Positions 1-64,000 of a stretch of 64,000 nucleotides of DNA are shown in pieces. Origin of the DNA: Candidatus Latescibacterota bacterium. Its GTDB lineage: Bacteria > Latescibacterota > UBA2968. Where the stretch lies: contig OZ240241.1 of the NCBI GenBank assembly GCA_965198115.1, forward strand, positions 5,120,001-5,184,000, given 5' to 3'. How positions within the stretch are numbered: the stretch's first letter is position 1; the number at the start of each line of letters is the position of its first letter. The notes under the pieces are model-generated. The model was given only the letters and a program-made list of their open reading frames with translations, was not told the origin of the DNA and did no database searches. Made by a program: the position numbers and the translations under genes.

Positions 1-573
1 GTCGACCAGAATCGCGAGCTTAAGAAGCTGGGCGCTTGCCTGGAGCCGTGCCTGTTCGAGGCGTTGCCTGTTGATCTCGAACTTGAGTCTGTCGTCGACC
101 AGGGCAAAGTTGATGGCCACACCCTCCTCGGCAAGCCCGGGTGTGTCCGAAACAGTCAAGATGTTCGAGTTCTCGAGCTGATCCTGGATTTTCTCGATTT
201 GACCGGCGTATTCATTGGAGATAAAGAGTAGATGGCACATCGTCGCGTGCTCGATTTCGTCGAATACCATGATTTTGAGGTTTCGACCAGACACCTTGCG
301 TTTTCTCGATATTTCGCGAAGTGTCGTTTCGATTTCGGTGTTCCCGAGGATCCCGATCGTGAACACGCTGTCCTGGAGGGACTCGGGCCACTGGATGTAG
401 TCGATAAAATGATAGATGAAGGCCGCTTTGAACTGTGACAGACGGTCGCCAGGGTCTTCTTGTCCGTGGCTGGCACCGGGCAGGATGCCGCCAAGCGCAA
501 TGACTGTGCAGGACACGAAGAGGATGTGAAGTCGAAACCAGCTCAGGGCCGGATGGTTGTTACGCCAGGGCAA
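1..573 (-). CDS. YfiR/DUF4154 family periplasmic protein (3' end runs off the window)
   Basis: Not in the ORF track; translated by hand. TTG at 573 with GAGGA upstream, hydrophobic signal, then FKAAFIYHFIDYIQWP...CHLLFIS...ILTVSDTPGLAEEGVAINFALVDDRLKFEINRQRLEQARLQASAQLLKLAILVD, matching YfiR motifs. Directly downstream of a TonB-dependent receptor. Confidence 0.85.
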   Translation of the reverse strand, partial: MPWRNNHPALSWFRLHILFVSCTVIALGGILPGASHGQEDPGDRLSQFKAAFIYHFIDYIQWPESLQDSVFTIGILGNTEIETTLREISRKRKVSGRNLKIMVFDEIEHATMCHLLFISNEYAGQIEKIQDQLENSNILTVSDTPGLAEEGVAINFALVDDRLKFEINRQRLEQARLQASAQLLKLAILVD

Positions 574-2631
574 GAGATCCTCAGTACTCGATGGCGAATC
601 GGAAGACGAAAGCGCGACCGGGCTGAGGGATGAGGGAGTTTCTGAATCCCAAGCTTCTGCCGGAGAAAACGTCCCCGCTGTCTGCCTGTTCGACCCCCGG
701 ATGGAAATAGTCGTGGTCGAACAGATTCGAAATCTTGAGGGTAAGCCAAAAGGGGCCGTAGGTGTAGCTGAGCGCACCGTGAGCGACCAGATAGGGATCG
801 ATCGTCTTGCCCTGATTCCTTAGTGGATTCTGGGAATAGAGTTCGCGTCTCTCTACGAGGTTCCCGCGTAGGTTCAGACCCGAGGACAGGGGGAGGTTGA
901 CGCCGACGTTGATCTTGTGGGGCGCGATGTCGCCTAGGTCCGTGTCACCGACGACCCAATCGCCAGCGGCGTGGTCGAAGTGGATGCTGCTCGTGACGCT
1001 GGTATAGGTGTAGTTGAAGAAGCCGGATATGTCTGTTGCATTCTGGACGAAATTCGGGATGGCGTATCGAGCGCGGTATTCGATTCCCCATATGTCACGA
1101 CTTCCGGCGTTTTCCGCTTCTTCTTTAATGACGTTGTCGTAGTGCGAGAAAAAGAGGGAGACGTCGTGAAACGAGTGCTCGGTCTGCACCATCCCGATGG
1201 CTTCGATGTTCCGGACTTCTTCGGGCTTGAGGTCGGGGTTTGCGAGCCTGCCGTTCCATCCACCCCACAGCAGGATGGGCGCGGGCTCCTGAAAAGCCTC
1301 CCCATAGAGGACTTTGAACGCGCTTCGCTTGGAGAATCTGTAGATCGAGGAGATCCTCGGATTGATTGACCGCCCGTAGAGGGAGTTGTGGTCGATCCTG
1401 ACTCCCGCGTTGAACCGGAAGGGGTCCCTTACCCAGATTCCCTGAACGAAGCCACCGATATCCTCCGTAATAGCCAGGTTGTTGGGTGGCATGTTCGGGT
1501 TCGGTGGCGCAGGGATGAGGTAGTTGGCATCGCTGCTGTGTCCGATTCCGGCGCCGAAGCCGTGAGGCCCCGGATCGTTCGATGCCACGGTGGAACTAAA
1601 GGCGTTCCAATACCCTGGGATGTCGTAGGCCTTGGTGAGTTCCTTCCGCTCGAATTTGAACCCACCCGTCAGGACGTGGGGACCGACGTTGGCCTCGAAC
1701 TGCTGTTTGAACAGCCAGCTGTTACTGATCGAGTTCCATTGCGTCAGGCTGATGAAGGAGTCCCCCTCGTTACCGGCGCGCCAGTCCGGCAACGCTTCGG
1801 GCCAACCACCCCACGTCCGGCTTTTTCGAAAAGAGAGGAGGGACTTGCTCTTTATGGGGTCAGTGACCTGTCGCTCGGACTCTGCGTAGACATTCGAACC
1901 CGATGTATTCCAAAAAACGTTGTTCTGAACCCGATCCGCGGCGTACTGAGGTCCATAGCCCTCCTTCCGCACCCATCGCACGAACCCAAGTTTGACACCG
2001 CGATAGCTCACACTTCCGATTACTCCGTTGTCGTCCGACGGATCGTGGTAGGTTCCGAAATTTCGGTTTCGATGTTCGTGATCGAGAATGGGGCCCCAGG
2101 TCTGCCGATCCCCGTAGAGGTTTGGGCTGATGAATCCGAATCGGTTGGAGAGATTCGGCTCGTCGCTTCTGAACACGCGACCCGACACGTGGTAGGCGAC
2201 TTCGCCAATTCTTCCTCGCAATGCCGCGTCGACACTTCCCGTGTTGTAGCTGCCCCCGTGAATACCGACATGGGCTCGATTGCCATCTTGATCAGACTCG
2301 GTTCCGTCGTACGTGACGATGTTGACGATTCCGAGGAAGGCATTCGGTCCGTAAATGGCCGAAGCGGGTCCGTAGAGGACTTCGACTCGCTTGATACTCG
2401 ACAAGGGGTATCTGCGACTGAACACTGCCTGGTGCGTCCAGAGATGGTTGTCTACCTGATTGTTGATCATCAGGAGCGTGCGTTGCGTCGAAGGATGGCG
2501 GTAGCCTCGCTGGTAGGCGTAGAGATAGGGGATCCCGTTGGCGAGGATCGTGTCGAAACCCGGGAGGTCGACGATGATTTCGGCCAGGTTCGTGTAACCT
2601 CGCTGTCGGATGTCCTGTGCGGTTATAACAA

Positions 2632-4014
2632 GGCTCTATCCGGGTTTCTCAACGGTGAAACTATAGAATGACAAGGTCATAGATCGTTCCCTACGCTTGG
2701 TTGTGTGTGTAGGACAATCAAAGCGAAGGGGGTGCGACCTATGACCGGGAGCAGATTACTATCGGAACTGCTGAGATTCAAGGGGTTCCGTGTTGTCAGC
2801 TGGTGGTTTGAGGGGAGAAGCTGCTTCGTCATCGCCGTAAAGCCCCATAAGAATGGTTGTTGTTGTCCGGAGTGCGGCCGTCGAGGTAAAATCGTCCGCA
2901 CAATGCCCCATCCGCGTCGGTGGCGTGACATTCCGGTGTGCGGGTGGAGGGTCTGGCTTCTCTACCATCCTCGGGAGATTCGGTGTCCTACCCACGGTCG
3001 TGTGGTCGAGGAGATTCCGTGGGCGGAGCGGTTGCGCTACTGCCAGACCATGACGCAGAAGGCGGCGTCCGAGTTACTGCGCATCTCTGCCTCGACGCTG
3101 TCGGATCTCCTTCACCGATCCATCACGCGGCTTCGTGAAGGTCATCGTATCCGAGGGCTCAAAACCATCGGGATCGACGAGATCTCCTACGCCAAGCGTC
3201 ACAGGTACGCCACGCTCGTTTACGATCTGGACCGCTCCTGCGTGGTGTGGGTTGGCCGCGGCAGGGCGCGTAAAACGATCGATCGGTTCTTCACAGAGGC
3301 TCTCAGTCCCTACCGGAGATCCAAGATCGAGTGGGCCTGCTGCGACATGAGCGAAGCTTACATCGGAGCCATCCAGGAACACTGTCCGAATGCCAAGCTG
3401 GTCCTCGATCGCTTTCACATCGTCAAGGCTCTCAATGCCGCCGTTGACGAGGTCCGTAAGGACCAGTGGCGTAAAGCTGCCCCGGATGAGCGCAAAGCCA
3501 TGAAGGGCCTCCGATGGCTCCTCTACCGGCACTCAGCGACACGCTCCAGAGGGGATACTCGGACACTCAAAGCACTGGAGAAGGCGAACTACCGAATCTA
3601 TAGAGCCTGGAGACTCAAGGACGAGTTCGAGCAGTTCTGGGAATACAAAGCGCCCTGGGCTGCCGAACGCTTCCTGAAATGCTGGACGACGTCCGCACTC
3701 AGAAGTCGACTTGAACCCCTGCGAAAGTTCGTCAGGACCCTGCGACAGCACTTCTTCGGCGTCCTCGCATTCGTGAACACGCGTCTTACCAACGCCATCG
3801 CCGAAGGCCTCAACCGAATCGTCCAAATCGTCAAGAACCGAGCCAGCGGATTCCGCACACTCGACGCATTCAACGATATGATCTTCCTTACCGTCGGAGA
3901 CATAAACATCCCTGAGCAGATTCCGAAGAGGTTCCGCACACTCTAACCGCGCCCCCATGCCAGGAACCACGGCACCTTCACCCACTCATCTCGTTGAGAG
4001 ATCCGGATATAGCC
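2632..4014 (+). mobile_element. ISL3-family IS, copy 1 (1383 bp; 36-bp internal deletion allele)
   Basis: Terminal inverted repeats GGCTCTATCCGGGTTTCTCAACG / GGCTATATCCGGATCTCTCAACG. 8-bp target duplication TATAACAA at 2624-2631 and 4015-4022. Confidence 0.97.
2741..3946 (+). CDS. ISL3-family transposase (lacks 12 aa FSRVTYRFEYAM)
   Basis: Zinc finger CPECG...CPTHG, GIDE, CCDM, LDRFH and TNAIAEGLN motifs. ATG 2741 preferred; alternative GTG at 2705. Confidence 0.95.
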   Translation: MTGSRLLSELLRFKGFRVVSWWFEGRSCFVIAVKPHKNGCCCPECGRRGKIVRTMPHPRRWRDIPVCGWRVWLLYHPREIRCPTHGRVVEEIPWAERLRYCQTMTQKAASELLRISASTLSDLLHRSITRLREGHRIRGLKTIGIDEISYAKRHRYATLVYDLDRSCVVWVGRGRARKTIDRFFTEALSPYRRSKIEWACCDMSEAYIGAIQEHCPNAKLVLDRFHIVKALNAAVDEVRKDQWRKAAPDERKAMKGLRWLLYRHSATRSRGDTRTLKALEKANYRIYRAWRLKDEFEQFWEYKAPWAAERFLKCWTTSALRSRLEPLRKFVRTLRQHFFGVLAFVNTRLTNAIAEGLNRIVQIVKNRASGFRTLDAFNDMIFLTVGDINIPEQIPKRFRTL

Positions 4015-4538
4015 TATAACAACCAGTGCCGCGGGTGCTTCGAAGATGCTCTCTTCGATTCCCGAGGCGAGCGACACGTCTACCTTCATGAGTTCCGACA
4101 GGGGGGTCGATAGGAGTTCCTCGAGGTCCTGGGCGGATGCGGCGGAGCTGAGAAGAATCAGTAGACAGATGATGGTGGACAGAGGACGGTATACGGTGGA
4201 CCCTGTAAAGGGCTTTGCCCGTTTGGCTGTCGGCTTTCGGCGGTGGGCGGTTGGCAGTGGAGACGGCTTTGCCCCCATCGCCGAAGCTACGGCAGACAGG
4301 CGGTGGACCCCTCGACTGCGCTCTTCTCGCTTCGCTCTTTTCGCTAGGCTCGAAGCAGGCCTCCGCAGGTTCAGGCAGGCTCTGGACGGTGGGCGGAAAG
4401 AAAAACGCGTCATTCCACTACGATTGTGGCTCTTGAAATGGATTTGGAGACCTATCGGGTGGGTGGTCTACCACCGTTCTGGCGGGAAGTGTTAAAACAG
4501 AACCTATCTTCTTTGTAAACCGTAAGATGGAGGACGGC

Positions 4539-7358
4539 TCAGATCCCGAGGAGGTAGGAAAGTTTGAGCAACAAAGCGCGATTGCGTTCTTCGAAGCCAC
4601 CGATCGTCCCGAATGCCTGGTCGTAGACGAGAAAGATGTCGCTGCCGGGGCGGTAGCGATAGTTGACGAGGAAGTTGAAGCTGGCGAGCTCGTCTTCGTT
4701 GTTCCATTGGGTGAAGAGCTTGACGAAGAAGTCGGTTGTGAAGGAGTAGATCAGTCGCGCGTTGACGAGCTGTACATTCACGTTTCCTTCGGGCATCCTG
4801 AGCCAGTTGGTTTCGTATTCGGTTTCCACGTTGAACCGTCCCGAGGGCTTGATCGCGCTTCGAACTGTGAGGGTGTACTTGTCGCCGGTGTAGAAGCTCC
4901 CTGCCTCGAAATCGACCTGGCCTTGCAGCTTTCGATTCCGGCTCGTTCGGACACCCGCTTTGGTGGACACGAAATCGTAGGTGCCGGCGGGAATGACAAC
5001 ATCCGGACGACGGTCCGACGGTTCGAACGGTTCGACGACTTCGTCTCGCTCCCAGACCACTTCGAGGTCGAAGTCGTCGCTTTGGAAGTTCTCGAGGCTT
5101 ATCTCGAAGGTGGTTTCTGCGTTCTTCAGGTCGTTCTGCCGATCGGTAAAGATCTTCGATCCTAGGCGGAACCGGGCCGAGTAGATTCCCCAGGTCCGGA
5201 TACGAGGTTCGATGCCATAGCGACTTTCATATCGTCGGAATCCATCGAGATCCCCCCGGCGGTTCACGAATCCGACTTCCGGTTCGAAGAAGTCATCGAC
5301 GTCCAGAAAGATGGCGCGCCAATCCGCGAGAGATCCGCGGTAGTCTGCGCGCGCCCAAAAAGCGTTCCCGGGATTCAGTTCCGAGTCCCAGGTTCGGGCG
5401 GCAAAACCCTTGAAGTTCAAGGACCTGGTGGGGGAATAGCTGAAGTCAAGGCCGCCGGCGCGGTTGTAGCTGTCCCAGCCCGAATCGGGTATGCTGGTTT
5501 GCTTGTTCACGAAGATGAAACCCACGTTGGACCGGGCCAACAGGTCTTGTCGCATCCTCACGACGCTGAAGTTACTCCTGGGCACAGTGATCTGCCCATC
5601 GACGTCCTGAAACGTGGTGTTGTCCGTGAGGGCATTCATGACTCCCAGACTGGTGCGGCCCACCTTACCGGCGATCTTCGATCCAAGGACGATCGGTACC
5701 AGTCTCTTGTCTTCCAGCCCGATACGTCGGCTGTTGAACAGGAGTGTCGGGGGGCGTGCGTCACTGCCACGCGTTACAGCTGCCTCTCCGAAGCTAAAAA
5801 CGTTCGCTCCTTCGAGGAAGAACTCGCGCTTTTCGGGAAAGAAGAGACTGAACTGCGTCAGGTTGACCTGCTCCTGATCGCCCTCGACCTGGGCAAAGTC
5901 GGTGTTGTAGGAGAGGTCGAGCGTCAGGTTAGAGGTGATCCCGTAACGCAGGTCGGCGCCCGACTCGAATGTCTGCTTCTGCTCAGGATCGATCGCGAGT
6001 CGATCCCTGGAGCTGCTTGGCAGGATGTAAGGTTTGATCTGCAGCAGGCGCTTGGAACGAACACCTTCCATCCCTCTCAACTCGGCAATGTCAGAAGTCC
6101 AGTAGCGGGCGCGTCCGCTGGATGATTGTGTCCCGACCACGAGAGCGACCTCCTCGTTCTTCGCGGACACGCCCCGGCCGAGATTGAGGCCCCAGGTGGT
6201 GGCCCCCTCCTTGAATCGCAGCTGATCGAATGGGATCTGCATTTCGACGGACCAACCCCCTTCGTGGCGATGCGTCTTGGATTTCCAGTTGGCGTCCCAG
6301 CTGTCGTTGCTGGTCCGGCCTTCGTTCGAGAGGAGCAGATCACGCTGTGTGCCGTGCGGGTTGACGAAAAAGAAGAATCCGTTCTGGCGGTCGTTGTAAG
6401 TGTCGAGCAGAACCGAAATATGGTCGTCCCCGGACAGGATCTCGTCCCGACGCATGTTGTTGGCAACGATGCGTTCGGGCGTCTCCGAGGCGCATTCGAA
6501 ACCGATGTAGAGGTTGTCTTCGTCGTAGAGGACTCGAGCTTCGGTGGGGTCCGTACCCGGCATCCAGTAATCCGGCTCCCTTTGCACGAATCCCCGAATC
6601 GGCCGTGCCTGGCCCCAGACGGGATCGTCGAGCCTGCCGTCGAGGTCCGGCCCCTCGTCGACGCGGGTCGCGTAAACGGTTCGACGGGATCGACGTGGGT
6701 TGCCGTCTCCGCGAGCGACGCCGATCAATCGGTCTTCCTGCTGTGGATGTGAGCCTGTTGGTGAGACGTTGTGTGCGACGAGCAGGTCCCCCAGTTCCTT
6801 GATCACCTCGAAGGATTCCCCTTGGGCGTTTCCGCTCGCAGCGGACAACGTACTCCAGAGCGGGACCGAGTCCTTCATGCCCTCGACGTAGACCAGCTGG
6901 TCTACGACCTGGCGCACTCGACCCTCCATCGACCCGAAGGCGCTCTGGAGCATCGGCTCTGTCGGATCATCGTTCGCCTGGCCATCGGTGGCTGCCGTAC
7001 CGGATACGGCGACACGCAGATCACCCGCGCGGGCAGCGCTGACGAGCGTCCCTTCCGTCACCCCCGGCGCGAATTCGACGACTTCGGCGCGAACGAATCG
7101 TCCAGATCCGCTGACGATCCTCGCGATGCCCATCGCCTGTTCCTCGCTCCCATTTGTGGCCAGAAGCCGCAACGTGTTGCCGACCGTTGGCTGCCCGTTC
7201 CCGGCCGTGTCGATGAACAGCAGCCGACCATCCGTCCGGACGACGTAGCCTTCCTGGCTTCGCGCAGGTGTGCTAGAGACCAGAAACCACGTTAGAACAC
7301 CGAGGGCGAGGACCCACCCAGCGGACCTTTTTGTCTTCGAATGTCGAACTCGCTTCAT
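4539..7358 (-). CDS. DUF5916 / CBM9-like domain outer-membrane protein with N-terminal extension
   Basis: PDLDGRLDDPVW, LDTYNDRQNGFFFFVNPHGTQRD, NTDFAQVEGD, LFFPEKREFFLEG and C-terminal LKLSYLL motifs. Signal-like segment after MKRVRH (ATG 7358). Confidence 0.85.
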   Translation of the reverse strand: MKRVRHSKTKRSAGWVLALGVLTWFLVSSTPARSQEGYVVRTDGRLLFIDTAGNGQPTVGNTLRLLATNGSEEQAMGIARIVSGSGRFVRAEVVEFAPGVTEGTLVSAARAGDLRVAVSGTAATDGQANDDPTEPMLQSAFGSMEGRVRQVVDQLVYVEGMKDSVPLWSTLSAASGNAQGESFEVIKELGDLLVAHNVSPTGSHPQQEDRLIGVARGDGNPRRSRRTVYATRVDEGPDLDGRLDDPVWGQARPIRGFVQREPDYWMPGTDPTEARVLYDEDNLYIGFECASETPERIVANNMRRDEILSGDDHISVLLDTYNDRQNGFFFFVNPHGTQRDLLLSNEGRTSNDSWDANWKSKTHRHEGGWSVEMQIPFDQLRFKEGATTWGLNLGRGVSAKNEEVALVVGTQSSSGRARYWTSDIAELRGMEGVRSKRLLQIKPYILPSSSRDRLAIDPEQKQTFESGADLRYGITSNLTLDLSYNTDFAQVEGDQEQVNLTQFSLFFPEKREFFLEGANVFSFGEAAVTRGSDARPPTLLFNSRRIGLEDKRLVPIVLGSKIAGKVGRTSLGVMNALTDNTTFQDVDGQITVPRSNFSVVRMRQDLLARSNVGFIFVNKQTSIPDSGWDSYNRAGGLDFSYSPTRSLNFKGFAARTWDSELNPGNAFWARADYRGSLADWRAIFLDVDDFFEPEVGFVNRRGDLDGFRRYESRYGIEPRIRTWGIYSARFRLGSKIFTDRQNDLKNAETTFEISLENFQSDDFDLEVVWERDEVVEPFEPSDRRPDVVIPAGTYDFVSTKAGVRTSRNRKLQGQVDFEAGSFYTGDKYTLTVRSAIKPSGRFNVETEYETNWLRMPEGNVNVQLVNARLIYSFTTDFFVKLFTQWNNEDELASFNFLVNYRYRPGSDIFLVYDQAFGTIGGFEERNRALLLKLSYLLGI

Positions 7359-7802
7359 AATCAGGTCGGGTGGGTGGTTCACTGAGAACGTCGATCGGGA
7401 AAGGATTTCCATAGACAAGTGAGCACATGCTCCTTTGTCAATCGCTCGTAGTATCCCCCGGACGACTGACACAGCCGTGAGTCGTGCGATTGGGCCTGTG
7501 AAAAGGCGAAGCCATTGGTGCGAGCGCAAATTCCGTACCCAAATTCCTTAAATGGCTATATATGATGATGTTAGCAAAGCGAAATGAGTGCGGCTTCCTT
7601 CGGCAGGCTCGTCTCGGCCACCTGCTATGAAGGTCATCACCACCCCGCTACGAAGTGGCGCAGATCCGTCGAACGTTTCGGTCAGCCGCTGACCTGCCCC
7701 CAGGTTCGAACAGTCCCCGCAGCGTGCCGTGAGGATGGTGTTTCGTCGAGGTGGTGGTTGTATATTCGGTCTTGTCCAGACAACCCATCCTCAGGAGACT
7801 TT

Positions 7803-8570
7803 ATGTACCCGAATCCGATGAAATCGAGACTTCAGGCCGGCGAGACGATACTCGGTACGTCTCTTCCCGCCCCTTTGCCACAGATCGCAGCGGCTGTGAT
7901 GCCGACCCAGCCGGATTTCATATGGATCGACACGGAGCACGCACCGTTCGGCACGGAAGCGCTCGGCACGATCCCCGTGATGGCACGGCAGAAGGGCGTA
8001 GCGCCGATGATTCGCGTGGCGTGGAACGATCCGGCGCTGATCAAGAAGGCCTACGACGTAGGGGCCGTGGCGGTGATGGTCCCTCAAGTGAACACGCGGG
8101 AAGAAGCCGAACGGGCGGTGCAATATGCGAGGTATCCTCCGTTAGGCCAGCGGGGGATTTCACCGTCGTGGCCCATCCTGGCAGGTGAAGACTGGAACAA
8201 CGTCATCAAAACCGCGAACGAGGAAACGGTACTCGTGCTTCAGGTCGAAAGCCAGGAAGCTTACGACAACCTGGACGACATCAAGCAGGTGCCCGGTATC
8301 GACGTGCTGCTGGTCGGCCCGTTAGATCTGTCCGCCTCGGTGGGGACGATCACCAATACGGGTTCGAAAGAAGTGCAGGACATTATGAAGGCGGTACCAG
8401 AGCGCCTGGAGGGCACGGGTATTGCCGCGGGGACGACGCTCGGCGATGTCGAGGAGATCAAGGAGAAGCTGGGATGGGGTTATCGCTTTATGAATGTGGG
8501 CAGCGCGATCGGGTACGGCACACAGGTGCTCCAGGGCCATCTGGATGAGTTGAGGCAGGGCCTGGGTTGA
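7803..8570 (+). CDS. HpcH/HpaI aldolase family protein
   Basis: FIWIDTEH, VMVPQV, RYPPLGQRG, QVES and VGPLDLS motifs. RBS AGGAG before ATG 7803. Confidence 0.92.
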   Translation: MYPNPMKSRLQAGETILGTSLPAPLPQIAAAVMPTQPDFIWIDTEHAPFGTEALGTIPVMARQKGVAPMIRVAWNDPALIKKAYDVGAVAVMVPQVNTREEAERAVQYARYPPLGQRGISPSWPILAGEDWNNVIKTANEETVLVLQVESQEAYDNLDDIKQVPGIDVLLVGPLDLSASVGTITNTGSKEVQDIMKAVPERLEGTGIAAGTTLGDVEEIKEKLGWGYRFMNVGSAIGYGTQVLQGHLDELRQGLG

Positions 8571-8614
8571 GAGAGAAGCCAGTTGTCGTTGTCAGAAGTT
8601 CTTAAGGATCGTGG

Positions 8615-10612
8615 ATGGCAGGTACGGTTACCATATCTGAAAACGAGCTGGAAGCGACGATCTCCTCGATCAGTGCCAACGACGAGGTCGAAGCCATCGT
8701 TGAGCTGTTGAAGTCGCACGGGGTCGTGGATGGTCTTCAGAGCAGCGCCATTTTCACCGCGATTTCAGAGGCCAAGGAGGGCGGGAAGGCTGCGGAGAAT
8801 CTGGTGGTCGCAGCCGGTGAGCCCCCGATTCCGGAGAAACCACCGGCGCTCGAGATCTGTCCCCGTCTGCGCGAAGATGTGAAGCTCGAGTCCCTGGCAT
8901 CCGTCGTGAAGCTCCTGGCGTGCGAGGCCAAGGAAGACGTGATGGAAGCTGCACGCGGATCGTTCTCGGCGTTCGTTGTTGCTGCGGGCGATTTGCTCGC
9001 GAAGCGCGTGATCGGTGAAGTCAAACCGGGGATGACGGTAACGGGTAAGACCTTGACCAAAATCGATGAGGCGGGGTTGCCACCCCAGTTCGAACCGGGT
9101 CGCGGTGTGAAGCTTGCTAATGAGGAATATCGCGCGGAGCACGCGGGCTACGCCGGAACGTTCGACGGCCGGTTGTGTGTCGTCGCTCCCGTCTGGATTC
9201 CCGCTGAGGCCGCGATGGCTGCCGTTTTCTGCGTGTCCCTGGCGGACGGGTCTGCGACTCCAACGAAGGAGGATGTGATCGGGATGCTCGAAGCGGGAGG
9301 TGTCGAACACGGAATCGACGGGACCCGCGTCGATACGGTGCTCGACCGAATGGGATCGAAGGCGTTGATACCCGTGGCCTTCGCGACCGAGCCCGTCGAA
9401 CCGGTGGATGGCACCGCCATCTTTCATTTTGCTCACGAGTCGCTGTCGGGAGCCGTTCAGGATGACGGATCGATCGATTTGCGAGAGAGGTCCGAGTTTC
9501 CGTCCGTCGCCGCCGAGGCGCTCTTGGGCGAGTCGAAGCCACCCGTGCCGGGAACGCCGGGGACAACCGTTCGTGGCGACGAACTGCCGGTCAGGGAACC
9601 GGTGACGGTCGAGCTGGTGGCGGGGGATAAGGTCCGTGCGACGGGCGAAGGTGCCGAAGTGCAGCTGTTCGCGGAGATCAACGGTGGAGCGAACGTTCAG
9701 ACCGTGGAGTCGTCGACGCAGTTGACGCATACGGTTTCCGTCCGGGAGATCGCGCAGGTCTCCGGCAACGTCGACTACGAGACGGGCAACATCAATTTCG
9801 AAGGGAACGTGGAGGTCAAGGGCTCTGTCGTGAGTGGGTTCAAGGTCGAGGCGACGGGAGACGTCGTGGTGATGGAGAGCGTCGAGAATGGTGCGGAGGT
9901 TCACTGCGAGGGCAATCTGACCGTCAAGCAAGGTATTCAGGGTGAGAAGACGCACGTAACGGCGGGTGGGGATATCCGGGCGCGCTTCATTCAGGAGGCG
10001 CTCGTGGAGGCGGAAGGGGAGCTGATCGCCGAGAGCTATATCCGTGCGGCCGATGTTCGCTCACAGACACGCGTGGCGGTCGAAGCGAGTGGGGACAGCG
10101 GCGGCATCTTCGGAGGTGAGGTCTGGGCCCTCGATGAGGTCGTGTCGAACAACGTCGGTGCTGTGGGGACGGAGACCACGCTGATCGCATTGGGTGCGGT
10201 TCCGAAGATGTTCGAAGAGGTCGACGCTCTTCGAAAGGAGATCCAGCAGGCCGAGGCGTCGATGGCAAAGCTTCTGGGTGCTCTGGGATTGTCGTCTCTC
10301 GCAGCGGAGGAAGTCAAAGCTCTGGTGGAACGCAATCCTCGGCGAGCTGAAGCGATCGAGGACAAAGTGGCGGAGGCCACTGGATTCGCGGACACGATCG
10401 AGACGAGCAAAGAAAGCGTGAAGGCCCTCGCGGAACAGATCAGGTCGAAAGCGGCCACGGTCCACCTCGACGTGTCCAATACGGCCTTTCACAAGGTCCG
10501 TGTTCGCGTGGGGAACGCCGAGACGGTATTGACGGCCGACATCAAGGGCGCTCGTTTCAGGTTGAAGAAGAAGGACGGGCAGGAGGAGGTGGGGTGGGAT
10601 AGTCTTACTTAG
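8615..10612 (+). CDS. FapA (DUF342) family protein
   Basis: GVVDG/GVEHGID N-terminal modules, DGSIDLRE, VSGNVDYETGNINFEGNVEVKGSV beta-helix and a C-terminal coiled coil. Confidence 0.85.
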   Translation: MAGTVTISENELEATISSISANDEVEAIVELLKSHGVVDGLQSSAIFTAISEAKEGGKAAENLVVAAGEPPIPEKPPALEICPRLREDVKLESLASVVKLLACEAKEDVMEAARGSFSAFVVAAGDLLAKRVIGEVKPGMTVTGKTLTKIDEAGLPPQFEPGRGVKLANEEYRAEHAGYAGTFDGRLCVVAPVWIPAEAAMAAVFCVSLADGSATPTKEDVIGMLEAGGVEHGIDGTRVDTVLDRMGSKALIPVAFATEPVEPVDGTAIFHFAHESLSGAVQDDGSIDLRERSEFPSVAAEALLGESKPPVPGTPGTTVRGDELPVREPVTVELVAGDKVRATGEGAEVQLFAEINGGANVQTVESSTQLTHTVSVREIAQVSGNVDYETGNINFEGNVEVKGSVVSGFKVEATGDVVVMESVENGAEVHCEGNLTVKQGIQGEKTHVTAGGDIRARFIQEALVEAEGELIAESYIRAADVRSQTRVAVEASGDSGGIFGGEVWALDEVVSNNVGAVGTETTLIALGAVPKMFEEVDALRKEIQQAEASMAKLLGALGLSSLAAEEVKALVERNPRRAEAIEDKVAEATGFADTIETSKESVKALAEQIRSKAATVHLDVSNTAFHKVRVRVGNAETVLTADIKGARFRLKKKDGQEEVGWDSLT

Positions 10613-10791
10613 ACCCCTCACGCGTTCGGGGCAAGTTCTGGGATGGTGGGAGAAGTGACCGTTGACCAGTGACAACTGACCAGTGACCAACGAAAGAACA
10701 GACGGCTTCGCCCCATTGTCAGGTGACAGATGGCAGAATAGCGGCTTCGTTCTATGCCGGGGGGCGAGGGAGAAGCTGACTGGGGGGAGTC

Positions 10792-12017
10792 GTGTCTGTT
10801 GAACCCGTGAAGTTTGCCGTGGTTGGTTTGGGGGGGTTCGGGGCGTCGCACCTCGAGGCAGTGGCCGATGTAGAGGCATTGGGTGTCGGGGTGCTGGATG
10901 CGGTCGTCTGTATCGATCCGGAAATCCACGGCAAGACCCTGGCCGACTTTCGTGAGCGTGGGGTCCGCATTTTCGATGATGTGCCGGCCCTACTGGACGC
11001 GGGCGACGTTGACGTCGTCACGCTGCCGGTCGGGATCCACGATCACGTTCCGCTGAGTGTCGCGAGTGTGGAGGCGGGGTTCGACGTCATTGTCGAGAAA
11101 CCGCTCACGTCAGTCGTACAGGAGGCCGATCGGCTGATCGAAGCGCGGGACCGAACCTCCAGGGCCGTCATCGTCGGCTACCAGTTTCTTTACAGCGAGA
11201 CCATCCGGGCTCTGAAGACGCGAGCCATCGACGGAAGGCTCGGACGCATCGCGACCATCCGTGTTCGTGCCGGGTGGCCGAGGGGTGATGCCTACTACGC
11301 CAGGAACGGGTGGGCGGGACGGGTTCAGTTGGACGGGTTCTGGGTGCTCGACAGTCCGATCAACAACGCGATTTCGCACCACGTGATGAACGTCCTCTAC
11401 GTTTGCGGTGAACGATGACGACGGCGGTAGATGTGAGGACGGTGCAGGCTGAACTTTATCGCGCCAGAGATATCGAGAGTCTGGATACGGCCTCCCTGCG
11501 AGCAACGACGGAGAATGGCGTGGCCGTTCACATCGCGATGTCCCACGTCACTGACGAACTCTTCGGCCCTGTGATGGAGATGCAATGCGAGAAGGCCTCG
11601 GTGTGTTGGAGCCCCGGCCGCGCGGAGATCGCATACCATAGCGGCTCGACGGAGATACTCGAAGACGATGCGACACCCCCGCTGTGCACTCGGTCCTTCC
11701 TCAACATGATTGCAGTTCTCAGAGAAGGTGGGGTTGCCTGGTCAACGCTCGAGATCGCCCGTGCCCAGACCTTGTGCATTGACGCCGCTCACGAGAGCTG
11801 CTCCGAGATTCATACGATCCCCGATACAGCCGTGGAGCGTGTGGACCGCGACGGCGATTGTTTTCGGGTCGTCGATGGGATGGATGACCTCCTCATCGAG
11901 GGAGCGAAACAGGACAAGCTGTTTTCGGAGATGGGAGTTCCGTGGGCGGTGTCGACGGCACCTTTTGATACGTCGGGCTATCGCGCGTATCCGACCAACA
12001 GAGGTGGTGACCCCTGA
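10792..12017 (+). pseudogene. Gfo/Idh/MocA oxidoreductase split by a frameshift near 11415
   Basis: 10792-11418 has AVVGLGGFG, VIVEKP and DSPINNAISH. 11415-12017 continues the same family (VQAELYRARDIESLDT) in another frame. Could be a sequencing indel. Confidence 0.75.
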
Positions 12018-12349
12018 CGAAGGTGGCGGATGGTGGCAGGCCCCAGGGTGGCTTCGCCGTATTGTCGAGGCAGAAAATAGACAGAATGGTCAAGGTTCCG
12101 CGAGTATAGCTGGAGCCTTTTGCGTGTACGATTCAGACGTAGTGGGTAGGATGCCTGAATGTGATGGCGTTACCCAGGATGTCCGGCGCGGCTGCGGAGA
12201 GGATCAACGGGATGAGATACGGGGTCGTGGATCGGATCTGGTCGTTGCAAGGGGCGGACGGGAACCGGCAGTTTTCGAGTGCCACGCTGGCGAGGACGAG
12301 CTATACTTGGTCGACCCCTAAAGCGTATCAAGGACACGAATCGGCAACG

Positions 12350-13450
12350 ATGAACTCGCAGTCACCAAACGAAGACCTGCGTATTCTGGTTGTGGACGAC
12401 ACGCTCCGGAACATCCAGATTCTGGATGCCGTTCTCGAAAAGGAGGGCTACAGGATCAACGTCGCGACGAGCGGCCCACAGGCGCTGGAGATCGTGAAAC
12501 GCGCCCGACCGCATCTCGTTCTGCTCGATGTGATGATGCCCGAAATGGACGGTTTCGAGGTGTGTCGTCGTTTGAAAGCGGACGCCGCGTATCGGGACAT
12601 TCCCGTGATTTTCCTGACGGCCCGGACGGAGACCGAGGATCTCGTCGAGGGTTTCGAAGTCGGGGCGGTCGACTACGTCACTAAGCCTTTCAACAGCACC
12701 GAATTGCTCGTGCGCGTCAAGACGCACCTGAGCCTCTACCTGCTCCAGACCGCGCTCGTGAACAGCCTCGATGAAAACGCCCGAATCAAACGCGAACACG
12801 AAGCGTTCCTGCGCCACGAATTGAACAACCGCATCACGACGATCATGGGCTACTCACATTTACTCAAGGTGCAGATGACGGAAGAAAAGCCACAGAAGTG
12901 GGCAGACCACATCCACCAGAGCGCCGAAGACATGTCGGATCTGATCAACACCCTCCGTGCGCTACAGGACATCGAGGCGGGCACGACCGAAGTGACAAGG
13001 CAGGAAATGGATCTGGTCGAGCTGATCAAGAAAGTGGCTGCCGACCTGGGTGTGGCTTTTGGCGGGCGCGCGGAGATCGAGTTGGCCCTGCCCGATCCGC
13101 CGGTCAAGATTCTCGGAGACGCCAACCTGCTGTTCGGGGTTTACCACAACCTGGCGAAGAACGCTGTCGAGCATATCGTGGAGCACGAGGTGGTCGATTC
13201 CACGATCGGTATTGCCCTGTCGGTCCAGGAGCAGGAAGCGTCGGTGGCGATCCACAACGGCGGACCTCCGATTCCGGCCGAGCTGATCGCCTCGTTTTTT
13301 GAAAAGTTCAATACCCACGGGAAGCAGGGAGGGACCGGTCTGGGCACATCCTACGCCCACCTGGTCACAACCGCCCACGGTGGGGAGATCGATGTTCAGT
13401 CCAGCGAAAGAGATGGTACGACGGTGACTGTACGGTTGCCCTCAGGCTGA
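12350..13450 (+). CDS. Hybrid response regulator / histidine kinase (REC-HisKA-HATPase)
   Basis: ILVVDD, LLDVMMPEMDG, FLTA and KPF; H-box FLRHELNN; N-box NLAKNA; GTGLG. Confidence 0.93.
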   Translation: MNSQSPNEDLRILVVDDTLRNIQILDAVLEKEGYRINVATSGPQALEIVKRARPHLVLLDVMMPEMDGFEVCRRLKADAAYRDIPVIFLTARTETEDLVEGFEVGAVDYVTKPFNSTELLVRVKTHLSLYLLQTALVNSLDENARIKREHEAFLRHELNNRITTIMGYSHLLKVQMTEEKPQKWADHIHQSAEDMSDLINTLRALQDIEAGTTEVTRQEMDLVELIKKVAADLGVAFGGRAEIELALPDPPVKILGDANLLFGVYHNLAKNAVEHIVEHEVVDSTIGIALSVQEQEASVAIHNGGPPIPAELIASFFEKFNTHGKQGGTGLGTSYAHLVTTAHGGEIDVQSSERDGTTVTVRLPSG

Positions 13451-13621
13451 CTGTTTCTCTTCCACCGACTCCGTCCCTCCCGTGTCCTCCTCCTCGACTT
13501 CGTCGTCGATGACCTGTGTCGACGCTGAAATTTCGTCGACCCCGGACAGTTCGAACAGGGGGCGCTCCAGGTCTTCGGCGAAGATCCGCTGAACCTCTCC
13601 GATCATCACCTTCAGATCCGC
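13442..13621 (-). pseudogene. 3' remnant of an unknown gene cut by ISAzo13
   Basis: Open, protein-like frame ADLKVMIGEVQRIFAEDLERPLFELSGVDEISASTQVIDDEVEEEDTGGTESVEEKQSA* begins at the IS end. Confidence 0.5.
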
Positions 13622-13624
13622 TAA

Positions 13625-14916
13625 GGGTTCGGAATAAATAAACGGTCGATCTCAATGTTGAGCCATTGGCCGGATCGTGTAGTTCCAGTCGCCGTGGAAA
13701 TCGTGCGGAGTGAGATCGATTTGGGTCATCTGTTCATCGGTCACCTTGACCCCGTTAGGGTAGGGTCGCTTGTCGATCTCGGAGCGTACTCGGAGACCGG
13801 CTTGAGTGGTCGTTCCGGCAATGAGATTCACGGTTGCAGCCAGGCTGACCAGGGGCTTGCCTCGCCCAGTTCATAGCGATGAAGGAGAACAGGCGATGTT
13901 CGATCTTGTTCCACTTACTAGTGCCAGGAGGGTAGTGGCATACGGTGATCGTCAGGCCAGTGCGATTCGCAAAGCGCTGCAGCTCCCACTTCCACAGCCG
14001 CGTCTTGGCACCGTTGCTGCCGCCTGCGTCCGCCGTGATTAGCAGATGCGTCGAAGTGCCGTAGGCGGGCCGTCCCATGTTCTTCCACCAACTTCGGATC
14101 GCATTCACGGCGAAGCTGGCCGTGTCGTGATCGATACCGACACTTACCCAGCCTTCATCACGGCTCAGATCATACACTCCATAAGGGATCGCCTTGCCCT
14201 GAGCAGGCACTATGAAATCGTGTACCTTCACACGCTCCGGGTCTCCCTTGGGTCGCCATTCTCGGCCAGGATTCTTGAAGTCGCCGATCAACTCTTTCTT
14301 CTTGGTGTCCACCGAGATAACGGGAAGGCCCTGCTGCTGCTGCTGGCTAATCCGATCATCGAGGTAAACGAACTGAGCGTCCCTCCGGGTGTGCAGATCC
14401 CTCCCTTGTCTTCCGATTCGCCTGCAGCGTGTAATCGTGTTCGTGCAGGAGATTGGCAACGATCCTGGGGCTCACCGAATGCCCCATCGCTTGCAACTCG
14501 GCGGCCAGTTTGCGAGTGCTCTTCGATGTCCATCTCAGAGGATTGTCGTCAGGCGACCCCGCAGTCGTTGGCTCGACCAGATCATTCAGGTCCTGCCACA
14601 GCGTCGGGTCCGTGTCGGCCTTCCGCTTACGACCGCCGCCTGGACGCCGGATGCGAGCCGGGTCCAAAGGTTCGTCCGACCTCAACTCCTGAATGCCACG
14701 AAAGATCCGCTCTCTGGACATTCCTGTCGCCAGAGCCACAATCGCGATCCCACCGTGACCCAACGCTTCGGCTTCCGTGGCGGCCCACAGACGACGCGTG
14801 CGTTCCGTCAGCACCGGAGCCAAGGCTTCATACTTCGTTCGGAGAGTTTCGACGTCCACACTCCGAGCGTAAGATCATTACCTTGAAAAGTGCAGCACTT
14901 ATTTCGTGGCAAACCC
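13625..14916 (-). mobile_element. ISAzo13-family IS, copy A
   Basis: Imperfect inverted ends GGGTTCGGAATAAATAA / GGGTTTGCCACGAAATAA. Flanks are TAA (left) and TTA (right). Near-identical to 49034-50318. Confidence 0.9.
13652..14859 (-). pseudogene. ISAzo13 transposase with two frameshifts
   Basis: RIRRPGGGRK, LRWTSKS, ISVDTKKKE, ADAGGSNG and YPPGTSKWNKIEHRLF motifs. 2-bp deletion near 14393 relative to copy B, plus an extra base near 13865. The true C-terminus ...FHGDWNYTIRPMAQH* is out of frame. Confidence 0.9.
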
Positions 14917-14981
14917 TTAGTGAGACCCACGTAGAGCACCTTCGAAATGCTGGAGAGGATATATACGCAGAATTCTCGCAT
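14917..14981 (-). pseudogene. 5' fragment of a GIY-YIG nuclease truncated by ISAzo13
   Basis: MREFCVYILSSISKVLYVGLT matches the VYIL...LYVG.T start of small GIY-YIG nucleases. Preceded by TGTCATTTCGAC REP-like palindromes. Confidence 0.7.
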
Positions 14982-15051
14982 AGGGACGAGTCTACTCAGA
15001 TTCAATCAGGCGTGCAACTCGTTGGACCCTGAGCGCCGGTCATCACCCGGG

Positions 15052-15282
15052 TGTCATTTCGACACGGTCTGGCGTGGATACGATGCGAATTCGTTCGCGG
15101 AGCCGAACGAACCGTGGAGAAATCTCCGCGCGACAACTGTGGTAAGAGACAAGTATCGCCAGCAGTACACTTTGGTACGCGACTGATGACGGTTCTACCG
15201 ACAGTCTTTACGAAACACTTACGCGTTGAGATCCCTCACCCCTGGTGATTGCCGAAGGCACCACGCGAGGTTCGAGATGACA
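15052..15282. repeat. REP/REPIN-like pair (TGTCATTTCGAC...GAGAAATCT and GAGATCCC...GAGATGACA)
   Basis: The 18-mer TGTCATTTCGACACGGTC recurs inverted at 26071-26088. The segment 15228-15262 recurs at 16439-16473. Confidence 0.7.
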
Positions 15283-15288
15283 GGCGGG

Positions 15289-16290
15289 TCACGCTCGTCG
15301 CGGTGGTATCGGCGATGAGACGGCGATGAGGTCGTGGCGGTTGTAGTCGAAGGCGAAGTGGACGAAGGATTCGTCTTCCGTCACGAAACCGTCGGGGTAG
15401 GAAAGCTGACCCGGGAAGTCGGTGATCGTGCGTTTGTAATTCCACGATACCATATCGTCGTCCGAGATCCACATCGCCAGCGGGTTGCGTACGCGCAGCG
15501 TGGCATTGGGGTTGTGGATCAGCACGATTCTACCATCGCTCAATCGGTGAAGCCGGAACTTCGTTCCCGGATTGGGGATGTCCGTGTCTGCCCAGGCTGA
15601 CCACGTCCTGCCTCGATCCTTCGATTCGCTCCGTGACAGCCGACCCGTTCCATCCGCACGACACAACATCACCAGCCGTCCATCACCGATCTCGACCAGA
15701 TTTGCCTCATTCCATCCAGCCTGAGGTCCCACGATCGCCGATTTCGTCCACGTGGCACCCTCATCCTCGCTGATCAGCACACCGTTCACACCTTGCTGGA
15801 ACGACCCATCGTCCAGGTGGGACGGCATCGGATCATCCGCAACGTCATACGACTGAAAAGGTAGATACCACGTTCCCCACGTGGCCACGTAGAGATTCCG
15901 GATGAACGTCCGGCGCGGGAGCGGCTCGAAGGGCACGGGGTCCGACCACGTCCGGCCGCCATCCTTACTCGCGAACGTGAACACGCGCCAATCCTCGAAC
16001 CGCCCTTCGTGCGAATGACCGAAGATCGTCATCACGCCGTTCAGAACGATCACCTCGGAGAGCAGACATCCTCGGTCTTCATACGCGAGCACCGGTTCCG
16101 GCTTGCTCCAAGTGGCTCCAGCATCGGTGGTCCGACAGAGTGCGATGTAGTTCTCTTTCTGCGGCTCGTGATCGCCTCCTGTCATGAAGACGATCACCCA
16201 TTCGTCCTCGCTGACGGGACGAAGCGCCTGGTCGCAGACGCAATGGTCGCCCGGGGTGCCCTTGTAGACGTGAACGAGTCGGTCTTGCAT
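15289..16290 (-). CDS. BNR/Asp-box sialidase-like protein
   Basis: Asp-boxes TTDAGATW, SKDGGRTW, SEDEGATW, SKDRGRTW and SDDDMVSW; RNPL and LSYPD motifs. Confidence 0.88.
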   Translation of the reverse strand: MQDRLVHVYKGTPGDHCVCDQALRPVSEDEWVIVFMTGGDHEPQKENYIALCRTTDAGATWSKPEPVLAYEDRGCLLSEVIVLNGVMTIFGHSHEGRFEDWRVFTFASKDGGRTWSDPVPFEPLPRRTFIRNLYVATWGTWYLPFQSYDVADDPMPSHLDDGSFQQGVNGVLISEDEGATWTKSAIVGPQAGWNEANLVEIGDGRLVMLCRADGTGRLSRSESKDRGRTWSAWADTDIPNPGTKFRLHRLSDGRIVLIHNPNATLRVRNPLAMWISDDDMVSWNYKRTITDFPGQLSYPDGFVTEDESFVHFAFDYNRHDLIAVSSPIPPRRA

Positions 16291-16526
16291 ATCGTGCTCC
16301 GCATAAGAATAAGATGACCCAAGTGTCATTCGACCAGGAACATGACCTATCCTGTTGAGCGACAGGCGATTCTGCACGCCGGACTTGGCACGAGGAGTGG
16401 CGTTTCACGTCTTGGGGCTTCGCGTGGCTCTTCGTGCTGAGATCTCTCACCCCTGGTGATGGCCGAAGGCACCTTACGGGGTTCTCTCGCTTCGCTCGAG
16501 ACAGGCTCCTGACAGGCGGGCGCAGG

Positions 16527-17477
16527 TCATCGCTCCAGGAGATTCCGTTCGATTCGGTGAGGGATTCCGTCTTCGTCCGGATTCATCTCGAAGCCGGCTG
16601 CGGCAAACACGATTCCCAGGTTGGCGTTCCAGGCGATATAGGTGCCCCCGGCTCCCGCGCCCCACGCCCACTTTCGATCGGCGCCTGGAAAATAGTCACC
16701 ATCTGAATTCGTCCAGGTCAGGAACCCGTACGGGCATTCACGAAATGCTTCACTGAACGCCCTGAGGTGGCTGATCCCGTCGTTGGGGCCTTCGTAGTTC
16801 ACACCCATTCCGTGTGTCTGCTTCGTTTCCATCTGTTCCACAAAACCCTCGGGCAGGATGCGCTTCCCCCTCCAGCAGCCACGCGCCAGCGCGAACAGAC
16901 CGAGACGCCCCATGTGATCGAGACTGATCACAAAACGCACACCGTCATCCATTTGGCTGGCCTCGTCGAACACGACGCGGGTCGACCAGCCTTCCATTCC
17001 GATCGCATCGAAGTAAGCCATCCTGGCAACTTCGTCATACGCATCGTAGAAATCGGCTTTGCCGTAGACTCTGGCGAGTGCGTTGCAGAGGTGCACCAGG
17101 TTAAGATCCGAGTATGTCCACATTTCACCCGGTTTATACGCGGGATACCCGTCATAGGGATAGTCGAATCCGGCGCTCTGCGTCATGACATCGCGCCAGG
17201 TTGCGTCTCGCTGAGACATCGGCAGGTCCACCCAATCACCGATTTTCTGATCGATGGACGGGATGCGTCCCTGGTGGACAGCCGCTCCGACGATCATCGC
17301 GTGCCAGGTCTTCCGGAGGGAGGCAACATCCAACGTCTCGTCGAAATCTCCCTCGTGGTGGAGAAGATAGCCCCACCTCCAGATTCCCCACCGCGCTTCA
17401 CGTCTCGAATTAGGATGGGTCTGGACGAAATCCCTTATCGCGCCGATGATCCCTTCGGCGATTCCCGCTTCGCCCAA
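16527..17477 (-). CDS. Serine hydrolase (beta-lactamase/class C-like); N-terminus possibly frameshifted
   Basis: VASLRKT (SxxK), PGEMWTYSD, DHMGRLGLF and YGFLTW motifs. An upstream GTG reading NDLSFP (~17536) is in another frame. Confidence 0.75.
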   Translation of the reverse strand: MGEAGIAEGIIGAIRDFVQTHPNSRREARWGIWRWGYLLHHEGDFDETLDVASLRKTWHAMIVGAAVHQGRIPSIDQKIGDWVDLPMSQRDATWRDVMTQSAGFDYPYDGYPAYKPGEMWTYSDLNLVHLCNALARVYGKADFYDAYDEVARMAYFDAIGMEGWSTRVVFDEASQMDDGVRFVISLDHMGRLGLFALARGCWRGKRILPEGFVEQMETKQTHGMGVNYEGPNDGISHLRAFSEAFRECPYGFLTWTNSDGDYFPGADRKWAWGAGAGGTYIAWNANLGIVFAAAGFEMNPDEDGIPHRIERNLLER

Positions 17478-17636
17478 CGGACACCGGGACCATCGCCCCG
17501 GCCCACACCATCATCAGGGAAGCTCAGATCGTTCACGCTACCACACCTTCTTCTGACGTAAGAGGGGAATCTCACGCATAAGATTGCGCTGTTTGGCACC
17601 GATCGGTAATTTCCTAAACCTTGAAATAGGAGACCG

Positions 17637-19595
17637 ATGGCAACTGCCGAACACATCCAGGATTACCCTGCCGCTCAACCCCAAGTAGAGCGCATCGTCA
17701 CGCTGCGAGCTGTCGTTTGCGGTGTTGTGACGATGGTGGTCAGCACCATCTACATGGACTACTTCGCCAGGAACCTCGTCAAGAGTTACCTGCCCGTTGC
17801 AGTCCTCATTCCGTTCGTCGGATGGGTCGTCCTGAACACGCTCCTCCGCCTGACGGTCCCCAAAGCCGCACTCACCAAACACGAGATTCTCGTTGTTTTC
17901 GCCATGATCTGGGTTTCAGGGAACATGCCCGCCGTTGGCTGGGGCATGCATTCTGTCAGTCTGATTCCTGCGCCCGACTTCTATGCCTCCCCGGAAAACC
18001 GGGTTCGTGATGTCATCATTCCCGTGCTGCCCAAGTACCTATTTCTCGAACCCACGAAAGATCCCAGTATCCATCAGCTTTACACCGGGTTGCCTCGGGG
18101 CGACGAGATGCCGTGGTTCAAATGGTTCCGCCCCCTCTTCTGGTGGCTCGTTGGATGCCTCGGGGCCTTCATGGCCTCCCTTTTTTGCAGCGTGTTGTTT
18201 TTCCGCCAGTGGGACGAGCAGGAACGTCTTGTCTTTCCCATGTCGGCGTTCCCGGTCGACATGCTGGACGAAGACAAGGATGGCATTCCGAACGTCTTCA
18301 AGAATAAAATTTTCTGGTTGGGGTTTACCTGTGTCTTCGGCGTCATCGCCTGGAACATGCTCGGCTACTTCGCGATCAACCTGCCGCGCAACACTTTGTT
18401 CGACAAGGCGGCGCCGATCACCCTCGGCCCGGACTATCCCCCGTTCAATTTCCGAATCCAGCCCCTCCTCATGGGTCTCGCCTACCTCTGCCCGACGGAC
18501 ATTCTGTTCAGCTTCTGGTTCTACAATCTGATCAACACGTTCAAGATCGGCGCCATCAACCGCACCGGCCTCACAGTCGGTCTCGCGGGGCAGCCATCCA
18601 AAGCACCCGAAATCGCGACCCTGGAATCGAGTGGCGCGCTCTTCCTCGTCGTCGGCTGGTCAATTTGGGTCTCGCGTCACCACTTGAAGCACACGCTGAA
18701 CGTAGCCTTCTCCCAACACGGAGAGAAAGACGACGGCGTCCCCGTTTCCTACCGAACCGCCTGGCTCGGACTCGGCGCTTCCGTCCTGATCCTCGCAGGT
18801 TGGTGCGTCTCGACCGGTCTGACGATCGGGGCAACGCTGCTCCAGCTCATCTTCCTCTTTGTTTGCTACTTCGGTATCTCGAAATATGCGGCGACGACCG
18901 GCTTTACTTTCCTCAATCCGGCCGGCGGCAAGGGGCATTCCATCATCCTCGCAATCGGCGGATCGGTCAATTTCACGCCATCTTCACAGGCCATGATGGT
19001 CCTCATCCAGCGCAACATATTTTTGGGTGCCCCCATCAGAACGGCGAGCATCCCCTCCATCCCACATTACTTCAAGATGCTTGGCCCGAATCTCAGGCGC
19101 GTTCCCGCCATCTGGCTCATCTTGCCTGGCGCCCTCATATTCGGGTGGTGGTTGGCCGCCTACGTCCGCATCGACCGATGTTACCGCGTCGGCGGTCTCA
19201 ACGCGGGTTTGGTCCCCTGGGCCGTCAACGCACTCGTCGCCAACCTACCCTATATCGAAGGCACGAAGAACGAAGTCTTCGATCCACAGAAGCAGGGCGT
19301 TTGGCTGTTTGGGGCGGGTGAAGCTGCGCTCCTCACATTGCTCCGCGCGAGATTCTCCTGGTGGCCGCTTCACCCAATCGCGATCGCCTTCCCGGAGCGT
19401 CGCTACGCGTATTGCTTGCTCCTCGTCTGGATAGCGAAGACCGTGGTGCTCAAAGTCGGCGGCGTAGGCCTCTACCGACGGTCCCTCCCCTTCGCCTATG
19501 GCGCCATCTGCGGCTATCTCCTCGGGATCGCAGTCTCCAGCGCGATCGATGCGATCTGGTTCCCGGATGGAGGGCATTTTGTACATGGATGGTAG
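17637..19595 (+). CDS. DUF6785/DUF6784 polytopic membrane protein (putative transporter)
   Basis: Many TM helices; YASPEN, RQWDEQERLVFPM and WWPLHP motifs. RBS AGGAG. Paralog at 58460-60414. Confidence 0.8.
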   Translation: MATAEHIQDYPAAQPQVERIVTLRAVVCGVVTMVVSTIYMDYFARNLVKSYLPVAVLIPFVGWVVLNTLLRLTVPKAALTKHEILVVFAMIWVSGNMPAVGWGMHSVSLIPAPDFYASPENRVRDVIIPVLPKYLFLEPTKDPSIHQLYTGLPRGDEMPWFKWFRPLFWWLVGCLGAFMASLFCSVLFFRQWDEQERLVFPMSAFPVDMLDEDKDGIPNVFKNKIFWLGFTCVFGVIAWNMLGYFAINLPRNTLFDKAAPITLGPDYPPFNFRIQPLLMGLAYLCPTDILFSFWFYNLINTFKIGAINRTGLTVGLAGQPSKAPEIATLESSGALFLVVGWSIWVSRHHLKHTLNVAFSQHGEKDDGVPVSYRTAWLGLGASVLILAGWCVSTGLTIGATLLQLIFLFVCYFGISKYAATTGFTFLNPAGGKGHSIILAIGGSVNFTPSSQAMMVLIQRNIFLGAPIRTASIPSIPHYFKMLGPNLRRVPAIWLILPGALIFGWWLAAYVRIDRCYRVGGLNAGLVPWAVNALVANLPYIEGTKNEVFDPQKQGVWLFGAGEAALLTLLRARFSWWPLHPIAIAFPERRYAYCLLLVWIAKTVVLKVGGVGLYRRSLPFAYGAICGYLLGIAVSSAIDAIWFPDGGHFVHGW

Positions 19596-19756
19596 TATTG
19601 CCCAATGAGTCTGCCCTTCTTGTCCTAAGCTTGTAGGCGATGCAATTCTGAGCGGGCGACACGGAGAGCGGGCGTGGCAAGGGATCTGCAAACGCTGGCG
19701 GGATGAATGCGGCTGATTCTTCGATGTGAATCAGCCGTCTTCATTGTATGGATTGA

Positions 19757-19993
19757 TCAAAAAGACTTGGGATGCTTCCGAGCTCGACGGGACCGGTGGC
19801 GGTCTCGTATGAAGCGGCCTGGTCGAATGGGAAGGGATGTCCACCGAGGGCGGGGAAAGGATCTGGTGCGGCCACCGCGGGGTGATGGCGATTCAGGTCG
19901 TCCGGGTCGCCGTCCCCCACCACCTCCCCGACCGCCCCGTCCGAACAGATAGACGAGCAGAGCGATGAAGTTCATCAGGAGAAGGGACCACAA
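19757..19993 (-). other. Small membrane-anchored Gly/Arg/Pro-rich ORF or gene remnant
   Basis: WSLLLMNFIALLVYLFGR resembles the end of a PLDc-N-type hairpin. The 5' part appears to be missing. Confidence 0.3.
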
Positions 19994-20261
19994 GGTCGAA
20001 TTGAGGAAGTGGGAAAGCAGGTGTCATCTCTTCGGCGGAAATTTCCGCTCTAGGCAGTGAAGTGGTGCGTTCTGGCCAGAAGACGCGATCACGATTACTT
20101 CTCGTGGAATCTCTACTATTTTCGTGCCAAACAGCAGAGACGGCTGATCCATATCCATGAATCAGCCATCTTCTGACCGCAGTGAACGGGGAGGCCCGCG
20201 CATCTTTTCGCCCTCCCCAACCACGACATAGATTCAGATGAGATACATCAGCGGAACCCTC

Positions 20262-20659
20262 TCAGGTTCGATTTTCCTCAGATTCCTCTACCAATCGCAA
20301 CTCCGTGGTGTCAGCCCCCAAGCTCCTTAGGGCTTCCTCCACGTGTTTATGGATAGCATAGTCGGCCTTCTCTTCACCGAGTTGTTTCAAGAGATCATCC
20401 GAACCACCACAGACAAGTAGAACGCCCGAATTTCCTCGAAGCTTGTCTGATACCTGCACAAGGAGGCCGGTCAGAAGGTTGCTGTGCGCTTCGAGCTTTT
20501 GCATGTCCACAACGATTCGGATCATACCACTCTCAAGAATGCCGCGTAAGCGGCGAGGATGAATGCGGCCGCCGAAACCTTCGTCGCGGTACCCTTGAGG
20601 TGAAGCACCACTGCATCTCCACAACGGCTTTCTGAAATTTCCAGATCGGGATGATCCAT
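20262..20659 (-). pseudogene. STAS-domain (anti-anti-sigma-like) protein, frameshifted
   Basis: MDHPDLEISESRCGDAVVLHLKG in one frame; LRGILESGMIRIVVDMQKL...LLVQVSDKLR...HVEEAL in another. Confidence 0.65.
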
Positions 20660-21343
20660 AGAGCGCCTATGGCCTGTCGGATTGATTGTCAAGTCGCAAT
20701 TCGGCTTCCACGAGTGCATTCATCACAGATGGTGTCTCAGCACCTTGTCCCAAGGCGTCAACTGCCCGTCGTACATAGACGAGATCATCTGGATACAAAG
20801 ATAACGCATCAACAATGCTTTCAATGACTTCGACCGTTGCGGCAGGTTTGCCAACCTTGGTGACGACATCCAGCGCCCTGTGCCTGGTTACCCCGTCTCC
20901 ATCTCGAACCAACGGGGCGACCTTCGCAAGCAATTCAGGTCTGTCGGAAACCGTGGCCGAAACAAGCGCCGTAAAAGGATCCGCCATCTCACCTGAGGGA
21001 ATCCAGGCGCCGGCCACGATGGCATCGAAGAGATCATCTGTAACAACGTGGACACCAATCTGAAGAATGGTCGTCATGGCTGTGTCAGCATTGCTGCACG
21101 CAGATCGAAAGGCTTTCCTGGACTTCTCATCCAAGTCGCCCTCTTCCATTCTTGTGTCTAATTCTTGAGGATATCTCAAAACGTAGATCAGACCCTCCGC
21201 CACTTCCTCCGTGACGGCTTCAGTTCCCGTTTCCCGGAGAGCCCTCATTGCAAAGAACCTCAGTTCATCGAAGTCGCCCATCAAAAGGTTCGGTAACTGG
21301 CCGATCGCTCGACGCTTGACGTCCTGATCGTGAGATTTTAAAA

Positions 21344-22763
21344 GGCTCTATCCGGGTTTCTCAACGGTGAAACTATAGAATGACAAGGTCATAGATCGTT
21401 CCCTACGCTTGGTTGTGTGTGTAGGACAATCAAAGCGAAGGGGGTGCGACCTATGACCGGGAGCAGATTACTATCGAAACTGCTGAGATTCAAGGGGTTC
21501 CGTGTTGTCAGCTGGTGGTTTGAGGGGAGAAGCTGCTTCGTCATCGCCGTAAAGCCACATAAGAATGGTTGTTGTTGTCCGGAGTGCGGCCGTCGAGGTA
21601 AAATCGTCCGCACAATGCCCCATCCGCGTCGGTGGCGTGACATTCCGGTGTGCGGGTGGAGGGTCTGGCTTCTCTACCATCCTCGGGAGATTCGGTGTCC
21701 TACCCACGGTCGTGTGGTCGAGGAGATTCCGTGGGCGGAGCGGTTCTCTCGGGTGACGTATCGCTTCGAGTATGCCATGCTGCGCTACTGCCAGACCATG
21801 ACGCAGAAGGCGGCGTCCGAGTTACTGCGCATCTCTGCCTCGACGCTGTCGGATCTCCTTCACCGATCCATCACGCGGCTTCGTGAAGGTCATCGTATCC
21901 GAGGGCTCAAAACCATCGGGATCGACGAGATCTCCTACGCCAAGCGTCACAGGTACGCCACGCTCGTTTACGATCTGGACCGCTCCTGCGTGGTGTGGGT
22001 TGGCCGCGGCAGGGCGCGTAAAACGATCGATCGGTTCTTCACAGAGGCTCTCAGTCCCTACCGGAGATCCAAGATCGAGTGGGCCTGCTGCGACATAAGC
22101 GAAGCTTACATCGGAGCCATCCAGGAACACTGTCCGAATGCCAAGCTGGTCCTCGATCGCTTTCACATCGTCAAGGCTCTCAATGCCGCCGTTGACGAGG
22201 TCCGTAAGGACCAGTGGCGTAAAGCTGCCCCGGATGAGCGCAAAGCCATGAAGGGCCTCCGATGGCTCCTCTACCGGCACTCAGCGACACGCTCCAGAGG
22301 GGATACTCGGACACTCAAAGCACTGGAGAAGGCGAACTACCGAATCTATAGAGCCTGGAGACTCAAGGACGAGTTCGAGCAGTTCTGGGAATACAAAGCG
22401 CCCTGGGCTGCCGAACGCTTCCTGAAATGCTGGACGACGTCCGCACTCAGAAGTCGACTTGAACCCCTGCGAAAGTTCGTCAGGACCCTGCGACAGCACT
22501 TCTTCGGCGTCCTCGCATTCGTGAACACGCGTCTTACCAACGCCATCGCCGAAGGCCTCAACCGAATCGTCCAAATCGTCAAGAACCGAGCCAGCGGATT
22601 CCGCACACTCGACGCATTCAACGATATGATCTTCCTTACCGTCGGAGACATAAACATCCCTGAGCAGATTCCGAAGAGGTTCCGCACACTCTAACCGCGC
22701 CCCCATGCCAGGAACCACGGCACCTTCACCCACTTCATCTCGTTGAGAGATCCGGATATAGCC
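21344..22763 (+). mobile_element. ISL3-family IS, copy 2 (1420 bp)
   Basis: Same terminal IRs as copy 1. Flanks TTTTAAAA (21336-21343) and TTTAAAAA (22764-22771): 8-bp duplication with one mismatch. Confidence 0.97.
21453..22694 (+). CDS. ISL3-family transposase (full length)
   Basis: As copy 1, but retains PWAERFSRVTYRFE. Confidence 0.95.
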   Translation: MTGSRLLSKLLRFKGFRVVSWWFEGRSCFVIAVKPHKNGCCCPECGRRGKIVRTMPHPRRWRDIPVCGWRVWLLYHPREIRCPTHGRVVEEIPWAERFSRVTYRFEYAMLRYCQTMTQKAASELLRISASTLSDLLHRSITRLREGHRIRGLKTIGIDEISYAKRHRYATLVYDLDRSCVVWVGRGRARKTIDRFFTEALSPYRRSKIEWACCDISEAYIGAIQEHCPNAKLVLDRFHIVKALNAAVDEVRKDQWRKAAPDERKAMKGLRWLLYRHSATRSRGDTRTLKALEKANYRIYRAWRLKDEFEQFWEYKAPWAAERFLKCWTTSALRSRLEPLRKFVRTLRQHFFGVLAFVNTRLTNAIAEGLNRIVQIVKNRASGFRTLDAFNDMIFLTVGDINIPEQIPKRFRTL

Positions 22764-24757
22764 TTTAAAAAGGCACTTGAGCAGCAACCATGCTTCCGAA
22801 TCCGCCTCTAACCTCATTCGTACACCAGGGCCCTCCCCCTCTTTCAGATTCCCCGATGCCGGATCTTGTATATCTTCCAGCAAACTGAAGAGCAGTTCGA
22901 CGATCCGACGATCGAGAGCAGCATCTCCGAGGGCAGCAACCAAATTGAGGCCGAGCAATCTCCTCCGTGAGTCGCCCGTCAGCAACTCACCCAGCCCCGC
23001 GAGTACTTCCTGCGTCACAGCTGCCGAGCCCCACTTCTTCAAAACAAACGCAGCAGATGAACTTCGATTGATGTCTTCGTGGGAAAGGAGGTCTGCCAAC
23101 GTATTCAGAGTCGCCAACGACGGATTGGGCCCGGGCAACTCGACGAGTAGAGAGACGGCTCGTCGGCGCACTTCGGTATCCCCGCCTCGCAGCAGGTTTA
23201 CACTTCGTGCCAGAATCTCGTCGCTTATTTCAGCCTGGAAGAGTTCCTTGATCGCTTCCGCGGCCTCCAACGCGACCATATCATCTTCTCCCCGCAAGCA
23301 ATCGAAGAGCACTAGTAGGGAAAGACTGGATACAGCTTGCCCGAACGCCTTCCAAACACCAATGGCTCCTTCCTTTATTTCCAGGCTCGCATCGCTAGCC
23401 AACAGACCGGATAGAACTTCCAGGACCTCGCCTGTAGCTGCACGTTCCCCCCACGCTTTAAGCGTGCGAAGCAAAATCCATGTGATCTCAGATGATTCCG
23501 TAGCTGCCGTGTCGCCGGACGTTCCAACTACCCGACTCTCTTCCCGCATCAGGAAGACTACCGCATCCAGGATCTCCTTGGTAGCCGCGCCGGGCCCGAG
23601 ACTCTCGAGTTGGCCGGCCGCCATGCATCTCAGATCAGAGTCCCCGAGACAGGTCTCAATCCCTTTCAGGATGTCCTGAGTCACGGCATCTTCCCCAAGG
23701 AGGTCGATTTCAAACAGTGCGGAGGCTCTTGCATCGATGTCCTCGCACACCAGAAGATCACTGACACAGGCCAGAACCTCCGGTGTCCGTTGCCCAAACT
23801 TCGCAAGAGCCGAAACTGCCCCGCAACGTACTATCGGCGTCGAATCTTCCAATAGACCCCACAAACCATCCAGCAGATCCTCGTCGTCAGATCGAAACTC
23901 CTTCGCAGCGAAAACCGCCTCACGTCGAACGGCTTCATTCTCGTCCCTAAAGCAAAGCGTCACTAAATTCGAAAGCTCATTCCACCCCGCACCCATCCGC
24001 GCGATCAGCTTCAGTCCAGCCACTCGTGATTCGGTTGACGTCGAAAACAACTCCTGAAGACGCTCTATTACCGATTTCCGATGATCGGGACCCACGGCAC
24101 TCAAGACAGCACCAATCTTATTTCTGACATCGGTGTCCTCAGTATCGAGTAGGGCCACCAGGGCCAGGATGAGTTCGGGGTCTTCGATTCCACCAGCCCA
24201 GTCCTCAAGCAGTTTCAGGGAACCTACTTGGACCGCAGGTCTTGGATCCCTCAGCCACTTCGCTAAATCACTGGCGCTTTCGGCAGAGAGCGATGCCCCC
24301 GATCGTCCAACTGACTCGGCCACGCCGGCCATTTCTACGCCTATCTCGGGCGGCAGATCCGGATCCGCTGAGGAAGGAGTGCGTTCTGGCACTTCAACAC
24401 CGGCCTCCTCTTGCATCATGCGAAGCATTTCGGCCTCGACGTCGTAATCTTCAGCGTCCATCAACCACCTCACAAGTGTTGGGAGTACCAGAGCTAAGCT
24501 GCGACACAAGACCACAGACAATTCAGATGCCGTTGAACGACTGCACCCACAGACCAAACCATCCTCAAGGGTGATAGAGCGCCTGAAGTTTATCTCTACG
24601 TTATGTGGATGATCGGACGCCGTCGGTCAATCGGGAGGGCTCCGAGAGCCGTTCAGGTCCGTTGGTCATTGAGATCCGATCTAAAACGATGAGATAGAGA
24701 CGTGTGCCCACGCTCGGAAGTTTGATAAATACCAGACAGTTACAACTGCATTTCAGA

Positions 24758-25936
24758 TCAACCGTAAACCGGATTGGCAGCAAGGTTGGCCTGATCACAC
24801 GGCCAGGGGCTGTCTGCCATAGATCTAAGATTCGTCTCGATCATCAGCAGTCGATTGCCCACTGTCATTGCCAGACGCCCCTCAGTGGGCAAGAGAACAC
24901 GGCCGCCAAACGCGTCCGTCAGGGATGGGTCCGAGAAGACGACCTCAACATCGCCATCTTCGTAGACCAGAACCAGCCGACCGTTGTGCCAGATAGCCAC
25001 CGTACCTTCAACGTCGACCACTGGATGGGCAGCACCCCTCGGAATCATTGGCCCAGACGTTGTCCCGCCCTGAGGATCCAGCGTTACCAATCGGTAGGGA
25101 TCAGACCTGTTGCTCGATTCGAGGAGTCGAACGTCACCCGAAGGAGAGACGACGGCCTTGCCCGCGCTTTTCCAATGCTCTCGAACCGTACCATCTGGAC
25201 CATACAGCCACGTGTCGAACGCCCCGTAGCCATGTGCACCGATCAGAAATTCCCTCGAGCCGACGATCTGTATCTGGCCCTGGGGATGAGGATCAGTAAC
25301 CCAACGGACGACCCCGTCACTTCGAGCCAGACAGAAGGAGCGTCCTAGGCCTGTCGAATCGCGGCAGCTGGCCAGGAGCAGATCCCCCGACAGCAACAGA
25401 GCGCTGTGGTGGGCACCCAACCAGGACTCCGGCCGCCACGGTTCGACTTCCCGAATCACGCCGCCCTGCGTAAAGTCGATCTTTTTGATGTATCCCGATA
25501 GTATGCCGGCTTCAAGGTTCGAAGACCACACTTCCTGACCGGAAGGCTGCAGGCTAACCACACGGGCATCGGCGGTCTCTGCGATCTCCGCCCTTGCGAC
25601 CATCACGAAGACCGTGTCATCCACCCAAAGGAAACTCTGGATGCGTTCATCGATGTCACAGGTCACTCTAATGTTGTCCAGTCTGCGACCATTTTCGTCG
25701 AAACCAAGAAGGTTCGATCCGACAGATACCCAACATATCCCATTCCCGTCGAGCCTGAGATCGCCCACATCCCGACCGTCGAGACGGACACGATTCACTG
25801 GATGACCCACCAGATCATATATCTCGATGTCAGAGGCGAACGTGAGCACATATGCCCGATTCTCACCGATCACCAGGCACTTGTATGAATCACTAGTTTC
25901 CTGAGACCATAGGAGAGGTCTCTCATCAACAGCCAT
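24758..25936 (-). CDS. Hypothetical beta-propeller (PQQ-like/YVTN-like) protein
   Basis: 392-aa ORF with LQPSGQEVWS, ARSDGVVRW and GPDGTV blade-like motifs. RBS GGAGG. Confidence 0.6.
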   Translation of the reverse strand: MAVDERPLLWSQETSDSYKCLVIGENRAYVLTFASDIEIYDLVGHPVNRVRLDGRDVGDLRLDGNGICWVSVGSNLLGFDENGRRLDNIRVTCDIDERIQSFLWVDDTVFVMVARAEIAETADARVVSLQPSGQEVWSSNLEAGILSGYIKKIDFTQGGVIREVEPWRPESWLGAHHSALLLSGDLLLASCRDSTGLGRSFCLARSDGVVRWVTDPHPQGQIQIVGSREFLIGAHGYGAFDTWLYGPDGTVREHWKSAGKAVVSPSGDVRLLESSNRSDPYRLVTLDPQGGTTSGPMIPRGAAHPVVDVEGTVAIWHNGRLVLVYEDGDVEVVFSDPSLTDAFGGRVLLPTEGRLAMTVGNRLLMIETNLRSMADSPWPCDQANLAANPVYG

Positions 25937-26258
25937 ACATCCTCCAGCTCAAGCCAGGACATCCCCAGATCATATCTCACCTTTGACACCGACGCTTCCT
26001 CCGCTGTCACTTCGCGACTTTCTTCGTTTGACAGGTAACATCCGCGATCGCCACGATCTCCGCATCGGCGGACCGTGTCGAAATGACAAGACGCTTGATC
26101 GAGGACCGGTGCGGAGTCCTGTCCCAATCGCGTCAGAAAAGTTTGGCGGCCGAGCCCGGATTCGGATTCAGCCGCCTGAACGCTTCCTCGTGCTCGGCGG
26201 TTCCTGGCCCCCTCGACTAAGCTCGGGGCAGGCTCCGACCGGTCCCACCGGTATTCAG

Positions 26259-27152
26259 TTACCCGTCTTCGTAGGCCAAGGCGCAGCTTGCTGGTGTCCC
26301 ATCCGCCTCTGCAAACACCTTCCCGAATTCCTCTTTCGATACCGCCTTCGTGGACACACCACGATACTGGAACTGAAGAGCGCGACGACGACCGGCTGTC
26401 CGATTGGGTGGCGTTTGGTGCGGAAGCATCGCCGAAAAATAGATCACGCCCCCCGCCCCCATTTCTACGGGAACCGCCCGATCCTTCTCGATACGGTCGC
26501 CAAGGATCTCGCAGTCAATTGTATGATGGTGTTTCAGCGCGCCGAGCTTGTGCCCTCCTGGAAGCACGTGCATGCATCCGTTCTCGATCGTCGTATCGTC
26601 CAACGCGATCCAGGCCGTCGCGACTTTCTCCAGCGGAAGCCAGTTGAAATAGGCGTTGTCCTGATGCCATGGTTTCTCCGATCCGATGAACGGCGGTTTG
26701 GAGAGCGCCATCTCGGCCTTGAGGATGGCCTCCTCGCGCAGGATCTGCTCGATAAATCCCTTGATCCTCGGATGTTGCGTCAACGCAACAAAAGTCGAGT
26801 GCTCTTGATGGTAGCCGTGCAGTTTCCGAAAGTGCAGTTCCGCCTCTTCGATCGGTATCGACAGAAGATCGACACCCTCCTCGAAGTGGATTCCGAACCC
26901 GGAGTCCGGTCTGCGAATCTGAATGCCGGCGTAATTCTTCGTTGCATTCGGGTTCTTGCGCACGTCCGCTTCGCCCCTATGTGCCATCTCCATGAGCCTA
27001 CACGTGATCTCCGACAGCGCATCTCTTGCAGCCTGCACTTCCGATTCGGACAGCACGTTCTCGAACGCAACGTAACCGAACGCTTCGAAGTTTGCCCGAT
27101 GGGAATCGGCCAGCTGGTCTGGGCAGGATTCAGCAATCACTTCGGATGACAT
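26259..27152 (-). CDS. Phytanoyl-CoA dioxygenase (PhyH) family protein
   Basis: FEAFGY, KPWHQD, WIALDD...NGCMHVLPGGH and HQTPPN...RR motifs. Confidence 0.92.
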   Translation of the reverse strand: MSSEVIAESCPDQLADSHRANFEAFGYVAFENVLSESEVQAARDALSEITCRLMEMAHRGEADVRKNPNATKNYAGIQIRRPDSGFGIHFEEGVDLLSIPIEEAELHFRKLHGYHQEHSTFVALTQHPRIKGFIEQILREEAILKAEMALSKPPFIGSEKPWHQDNAYFNWLPLEKVATAWIALDDTTIENGCMHVLPGGHKLGALKHHHTIDCEILGDRIEKDRAVPVEMGAGGVIYFSAMLPHQTPPNRTAGRRRALQFQYRGVSTKAVSKEEFGKVFAEADGTPASCALAYEDG

Positions 27153-27296
27153 TCTGGTACTCCTGTGAAGACCCACAGTACCTGCAAGCCACGGACGGCA
27201 CGAGCACACCGGACCTCGACCCCTCGTCTACGCTCAGGACAGGCTCCCACGGAGTCTGACGGGTAAAACCGCGTCGAAATACTCGATTCTCGACGC

Positions 27297-28114
27297 TCAG
27301 TTCAAAGGTGCACGTTCGATGCCCAGCAGTTGGCGGCACCAATCACCTCGCTCTCGATTCAGTCGATTTCGGAATTCGCCACGGGGAATACACATATCGT
27401 ATTGCTTCATCCCGAAGTGGACATAGTTGAACAGAAGCATCCGCCGCGCCTTCGTATCCGTATTGTCGAGCGCCGTATGCCAAAGGCGACCGTTCCATAT
27501 CACGGCCGAGCCCGCCTTGCCTGTCATCTTCACGTGGTCAGGCATTTCATCCAGTTTTTCGAGCGTCGGCGGATTCTCTTCCCACCTGTGTGAACCAGGT
27601 ACGACGCTGAACGGGCCGGTCGCCTCATCCACATCATCCAGAAGATAAAAGATCTTGATCTTGAAATGAGGTGTGTGGCAGGCCTGGTTTGATTCCCACC
27701 GCGATCGGTCCTCTGGCGAGAAAGCGCCGACGTCGTGATTCCACTTCTGAGCATCCCGATGCCACTTCGTGTGGGCGTCCGTCTTCGGAATCTTCACGTG
27801 GTATGCGTTGTCGATCATCATCACATCGGGGCCCTGCATCCGCTCGGCGAAACGCGTAGCCACCGGATGTTCGAGGATGTCGACAAACACGTCGTCGTGG
27901 GAAATGATGGGCTCGACCACGTGCGCCGTCGGTCCGTTTCCGTAGTAGCGGATGCGATCCGGATCGTCTTGACCTCGAGCCAGTCTTCGCGCGTAGCCTC
28001 CTCAGCGGAGTCCGCGGCCATTTGGGCTCGCACCAGAACGTCGGTGTCGAGAATGTCCTCGACGAAGAGGTAGCCCTGCTCGTCGAACTGCCTGTAGTGG
28101 TCTTCGGTGATCAT
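27297..28114 (-). pseudogene. PhyH family dioxygenase, frameshifted near 27975
   Basis: MITEDHYRQFDEQGYLFV in one frame; DDPDRIRYYGNGPTAHVVEP...WHRD...VVPGSH...LWHTA in another. Confidence 0.8.
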
Positions 28115-28132
28115 CAAAGGGTCAGGACGGGT

Positions 28133-28987
28133 TCAAGTGCCAATCGTCTCGAACACGGGCGCTGCGAAAACATCTTCGAACTCCCCGCCCGTCTTCATTC
28201 GCTGGTATTCCCATTCGTAGGGAGACTCGACAAGACGTTTGGGGCCGTTTCGAACATCGTGACCCATGTCAGCGACCCTCGGATAATGGCTGTAGATCAT
28301 GATCCGTCTCGGCCGGCCCGACACATTCGGTCGCGAGTTGTGAATCAGCAGCGAGTGGAAGAACATCACCGATCCTGCGGGAGCGAGCACATCGATGCCA
28401 CCCTCCGGGTCGATGTGACCTGGCAGGACCTCGAGTCCGAGATCATTTCGCTCGTGCGGTAAATCCTCGCGATGCGACCCGGGCCAGATGTGGAGGGGGC
28501 CCGTGTCCGGTCTGCAGTCATCGAACACGATGGCGGACGACACGATCGTCTGAGGATAATCCTGGGATTTGTAGTAGGCCCAGTCGCTGTGAATTGGAAA
28601 CCGATCGTCCTCCCTGTCGCCGCACTCGAGACCATCGACATCCGTCGCCAGCGGTTGCTTGTAATTCAGCTTTTCCTCCATTAGGACGGGCTCGTCACGC
28701 ATGATCGAACGGAGCGGGGCAATCAAACGCTCGTCTGAAGAGATCTCCGCCAGGTAGAGCGACAGATCGTTGATCGGCTGGATTTTCCTGACCAGGTAGC
28801 CCGATCCGGACACATCCACAATGTCGAGCCGCCCACTCTTTCTGGCGTTGGCGATCGACGAATTGATGATCAGCTCGAGAACTGCATCGGCTTCGCGCCG
28901 CATCCTTTCCGTTTCGTCTTCGTCGAACGCGCGCTCCCAGATTGCATATCCATCCTTCTCGAATTGATGAACCAGCTGCTCAACCAT
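28133..28987 (-). CDS. PhyH family dioxygenase
   Basis: FEKDGY, KLNYK, IHSDW, WPGSH and HNSRPN...RR motifs. Confidence 0.92.
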   Translation of the reverse strand: MVEQLVHQFEKDGYAIWERAFDEDETERMRREADAVLELIINSSIANARKSGRLDIVDVSGSGYLVRKIQPINDLSLYLAEISSDERLIAPLRSIMRDEPVLMEEKLNYKQPLATDVDGLECGDREDDRFPIHSDWAYYKSQDYPQTIVSSAIVFDDCRPDTGPLHIWPGSHREDLPHERNDLGLEVLPGHIDPEGGIDVLAPAGSVMFFHSLLIHNSRPNVSGRPRRIMIYSHYPRVADMGHDVRNGPKRLVESPYEWEYQRMKTGGEFEDVFAAPVFETIGT

Positions 28988-29200
28988 GAATCCTCCATCG
29001 GTCAGGTCATCGAAACGTCAACGCACTTCACCACAAATGTAAGCAATCACCCGAACAGACGATGTTTCCCCGTTCGACGGGGTGCCGCAGCCTGCGTCAG
29101 AACTCACAGCGTTCCCGCATTCGTCCACGCGGCTTCTAAATTCGCACGAACCTATCGGGCGAAAGCGCCGTCCAATGTTCTATCTGAAATGTTCAATGTT

Positions 29201-30409
29201 CTATGTCAAATGTCGATCGGCAAAGTCCATCCATCTTTCCCAATCGTAGACCGTCACATCGTGTCCACCGGCTCGAATGTGATAGCCGATGCGACTCATC
29301 ACCGGTTCGTGGATGCCGGGCATCGTTTCGGCGTCCAGCCCATCGGTCCCGAGCAAGCGGTACACGGGGTCCGCGAACCGGGCGGCCAGAAACTCGCCCT
29401 TCGGATCCGCCCATCCATCATCCTCGGCACTCGTCACGTAGACAGGGCGTGGGGCGGCCAGGGCGATCAGCATGTGCTGGTCGACCGGCAGGGCATCCTC
29501 ATTCTCGTTGTACTGACGGAAATTGTCGCAGAACCAATGGGGGAACGAATCGTTGATGCGACCGACCGTCTCGCCGAACCGGCGCCGGGAAAGGGCAGCG
29601 CCCCCACATCCAGAATCGTTCGAAATCACGATCGCAAAACGCTCATCCCGTGCGCCCGCCCAGAGCGCCGTCTTCCCCAATCGCGAATGCCCCATCACGG
29701 CAACGCGCGAGGCATCGATATCATCATCCGTCTCGAAGTAGTCGAGCGCGCGACTCAGGCCCCAGGCCCACGCCCCGATTGCCCCCCACTCATCCGCCTC
29801 AGGCTTCGTCTGCTCCTCATGATAAAACAGGGGATGGACTCCATTCTGGTAGCCATCGTCGTGATCCGGATCCAGATCACCGCAGTAGACCGTGGCAACC
29901 CCGTATCCTCGTGCGACGATCGACTCGACCGCCCAGCGACCCGATGACGTTCCACGCGCAGTTTCCGTCGAGCGATGATCGACGACCCCATCCCCCTTCT
30001 CGCGCATCCACTCGTCCGACATGACGATCTCGGGATCGTTCTGAACGGTATGATTCCCCTGAAAGTTCAGACCTACAAACATCGGACAGGTCGTCTCTCG
30101 ATCGACCGGTAGATACATCAGGAGATCCATGTAGGGACGGGCATCGTCCGACGTGAAATGCACGCGGACCTGTCGGCGCAGACAGCGTCCTCCGGCTGTT
30201 TTCCCTTCTTCGAGAACGGTATATCGCGCATCGATGGCACCGTTCGGGGTCCGTCCGTAAACGTGTGTTTCGAACAGAGTTAAAATCTCTCTCCGGCGCC
30301 CTTCCCACGCTTCGGCTCCTTCCACCGTGCTTACATCGTCCGACACGAGGGGATCCGGTAATGTGTAATCGGGCACATTGGCTTCGTCGTAGTTGGCCTC
30401 AAACGCCAT
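29201..30409 (-). CDS. CE15 glucuronoyl esterase-like / acetylxylan esterase
   Basis: [28 protein letters not shown] nucleophile, SGCGG and LPVDQH motifs. Confidence 0.92.
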
Positions 30410-30413
30410 TCCG

Positions 30414-31079
30414 TCAATCCTCTAAACCGATCGCCCACCGGATGCAGCCCGTGATGTGATCCAGGAACCAGTCCTGATGCCACAGAACATCGGGATGGCC
30501 GAGTGCAGTATACATCACCCGCCCCTTCCCATACGCGTGGCACCACCCCATCGCATAGTCGTGATCTTCCCGATTCCCCTTTGCCAGATCGACGGTGTCG
30601 TTGTCGATTCGCATCAACACCCGTGTCTTGTCGCGATCCCAGTTCTTGAACGTGTAGATCTCGTCCACGACCGTGAATCGATCGCCCAGCATCCGTGTGG
30701 CCGGATGATCGCCGTCCTCCACGATGACCCCCACTTCCTGGTGCCACGGATGACCGCTGAACCACCCCCCGAGCATCTCTGCGTACTCCGGCCAATCATA
30801 GCACGTATCCGTGGCGTTGTGGACACCCAGAAACCCTTTGCCGTTCCTCACGAACGACAGAACCGACTCCCTCTGCTCATCCGTAAAAGCCAGGTTGCCC
30901 GTCGTCGCAAAGATTAGCAGATCCAGGTCCCCAAGCGCCTCGGGCGTCACCTTGTCAAGCCTGTGCGTCGTTCGTATTTCCCAGTCGTGCTTCTGAGCCA
31001 AGCCCTTGAACGCGACCTCCGCATCGGGCAAATACGAGTGCTCGAAGCCGGCCGAATGACGCAGCATCAATGCTTTCAT
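30414..31079 (-). CDS. ThuA-like domain protein
   Basis: [21 protein letters not shown] and [12 protein letters not shown] motifs. Confidence 0.9.
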
Positions 31080-31083
31080 CGAT

Positions 31084-31947
31084 TCACTTACCTTCCGAAC
31101 TATGGCTTTTGTAAAGCGTTTCGATCCATCGATCCGTCGAGATGAAACGCCAGGACCACGACGACCACTTCTCGGGCAGACCGGCGGCCTTCGCCTGATC
31201 CAACGTCATCCCAGACGCAACCTTGTCCCGAATCAATCCCGACGTCTCCTTCAGCATCCCGATATAAGTCGCGAGATCTTTCTTCGTTGAAAGTGGGCCG
31301 TGTCCGGGGATGATTCTGTCACCATCCGTGGCGTGTCCGTAAACGGTTTCGACCGCCTGGAGGTAACCGTCCAGCGTGCCCCCACTGTCGAGATCGATGT
31401 AGGGGAACATGCCCGAGAAGAACAGGTCACCTGCGTGGATCACGTTCGAACCGGTAAAGTGGATCACCGCATCGCCGTCGGTGTGGGCATTCGGATAATG
31501 GCTGGCGCGGATGGCCTCACCGTTTAAGTGGATTGTCAGCGACTGATCGAACGTGATTTCAGGCAACGCGTGTGCCGGCAACGCTTCTCCATCTTCCCGT
31601 TGTTCGATCAATCTATGACGTACGTTCGTATGTGAAACGATCGTTGCATCCCTCCCGAATTCGGGATTCCCGCCCGTGTGGTCCCCGTGGTAGTGGGTGT
31701 TCAGTACGAAGATCGGTGCGGTTCCCCCTAATTCCTGAATCGCCGCCAGAATCTTGCCTGCCAACGGAGCGAACTTGTCGTCGACCATCAGCACGCCATC
31801 CGGGCCAACGGAAACGCCGATGTTGCCGCCGGGCCCAGAGAGCACGTGGATGCTTCCCGCCACATGCGTCGTCACGATCTCCTGTCCGTTGACCGAACTG
31901 GTCAGCAACAGAAGTGCGATTGCAGGGATGTAGCTTTTGTATCGCAT
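31084..31947 (-). CDS. MBL-fold metallo-hydrolase (cyclase-like), secreted
   Basis: Signal peptide; GGNIG, NTHYHGDHTGGN, HTDGD and IPGHG motifs. Confidence 0.92.
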   Translation of the reverse strand: MRYKSYIPAIALLLLTSSVNGQEIVTTHVAGSIHVLSGPGGNIGVSVGPDGVLMVDDKFAPLAGKILAAIQELGGTAPIFVLNTHYHGDHTGGNPEFGRDATIVSHTNVRHRLIEQREDGEALPAHALPEITFDQSLTIHLNGEAIRASHYPNAHTDGDAVIHFTGSNVIHAGDLFFSGMFPYIDLDSGGTLDGYLQAVETVYGHATDGDRIIPGHGPLSTKKDLATYIGMLKETSGLIRDKVASGMTLDQAKAAGLPEKWSSWSWRFISTDRWIETLYKSHSSEGK

Positions 31948-32149
31948 CGTTCGATCTCCTGCGTTATGCGTTGGCCATCGTCCGTTTGTCGTTCATCTCT
32001 TCTGACCTCTGACCGTTGTCATCTGCAATGCTGTGGGCCCTAGCATTGGGCGAAGCGCCGTTCGACCCGGAGTTTATCCCGAGCGAAGTCGAGGGGCCCA
32101 CGATTTCCGCGATAGGGGCGAAGCCGTCAACACGTCCACCGTCCACCGT

Positions 32150-33229
32150 CTACAGGTACTTCTCCCCACCTTCTCGCTCCCCAAGCCTGTCCACGACTTC
32201 CCTCACTCGCTGCACCTCATCCCGTGGCACGATCAGCAGGGCGTCACCTGCGTCGACGACACAAAGGTTGTCTACACCGATCAGGGCGATCAGCTTCCCA
32301 TCAGGTGCGTAGACCGTCGATCCCGTCGTATCGAGGGCGATGGTATCGGCTGAGATGAGGTTGCCGTGCTCATCCACCGGCAACACGTCCGCGAGCGCGC
32401 CCCAGCTACCGATATCGCTCCAATCGATGTCCGCCTCGACCACCGCCACACGATCGGCACGTTCCAGAACAGCGTTGTCGACGGCGATCTCGGTGAGCGT
32501 TGGGTAAACGCGTTCCAGCGTCGGCTGCTCCGCATCCGTCCCGACGGTGGCGCTGATCTCCATCAAACCGGCGTGCAAGTCCGGCTCGAACTCCTCGATC
32601 AACTCCAGTACCCGAGCGGCGCGCCAGACGAACATATTGGCATTCCACAGATAGTCGCCCGACGATACATACGACTCGGCCGTGGGTGCGTCGGGCTTCT
32701 CTTCGAACGTGCCCACGCGATAGATGGGTTCGCCCTCGGCTTCGTGGAAAACCTCGCCCTTTTGGATGTAGCCGTAGCCCGTCTCGGGCCGTGTCGGCTT
32801 GACACCGATCAGCACGAGTTCGTCCGGATGATCTTCGACGGTCGCCCCTGCCACCGTCAAAAGCCGGCAGAACTCGCCCGGCTTCCCGATGTGGTGATCG
32901 GAGCCCAGACTCGCGACCGTGCACCCGGGAAAGGCCGATTCCAGGAGCACGCATTCCAACCCGACCGCGGGCCCTGTGTTTCGCAGCGCAGGCTCGACGA
33001 TCAGATGTTCACCCGCGAGATTCGGCAGCTGTTCGCGAACACCTTCGGCAAGCGCAGCGCCTGTCGAGACATACACGTCATCGATCCGTGCGATGGAATC
33101 GACTCTCTCCACCGCCGTCTGGAGCATCGACCGATCGCCGACCAGGGCGTGAAACTGTTTCGGCTTCTCCAGTCTGCTAAAGGGCCAGAGACGTGTTCCG
33201 ATGCCTCCGGCGCGAATCACGAATTTCAT
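32150..33229 (-). CDS. manC: Mannose-1-phosphate guanylyltransferase
   Basis: AGGIGTRLWPFSR..KPKQF, RNTGPA, SDH, PETGYGYI, FEEKP and WSDIGSW motifs. Confidence 0.92.
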   Translation of the reverse strand: MKFVIRAGGIGTRLWPFSRLEKPKQFHALVGDRSMLQTAVERVDSIARIDDVYVSTGAALAEGVREQLPNLAGEHLIVEPALRNTGPAVGLECVLLESAFPGCTVASLGSDHHIGKPGEFCRLLTVAGATVEDHPDELVLIGVKPTRPETGYGYIQKGEVFHEAEGEPIYRVGTFEEKPDAPTAESYVSSGDYLWNANMFVWRAARVLELIEEFEPDLHAGLMEISATVGTDAEQPTLERVYPTLTEIAVDNAVLERADRVAVVEADIDWSDIGSWGALADVLPVDEHGNLISADTIALDTTGSTVYAPDGKLIALIGVDNLCVVDAGDALLIVPRDEVQRVREVVDRLGEREGGEKYL

Positions 33230-33391
33230 CCTCGCTCCTTCTCTGTCGACCTCGTCGACCCTCGGCTTCTCTCGCGAGAAGATCCGAAAGGACACGAGCC
33301 AAGTCAAAAGTGATGGCCCTCCGAACCCAAAAGATAAGAGCCACTCCTCGAAAAGAGCGGCTCAAGAATACAAATCAGCGGCTTCGGGCAA

Positions 33392-33877
33392 TCAGTCGCC
33401 GAGCTTTGGATAATCGAAGAACTCGAACTGGCCGGCGCCAGTCTCGACGGATCCCCAGGATTCGAATCGAGCGCAGAAAATCGCGCACGTCGGCACATTG
33501 TCCACGCAGAAATCCGTCAGAGAATTCGCGAGGTCCGTCATGTCCGGATTGTGCCCGACCATCATCAGAGACGTGATCGCGATGTCGGTCGACCGGGCAA
33601 GACGTATGATCTCATCCGGGCCACCGCCATAGATCGGCTCGGCCACGCTCACATCCCCGTCATAGCCGATCGCCTTGGCGATTTCCATCGTCGTGCGCCG
33701 CGCCCGTTTTGCCGGGCTCGTCACGATCAGATCGGGCTCTACTCCGCGCGCCCTGAGTCGACGCCCCATAGCGGGCGCGTCGCGCTTCCCCCGTTTGTTC
33801 AACGGCCGATCGATATCGGCCATTCCGGGATCCGCCCAACTCGATTTGGCGTGCCTGACTAGATAAAGATTAACCAA
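33392..33877 (-). CDS. sixA: SixA-like phosphohistidine phosphatase
   Basis: RHAKSSW, DRPLNKRG, SPAKRA and VGHNP motifs. Confidence 0.88.
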   Translation of the reverse strand: MVNLYLVRHAKSSWADPGMADIDRPLNKRGKRDAPAMGRRLRARGVEPDLIVTSPAKRARRTTMEIAKAIGYDGDVSVAEPIYGGGPDEIIRLARSTDIAITSLMMVGHNPDMTDLANSLTDFCVDNVPTCAIFCARFESWGSVETGAGQFEFFDYPKLGD

Positions 33878-34008
33878 GAAACTGTTCCCGCTAGATCATG
33901 AACCTGAAGTGTTCGACGCACGTTGCCTTCTGATTGGGATCAGGAACGCGCTCGATCAAGCTGTATTCGGACGACTCTCCCGCACGCATCTTGCGAGATT
34001 CTCCCATC

Positions 34009-34468
34009 TCACTGCTCGTAGACGTTCATCAGATCCGGATCATCCGTCAGATACTGCACGAACTCCCACTCGGTTCCCAGATCGTCGAATATGTAGGACC
34101 TCAGCCTTGCCCCTTCACCTTCTTCGAGCAGATCCCCAGCAGCATCGCATTGAGATCTTCATCCTTGTCGATCAGTCTGTTGATCCCACGCCCATCGTAT
34201 ATGGCGAGCGCTTCCATCTCCGTGCTGAAGTCACGATGCGGCACGCCTACCTTAACCACCGCCTCCTCGCCATTCGGCAGCTCGGCGTAGCCTACGTAAT
34301 TGCCCTTGATCTCCTCCGTCGCCGGTCCCAGCGTCAATCCCCACTTGTCCCGACACTGCCTCAAGATGTCCGGCAACGCATCCAACCAGACCCGGCCCTT
34401 GTCACCCCATCCTCCGATGGCAAAGTCGATCAGTCGCTGTGGGAATTCTGGATCTTCGGGTTGGCCAT
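34009..34468 (-). pseudogene. Deletion fusion of an APH(6)-like kinase N-terminus and a VOC/glyoxalase-like C-terminus
   Basis: WLDALP...WGL...AVVKV...EMEAL...AMLL breaks off near 34140. Another frame then gives RSYIFDDLGTEWEFVQYL...YEQ*. Confidence 0.6.
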
Positions 34469-34587
34469 TGCCACCTGCGTCCTTCAACGTTACGTGGGGC
34501 TGAAGCCCCACGCTATGCTGCGAAGCCGGCTAGATCAGATATCGGATCTCTCTACTCGGCAATCTGATATCGCCTTGTTCCCCGCTT

Positions 34588-35457
34588 CTATCCCTTCCAC
34601 CCCGTGTCGATGCTCGTGTAGCCTTCGGTGTAACGCCTCAGGTGATCCGGGATTTCCTCGAGGAAGCGTTTCCCCGACTCTGGAATCTCCCACGGCACAT
34701 CGATCTCGTGGTTTCGGTCTCGAAAACCGAGCGCACAGGACAATCGGACCTCATCCAGCGTGTTCGGGAATGCTCCGTGGTACGTCCGATGAGCGAACAC
34801 GATCATATCGCCAGGATTCGTAAAGAGCGGCACCAGACCAGGAATGTCGAACCCGGCATATCGGCTTTCTTCCTCATCCGCCGGGTAAAACGACCTGTTG
34901 TCCTCCGTCATCTTGAATCCCTGGGGCCCTTCCCAGCACTCGACGTGCGAGTCCTCGATCACGCACAGCCCACCGTGCACCGGACGCGACCCCGTGATGT
35001 AAAACCACTTGCCCGACGGCCAGAGCCCGCGATTCAGGACGTCTCCCGAACTCTTCGGCGGCCCGTCATCGAACCCGCACCAGTCTGTGTGCCACCCGAC
35101 AGGTTGCGAGCCCGGCATCCGAATGATCGCTGCCGACCGATGCACCGTCAGATCTTCCGTTCCGATCAGGTGGCGATGGATCCTCATGAACGGTTCGTGT
35201 TCCATCAGCAACCACGCCTTCGGACCGGATTCGACCCAGGCATGACGTGTTCTGCTTTCACCCCGCTTGAGTGTCCGATCCGGATCCGTCCCTTCCCACA
35301 CTCCCTCCTTCAGCCTCTCCACAATGTCCTCAGACAACACATCCTTGACGATCGCAAACCCGTGCGCCTCCAGACACGCCGTCATCGCGTCCAGTTCATC
35401 CACCGAAAACTCGTATCGATACCCGAGGTCCGGCTTTTCAATGCTCGCTTGATCCAT
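34588..35457 (-). CDS. PhyH family dioxygenase
   Basis: LEAHGF, WHTD, GGLCVIEDSH and PGDMIVFAHRTYHGA motifs. Confidence 0.88.
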   Translation of the reverse strand: MDQASIEKPDLGYRYEFSVDELDAMTACLEAHGFAIVKDVLSEDIVERLKEGVWEGTDPDRTLKRGESRTRHAWVESGPKAWLLMEHEPFMRIHRHLIGTEDLTVHRSAAIIRMPGSQPVGWHTDWCGFDDGPPKSSGDVLNRGLWPSGKWFYITGSRPVHGGLCVIEDSHVECWEGPQGFKMTEDNRSFYPADEEESRYAGFDIPGLVPLFTNPGDMIVFAHRTYHGAFPNTLDEVRLSCALGFRDRNHEIDVPWEIPESGKRFLEEIPDHLRRYTEGYTSIDTGWKG

Positions 35458-35584
35458 CGCCTGCTCCGTTGTCAGCCTCTCTGGTCAATTGTCACTGATC
35501 ACCAGTCATTGGTCATCGGCCCGCTCTCGCCTTACACAATCAGCCTACCAGGCCAATTCTCGATTCTCGATCTTCGATTCTCGA

Positions 35585-37099
35585 TCACTTCGCCCACGTC
35601 GGAACGTTCCCCGTCACGCCCAACAGGGGCACGGCGACCAGGACCATCACGAGGGACAACACCACGACACTCATCAGGTTCAACCAGAACCCCGTCTTCG
35701 ACATCTCGGGAATCGTCACGCGGCCACTTCCGAAGATCACCGCATTCGGTCCCGTACCCGACGGCAGCATAAAAGCGCACGAGCAAGCGAACGTGGCCGG
35801 AATCATCAGCAGGAAGGGATGCATCTTCCCGGCAATGGCCATCGTCGCGAGCACGGGCAGAAAAATGTTAGCCGTTGCGGTGTTGGAATTGATTTCCGTG
35901 ATGAACGTCATAAACAGAATGACGAGGAGAATGATCACGGCCAGTGGCAAAACCCCGATGAAGGCCAGTTGTATGCCAAGCCAGTCCGCCAGACCTGTTG
36001 ACGCAAAGCTCTTCGCGATGGCGTAGCCACCCCCCACGATCAAGACGACCCCCCACGGAACGCTCTGAGCTTCCTGCCACGTGATCAACCTCCGCTGCTC
36101 GCCCGAGGCCGTTCGGCCTGCCGGCAGGAGAAAAAGGATGACAGCCGCGAAGACCGCCACCGTCGAGTCGTGAACTTGATCGACGACGTCGAGCAGCGTC
36201 GACCAACCTGGAATGTGCAGAGTGCCGAAAATGAGATCCTTACGGAAGATCCATCCAAGCCCCGTCAGCACGAACACCGTCAGCACCCGCTGCTCCGCCT
36301 GGCTCATTCGCCCCAATCCGGACAGCTCGGTCCGGATCACATCGTCGCTACCCGCAAACGTGCCCTCGACGCCGTGAAACCAGGCCAGATACAGCCACGT
36401 GATCGGCAGGAACAGGATCACGAAGGGGATTCCGATCTGCATCCACTCGAAGAAGCTGATATCCGGCCCATTCGGGTAGAGGGTCTTCACCATTCCGACG
36501 AAAACCATATTGGGCGGCGTTCCCACCAGCGATCCCGTGCCCCCGATGCTCGCTGCGTGGGCGACCGCCAGCATCAGCGCCAAACCGAAGTGACTCCCCG
36601 ACCCATCGCGTGCCGCTTCCGGGTCCGCGGCCTCTTCCCGCGCGATCACCGCCACGGCGATCGGCAACATCAGCAACGTCACGGCGACATTGGCGATCCA
36701 CATCGACAGCAATGCCGTCGCGACCATAAAACTGAGCATAATGCGTCGGCGACTCGTTCCGATCCGGGCGATGAGAACCAGGGCGATGCGTCTGTGAAGA
36801 TTGTGAACCTCGAAAGCCTTCGCGATGAAGAAACCGGCCAGCAGCATCAGCACATAATTGTGGCCATAATTGACCGCCGTCGTCCGGGCATCCAGAATGC
36901 CCAGCAGCGGAAAGATCGCCATCGGAACGAGCGCAGTCACCGAAATCGGAATCGCTTCCGTCATCCACCAAACCGCCATCAACAACGTGACGGTTGCCGC
37001 CCGCATTCCCATCTCACCCAAGCCAGCGGGCGCAGGAGCGATACACAGAACCGCAAAAGCCGCGATTCCGCCAATCAATCCGACCTGTTCACGCGTCAA
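35585..37099 (-). CDS. DASS/SLC13 sodium:dicarboxylate or sulfate symporter
   Basis: WWMTEAIP, SMWIAN, GGTGSLVGTPPN, TEINSNTA and FMLPSGTGPNA motifs. Confidence 0.93.
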   Translation of the reverse strand: MTREQVGLIGGIAAFAVLCIAPAPAGLGEMGMRAATVTLLMAVWWMTEAIPISVTALVPMAIFPLLGILDARTTAVNYGHNYVLMLLAGFFIAKAFEVHNLHRRIALVLIARIGTSRRRIMLSFMVATALLSMWIANVAVTLLMLPIAVAVIAREEAADPEAARDGSGSHFGLALMLAVAHAASIGGTGSLVGTPPNMVFVGMVKTLYPNGPDISFFEWMQIGIPFVILFLPITWLYLAWFHGVEGTFAGSDDVIRTELSGLGRMSQAEQRVLTVFVLTGLGWIFRKDLIFGTLHIPGWSTLLDVVDQVHDSTVAVFAAVILFLLPAGRTASGEQRRLITWQEAQSVPWGVVLIVGGGYAIAKSFASTGLADWLGIQLAFIGVLPLAVIILLVILFMTFITEINSNTATANIFLPVLATMAIAGKMHPFLLMIPATFACSCAFMLPSGTGPNAVIFGSGRVTIPEMSKTGFWLNLMSVVVLSLVMVLVAVPLLGVTGNVPTWAK

Positions 37100-37366
37100 T
37101 CGACCTCCTCAGATTCGTGGATCGCGCAATATAGCACCGCGACCGTGACTTCGCTTCGATCACCCAGATTGAACCTGATCCCAGACGAAAGAAGCCCCCC
37201 CGCAGACGAAGATCGCCTTTTTTTATTCTCACCTTGCATCTCAAGCTCTGTCTTGTCTAAGTATCTTAAACTCCGATTCGGCCGTATATTAACAGGCAAT
37301 TTGCCCGTTTCATCCATCCGGCAAAAGGATCTCTTGAATTCCTAATTCCCTAATTTCCTAATTCTA

Positions 37367-38107
37367 ATGCCTCCAACCCCCAACGCATTCAGCGTCCTCG
37401 TCGTGATGGACGACGTCTACGCACAAAAAGCGCTCACGGAATACGCCCACAACGCCGGTTACCGATCATCCGGCGTGGCAGAGGCCCGCAAAGCCGCCGC
37501 AACGATCGCGCAAAACCCCATTCATCTGATCATCGTCGATGTCGGAAAGAAGGCAGGCAAGGAATTCGTCGAAGCCATCAAAAAACACAAGCCGGAGCTT
37601 CTCGCCCTTGGCCTGGTCGACGAGGTGCCTGACGTCGATGAACAGGCCGAAGACATTGTGAATGGCTACCTCGTCCGGCCGGTGACCCAGGAAATGGTGA
37701 CCGATCAGCTCAATGAGTTGCTGCTCAAAGAAGAGGAAGAGGGTCCGCCCGCGCAGGTGGTCGTCATCGACGATGACGCGAACGCGGTGACCGCCGTCGA
37801 GCACGTCCTGCAGGTTCGAGGATTCGTAGTACGGGGATTCCAGGATCCCGGCGAGGGTCTCGAATCGATCCTGGCCGATCCGCCCGATGTGATCATCCTC
37901 GATGTCGAAATGCCCCACACCACGGGGTTCGAAGTGCTGGAATCCATCCAGCAGAACCCCGATACCGCCGACATTCCAGTCCTCATTTTCACGTCCGATC
38001 CCTCCAGAGACAACGTTCAAAAGACCATTCAGGGGGGTGCCCAGGGCTTCCTCGCCAAACCCTTCGAACCCAAAGGCCTCACAGAAAAAGTCCGCAGCCT
38101 CCTGTAG
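37367..38107 (+). CDS. Response regulator with two receiver domains
   Basis: Degenerate N-terminal REC (IIVDV, LVRP); canonical C-terminal REC (IDDD, ILDVEMP, FTS, KPF). Confidence 0.88.
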   Translation: MPPTPNAFSVLVVMDDVYAQKALTEYAHNAGYRSSGVAEARKAAATIAQNPIHLIIVDVGKKAGKEFVEAIKKHKPELLALGLVDEVPDVDEQAEDIVNGYLVRPVTQEMVTDQLNELLLKEEEEGPPAQVVVIDDDANAVTAVEHVLQVRGFVVRGFQDPGEGLESILADPPDVIILDVEMPHTTGFEVLESIQQNPDTADIPVLIFTSDPSRDNVQKTIQGGAQGFLAKPFEPKGLTEKVRSLL

Positions 38108-38223
38108 TAGGCCTTCTCCCCTTTCGCAGAACGATATCCGAGATCCGATTGAAGAAATCAGATCTCAGACGTCCCAAATCTGATTTCTGACATCGTCGTG
38201 CCCGCACCGTCAACCGTCCACTG

Positions 38224-39719
38224 TTAGTCGTCCTCCCGCATCCACTCCAGCTGCGGCCACCGCAACGGACCCGTATTCGCCCGCGGCATCCCGGGCGTAC
38301 TCCTCCCCTCTCCTTCACATACCTCGTCAGCAATGCGGTGAGTGCCTCGACAACCTCGGGGTGGTCACCGCAGACGTTTACCCGTTCCGAGATGTCTGCA
38401 TCGAGGTCGTAGAGCTGGATCGAAGGCGCTCCCTCCGGCTCGTCACCCGGCTTCGGATAACTCCAGCCGCCAGATCCCGGGCACAATTCCAGCTTCCAAC
38501 GACCCTGTCGTATGGAAAACGAGCCGTTCACTGAATGATGAACCGTTGCTTCTCTCAAGGGGCCGATCGCTTCGCCACGCCACGCCCCAAGAAGACTGAC
38601 GCTGTCCTCGGCTGAATCCTCTTCGAGATCGACGTTCAGAATCTTCGCCATCGTAGCCATCAGATCCACGAGGCAGACCGTTTCGTCATACGTCGATCCC
38701 GGCGGGATCTTTTCAGGCCATCGAACGAGATGCGGGATGCGATGTCCCCCTTCGTAGATGTCCGCCTTGTGTCCGCGAAAGTGATAGCTCGGGCGATGAC
38801 CCAGTGACGCCAGGTGCGTGAAATCCGCGCGGGGCGAACATCCGTTGTCTGCAGCGAACACGACGATCGTCTGATCGGTCAGATCGTTCGCCTCGAGCGA
38901 ATCCAGAATCCGCCCGACCGTATCGTCAACCTGCAAACAGAAGTCGCCATAGGCGTTCGTACCCGATTTTCCACGAAAGGCCGGCGTCGGCAAGATCGGC
39001 GTATGAGGCGCGGGCAGCGGCAGATACAGGAAGAACGGCTCGGTCTTGTGGCTCTCGATGTACGCGACCGCACGGTCGGTCAGCGTGGGAAGCACTTCCT
39101 CGTGTACGAAATCGGGCACCGTCGGCCCTTCCCGCCAGAACGCCATTCCCTGGTCCTTCGTCACACGATCGGGCGCGGCCGTAGGACGGTCGTCTTCGAC
39201 ATACACGTAAGGTGGCATATCCAATGAAGCCGCGATCCCGAAATAGTGATCGAAACCTCGGGTGGTCGGGCCATTTGAGATCGGCTTTGAAAATTCCACA
39301 TCCTCCCCTCCGGACGGAGCTGCCTCGCTCTGCTCTACTTCTCCCTTGCTCCCTGCTTCCGCGCCCCCCTGCCGCCTTCCCCACGACCAACCGAGGTGCC
39401 ACTTTCCAAAACACGCCGTGCGATACCCCATTTGGCGGAGCATCTCTCCCACAGTCAGCCGACCCTCTTCGATCAACGCCTCAGAATACCCCCACGTCAC
39501 ACCGTGCTTCAGCGTCGACCGCCAGTTGTAGCGGCCCGTCAAAAGACTATAGCGGGACGGCGTACACACCGCCGACGTCGAGTGGGCATCCGTGAAAGCC
39601 ATTCCACCCGATCTCAGTCGATCAAGATGCCGCGTATGGAATTTCGACTCCGGATTCAGACATGACAGATCGCCGTATCCCATATCGTCGGCCAGGATAT
39701 AGACAAGATTTGGTTTCAA
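38224..39719 (-). CDS. Arylsulfatase (Cys-type); frameshift ~30 codons before the end
   Basis: PNLVYILADDMGYGD, CTPSRYSLLTGR, GKWHLG, DNG and EGGHRIP motifs. The expected tail GRSTPG...WPQLEWMREDD* is out of frame after ~38310. Confidence 0.9.
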
Positions 39720-39927
39720 AAGCCCTCCGAGTTCAACCCTGGATGCTCGAGATTCTATTTTTCGGCCGGTGTTGCCAAAATTCACACCTGTGTTGGCCCC
39801 GCTTCAGAGCGAAACCACCCCATTCGTCAAGAACCGCGTCGTTGACGGCTTTCCGCATCTGGCACCCAACTTGCAATGTCGAGGTCCGACCACGCAGGAT
39901 TCAACCAAACACTGCCGGAGGCAACAG

Positions 39928-40524
39928 ATGAGAACACGACTTTTTACCGCCGCTCTTTCATTCGCGCTTCTTCTTCCTACGGGATCGCTCGAGGCCAGGA
40001 CCCTCGATCAGACCCTGGGTCTCGATCAATCCCAGAACGCGGTCGCCCCCCAGCCGGGGGCGCTGATGTTCAAAGACCCGATGATCGCGGGTCTGATGAG
40101 TGCGACGTTGCCGGGACTCGGTCAGGTCTACGCGGGACAGCGTAAGCGAGGTCTCCTATTCTTCATTGGCACGGTTAGCGCCCTCGGCACGGCCGTAGCC
40201 CTCGCGGAGCCCGCGAACCTCGACCTGTCGGACTACGATCGGGGCGTCAACGGGGGCAACGACGATGGACTGCTGAGCGCCGATGAGATTGCGAGCTGGG
40301 AAAACGGGGAATCCCAGGATGATGCCTTCGACCGCCTGAGCGGTGGGAGAAAAGCGGGCGTCATCACCTCCGGTGTGATCGGACTGGGGCTCTACGTCTG
40401 GAACATCTTCGACGCAAAAAGCGCGGCGAAAGCGCACAACGAAAAAGCGCTGGCTCGCCGGTTCGAGCTGGGTCTGGTTCAAAGCGGTGATCGAACCGGG
40501 CTGGCGTTGAACATCAACTTCTAA
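39928..40524 (+). CDS. Hypothetical exported/membrane protein (PGLGQ motif, TM2/DUF5683-like)
   Basis: Signal peptide, KDPMIAGLMSATLPGLGQVYAG, YVWNIFDA and terminal Phe. RBS GGAGG. Confidence 0.7.
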   Translation: MRTRLFTAALSFALLLPTGSLEARTLDQTLGLDQSQNAVAPQPGALMFKDPMIAGLMSATLPGLGQVYAGQRKRGLLFFIGTVSALGTAVALAEPANLDLSDYDRGVNGGNDDGLLSADEIASWENGESQDDAFDRLSGGRKAGVITSGVIGLGLYVWNIFDAKSAAKAHNEKALARRFELGLVQSGDRTGLALNINF

Positions 40525-40631
40525 TCATTTCAAAAGACCATCGCTACAGCCCCCGGGCAGAGCTCTGGGCAGAGCCCAGGGGCGAGTGACACGCATTACG
40601 TATTCTTTGTAAAAGTAAGACGCTGCACTCG

Positions 40632-40665
40632 TCCCCGTGCGGAGCAATAGTGCTCCGCACGGGGA
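40632..40665. repeat. Perfect 15-bp-stem hairpin of the CCCCGTGC REP family
   Basis: TCCCCGTGCGGAGCA-ATAG-TGCTCCGCACGGGGA between convergent genes. Confidence 0.75.
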
Positions 40666-40676
40666 TGCTGTTTGCT

Positions 40677-41552
40677 TCAGCGACTGCCACCCACTTCCCT
40701 TTCAAGATTCGAAGCTCGATTCCCCGCGATCGTATGCACCACCAGCGTCGCGACCAGCACCCCTCCACCGACGAAGGCAGCCCTTCCCGGTTCCTCTCCA
40801 AGCGCAATCCAGACCCACAGGGGCCCCAGCACCATTTCCGACAGCTTGATCAGACCCACTTCGGGTGCGGGCAGATACCGTGGCGCCAGAATCAGAAACC
40901 CGAAGGCCGTCGGCAAGACGATCAGGCCGAGCACACCGAGCAGGACCGCATCCATCGAGGTCACGTCTGCCGGGGTCGAAAACGGAAACACCGTCAGTGC
41001 GACGAGCAGCCCCCCAAGCGCGACACTCGGGACAAGATTCAACGCTTTTGCCCACCGGACGAGCACGACGTGGGACGCCACGAACGTCGCCGCGATCAAC
41101 GCAAACCCGTCTCCCATCCACGCACCCGCGGCAACATTGCCCGAAACCGCGACCCAGATCGCCCCCAGCGCCACGACAATGGCCGCCCAAGTCCTGCCCG
41201 CGACCTTCTCTTTCAGAAAGACCAGACTCAACACCGCAGACAAAAGCGGCGCCACACCCAGAATAATCAGCACGTTGGCCACCGTCGTGTGGTGAATCGC
41301 CAGAACGAACATCAGCGTCCCTGCCGCCAGAACGACACCGGAGCCCCACCCGACCCATCCGATCGCCTTGAAGGCCTTCCAGGTGTTCTGTCGATAGGTA
41401 ACACCGATCCCCACGGTCAGCCCGACCGCCATCAGTATCCCACGCCAAAAAACGAGCGTAAAGGCATCCGTCTCGATCATCCGGATCAGCAGACTATCCG
41501 GGCTCAGTGCCAGAATCCCGGCAAAAGACAGAATAACGCCCTTCGCTCTCAC
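40677..41552 (-). CDS. DMT/EamA family transporter
   Basis: About 10 TM helices; PDSLLIR, FLKEKV and APRYLPAPEV motifs. Confidence 0.9.
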   Translation of the reverse strand: MRAKGVILSFAGILALSPDSLLIRMIETDAFTLVFWRGILMAVGLTVGIGVTYRQNTWKAFKAIGWVGWGSGVVLAAGTLMFVLAIHHTTVANVLIILGVAPLLSAVLSLVFLKEKVAGRTWAAIVVALGAIWVAVSGNVAAGAWMGDGFALIAATFVASHVVLVRWAKALNLVPSVALGGLLVALTVFPFSTPADVTSMDAVLLGVLGLIVLPTAFGFLILAPRYLPAPEVGLIKLSEMVLGPLWVWIALGEEPGRAAFVGGGVLVATLVVHTIAGNRASNLEREVGGSR

Positions 41553-41615
41553 GCAAGACCCCTCATTCTATATTCTCCGATCTCGGATCGCGTTTTCAGA
41601 TTTTTCGACACCCTC

Positions 41616-41644
41616 TTGACCAAAGGCTAAAGCGTGAATACTCT
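41616..41644 (+). promoter_or_regulatory. Putative sigma70 promoter
   Basis: TTGACC-N17-TACTCT about 40 bp upstream of 41682. Confidence 0.3.
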
Positions 41645-41681
41645 TGTGATACGTTTGAGTCGGGGGCAAACGAGGGCTTGA

Positions 41682-42194
41682 GTGGCAGACAAGACCAAGA
41701 TCATCGAGTCGATTAGGACCGAGCTCGCCGAGGTCCGCCGGAAAGTCGTGCGGATGGAAACGTTGCTCCTCCAACTCGGGCGAGAATCCGGCAACCACAG
41801 TGCTCCATCGGATCGTTCCGATGTGCCGCCGTCCATCCTTGTCGTCGATGACGACGAGCAAGTTCGACGGCTCCTCCAGCGCGTGATCGAGACCGCTGGA
41901 TACACCCCCGTGGAAGCCGAACGGGGTCGAGACGCCATAGAAATCCTCGAAGATGGCGAAATCGACCTGATGCTCCTCGACATCAACCTCCGCGTTGGAT
42001 CGGGCATCGAAGTTCTTCGTATTCTGAGACGGCGCCAGATCGAAGTGCCTACCATCATCATTTCCGGATACGTATCGATGGGTGTGACCGAACAACTGAT
42101 GGAACTGGGCGTCGACAACATTATGGCTAAACCTTTCCGGACCGATCGCATAGTTGAAGAAATCGAAAAAGCCCTTCGCGCCCAGGCGGCCTGA
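41682..42194 (+). CDS. Single receiver-domain response regulator with N-terminal coiled coil
   Basis: ILVVDDD, LLDINL, IISG and KPF motifs. Confidence 0.88.
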   Translation: MADKTKIIESIRTELAEVRRKVVRMETLLLQLGRESGNHSAPSDRSDVPPSILVVDDDEQVRRLLQRVIETAGYTPVEAERGRDAIEILEDGEIDLMLLDINLRVGSGIEVLRILRRRQIEVPTIIISGYVSMGVTEQLMELGVDNIMAKPFRTDRIVEEIEKALRAQAA

Positions 42195-42354
42195 CGGTAT
42201 CGAATCCGGCCCGCAGAATCGCCCAAGTCGTCCGTCATTCTCCGGTTTGCAACCGGGCCTGCTCCCACCGCCAATCACGCCAGACACTCTTCACCGCCCC
42301 TCTCCTGTTTTCACATAAAGTAAATATTTACAAATAGATGTATTCATTCACCTA

Positions 42355-42378
42355 AAAAGTGGCCCCGGGGCCACTTTT
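42355..42378. terminator. Bidirectional intrinsic-terminator-like palindrome
   Basis: AAAAGTGGCCCCGGGGCCACTTTT, a perfect 24-bp palindrome between convergent genes. Confidence 0.55.
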
Positions 42379-42516
42379 CCCAATCAGCCAGATGTTCATC
42401 TGAACCCTCAGAAACCTACCCGCTCGATGGCAGACTCACGGAAGCCTGCGACAACAGATCGCCCCGTCATCCGACAATGGAGCGTAGCCTTCCCACGACC
42501 AGTGGGTCCGCCTCTT

Positions 42517-43287
42517 TCAAACATCCACAATCGTCCGCAGAGGCTCCCTCAACCGCCCCACCGTCTCCTCGGAGAGGGATGCCCGCTGATCCGTCTGCTG
42601 TTTCTGGTCTATCCGTGTGTAGTAGCCGTGCAGTCCATAGCGAGCCTCTTCGCTCCTGTTGAGCGTTCCTCCGTGCCAGGTGTGCGCATTGAAGACGACG
42701 ACGCTGCCCGCTTTCCCGGTCAGAATGAGTTCGTCCGGATGGGTCGCCTCCGGATCCTCCAAAACATCGCGAGGGTGCAGGCCGCTGCGATTCGACCCCG
42801 GCACGAGTCGCGTCGCGCCATTCTCCGCCGTGAAGTCGCTCAGCAGCCAAATCGAATTGCACACGTAATAGTTCCCGGGCTCAACCCCTTCGCGCCAATC
42901 GGCGTGCAAACCCTGAAGACCTCGCCCGGGCAGCGCTACCCGGCCGTTCAAAGAAGAGAGCTTGAATTCGGTCCCCAGCACGTGCCGCATCGCCGCCAGA
43001 ACCCTGGGATGCGAGATGCAGATCTCGAACATCTCGCCCTTGTCGACCAGGTTCGCAAGTCTGTTGGTCCCGTCCTCCTGGTGGACCTCCTTGCCTGCGT
43101 TGCCCCCTTCCAGTTCAACGAGCTCGTCGAAACGATTTCGTAATTCCTGAACCTGATCGGTACTCAGGGCCCCCTCCAGGGGCAGATAGCCCTGCTCATC
43201 CAGGAACGATCTCTCCTTCTCGCTAAGAAGATCGTCGGTGACTCCCAGCTCATCGAGCGCTTCTGCCATCGTCATTTGGCTATCCAT
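42517..43287 (-). CDS. PhyH family dioxygenase
   Basis: LDEQGYL, QGLHAD, NGATRLVPGS and GSVVVFNAHTWHGG motifs. Confidence 0.92.
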   Translation of the reverse strand: MDSQMTMAEALDELGVTDDLLSEKERSFLDEQGYLPLEGALSTDQVQELRNRFDELVELEGGNAGKEVHQEDGTNRLANLVDKGEMFEICISHPRVLAAMRHVLGTEFKLSSLNGRVALPGRGLQGLHADWREGVEPGNYYVCNSIWLLSDFTAENGATRLVPGSNRSGLHPRDVLEDPEATHPDELILTGKAGSVVVFNAHTWHGGTLNRSEEARYGLHGYYTRIDQKQQTDQRASLSEETVGRLREPLRTIVDV

Positions 43288-43469
43288 CAAACGAAGAGCT
43301 ACAGAATCAGAACAACCGGTGAAGTGCGGCTACAGAAAAGATCTCGAGCACGAAACCAGTCTCGATAACGTTTCCCAGCAAGTTCGATCGCTAATTTGTC
43401 GGATCGTGCTCGGCTTCACCAGTATATTTCTCGACACCCAATTCCGGAAACATACGAACGGGATGACCT

Positions 43470-44846
43470 ATGAGCGACCAACAGCCTGACGTCACACACC
43501 GGCCCTGGAAGGGCATCTCGGAGCACATCGAAAACGAAGATGCCGACGCACTCGAGACGGCACTGGACGAGCTGTCGCCTTCCGACACAGCTCGCGTGAT
43601 GGCCCGAATGAGTCAGGCCCTGCAGACGCGTCTTCTCCAACTGCTCCCGCCGGAGGAAGCCGCTGATGTGATGGAAGAAGTGCCCGAAGCTCAGGCCGCG
43701 GATATGATCGAACATCTGCCATCGGACGATGCGGCGGCGATCATAGACGAGATGGCGAGCGACGAAGCCGCCGATGTGTTGGGTGAACTCGATCCGGGAA
43801 CGTCCAACGCGATCCTCGAGCAGATGTCTCCCCGGGAGGCCGAAGACGCGCGAGAGCTCCTGTCCTACGACGAAGACACGGCCGGCGGCATTATGATCAA
43901 GGAGTATCTTGCGTTCGACCAGGAACTCATTGTCGAGAATGTGCTGGCCAACCTAAGAAGCAATCGCCATCGCTATGCCGACTACGACGTCCAGTACACT
44001 TACGTGGTCGACGCCCAAGGCCGGCTGACGGGTGTCCTGAGACTACACGACATCGTCCTGGCCCCATCCGATACGTCGCTCATCCAGGTGATGATGTCGG
44101 AACCCGTTTCGGTCCCGACGGACGCCGGCCTGACAGAACTGCACGACTTTTTCGAACGGAACAGTTACGTTGGCGCACCGGTCGTCGACAAGAACGAGAC
44201 GCTCGTCGGCGTCGTCCTCCGCAGCGACGCCCACAGGGCGGAAAGTAGACACGCCGAAGAGACCTACCTGGAATCGACCGGTATCGTGGGTGGCGAGGAG
44301 CTTCGGTCGATGGGATTCGTTCGACGATCATCCCGACGCCTGTCCTGGCTGAGCATCAACATCGTGCTCAACCTGCTTGCCGCCAGCGTCATCGCCCTGT
44401 ATCAGGACACGCTGTCGGCCGTCATCGTGCTCGCCGTGTTCCTACCCATCATCTCCGATATGAGCGGCTGCTCGGGCAACCAGGCGGTGGCTGTGAGCAT
44501 CCGCGAACTGGCGCTGGGCACGACGGTTCCGCGCGATTTCTTTCGCGTGCTGTGGAAAGAAGGCATCGTGGGTGTCGCCAACGGTTTTGCACTCGGCGCG
44601 CTGCTCGGTCTGGCCGCATTCGCCTGGCAGCACAACCTTTATCTGAGTCTCGTCGTTGGAGGGGCACTCGCACTCAACACATTAATCGCCGTCCTTCTGG
44701 GCGGCATTGTGCCCCTCGCGCTCAGAGGTCTGAAGATGGATCCTGCCCTCGCGTCGGGGCCGATCCTCACGACCGTAACCGATGTGTGCGGGTTCTTCCT
44801 CGTCCTCAGCTTCGCCGCCGCTGCGATCTCCCATCTGTCATTGTGA
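43470..44846 (+). CDS. mgtE: Magnesium transporter MgtE
   Basis: Acidic MgtE_N domain, TAGGIM CBS pair, RRLSWL, GCSGNQ and DPALASGPILTTVTD motifs. Confidence 0.96.
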   Translation: MSDQQPDVTHRPWKGISEHIENEDADALETALDELSPSDTARVMARMSQALQTRLLQLLPPEEAADVMEEVPEAQAADMIEHLPSDDAAAIIDEMASDEAADVLGELDPGTSNAILEQMSPREAEDARELLSYDEDTAGGIMIKEYLAFDQELIVENVLANLRSNRHRYADYDVQYTYVVDAQGRLTGVLRLHDIVLAPSDTSLIQVMMSEPVSVPTDAGLTELHDFFERNSYVGAPVVDKNETLVGVVLRSDAHRAESRHAEETYLESTGIVGGEELRSMGFVRRSSRRLSWLSINIVLNLLAASVIALYQDTLSAVIVLAVFLPIISDMSGCSGNQAVAVSIRELALGTTVPRDFFRVLWKEGIVGVANGFALGALLGLAAFAWQHNLYLSLVVGGALALNTLIAVLLGGIVPLALRGLKMDPALASGPILTTVTDVCGFFLVLSFAAAAISHLSL

Positions 44847-44903
44847 CCGCTGCCTAAACGATCGTTCCACAATTTCATAATTCCCTAATTTCACAATTTC
44901 CTA

Positions 44904-45986
44904 ATGTCCTCAATGTCCCCTGATCATTCATCCGTTCCCGGGAACGTCGTCGCTCACTCGCCCGCCGAATCGCGTGCCTACATCGGTAGTCCAAGTCTCG
45001 TCATTCTCGACGATGGCACCTACGTTGCCTCCCACGATTTCTTCGGACCGGGGACGAACTTCGACCAATACGTCGTCTATCGCTCCGAGGACCGCGGGCG
45101 TACCTGGACCCAGGTAACCACTTTCATCGGCCAGTGGTGGGCCTCTCTCTTTCTCCATCGAGGCGCCCTCTATACGATCGGCACGACGTGCGAATACGGA
45201 TATGCGGTCATTCGGCGATCCGACGACGGTGGGACATCGTGGTCCGACCCCACGGGATCGACGAGCGGCATTCTTTCGGCGATCGACCGTTACCACTGCG
45301 CCCCGGTGCCCGTCGTCGAGCACGCGGGTCGTGTCTGGCGGGCTTTCGAAATATCACGCGGCAAGCGGCCGCACTGGACTGCCACCGTTGCCTCGGCCGC
45401 CGCCGATGCCGACCTCCTCGACGCTTCGAGCTGGACGTGGGCGAATCCCTACCACCATCATTGGTCCAGGGGTCAATGGATCGAAGGGAACGTAGTCGTG
45501 ACACCGGACAGACGTCTCATCGACGTGCTCCGGGCGAACGTCGGCATCGGCGACAAGGCCGCGATCTTGCACGTCTCCGAGGATGGCACGGACCTTTCTC
45601 ACGATCCGACCCGTGATCTGGTCGACCTACCGGGTGGGGGCGTGAAATTCACGATCCGCTTCGATTCGACGTCCGGTCTCTACTGGACCCTCGGGAACAA
45701 ACAGACCGACCCCACCGCCAGGCGGAATACCCTCGTCCTCGCCACCTCTCCCGACCTTCGCGAATGGAAAGTCGAAACGACGCTCCTCCACCACGAGGAA
45801 CCAGACCATCACGCTTTTCAATACGTCGACTGGGTCGTCGAGGGTGATGATATCATCTTCTTATCCAGAACGGCCTATGACGATGGGGTGGGCGGCGCTC
45901 ACACCGGCCACGACGCGAACTACCTGACCTTCCATCGCATTTCCTCCTTCAGACTCCTCGCGGAATGTCACCTGATCCGCGGATGA
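44904..45986 (+). CDS. BNR/Asp-box sialidase-like protein
   Basis: YIGSPS, SEDRGRTW, SDDGGTSW, FQYVDW and HDANYLTFH motifs. Confidence 0.85.
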   Translation: MSSMSPDHSSVPGNVVAHSPAESRAYIGSPSLVILDDGTYVASHDFFGPGTNFDQYVVYRSEDRGRTWTQVTTFIGQWWASLFLHRGALYTIGTTCEYGYAVIRRSDDGGTSWSDPTGSTSGILSAIDRYHCAPVPVVEHAGRVWRAFEISRGKRPHWTATVASAAADADLLDASSWTWANPYHHHWSRGQWIEGNVVVTPDRRLIDVLRANVGIGDKAAILHVSEDGTDLSHDPTRDLVDLPGGGVKFTIRFDSTSGLYWTLGNKQTDPTARRNTLVLATSPDLREWKVETTLLHHEEPDHHAFQYVDWVVEGDDIIFLSRTAYDDGVGGAHTGHDANYLTFHRISSFRLLAECHLIRG

Positions 45987-46134
45987 AATCCTCCAACGGA
46001 GGGTCCACGCCTAACCCACACTGACTAAAGCGTTTGCCAAATGGGCCGAAGCACGATGAAAAATGGGATATCCCACGTTCGACGACGGATTCCCTCCACC
46101 TTCTCGGGTGGGCGATCCCAATCGGCACGACGTG

Positions 46135-46164
46135 TTGACACAACCCCTCCGGACACTCTATCTT
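46135..46164 (+). promoter_or_regulatory. Putative sigma70 promoter
   Basis: TTGACA-N18-TATCTT upstream of 46242. Confidence 0.3.
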
Positions 46165-46241
46165 CTTCAATTCAAACGAGATAGCGTCGGTTTGAAGAAG
46201 GATCTCCCACTCACTTGGTGGCTAGAATACACGCGATCAGG

Positions 46242-47613
46242 ATGAATATTCGTGCAACCTCCAGAAGGCTGATCAGACCGCTGGCTTGCCTGCTTTGCCT
46301 TCTTGGCATCGGTGGTGCCGCTCAATCCGCGTCGACCTACGTTCCAATCACTCCCGATCCCATCCTCGAATCGTGGCGCTGGCACGCCTTGCCCGAACTC
46401 AAGGGTCTTGGCTTGCTCGACATCCTCGAACGGGGCGAGGATGACTTTTGGTTCGCGACCCGAGACGGGCTCTATCACTACGACGGTCGGCTATGGGACA
46501 AGCACGTTCTCGAAGCGGAAAAGGGCCCCCTCCCACAGACGCTGGCGCTCGGGCACGACGGTCGTGTCCTGGTCGGGACAACCGACGGTATCTACTGGAT
46601 CGAAAAGGACCGTGGACACCGCCTGCTGCCGAGGATGAACGATCTGCAGTGGGATGTTTACAGCATCGAAGTCGACGCCGGTGGGGGCATCTGGGCGGCC
46701 ACGAATCTGGGACTGCTCTTTGTCGACGGATCGATGGAGATGTCCCCCAGGCTTTACACGTCAGCCGGCCTGACCACCTTCATCCGGCAGGTGGCACCCG
46801 ACGCCGGTATAGTCTTGGAGGCGATCGATCCCGCGCTCATCCCGACCCGCAACTGGAGTGACGGCATCGGACTCCAGACGCGCTCCGCGTGGGTCTTTCA
46901 AGTGGCCCCAGGCAGCTCTTCCCAGGATGCGGGAATCGTCGTCGGTGACCGCATCCTGACCGTCGACGGACGTCCCGGAGACGTTGCCACCCGGATCATC
47001 GGCAAACCCGGTGACGAACTCGACTTGAAAATTCTGAGATCGGCTTCTCCTGACACCGCTCGTCTGACCCTGCGACTGGATTCAGTACAGGGCACGTATC
47101 TCGACTTCGCGCTGCACTCGGTCGTGGAGAGCAGTGACGGAGACATCTGGATTGGCGCGATCGACGGCGACGTCCTTCGCTACAGGCCTGAATCCGGAGA
47201 CTGGCGTCGATTTACGGAAACGGATGGACTTCCGGCCGGAAAAGAACCTCAGTTTCAAGAGGGCGCCGACTGGTCATCAACAGCAATACTGAGAGACAGG
47301 TCGGGCAATACCTCGACGGGGACTGGTTGCAGCACGATCTGGAAGCGATCGGAGGAACCAACCTCAACACCTCTATTCTTCGCACGGAGTCCGGCACTAT
47401 CTGGATCGGCGGCCACAAAGGCACGCTCCACGCCTACAACGACGGTCGTTGGCGGATCTACGAATCCTACGACACACCCCTCCAGCGAACCCGCATCCGC
47501 CACCTCGTCGAGACCAGCGATGACTACCTGATCGTGGCCAACATGAAGCAAGCCTTCCGTGTGGATATCGGATCGAGCCGGGTTCAGACCTTCGATCAGC
47601 TGGCCATAAATAA
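46242..47613 (+). pseudogene. Periplasmic beta-propeller sensor-like protein with inserted PDZ domain; frameshifted and truncated at ISL3 copy 3
   Basis: Signal peptide; propeller motifs FWFATRDGL, IWAATNLGL and DGDIWIG; PDZ motif AGIVVGDRILTVDG. Frame change near 47268; ends at the IS. Confidence 0.8.
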
Positions 47614-49033
47614 GGCTCTATCCGGGTTTCTCAACGGTGAAACTATAGAATGACAAGGTCATAGATCGTTCCCTACGCTTGGTTGTGTGTGTAGGACAAT
47701 CAAAGCGAAGGGGGTGCGACCTATGACCGGGAGCAGATTACTATCGAAACTGCTGAGATTCAAGGGGTTCCGTGTTGTCAGCTGGTGGTTTGAGGGGAGA
47801 AGCTGCTTCGTCATCGCCGTAAAGCCACATAAGAATGGTTGTTGTTGTCCGGAGTGCGGCCGTCGAGGTAAAATCGTCCGCACAATGCCCCATCCGCGTC
47901 GGTGGCGTGACATTCCGGTGTGCGGGTGGAGGGTCTGGCTTCTCTACCATCCTCGGGAGATTCGGTGTCCTACCCACGGTCGTGTGGTCGAGGAGATTCC
48001 GTGGGCGGAGCGGTTCTCTCGGGTGACGTATCGCTTCGAGTATGCCATGCTGCGCTACTGCCAGACCATGACGCAGAAGGCGGCGTCCGAGTTACTGCGC
48101 ATCTCTGCCTCGACGCTGTCGGATCTCCTTCACCGATCCATCACGCGGCTTCGTGAAGGTCATCGTATCCGAGGGCTCAAAACCATCGGGATCGACGAGA
48201 TCTCCTACGCCAAGCGTCACAGGTACGCCACGCTCGTTTACGATCTGGACCGCTCCTGCGTGGTGTGGGTTGGCCGCGGCAGGGCGCGTAAAACGATCGA
48301 TCGGTTCTTCACAGAGGCTCTCAGTCCCTACCAGAGATCCAAGATCGAGTGGGCCTGCTGCGACATGAGCGAAGCTTACATCGGAGCCATCCAGGAACAC
48401 TGTCCGAATGCCAAGCTGGTCCTCGATCGCTTTCACATCGTCAAGGCTCTCAATGCCGCCGTTGACGAGGTCCGTAAGGACCAGTGGCGTAAAGCTGCCC
48501 CGGATGAGCGCAAAGCCATGAAGGGCCTCCGATGGCTCCTCTACCGGCACTCAGCGACACGCTCCAGAGGGGATACTCGGACACTCAAAGCACTGGAGAA
48601 GGCGAACTACCGAATCTATAGAGCCTGGAGACTCAAGGACGAGTTCGAGCAGTTCTGGGAATACAAAGCGCCCTGGGCTGCCGAACGCTTCCTGAAATGC
48701 TGGACGACGTCCGCACTCAGAAGTCGACGTGAACCCCTGCGAAAGTTCGTCAGGACCCTGCGACAGCACTTCTTCGGCGTCCTCGCATTCGTGAACACGC
48801 GTCTTACCAACGCCATCGCCGAAGGCCTCAACCGAATCGTCCAAATCGTCAAGAACCGAGCCAGCGGATTCCGCACACTCGACGCATTCAACGATATGAT
48901 CTTCCTTACCGTCGGAGACATAAACATCCCTGAGCAGATTCCGAAGAGGTTCCGCACACTCTAACCGCGCCCCCATGCCAGGAACCACGGCACCTTCACC
49001 CACTTCATCTCGTTGAGAGATCCGGATATAGCC
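47614..49033 (+). mobile_element. ISL3-family IS, copy 3 (1420 bp)
   Basis: Terminal IRs; ATAAATAA at 47606-47613 and 49034-49041. Confidence 0.97.
47723..48964 (+). CDS. ISL3-family transposase (full length)
   Basis: As copy 2 with a few substitutions. Confidence 0.95.
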   Translation: MTGSRLLSKLLRFKGFRVVSWWFEGRSCFVIAVKPHKNGCCCPECGRRGKIVRTMPHPRRWRDIPVCGWRVWLLYHPREIRCPTHGRVVEEIPWAERFSRVTYRFEYAMLRYCQTMTQKAASELLRISASTLSDLLHRSITRLREGHRIRGLKTIGIDEISYAKRHRYATLVYDLDRSCVVWVGRGRARKTIDRFFTEALSPYQRSKIEWACCDMSEAYIGAIQEHCPNAKLVLDRFHIVKALNAAVDEVRKDQWRKAAPDERKAMKGLRWLLYRHSATRSRGDTRTLKALEKANYRIYRAWRLKDEFEQFWEYKAPWAAERFLKCWTTSALRSRREPLRKFVRTLRQHFFGVLAFVNTRLTNAIAEGLNRIVQIVKNRASGFRTLDAFNDMIFLTVGDINIPEQIPKRFRTL

Positions 49034-50318
49034 ATAAATAAACGGTCGATCTCAATGTTGAGCCATTGGCCGGATCGTGTAGTTCCAGTCGCCGTGGAAA
49101 TCGTGCGGAGTGAGATCGATTTGGGTCATCTGTTCATCGGTCACCTTGACCCCGTTAGGGTAGGGTCGCTTGTCGATCTCGGAGCGTACTCGGAGACCGG
49201 CTTGAGTGGTCGTTCCGGCAATGAGATTCACGGTTGCAGCCAGGCTGACCAGGGGCTTGCCTCGCCCAGTTCATAGCGATGAAGGAGAACAGGCGATGTT
49301 CGATCTTGTTCCACTTACTAGTGCCAGGAGGGTAGTGGCATACGGTGATCGTCAGGCCAGTGCGATTCGCAAAGCGCTGCAGCTCCCACTTCCACAGCCG
49401 CGTCTTGGCGCCGTTGCTGCCGCCTGCGTCCGCCGTGATTAGCAGATGCGTCGAAGTGCCGTAGGCGGGCCGTCCCATGTTCTTCCACCAACTTCGGATC
49501 GCATTCACGGCGAAGCTGGCCGTGTCGTGATCGATACCGACACTTACCCAGCCTTCATCACGGCTCAGATCATACACTCCATAAGGGATCGCCTTGCCCT
49601 GAGCAGGCACTATGAAATCGTGTACCTTCACACGCTCCGGGTCTCCCTTGGGTCGCCATTCTCGGCCAGGATTCTTGAAGTCGCCGATCAACTCTTTCTT
49701 CTTGGTGTCCACCGAGATAACGGGAAGGCCCTGCTGCTGCTGCTGGCTAATCCGATCATCGAGGTAAACGAACTGAGCGTCCCGATCCGGGTGTGCAGAT
49801 CCCTCCCTTGTCTTCCGATTCGCCTGCAGCGTGTAATCGTGTTCGTGCAGGAGATTGGCAACGATCCTGGGGCTCACCGAATGCCCCATCGCTTGCAACT
49901 CGGCGGCCAGTTTGCGAGTGCTCTTCGATGTCCATCTCAGAGGATTGTCGTCAGGCGACCCCGCAGTCGTTGGCTCGACCAGATCATTCAGGTCCTGCCA
50001 CAGCGTCGGGTCCGTGTCGGCCTTCCGCTTACGACCGCCGCCTGGACGCCGGATGCGAGCCGGGTCCAAAGGTTCGTCCGACCTCAACTCCTGAATGCCA
50101 CGAAAGATCCGCTCTCTGGACATTCCTGTCGCCAGAGCCACAATCGCGATCCCACCGTGACCCAACGCTTCGGCTTCCGTGGCGGCCCACAGACGACGCG
50201 TGCGTTCCGTCAGCACCGGAGCCAAGGCTTCATACTTCGTTCGGAGAGTTTCGACGTCCACACTCCGAGCGTAAGATCATTACCTTGAAAAGTGCAGCAC
50301 TTATTTCGTGGCAAACCC
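49034..50318 (-). mobile_element. ISAzo13-family IS, copy B (outer 9 bp of left end missing)
   Basis: Near-identical to 13634-14916; right flank TAA. Confidence 0.9.
49052..50261 (-). pseudogene. ISAzo13 transposase with a C-terminal +1 frameshift
   Basis: 368-aa ORF goes out of frame at MNW-G-RGKPL (~49265). The proper tail ends at 49052. Confidence 0.85.
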
Positions 50319-50349
50319 TAAGCGGTGTAGGGGAACGCGCGATACGCAT

Positions 50350-50439
50350 TGTCACCCCTGCATGCTTCTGAGCCGGGGCCAAATTTGATCTTCGCAAAGG
50401 TTAAAATGGATCTCGGCTCAACACACCGCCGGGATGACA
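50350..50439. repeat. ~90-bp REPIN/MITE-like repeat (TGTCACCCC...GGGATGACA), copy 1
   Basis: Homologous copies at 51842-51927 and 58244-58335. Confidence 0.8.
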
Positions 50440-50451
50440 CCCCTCGTCTTC

Positions 50452-50623
50452 CTGGTTCCCAAGCTCTGCCTGCGAATCCCTAATTGACGACATTGACGCT
50501 TGCCCTCGTGCTCTGCACGGGGCGTGGTGTTCAACACCGGAGGTTCTTTGTCCCCGTGCGGAGCACGGGGACGAGCGGGGGACGTTGTCAAGGGACGATC
50601 CAGGGCAGAGCCCCTGGAACGAG
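50452..50623. repeat. Nested REP cassette 1
   Basis: Outer hairpins at 50452-50480 and 50599-50623 enclose inner CCCCGTGC hairpins at ~50501-50523 and 50550-50575. Confidence 0.7.
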
Positions 50624-50628
50624 GCCTT

Positions 50629-51756
50629 TCACCCTCGCTTCTTCCGCCACGCCTCGATGAGATCCGGATTCAACTCGCAGCCCAAGCCGGGTTTGTCAGG
50701 CACCGGCAGACTCGAATCCTCCATGACCAACTCTTCAGTCACCGCACCCCAATTGTTTCGCGTGGCGCCCGAGGACTCCATGTAGAAGGCATTGCTCATG
50801 TTGGCCATGACGTGACAGCGGGCGTAGGTCGTCACTGGACCTGAATCGTGGGGAGCGACGGCCACACCGTGGGTCTTCGCGATCACGCCGATGCGTTTGA
50901 TCTCCGTTATGCCGCCCACCCAGGCCAGGTCGGGATTCACGATCGAAACCAGATTCCGCTCGATGAATGGCAGGATTTGGAAGCGAGACTGGCTGTACTC
51001 TCCACACATCAAAGGGACTCTACAATCTCGAGCGAGCGCCGCCCAGGGCTCGACACTGTCTTCAATCATCGAACATTCGAAGAACATCAGATCGAACGGC
51101 TCCATGGAACGGATGATGCGTGTGGCGCCGTGCACATCCCACGTCGGGTGGTGATCGATACCGACATCGAAGTCGAGCCCGCCCGCCTCCTTGATCCACC
51201 CCATCTTCTCGACTCCACTCGCAACTTCCTTCGGCGTGGCGTGACGCCACAGGAACTGCTGGCTTGGGTCAGCGGTTTCGATCACTGAAAACGGACCGGT
51301 CTTGGCCGCCTTCCAGCCCTGTTCCATCAACGACCGAACCTTCCCCTGAACCTCCTCCTTGGTCGACCCTTCGATCCCGCCCGTGCTGTAGATCGGAACC
51401 CGATCTCGACACGGCCCGCCCAGCAGTTGGACGACGGGCGCGTCGAGCGCCTTACCGCTGATGTCCCAGAGCGCCATGTCGATCGCGCTCATGGCGCGGC
51501 GAGCGGCCCCCGTATTTCCATAGGGCGTCGCGAACATGAACAACCGTTCCCAGATGCGTTCGACGTGGCGCGGATCCTGACCAACGATATGGTTAGGCGT
51601 CCAGTCTTTGATGATTGCGATGATCTCGTTCGGGCGGCGGTTGAGCTCACCCAGCCCGGTCAGGCCTTCGTCCGTATGCACGAGAATCCAGGCATGGTCG
51701 GACGGGAGCTTGGAATCTTCTGTCTGCTGAATAATTTCGACGTCGGTGATCTTCAT
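50629..51756 (-). CDS. Mandelate racemase/enolase-superfamily dehydratase (DgoD-like)
   Basis: TDEGLTGLGE, SAIDMALWDISGK, LLGGPCRDRV, metal ligands D/E/E (GIDH, FFE, CGE) and APH motifs. Confidence 0.92.
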   Translation of the reverse strand: MKITDVEIIQQTEDSKLPSDHAWILVHTDEGLTGLGELNRRPNEIIAIIKDWTPNHIVGQDPRHVERIWERLFMFATPYGNTGAARRAMSAIDMALWDISGKALDAPVVQLLGGPCRDRVPIYSTGGIEGSTKEEVQGKVRSLMEQGWKAAKTGPFSVIETADPSQQFLWRHATPKEVASGVEKMGWIKEAGGLDFDVGIDHHPTWDVHGATRIIRSMEPFDLMFFECSMIEDSVEPWAALARDCRVPLMCGEYSQSRFQILPFIERNLVSIVNPDLAWVGGITEIKRIGVIAKTHGVAVAPHDSGPVTTYARCHVMANMSNAFYMESSGATRNNWGAVTEELVMEDSSLPVPDKPGLGCELNPDLIEAWRKKRG

Positions 51757-51841
51757 TGTGAACTCCCCTGTATCCGATCGGGCACAGCACGACGAGGAAG
51801 CCCGCTGAAGCGGGCTAAGATGGAATCTCCGCGACAAACAT

Positions 51842-51960
51842 TGTCACCCCGGTATGCTTCTGAGCCGGGGCCCATTTTGATCTTCGCGAAAAGCTAAAAT
51901 GGATCCCGGCCCAACACACCGCCGGGAATTCCTAGCTCCCAGGCTCTGCCTGGGAACTCC
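51842..51960. repeat. ~90-bp repeat copy 2 followed by a solo REP hairpin
   Basis: TGTCACCCCGGTATGCTTCTGAGCCGGGG...ACACCGCCGGGA, then CTCCCAGGCTCTGCCTGGGAAC. Confidence 0.75.
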
Positions 51961-52026
51961 TTCACACAGGCCTTTCGCTATGGCACTGCTATGCGACGTG
52001 GCGTAGGCGGCTGCGTTGAGACCCTC

Positions 52027-53478
52027 TTAAAGCGCCTTCGGGTAGAGCCCGTATTCGATCTTGATCTCCACGTCCTCGATCACGACTCCTCCCCCAAGAC
52101 CTTCGGGTCGCTCGTGCAAGCATATGGTCAACAGGTTCGCTCCTTGCTTTGGTCGAGATGCATCAAGCGCGAACTCCAACAATTGTCCGGCATAGGGGTC
52201 TCTCGTTCGAATCGAACTACGACGGCACGACCCTGGCTGCAGAGGGTTGCCGTTCAGCGCGATCTCGAGCTGGTCGCGCGATACGAGATTACTGACGGCG
52301 ACTCTCAGTAGGATACTCCGAATGTGGTCGTTCGTCGGATCATCGGCGATCGAAAAAGGCACCTCGTAAACGCGTCCGGGCTCGGCATTCGGGATTTCCA
52401 GAGGAAGATGTGCAGGATAATCATATTCCTTGGCATCCTCGCATCGTCGTCGGAGAAAGTAATGTTTGTCCGTCCCCCCGATGCGCCCGGGATCACCCAA
52501 TTCGGTCAGCGTGCTGCGCTCGGTGTCGCCCAAAGGCCACGGCAGAAACCATGTGTAAAGCCCATCGACATCGAGCGCCCATAGGTTGGCCGCGGCAGCG
52601 CGCATCATTTCTGGCGACGCATTTTCCGGCCTATTGAAACGACGGCTCTCATTGTGTCGATAGGGCTGCAACATCGCATAGACCGACGCATCTACGTCGT
52701 GTGCGGCCTCGACGAGCCAGCCGATCGGCATGTTTGCATCCAGGATGAAATCCAGGTAGAGCATGGGAACGACAAAATCGACGAGCCCATCCTGCAGCCA
52801 CGTACCCACATCGAGTCCCGTCTTCAGGTTCAGCGCTTCGGTCGGATACACGCGCGCACCGACCTGAGCCGGACTGCCCTGCCCGCCACGAATCCTCTTC
52901 GAGGCCTCACGAACGAAATCGGTCATCAACTCCGTGTTGGCGGCCATATCGTCCGGCTTCAGCCAGAAGGGGCTGCCCCCTGGGGATGCCGCGAAGTCCA
53001 ACTCGACGCCTTCGACCTCATACTTCGTCCCGAGCTCTTCCACGACAGACAGCTGATGGCCACGCACCTCCTGATGGAGGAAGCCGCCGCCACCGTTCGT
53101 GACCGCGTGGTCGGCATCCATTCCCCCGTAGGCGCCCATCCGGAGGCTCGCGATGAAATCCATGCCTTTTTCGTGCGCCCTGTCGATCAGCACGGTCAAC
53201 GGATCGAGCCCACGCTGAATCAGGCTCTGCATGTTGTGCCACGTTCGCCATTCGTGCGACCGCTCCGGGGTCTCCAAATCTTCACAGAATTGTAGACCGA
53301 CCTTGGAAGGGTAGAACAGGCCGTCCGCTCTCGAGACGCCATAGGCGAACGTATCCACCGCTGTATCCGCCACTTCATCCACAGGCACCCACGCATCCTC
53401 CATCCTCATCGGCGGTTCGAAGACGAAGAGGTAGTAGTGACGCGCGTCGTTGAAATAGATCGTTCGTCGTTTTCGCAT
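52027..53478 (-). CDS. Glycoside hydrolase-like TIM-barrel protein (GHL10/DUF187-like)
   Basis: IYFNDA, DPLTVLIDRAHEKGM, ASLRM and EGVELDF motifs. RBS GGAGG-like context not checked. Confidence 0.65.
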   Translation of the reverse strand: MRKRRTIYFNDARHYYLFVFEPPMRMEDAWVPVDEVADTAVDTFAYGVSRADGLFYPSKVGLQFCEDLETPERSHEWRTWHNMQSLIQRGLDPLTVLIDRAHEKGMDFIASLRMGAYGGMDADHAVTNGGGGFLHQEVRGHQLSVVEELGTKYEVEGVELDFAASPGGSPFWLKPDDMAANTELMTDFVREASKRIRGGQGSPAQVGARVYPTEALNLKTGLDVGTWLQDGLVDFVVPMLYLDFILDANMPIGWLVEAAHDVDASVYAMLQPYRHNESRRFNRPENASPEMMRAAAANLWALDVDGLYTWFLPWPLGDTERSTLTELGDPGRIGGTDKHYFLRRRCEDAKEYDYPAHLPLEIPNAEPGRVYEVPFSIADDPTNDHIRSILLRVAVSNLVSRDQLEIALNGNPLQPGSCRRSSIRTRDPYAGQLLEFALDASRPKQGANLLTICLHERPEGLGGGVVIEDVEIKIEYGLYPKAL

Positions 53479-53512
53479 AGGGAGGTCCCTTTAGCTTCCC
53501 GGCACAATCATC

Positions 53513-53745
53513 CTGGTTCCCAGGCTCTGCCTGGGAACACCCCACAGAAGGAAGGCGCCACTCTTGCCCCCGTGCTCAGCACGGGGGCGCTCGGTTGTGA
53601 ATCCAGATTCTCTGTCCCCGTGCAACCACAGTGAAGAGCACGGGAGGCCGGCGTGACGGTGTTAGATTCTCTGTCACCGTGCAGGGCACGGGGACGAGCG
53701 TACGCCGTGGCACTTAAGCATTCCAGGGCGGAGCCCCGGAACGAG
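53513..53745. repeat. Nested REP cassette 2
   Basis: GTTCCCAGGCTCTGCCTGGGAAC ... GCCCCCGTGCTCAGCACGGGGGC ... GCACGGGGACGAG ... TTCCAGGGCGGAGCCCCGGAACGAG. Confidence 0.7.
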
Positions 53746-53801
53746 GTGTTGCAGTGTTTCTCGCTGCGCTCTCTGCGTCCTCTGCGTTGAAAGGGGTTTC
53801 C

Positions 53802-55124
53802 CTATGGCCTCGCCGGGTCGTGCGCCCGTGGCAGGAAAGGATTGTCCGCGGGTTCCTGGCCCCCGTAGAACCAACTGAGCGGCAAAACTTTCAGCTTCTG
53901 GTTGAAGCCACCTTCTTTCCGACTGCTCAGAACCATTTCCGCCCGGTCGGGATGGTGTTCGTAGACCGAATAGGTGTGGGCGATCAACACCCTGTCATCC
54001 ATTACAAAGACGGATGGATATGACCAGCGACCGTGGAAATCGACTTGGCGAACGTGTTCGACCTCGCGCTCGGGCGCCGGAAAGCCCGGATCGAAGTAGA
54101 CCTCGGCTGGGCGCAGCGGCCGAATCGGCCCCGGCTCGACTCGCGTCTCCTCGTGCATGGACTCGACGTTCTGGAAGAATTCCCAGATCCCACCACCGTT
54201 CCGGCTGACGGCCGACGAGATACGCGTTCGGTTGTATCCTCGCTTCACGTCTACTTCGGATTCCTGATTCCAAACGACCAGCAGATGTCCATTGCGCAGA
54301 GTTCTGATCTGTGCCGGCGTCGTCGAGGCTGCCAGTGCCGTGGGTTGTGGTCTCGTCCACGTCTCTCCATTGTCATCCGACCAGGCCTGGAACAGCCGTC
54401 CAAGTCCGGTTCGCATCGTCATCAGGAGTCTGCCGGGAACGACTTCCGTCACGGACGGCTCGTTGGTGTAGCTGTAGCTCGCGTTCCAGTCGTTCAGGAT
54501 GATGAGCTCGCCATCCTTGTTCTGCTCCCACGTGCGGCCCTCGTCATCCGAATAGCACACGTAAGAGCAGGAGAAGTGAGGGTCGAAAAAATGCGCAGCC
54601 GTCCCAACCCACTGGCCGTTCACGAGTTTGCCGGTTGAGGGAGATGCGGCGTCGTTCAGGCTGGATGCTTGACCCATACTCGTGTAAACGGGAAGAATGA
54701 TCCGGCCGGATGTCGTTCGGAGAAGCACATCCTGGTAGGCATAGGTCCGGACCGCCGGAGATGTCACCTCAACAGGTGGCTCCCAGGTCTGACCACCGTC
54801 TTCGGAACGCCAGAACAGAAGGTGCGTGTTCTTCTGGGACGGCACGCGTCCCGTAGGCGATCTCCACATCGCAGCAAGCCCGACACCGCCCTCAGACAGC
54901 CTGACGAGAGACGTCCCACCCCCACCGACGGGATTTCCCTCCGTGTCGCTGCACTCGAAAGGCTCGGACCACGTCAGCCCGCCATCTTTGGACGTGGTAA
55001 AGGTCGTTCCCGCAGCGTGCAAGATCCGGCCGTCGTCCAGTTCAACGAACGTCGAGGAATGGAAGTAGGTCGTCTCGTGAACGGCCAGAGCCTCTTCCGG
55101 CCGCGTCATTGGAACGTTGCTCAT
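53802..55124 (-). CDS. BNR/Asp-box sialidase-like protein
   Basis: Asp-boxes SKDGGLTW, SEDGGQTW, SDDEGRTW and SDDNGETW; WSYPS motif. Confidence 0.88.
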   Translation of the reverse strand: MSNVPMTRPEEALAVHETTYFHSSTFVELDDGRILHAAGTTFTTSKDGGLTWSEPFECSDTEGNPVGGGGTSLVRLSEGGVGLAAMWRSPTGRVPSQKNTHLLFWRSEDGGQTWEPPVEVTSPAVRTYAYQDVLLRTTSGRIILPVYTSMGQASSLNDAASPSTGKLVNGQWVGTAAHFFDPHFSCSYVCYSDDEGRTWEQNKDGELIILNDWNASYSYTNEPSVTEVVPGRLLMTMRTGLGRLFQAWSDDNGETWTRPQPTALAASTTPAQIRTLRNGHLLVVWNQESEVDVKRGYNRTRISSAVSRNGGGIWEFFQNVESMHEETRVEPGPIRPLRPAEVYFDPGFPAPEREVEHVRQVDFHGRWSYPSVFVMDDRVLIAHTYSVYEHHPDRAEMVLSSRKEGGFNQKLKVLPLSWFYGGQEPADNPFLPRAHDPARP

Positions 55125-55265
55125 TGAACACCTTCGCTTTCAGCCTTCAGGAATCCCGTTGCCTTCAGGTCACCGGGGAGGCAAAATACGGGCGTTCCAG
55201 CCGCCGGGCACGACAAATTGGATCACACCACTCCGACAGCCTTAAAAGAGAAACCGAGGAAGACC

Positions 55266-56033
55266 ATGCAGACCAACCGAGTACGTCAGAAGGTACGCGC
55301 CGGACAGCCCACGATAGGCAGCTTTCTCGGATTGGGAAGCCCGAACGTGGCGGAATTGATGGCCCACGCGGGGTTCGACTGGCTCGTCATCGAGACGGAG
55401 CACAACAGCCTGGACTCGGCCGAAATCGAGCACATGCTCATGGCCATCAGCGGGACGAGCACGGTCCCGCTCGTGAGGGTACCCTCTTCGAACCACGTCT
55501 ACATCCAGCGGGCGCTGGACATGGGAGCAATGGGGATCGTCGTGCCGTTCGTGAAAACACCCGAGGAAGCGGAGGCGATTGTAAGCGCGACACGATTCCC
55601 CCCTGAAGGCACGCGAAGTTGGGGGCCGCTCCGAGCATCGAACTACACGTTCGACAATGAAGACTATCTCAGACGGGCGAACGACAACATGCTCGTCGTC
55701 CTCATCCTGGAGGCGAAAGAAGCCGTCGAGAATCTCGAAAGCATTGCGGCCGTTCCCGGCGTCGACGTCCTCAACATCGGCCCGTGGGACCTCTCATTGT
55801 CTCTCGGCCTGGACCCACTAAAGCTGCCTTTGCCTGAAGTCGACGCCATCACCGATCGCGCGATCGAAATCGGGCGAAAGCACGGCACGGTAGTGGGCTC
55901 CGGATGCGGACGACCCGAGGATATCTCCGGCTTAATCGAGAAGGGCATCCGATTCGTCACCTATGGCCCCGACTACGGGCTCCTGACCAATGCGGCACGG
56001 GCCGCGATCGACGCGTTCAGCCAGGCAACGTAA
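55266..56033 (+). CDS. HpcH/HpaI aldolase family protein
   Basis: FDWLVIETEH, LDMGAMG, RFPPEGTR and IGPWDLS motifs. Confidence 0.92.
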   Translation: MQTNRVRQKVRAGQPTIGSFLGLGSPNVAELMAHAGFDWLVIETEHNSLDSAEIEHMLMAISGTSTVPLVRVPSSNHVYIQRALDMGAMGIVVPFVKTPEEAEAIVSATRFPPEGTRSWGPLRASNYTFDNEDYLRRANDNMLVVLILEAKEAVENLESIAAVPGVDVLNIGPWDLSLSLGLDPLKLPLPEVDAITDRAIEIGRKHGTVVGSGCGRPEDISGLIEKGIRFVTYGPDYGLLTNAARAAIDAFSQAT

Positions 56034-56053
56034 GATGCGACCGGTCTGCCGGC

Positions 56054-56258
56054 CCCGGGCTCCCGCCCGGGCCCATTCAAGTTGCGAGACGCTCCGCTCT
56101 CCCCCGTGCTCCGCACGGGGGCACATTAATGTCCAAATGCTACCACAAGATTTCACTTCGGTGATCCTGCTCGATTCGCCAAAGTGTCCCCGTGCGGAGC
56201 ACGGGGACGAGCGAAGGTGGTGGTATTTGGACGTTGCGGGGCAGAGCCCCGCAACGAG
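56054..56258. repeat. Nested REP cassette 3
   Basis: CCCGGGCTCCCGCCCGGG ... CCCCCGTGCTCCGCACGGGGG ... GTCCCCGTGCGGAGCACGGGGACGAG ... CGTTGCGGGGCAGAGCCCCGCAACGAG. Confidence 0.7.
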
Positions 56259-56296
56259 GCCCCTAACTATCTTCGATGGCACGAGAACATTGTTCG

Positions 56297-57319
56297 TCAA
56301 AACCGATTGCCCTCATTCCGATCGAACGGTGTCTCGACACCCATCTCCTCAGCCAGCTTCCGTAGCCGATCTTCGTGGTCAGGCCTGACGGGAATACCAG
56401 CCTCCCGGTTGTCCCTTTCCCACTCCCACTCGACCCCACCTGCCAGATCTGCGCGGTCCTGACCGGCCAGCGGTTTGGTCGATCGTGCCTCACCGATGAA
56501 TCGATCCATCTCCGTCTTGAACTCGGTGACGTCCCCGAAACGCTTCACATCGAATACCGAGATGAAAGCTCCCTGATGAGCAGCAGCATACTCGCCTTCA
56601 CCCGAGTACTCGAACCCCTCGCTCCAGATTCCGGCAAGGATTCCTCCGAGAACCTGGAAGACCGTCCCCAGGCCAAGAGCCTTGAAGAACGTCGTCGGAA
56701 ACATCTTCATCAGATCTTCGTCGTGTCGCAAGAACGACGCTGACATGTCCAGAACGAGAGGCGGTTGCTCGCCCGAAGGAATCGCGATGCTCATGGGCGA
56801 CCCACCCGACGCGCTCATCACGGTCGCCTCCGGGTTCGGACGGTATCTATGTGAGGAAATCGCCAGTCCGATGCAATCGTGGGGCAACGCCATCCTCGAG
56901 TAGTTCCCCGCAGCCCCAAAGTGGAAATGATTCCGCGTTGTGACCGTCGCAGAACCCACATCGAGCGCTTTTTCGATCGCGATCTCCGTCCCACGATGGG
57001 AAGCGAAGTAGCCCAACCCACCATCACCATCGACCACCGCCGTGGCCGGCGACTCGGACACGATTGAAACGTCGGGGTTCGGGTTCGCCTTCCCTTCCCG
57101 GATCTGAGGTACATAGCCGCTGACCTGCTGAGTTCCGTGACTGAACACACATCTGAGATCGTTCGCCGTGAGCGTAACAGCCATGTGGTCGGCGCGATCG
57201 TCCGAAACACCCACGGACTGGAAAAGGGCACAAATGAACGTTTCCATTTCATCGACCGGGATGCGGATTCCGGTGGTCGGGAGAATGTTTCGGCGACCGG
57301 TGTCCGGGCGGGCTTTCAT
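56297..57319 (-). CDS. Ldh_2 (malate/L-lactate/sulfolactate dehydrogenase) family oxidoreductase
   Basis: DLRCVFSHG, VDGDGGLG, NHFHFGAAG and PLVLDMS motifs. Confidence 0.9.
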   Translation of the reverse strand: MKARPDTGRRNILPTTGIRIPVDEMETFICALFQSVGVSDDRADHMAVTLTANDLRCVFSHGTQQVSGYVPQIREGKANPNPDVSIVSESPATAVVDGDGGLGYFASHRGTEIAIEKALDVGSATVTTRNHFHFGAAGNYSRMALPHDCIGLAISSHRYRPNPEATVMSASGGSPMSIAIPSGEQPPLVLDMSASFLRHDEDLMKMFPTTFFKALGLGTVFQVLGGILAGIWSEGFEYSGEGEYAAAHQGAFISVFDVKRFGDVTEFKTEMDRFIGEARSTKPLAGQDRADLAGGVEWEWERDNREAGIPVRPDHEDRLRKLAEEMGVETPFDRNEGNRF

Positions 57320-57340
57320 CGGGATGCCTCCGTGTTAAGT

Positions 57341-57376
57341 GGTGTTCGGTGTTCGGTGTTCGGTGTTCGGTGTTCA
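57341..57376. repeat. Heptamer tandem repeat (GGTGTTC) x5
   Basis: GGTGTTCGGTGTTCGGTGTTCGGTGTTCGGTGTTC between two co-oriented genes. Confidence 0.85.
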
Positions 57377-57411
57377 GAAAAACAGAAGGTCTTCAAGAGT
57401 CGTGAATCAAA

Positions 57412-58152
57412 TCATCCTTCTTTCAAGAAGTCATGGAAAATCTCCGCGTAGCCTTCGGTGTAGTCCATCTCCAGGTAATAGGCCCCGAGGTATTCACGCG
57501 GAACGAAGTCAGAGAGATCGTAAGTCGGCGTCGGGTTGAACTGCACCACACCGTCTCCGGCGCGGCATTCGTGCACGATTACATCGGTCGTCACATTCGA
57601 TGCATCCACGATCTGCATCACATCCGCCCCTTTCCCGTCCGCACGGGGAATCACTTTCAACCTCAAAGACGGCTGAAGCTTCAGCATCTCCTCGGCTGAT
57701 GCTTCCCGATGCATCGTCGATCGCACGCTCATCATGGAGGTTCCTGCCAGGTACGTGTCCGTCACCATCACTCGCTCTTCCATCCTGACATCCATCTCCG
57801 CAAACACCTTGGGCGTGCCGTAAATCTCACGTCCCGCCGGTATGCTCGACCGGGAGTTCAGAAATACGGCCGGCGCAAAGAAGACCTCATTACCCTCATA
57901 CTGACACTTCACCACCAGAACGCTCTCGTCGAACGCCCCGTAGTTTGCCGACCACGGGACGGTCAACCCGATCGCCGCACAGAAGCCATCCTCCGACGGC
58001 TCGAAGCACGCCGGCAGAACGCGATCGACTGCCGACACGTCCGCCCGAAAGTAGACGTACTGAAAGCGTGCATGCCTATACCGTGCCGGCGGCATCGGAT
58101 AGTACGGAGAGAACGCTGGCATGTTCACGATCTGATCAAGGGGAATTGACAT
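57412..58152 (-). CDS. Acetoacetate decarboxylase (ADC) family protein
   Basis: MPAFSPYYP, AGREIYGTPK (Schiff-base Lys) and LKVIPRADG motifs. Confidence 0.88.
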   Translation of the reverse strand: MSIPLDQIVNMPAFSPYYPMPPARYRHARFQYVYFRADVSAVDRVLPACFEPSEDGFCAAIGLTVPWSANYGAFDESVLVVKCQYEGNEVFFAPAVFLNSRSSIPAGREIYGTPKVFAEMDVRMEERVMVTDTYLAGTSMMSVRSTMHREASAEEMLKLQPSLRLKVIPRADGKGADVMQIVDASNVTTDVIVHECRAGDGVVQFNPTPTYDLSDFVPREYLGAYYLEMDYTEGYAEIFHDFLKEG

Positions 58153-58243
58153 CGGGATTCCTTGGAAAGTGGTTTGTCTTATCGCAACAGTGGGCCGTGG
58201 AGTTACTACGTGTGAGACGAAAGCCCTTGCGTGTGAAGAGTAA

Positions 58244-58335
58244 TGTCACCCCGGTACGCTTCCTGGCCGGGCTCCATCTGCCCCTTTCGCAAAGAAGAAA
58301 AATGGATCCCGGCTCAAAAGCACACCGGGATGACA
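58244..58335. repeat. ~90-bp repeat copy 3
   Basis: TGTCACCCCGG...AAAATGGATCCCGGC...CCGGGATGACA. Confidence 0.75.
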
Positions 58336-58459
58336 TTGGTTTTCGTGCTGACTCAAGACCTTTGGCTACGCACCTGGACCAAGGGGTCAGGTCTGCGTCA
58401 GACACCACTAACCCTCACTGTCCTCAGTGATCTCAGTGGCGCTTTTCTCTCTGTCACCC

Positions 58460-60414
58460 CTACCAATCGGAAATCGGGACGTTGTGACCTTCTCCGTAAA
58501 ACCAGATCCAATCCACGACCCACCCGATGCTGGCGCCCATAAAATGCCCCAGCACGATGCCGATGAAGAAGGGCCGAGCGGCCCGATAGCCCTGAATCCC
58601 GCCCATCCGAACGATGAGAGCCTTCATCAACCAGACAGCAAAGTAGGGAAGGATCATATCCCGGGTCGGGTAGACCTGACCGGCCGCGAACCCGACCGGG
58701 TGAAACGGAAAGGCGGGAAAACGGTATCGAATGAACATCAGTAGCCCCGTCGCCGTCGCCCCGATGCCCATGAAGAGAATGGGCTTCCATCGAGGCCCGA
58801 CGGGATTCTTGGATTTCTCGACCAGATCGTTCCACGTGTCGCCGCCCGTGAAAAAGCCGCCCAGATTCGCCGCTCCACCTTCGTATCCCAGGTAAATGAT
58901 GAAGGCAAAGGTTGAAAGAATGCCCGTCACCATTGCGATCAGCAGCGGCCAAATCAGCTTCCGGCGATTGGTGTGCAATGTTTCAAAAAGGCGAGTTCCG
59001 TGGGTCAAAGCGGGCATGATGGTCGTTTTCATGTCACTGCACCAAACGTAGGAGAGCGCGACCGAGACCATCGTCGGCTGCGTGAGCCCTGCTGTACCCG
59101 TCAGGACCATCGCGAACGATTGTGGCATCAGCGCGGCCCGCAAGGAAACCGTGCCCGCTTCCGCTACGATGCGCGTGATCCCCAGATACAGCATCAGGAC
59201 ACCGAACATGAACAGGGGGAGGAATTTCGACTCCATGCCATTCGCATAATGCCAGGCCGCCAGGTAAAGACCCGACGCGATGAAACCGAAAACAACCACT
59301 CGATAGGACAGAATCTCATCCGAATCGTCCACTCGACTGTCGTTTCTGAAGGCTTTTCGAAACACGGCTTTCAAGTGTTCCCTTCCCATCCAGAACCCGA
59401 CCATGAGAAACGTGATGATCCCACCCATGGCCTGAGCTCCGATCGCCAGAGGCGCCGTATTGTGGAACGCGGAGAATTCTGTCTTGAATCCGTATCTGTT
59501 GAGCAGACCGATCTCCAGCGTCGTCATCAGGTTGAAGAACCAAAGACTGAACAGGAGATCCGCCTTGATGAAGTATCCGAACCCGAAGACGACGGGATAG
59601 AGCTTCGTCTGGAGTAGCGGGAACTGGGGCCCGAATTGAATGTCAGGCAATCGCCAAGGGATGGCAGGGAACGTGGGAGTGAAATACGAGATGATGTTCC
59701 AGAGGATGATGAACATCGGGATGGAGAACCCGAGCCAGAAGACCGGTCGGTTCATCACCGGTACTCGAAAGAACCCCGTCTCCTCCGGCGCCTCCACAAT
59801 GGCCAGGGGCAGCTCCATCAACGGATAGGCGATCCGTTCGTTCACCACCCACTGCTTGCGCAGGATCACCGTCAGACAGAGGCTGAATCCGTAGAGCGCG
59901 GCGATGACCGTGCACCACCAGAACACGGGGACGATCCAGAAGTCCCACGGAATCGACGCGCCCAAAGGCATGCCTTCGTAGAACCAGCGGAGCGCTTGTC
60001 CTTCGGGTAGAACCAGGTAGGATGGGAGATAAGGATCGAAGTGGGCGGCCCACTGGTTTTCCGACGATGCCAGATAATGAGGCACGGCAAAGTTGCCGAT
60101 GAGCTTCCCGAGAAAGTAGGTAGGCATCGTGGACCCGATCAGCGGTCCACAGAAGATCACGATCAGCTCGCCACGAGTCAGTTTGATTGGGCGGGCCAGG
60201 AACAGGACAATCAGTGCCAGCGGGAAGAGGGCCGCCATTGACAGGTGGTTCTGGTCCAACCGGGTTGTGTGCAGAACCAGCCGGCCATAGAACCCGCCGA
60301 CGGTTGCCAGGACTGCGAGCACCGTACCGATCGACACCGACCGGAACGTAACAGCTGGGTCGAGAGCTCGGTCGTTGGCTCCGGATACCGGGCCGCTGTC
60401 TGGTCACCATTCAT
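58460..60414 (-). CDS. DUF6785/DUF6784 polytopic membrane protein; probable frameshift near 60363
   Basis: YLASSEN, RKQWVVNERIAYPL and FPFHPVG motifs. ATG 60414 (MNGDQTAARYPEP) is out of frame with LDPAVTFRSVSIG by an extra TC. Confidence 0.8.
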
Positions 60415-60583
60415 AGGATTCAGCCGGATACCAAAGGAGACTTCCGAGTAGCGAGTGATGAGTGTTGATCTGCGTTTGGAATCCGCTATTCGGAACTCTC
60501 CACTTCCGTCACGGTCTTTTTGACTTATCATGCCGACGCATTCGGATCCCTTCGCTTAAAGCCTCTGAAGGAGTACGCACACG

Positions 60584-60910
60584 ATGGCTTCCCGTTTTCT
60601 TCCCTTCACGCAAACGGACCCTTCCGACACCGCCACGGCACTCGCCGCTCGATTCGCAGAGGACGGATACCTCTTCGTCAAGAGCTTGATCGACAAACCG
60701 AAGATCGATCGGATCAGCGAGCGCATCACTGAGGAACTGAAGGCTCACGGCTTCGTCACTCCAGACAGCACCTCCATCCCGATCTGGACCGGCAAGGCCC
60801 CCGAGTCCGATGACGTTCTTCCTGAAGGACCGATCATCACCGCCATCGCCGAGACTGGCGTGCTGAGCGACCTGTCCCGCTCGCCCGAGCTCATCGTGCT
60901 TCTTAAAAAA
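60584..60910 (+). pseudogene. PhyH family dioxygenase, 5' part, interrupted by the ISL3 tandem array
   Basis: ARFAEDGYLFVKSLID motif; RBS AGGAG; the frame runs into the IS at 60911. Confidence 0.8.
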
Positions 60911-62294
60911 GGCTATATCCGGATCTCTCAACGAGATGAAGTGGGTGAAGGTGCCGTGGTTCCTGGCATGGGGGCGCGGTTAGAGTGTGCGGAACCTCTT
61001 CGGAATCTGCTCAGGGATGTTTATGTCTCCGACGGTAAGGAAGATCATATCGTTGAATGCGTCGAGTGTGCGGAATCCGCTGGCTCGGTTCTTGACGATT
61101 TGGACGATTCGGTTGAGGCCTTCGGCGATGGCGTTGGTAAGACGCGTGTTCACGAATGCGAGGACGCCGAAGAAGTGCTGTCGCAGGGTCCTGACGAACT
61201 TTCGCAGGGGTTCAAGTCGACTTCTGAGTGCGGACGTCGTCCAGCATTTCAGGAAGCGTTCGGCAGCCCAGGGCGCTTTGTATTCCCAGAACTGCTCGAA
61301 CTCGTCCTTGAGTCTCCAGGCTCTATAGATTCGGTAGTTCGCCTTCTCCAGTGCTTTGAGTGTCCGAGTATCCCCTCTGGAGCGTGTCGCTGAGTGCCGG
61401 TAGAGGAGCCATCGGAGGCCCTTCATGGCTTTGCGCTCATCCGGGGCAGCTTTACGCCACTGGTCCTTACGGACCTCGTCAACGGCGGCATTGAGAGCCT
61501 TGACGATGTGAAAGCGATCGAGGACCAGCTTGGCATTCGGACAGTGTTCCTGGATGGCTCCGATGTAAGCTTCGCTCATGTCGCAGCAGGCCCACTCGAT
61601 CTTGGATCTCCGGTAGGGACTGAGAGCCTCTGTGAAGAACCGATCGATCGTTTTACGCGCCCTGCCGCGGCCAACCCACACCACGCAGGAGCGGTCCAGA
61701 TCGTAAACGAGCGTGGCGTACCTGTGACGCTTGGCGTAGGAGATCTCGTCGATCCCGATGGTTTTGAGCCCTCGGATACGATGACCTTCACGAAGCCGCG
61801 TGATGGATCGGTGAAGGAGATCCGACAGCGTCGAGGCAGAGATGCGCAGTAACTCGGACGCCGCCTTCTGCGTCATGGTCTGGCAGTAGCGCAACCGCTC
61901 CGCCCACGGAATCTCCTCGACCACACGACCGTGGGTAGGACACCGAATCTCCCGAGGATGGTAGAGAAGCCAGACCCTCCACCCGCACACCGGAATGTCA
62001 CGCCACCGACGCGGATGGGGCATTGTGCGGACGATTTTACCTCGACGGCCGCACTCCGGACAACAACAACCATTCTTATGTGGCTTTACGGCGATGACGA
62101 AACAGCTCCTCCCCTCAAACCACCAGCTGACAACACGGAACCCCTTGAATCTCAGCAGTTTCGATAGTAATCTGCTCCCGGTCATAGGTCGCACCCCCTT
62201 CGCTTTGATTGTCCTACACACACAACCAAGCGTAGGGAACGATCTATGACCTTGTCATTCTATAGTTTCACCGTTGAGAAACCCGGATAGAGCC
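60911..62294 (-). mobile_element. ISL3-family IS, copy 4 (1384 bp; 36-bp deletion allele)
   Basis: Terminal IRs; TTAAAAAA at 60903-60910 and 62295-62302. Confidence 0.97.
60980..62185 (-). CDS. ISL3-family transposase (12-aa deletion)
   Basis: Same deletion as copy 1. Confidence 0.95.
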   Translation of the reverse strand: MTGSRLLSKLLRFKGFRVVSWWFEGRSCFVIAVKPHKNGCCCPECGRRGKIVRTMPHPRRWRDIPVCGWRVWLLYHPREIRCPTHGRVVEEIPWAERLRYCQTMTQKAASELLRISASTLSDLLHRSITRLREGHRIRGLKTIGIDEISYAKRHRYATLVYDLDRSCVVWVGRGRARKTIDRFFTEALSPYRRSKIEWACCDMSEAYIGAIQEHCPNAKLVLDRFHIVKALNAAVDEVRKDQWRKAAPDERKAMKGLRWLLYRHSATRSRGDTRTLKALEKANYRIYRAWRLKDEFEQFWEYKAPWAAERFLKCWTTSALRSRLEPLRKFVRTLRQHFFGVLAFVNTRLTNAIAEGLNRIVQIVKNRASGFRTLDAFNDMIFLTVGDINIPEQIPKRFRTL

Positions 62295-62303
62295 TTAAAA
62301 AAG

Positions 62304-63723
62304 GGCTATATCCGGATCTCTCAACGAGATGAAGTGGGTGAAGGTGCCGTGGTTCCTGGCATGGGGGCGCGGTTAGCGTGTGCGGAACCTCTTCGGAATC
62401 TGCTCAGGGATGTTTATGTCTCCGACGGTAAGGAAGATCATATCGTTGAATGCGTCGAGTGTGCGGAATCCGCTGGCTCGGTTCTTGACGATTTGGACGA
62501 TTCGGTTGAGGCCTTCGGCGATGGCGTTGGTAAGACGCGTGTTCACGAATGCGAGGACGCCGAAGAAGTGCTGTCGCAGGGTCCTGACGAACTTTCGCAG
62601 GGGTTCAAGTCGACTTCTGAGTGCGGACGTCGTCCAGCATTTCAGGAAGCGTTCGGCAGCCCAGGGCGCTTTGTATTCCCAGAACTGCTCGAACTCGTCC
62701 TTGAGTCTCCAGGCTCTATAGATTCGGTAGTTCGCCTTCTCCAGTGCTTTGAGTGTCCGAGTATCCCCTCTGGAGCGTGTCGCTGAGTGCCGGTAGAGGA
62801 GCCATCGGAGGCCCTTCATGGCTTTGCGCTCATCCGGGGCAGCTTTACGCCACTGGTCCTTACGGACCTCGTCAACGGCGACATTGAGAGCCTTGACGAT
62901 GTGAAAGCGATCGAGGACCAGCTTGGCATTCGGACAGTGTTCCTGGATGGCTCCGATGTAAGCTTCGCTCATGTCGCAGCAGGCCCACTCGATCTTGGAT
63001 CTCTGGTAGGGACTGAGAGCCTCTGTGAAGAACCGATCGATCGTTTTACGCGCCCTGCCGCGGCCAACCCACACCACGCAGGAGCGGTCCAGATCGTAAA
63101 CGAGCGTGGCGTACCTGTGACGCTTGGCGTAGGAGATCTCGTCGATCCCGATGGTTTTGAGCCCTCGGATACGATGACCTTCACGAAGCCGCGTGATGGA
63201 TCGGTGAAGGAGATCCGACAGCGTCGAGGCAGAGATGCGCAGTAACTCGGACGCCGCCTTCTGCGTCAAGGTCTGGCAGTAGCGCAGCATGGCATACTCG
63301 AAGCGATACGTCACCCGAGAGAACCGCTCCGCCCACGGAATCTCCTCGACCACACGACCGTGGGTAGGACACCGAATCTCCCGAGGATGGTAGAGAAGCC
63401 AGACCCTCCACCCGCACACCGGAATGTCACGCCACCGACGCGGATGGGGCATTGTGCGGACGATTTTACCTCGACGGCCGCACTCCGGACAACAACAACC
63501 ATTCTTATGTGGCTTTACGGCGATGACGACGCAGCTTCTCCCCTCAAACCACCAGCTGACAACACGGAACCCCTTGAATCTCAGCAGTTTCGATAGTAAT
63601 CTGCTCCCGGTCATAGGTCGCACCCCCTTCGCTTTGATTGTCCTACACACACAACCAAGCGTAGGGAACGATCTATGACCTTGTCATTCTATAGTTTCAC
63701 CGTTGAGAAACCCGGATAGAGCC
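62304..63723 (-). mobile_element. ISL3-family IS, copy 5 (1420 bp)
   Basis: Terminal IRs; TAAAAAAG at 62296-62303 and 63724-63731. Confidence 0.97.
62373..63614 (-). CDS. ISL3-family transposase (full length)
   Basis: As copy 3 with private substitutions. Confidence 0.95.
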   Translation of the reverse strand: MTGSRLLSKLLRFKGFRVVSWWFEGRSCVVIAVKPHKNGCCCPECGRRGKIVRTMPHPRRWRDIPVCGWRVWLLYHPREIRCPTHGRVVEEIPWAERFSRVTYRFEYAMLRYCQTLTQKAASELLRISASTLSDLLHRSITRLREGHRIRGLKTIGIDEISYAKRHRYATLVYDLDRSCVVWVGRGRARKTIDRFFTEALSPYQRSKIEWACCDMSEAYIGAIQEHCPNAKLVLDRFHIVKALNVAVDEVRKDQWRKAAPDERKAMKGLRWLLYRHSATRSRGDTRTLKALEKANYRIYRAWRLKDEFEQFWEYKAPWAAERFLKCWTTSALRSRLEPLRKFVRTLRQHFFGVLAFVNTRLTNAIAEGLNRIVQIVKNRASGFRTLDAFNDMIFLTVGDINIPEQIPKRFRTR

Positions 63724-63730
63724 TAAAAAA

Positions 63731-64000
63731 GGCTATATCCGGATCTCTCAACGAGATGAAGTGGGTGAAGGTGCCGTGGTTCCTGGCATGGGGGCGCGGT
63801 TAGAGTGTGCGGAACCTCTTCGGAATCTGCTCAGGGATGTTTATGTCTCCGACGGTAAGGAAGATCATATCGTTGAATGCGTCGAGTGTGCGGAATCCGC
63901 TGGCTCGGTTCTTGACGATTTGGACGATTCGGTTGAGGCCTTCGGCGATGGCGTTGGTAAGACGCGTGTTCACGAATGCGAGGACGCCGAAGAAGTGCTG
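63731..64000 (-). mobile_element. ISL3-family IS, copy 6 (partial, runs off the window)
   Basis: Right IR at 63731 and the transposase 3' end (stop at 63800-63802). Confidence 0.95.

Follow-up and report, generated by a model that had tools for sequence, protein, structure and literature searches.

Three copies of an ISL3-family insertion sequence are arranged head-to-tail within a PhyH-like gene, and this stack was probably built by three ordinary ISL3 insertions that each hit one scarce A/T-rich target or a duplicate of it. The stack is real as far as the assembly can show, and the process is known from other elements. The analyzed stretch of 64,000 nucleotides, hereafter the window, comprises positions 5120001-5184000 of a single-contig 8.43-Mb genome with a G+C content of 59%.

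Anatomy of the stack in the PhyH-like gene

The 5' part of the interrupted gene (109 codons, 60584..60910, plus strand) ends with TTAAAAAA, the left-hand copy of the 8 bp that were originally targeted, as read directly from the sequence (60903..60910, plus strand). It is followed by ISL3 copy 4 (60911..62294, minus strand), 1384 bp long with a 36-bp in-frame deletion, a 9-bp spacer, TTAAAAAAG (62295..62303, plus strand), the 1420-bp copy 5 (62304..63723, minus strand), a 7-bp spacer, TAAAAAA (63724..63730, plus strand), and copy 6, the first 270 bp of which lie inside the window (63731..64000, minus strand). Copy 6 has a total length of 1417 bp and ends at genome position 5185147 (window-equivalent 65147), 1,147 bases past the window. 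The first-pass annotation had counted at least three copies and had pointed to a final target copy and the rest of the gene further to the right. The assembly contains exactly three, all co-oriented and spanning 4.25 kb as a whole stack, and copy 6 is indeed followed, 1.15 kb past the window, by TTAAAAAA and the remaining 233 codons (genome 5185156-5185857). When the stack and one duplication are removed, a single open frame of 342 codons emerges that is split after codon 109. Its C-terminal part matches PhyH (E 8.7e-12), and PhyH-like homologues in related genomes reside in open frames of mostly about 260-420 codons. An orthologue of the host gene with an empty site was found in none of 24 genomes, the best match being 40% over part of the gene. 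The first insertion alone had already disrupted the PhyH-like gene.

Both spacers were assigned from the sequence and by reverse peeling, i.e., by removing the copies one after the other. TTAAAAAAG represents the right duplication of copy 4 overlapping the left duplication of copy 5, TAAAAAAG, and the right 8-bp duplication of copy 5 consists of TAAAAAA plus the G with which copy 6 begins. As originally proposed, serial insertion at a regenerated 8-bp target accounts for the stack, with perfect duplications on reverse peeling, and the landing of copy 5 on the flank of copy 6, the terminal G of which it uses, is likewise supported. The idea that the stack records the order of insertions holds in part. 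Perfect 8-bp peeling can proceed in three orders (6-5-4, 6-4-5, and 4-6-5); copy 6 precedes copy 5 in every one of them, but the place of copy 4 is free. If one mismatch is tolerated, every one of the six orders becomes compatible. The class of mismatch required for this occurs in 4 of 149 solitary copies, and the insertion of copy 6 before copy 5 is therefore strongly favored rather than proven. The stack keeps just part of its insertion order.

Copy 5 carries an intact transposase gene (425 aa from a GTG start, 62373..63650, minus strand) for a protein with a Zn ribbon, an HTH, and a DDE_Tnp_ISL3 domain. The protein matches PF01610 (DDE_Tnp_ISL3, E 1.4e-67), PF13542 (HTH_Tnp_ISL3, E 5e-9), and, slightly below the cut-off of 25.5 bits, PF14690 (Zn_ribbon_ISL3, E 3e-5, 24.7 bits). 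The terminal inverted repeats are imperfect and 23 bp long, with 20 of 23 end bases matching in the 1420-bp copy 5. Elements of the ISL3 family range from 1.3 to 1.6 kb. On the basis of its domains, its inverted repeats and size, and its 8-bp A/T-rich duplication, the element is a member of this family. The transposase reading frame of copy 4 (413 aa, 60980..62221, minus strand) is missing 12 residues from its HTH_Tnp_ISL3 region, and copy 6 has a 3-bp deletion, located outside the window, that converts DRFH, which we take to be part of the catalytic insertion in this transposase, into DRY. Judging from these two changes, activity may have been lost in copies 4 and 6. In reactive dimers of the IS30/IS911 type, the junction is a highly active substrate for transposition and has a promoter; a consensus scan detected no promoter across either junction of the ISL3 stack. 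It returned two promoter-like sites, which lie within the region of the ORF start in copies 4 and 5, compared with 1.4 in shuffled sequences.

Target use, stacks, and alleles across the genome

A BLAST search retrieved 269 pieces of the element, 226 of them full length, with 344 kb of the genome covered. Among 194 solitary two-ended copies, 126 are flanked by a perfect 8-bp duplication and 23 by one with a single mismatch; duplications of 7, 9, and 10 bp were seen in six, three, and one cases, respectively, and 35 copies have none. In 121 of the 126 perfect duplications, six to eight positions are A/T. The target is an 8-mer rich in A/T and weakly flanked by CGC...GC, and all-A/T 8-mers number just 3,278 in 8.09 Mb. 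Two targets are themselves present in multiple copies. In one of them, the same 8-mer lies close to one end of an ISAzo13-family element and is filled in 24 of its 76 copies (another count gave 25), in both orientations (14:10), and a second repeated target is occupied in 12 of 38.

The genome harbors 20 stacks with 22 junctions, including two trimers and never more than three copies, and all 22 junctions are head-to-tail; an orientation-free pattern search likewise gave 22. Reverse peeling yields perfect 8-bp duplications for nine of the 20 stacks (10 junctions, the stack in the PhyH-like gene included) and duplications with one mismatch for one more. In four further stacks (five junctions), the duplication of one member is perfect or has one mismatch and the outer flank has been lost or exchanged. 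Sixteen of the 22 junctions thus fit serial re-insertion and six do not, and one mechanism for all stacks can no longer be maintained. In three junctions the spacer does not match the stack's own target, which is perfectly duplicated. Two junctions have 5-bp spacers (genome 427467 and 3712422), the length given for the joint of ISL3 circles in PMC5559704, and a single one, with a 10-bp spacer between identical alleles, falls outside the other classes. Spacers of 5 bp are documented for two of 22 chromosomal junctions and for a related ISL3 element in a metagenome record (L010), in assemblies in which free circles are invisible. The spacer TTTTTTATT is present in two of the foreign-spacer stacks and also in a third stack of the serial type, and the second members of the two foreign-spacer stacks are the sole two carriers of one haplotype. 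Taken together, the shared spacer and the shared haplotype point to movement of a dimer as a unit.

The co-orientation of the three copies and their status as different alleles, both noted in the first reading, were confirmed. Copy 4 has the 36-bp deletion, which is shared by 5 of the 226 full copies; the C-terminus reads FRTR in copy 5 and FRTL in copies 4 and 6; and the 3-bp deletion of copy 6 occurs in 2 of the 226 (copy 6 and one other). Eight variants distinguish copies 4 and 5 and eight distinguish copies 5 and 6, and all 10 variants in the three copies recur in copies at other loci. The 226 full copies fall into 179 haplotypes, and 55 of 66 pairs of common variants fail the four-gamete test, i.e., all four combinations are present, so the alleles must be called mosaic genome-wide. 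Neighbors within a stack usually carry unrelated alleles (distances from 0 to 9, against a background mean of 5.46). Nevertheless, in 3 of 19 neighbor pairs the two copies are separated by no more than one variant, as compared to 2% in the background, and we therefore take some stacks elsewhere to be self-copies or converted. Copies 5 and 6 have rare alleles in common with the two members of a stack at genome position 6262693, in swapped order, and the spacers of both stacks are locally templated. Such sharing arose in 7 of 3000 permutations in a post hoc comparison; independent arrivals do not account for it. Within stacks, rare-allele sharing was observed twice as against 0.5 expected (P 0.09). 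At the base that adjoins the right end of the element, where donor bases might be carried over, rare-allele sharers showed no excess of flank sharing (0.319 versus 0.303, 170 pairs, a comparison of low power).

Scarce targets and competing explanations

In order to judge the number of stacks against target frequency, we fitted target models to the perfect sites of solitary copies (126, or 109 if only unique ones are counted), with the IS-free genome as background; these models take no account of selection and under-fit hot sites. They give an effective target number of 2,500-4,300, and in five fits only 19-81 sites genome-wide score above the target in the PhyH-like gene. The three dimers with 8-bp spacers occupy sites of ranks 28, 51, and 168, and shifted-register dimers occupy sites of ranks 1,474-15,269. 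For 245 insertions, 18-24 re-hits are expected in both orientations and 8.8-11.8 in the co-oriented arrangement. The 16 serial junctions exceed the latter figure with P values of 0.02 (Poisson), 0.04 (simulation), and about 0.12 (another fit, by hand), so that the suspected excess of stacks over expectation (16 versus 9-12) stands at P 0.02-0.12, depending on the fit. If all 18-24 re-hits were steered head-to-tail, P would be 0.41. At least one triple appeared in half of 400 simulations and at least two in 17%.

The null is conservative, because the models under-predict the two neutral multi-copy targets about threefold (24 observed versus 7-9, and 12 versus 2-4, in unique-site fits). Calibration on the 36 occupied multi-copy sites gives 7.3 expected co-oriented re-hits and 14.5 in all, compared with one clear and one ambiguous re-hit at these sites (P about 0.02 by hand), figures to be read in the knowledge that some of the occupants were perhaps copied with their host element and that collapse deletes stacks. 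From the model fit and this calibration it follows that a regenerated site is usable, but not that it is superior to a naive one. The notion of a specially self-propagating landing pad, which went along with the initial description, is not supported: the number of stacks lies within about twofold of the scarcity null, and occupied multi-copy targets are re-hit below expectation. The pad is regenerated, but special attractiveness is not shown.

The course of events that we favor can be outlined as follows. The element would move by way of a circle whose joint is 5 bp long, and each insertion would duplicate the target and leave two usable copies in DNA that is already dispensable, such that a second and a third insertion would probably be neutral. 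As about 245 insertions would compete for effective sites that number no more than a few thousand, a certain number of re-hits would be expected. Half of these would be inverted and create a 2.8-kb palindrome with arms of 1.4 kb only 7-9 bp apart, which is likely to be lost or to remain unassembled, and purging of inverted re-hits would leave head-to-tail stacks only. Stacks are likely to be transient, either through recombinational collapse or through movement as a two-copy unit, and collapse of shifted stacks is a putative source of the 7-, 9-, and 10-bp duplications in 10 solitary copies. Annotated IS "duplications" of these lengths may thus be scars of collapsed stacks.

Orientation deserves particular attention. 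Neighboring copies 20 bp-5 kb apart are oriented alike in 16 cases and oppositely in 16, whereas none of the 22 junctions is inverted (P 2e-7 if orientation were free). A genome-wide search for inverted repeats with arms of at least 30 bp and spacers of at most 20 bp yielded none, and the tightest inverted repeat with arms of at least 100 bp has a spacer of 233 bp. One inverted pair in the genome is spaced by 241 bp. SbcD is encoded in the genome, with a score above the family cut-off, and SbcCD of E. coli is described as cutting a 246-bp interrupted palindrome (PMC3315005). Probably, inverted stacks are lost in the cell or in assembly, and this is our preferred reading; remnants of inverted stacks were not identified in the genome. 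The counts themselves fit purging and orientation-specific insertion beside IS ends alike and cannot separate the two.

The latter mode of insertion would imply that the end of a resident IS recruits the transposase and fixes the newcomer head-to-tail, as in IS30, yet with duplication of 8 bp. It would explain why 22 of 22 junctions are head-to-tail, it brings the 16 serial junctions into agreement with the 18-24 re-hits expected in total, so that no loss need be assumed, and it is in line with IS30, for which targeting of inverted repeats is stated to yield IRL-IRR junctions exclusively (PMC9333248). The 5-bp joints at 427467 and 3712422 show ends attacking near other ends, and the surplus of shifted registers points in the same direction: a 1-bp shift is found in 10 of 16 serial junctions as compared to about 10-15% given by the models, fits in which the true register of a naive site receives just 58% of the weight. 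However, the 36 occupied multi-copy targets, with one clear and one ambiguous re-hit instead of 7.3 or 14.5, speak against recruitment by IS ends, no excess is left after calibration, and the genome-wide lack of tight palindromes already explains the orientation. We consider such end-directed insertion unlikely. Also unlikely is a wider proposal according to which resident IS ends steer the transposase to insert head-to-tail and one base out of register, yet with a full 8-bp duplication, dimers are mobile two-copy units, and the polar mismatches in the right-end duplication are donor bases brought along by the circle. This would amount to a third targeting mode, intermediate between the random use of hot spots and end joining as in IS30.

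If homologous recombination had enlarged the stack, either through unequal crossing-over or through a circle that re-integrated into a resident copy, the allele differences would have arisen later by gene conversion. The mosaic alleles (179 haplotypes among 226 copies and the four-gamete failures) are compatible with this route, and the three stacks elsewhere with foreign spacers imply that recombination or unit movement builds some stacks. In the PhyH-like gene, however, the spacers are locally templated and unlike each other (9 versus 7 bp), whereas unequal exchange repeats an identical junction, and integration of a circle would import a 5-bp joint from another locus (PMC5559704). Recombination is therefore extremely improbable as the origin of this stack. 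The original argument against unequal crossing-over stands in so far as junctions of 9 and 7 bp exclude its simple form; the part of it that relied on different alleles is weaker, the alleles being mosaic. An artefact, i.e., an over-expanded repeat or joined strain variants, is very unlikely as well. It could be suspected in a single-contig assembly with an estimated contamination of 5.1%, in which repeats present at least five times make up 1.1 Mb, the more so as the exact junction pattern is found as an IS junction in no other species-representative genome. On the other hand, a unique host gene continues in frame on both sides, the variants are common to other loci and singleton substitutions are mostly C>T or G>A (31 of 43), unlike read errors, the spacers of many stacks obey the geometry of an 8-bp duplication, and like junction types occur in two independent metagenome records.

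Relation to known tandem elements

Tandem dimers formed by double insertion have been described for the Drosophila P element, hobo, and R1 in rDNA (McGurk and Barbash, 10.1101/158386), and bacterial dimers with target duplications are attributed in the same source to Dalrymple 1987 and Prudhomme 2002. As portrayed there, the tandems of P element, hobo, and R1 resemble the ISL3 stack in that complete elements are arranged head-to-tail with an 8-bp copy of the target duplication in between, and for P element and R1 also in that each newcomer has its own duplication, just as the ISL3 stack peels perfectly. P element and R1 tandems are reported to form preferentially near a preferred target; the highly ranked site in the PhyH-like gene and those of the dimers with 8-bp spacers agree with this, and the shifted-register dimers of ISL3 match it only partly. 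In contrast to the accounts of these three elements, the ISL3 case is bacterial, its spacers of 7, 8, and 9 bp stem from shifted registers, and its trimers arose from separate insertions without unequal exchange, with arrays of at most three copies. Arrays produced by unequal crossing-over differ more clearly, as the junctions of the ISL3 stack (9 and 7 bp) do not repeat an identical one.

Dimers of copy-out-paste-in elements are covered in PMC9333248 for (IS30)2, IS21, IS911/IS2/IS3/IS150, and IS256; ISL3 is classed there as a copy-out-paste-in family and is absent from the families listed there as dimer-forming. Dimers of the IS30/IS911 type share the exclusive IRL-IRR head-to-tail arrangement (22 of 22 for ISL3, although loss of palindromes predicts the same). 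According to this source, they have the short reactive spacer of a circle (2 bp in IS30) and result from end-to-end attack without a separate duplication, whereas the ISL3 stack has spacers of 9 and 7 bp and a full 8-bp duplication around each newcomer; a spacer of the circle type is confined to just two other junctions in the genome. Within the ISL3 family, the ISL3-like fosB transposon, with inverted repeats of about 25 bp and a flank-derived 5-bp circle junction, shares the 8-bp A/T-rich duplication with the element of the stack (PMC5559704). This source also cites IS1411 and ISPst9 as family members. Compared to the known ISL3 elements portrayed there, the present one stands out by its roughly 245 copies on a single chromosome and its 20 stacks.

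A search at the level of titles and abstracts, with most subscription journals outside its scope, found no published ISL3 stacks. The genome extends tandems formed by double insertion to this poorly studied family and provides a clean example from nature, with controls inside the genome itself, of how an IS burst saturates scarce targets: about one third of two multi-copy targets are filled, and re-hits show up as stacks. It also offers genome-level hints on the ISL3 mechanism, namely the 5-bp joints, the polar mismatches in duplications, and the dimers that may move as units. Neither a new system nor a host function is revealed.

A close copy of the transposase was detected in none of 40 related genomes (best 33% identity), and matches to the junction pattern in 4 of 167 other genomes of the phylum and one in a genome collection have no transposase nearby. 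The closest relatives found are ISL3 proteins from metagenome records with 62-72% identity. In one such record (L009), a 331-bp mini-element is located next to a full element, and its 8-bp left flank is repeated in the 9-bp spacer.

Polarity of the target duplications

Among the 194 two-ended ISL3 copies that lie outside head-to-tail stacks genome-wide, mismatches between the two copies of the 8-bp target duplication are polar: 12 of 23 affect the base immediately next to the right (GGCTAT) end and 4 the base next to the opposite end; the four bases nearest the right end hold 19 of the 23. As these mismatches are not only polar but also arise at a rate far higher than that of substitutions within the element, they suggest that donor bases are brought along at insertion. 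A lineage test of such carry-over among the ISL3 copies was negative, the test being a weak one. A mutS gene was found in the genome.

Joints, stacks and rearrangements between copies

ISL3–ISL3 joints of 5 bp, the type expected of a circular transposition intermediate, occur at genome 427467, at genome 3712422 and in the independent metagenome record L010 (56-60). At genome 3712422 the spacer is identical to bases 1-5 of the duplication that belongs to the left copy, and the pair has outer flanks that differ from each other, implying that this joint stems from an end-targeted rearrangement. An identical 9-bp junction is present in three stacks (genome 174130, 467238 and 1644045), two of which occupy unrelated, perfectly duplicated targets and have second copies with the same unique haplotype; the dimer containing this junction has likely moved as a composite. 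The members of another dimer (genome 6262693-6265536) have rare alleles in common with copies 5 and 6 of the three-copy stack that begins at window 60911, with their order swapped. Reciprocally swapped flanks in three pairs of copies (genome 5366047/6892475, 4843291/4855006 and 2745963/3281238) are evidence for past rearrangements between ISL3 copies. A derivative without positions 439-1238 is present in four copies with intact ends and separate targets (genome 2171797, 2305031, 3712427 and 6094442) and would be a non-autonomous form mobilised in trans.

Multi-copy targets and a possible recent burst

An ISAzo13-family element (PF07592; window 49034-50300 and 13634-14700) has 76 copies genome-wide, in 24-25 of which the subterminal TTATTTAT is occupied by ISL3, in both orientations; one such case lies in the window, at 47614-49033. 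Many of these nested copies carry the end variants 9C>T or 10C>T, and they may be moved together with their host element. ISL3 is also present in 12 of the 38 genomic copies of a second multi-copy element end, which may be similar to IS1380-type termini.

A search of 40 relatives turned up no close homologue of the ISL3 transposase, which suggests that the burst was recent and specific to this lineage. At 8.4 Mb, the genome is larger than those of all 30 family relatives listed (3.6-6.5 Mb), and repeats of at least five copies make up about 1.1 Mb of it. The window also contains short imperfect intergenic repeat families (50338-50623, 51830-51927, 53672-53746, 56185-56259 and 58286-58330), which appear REP-like.
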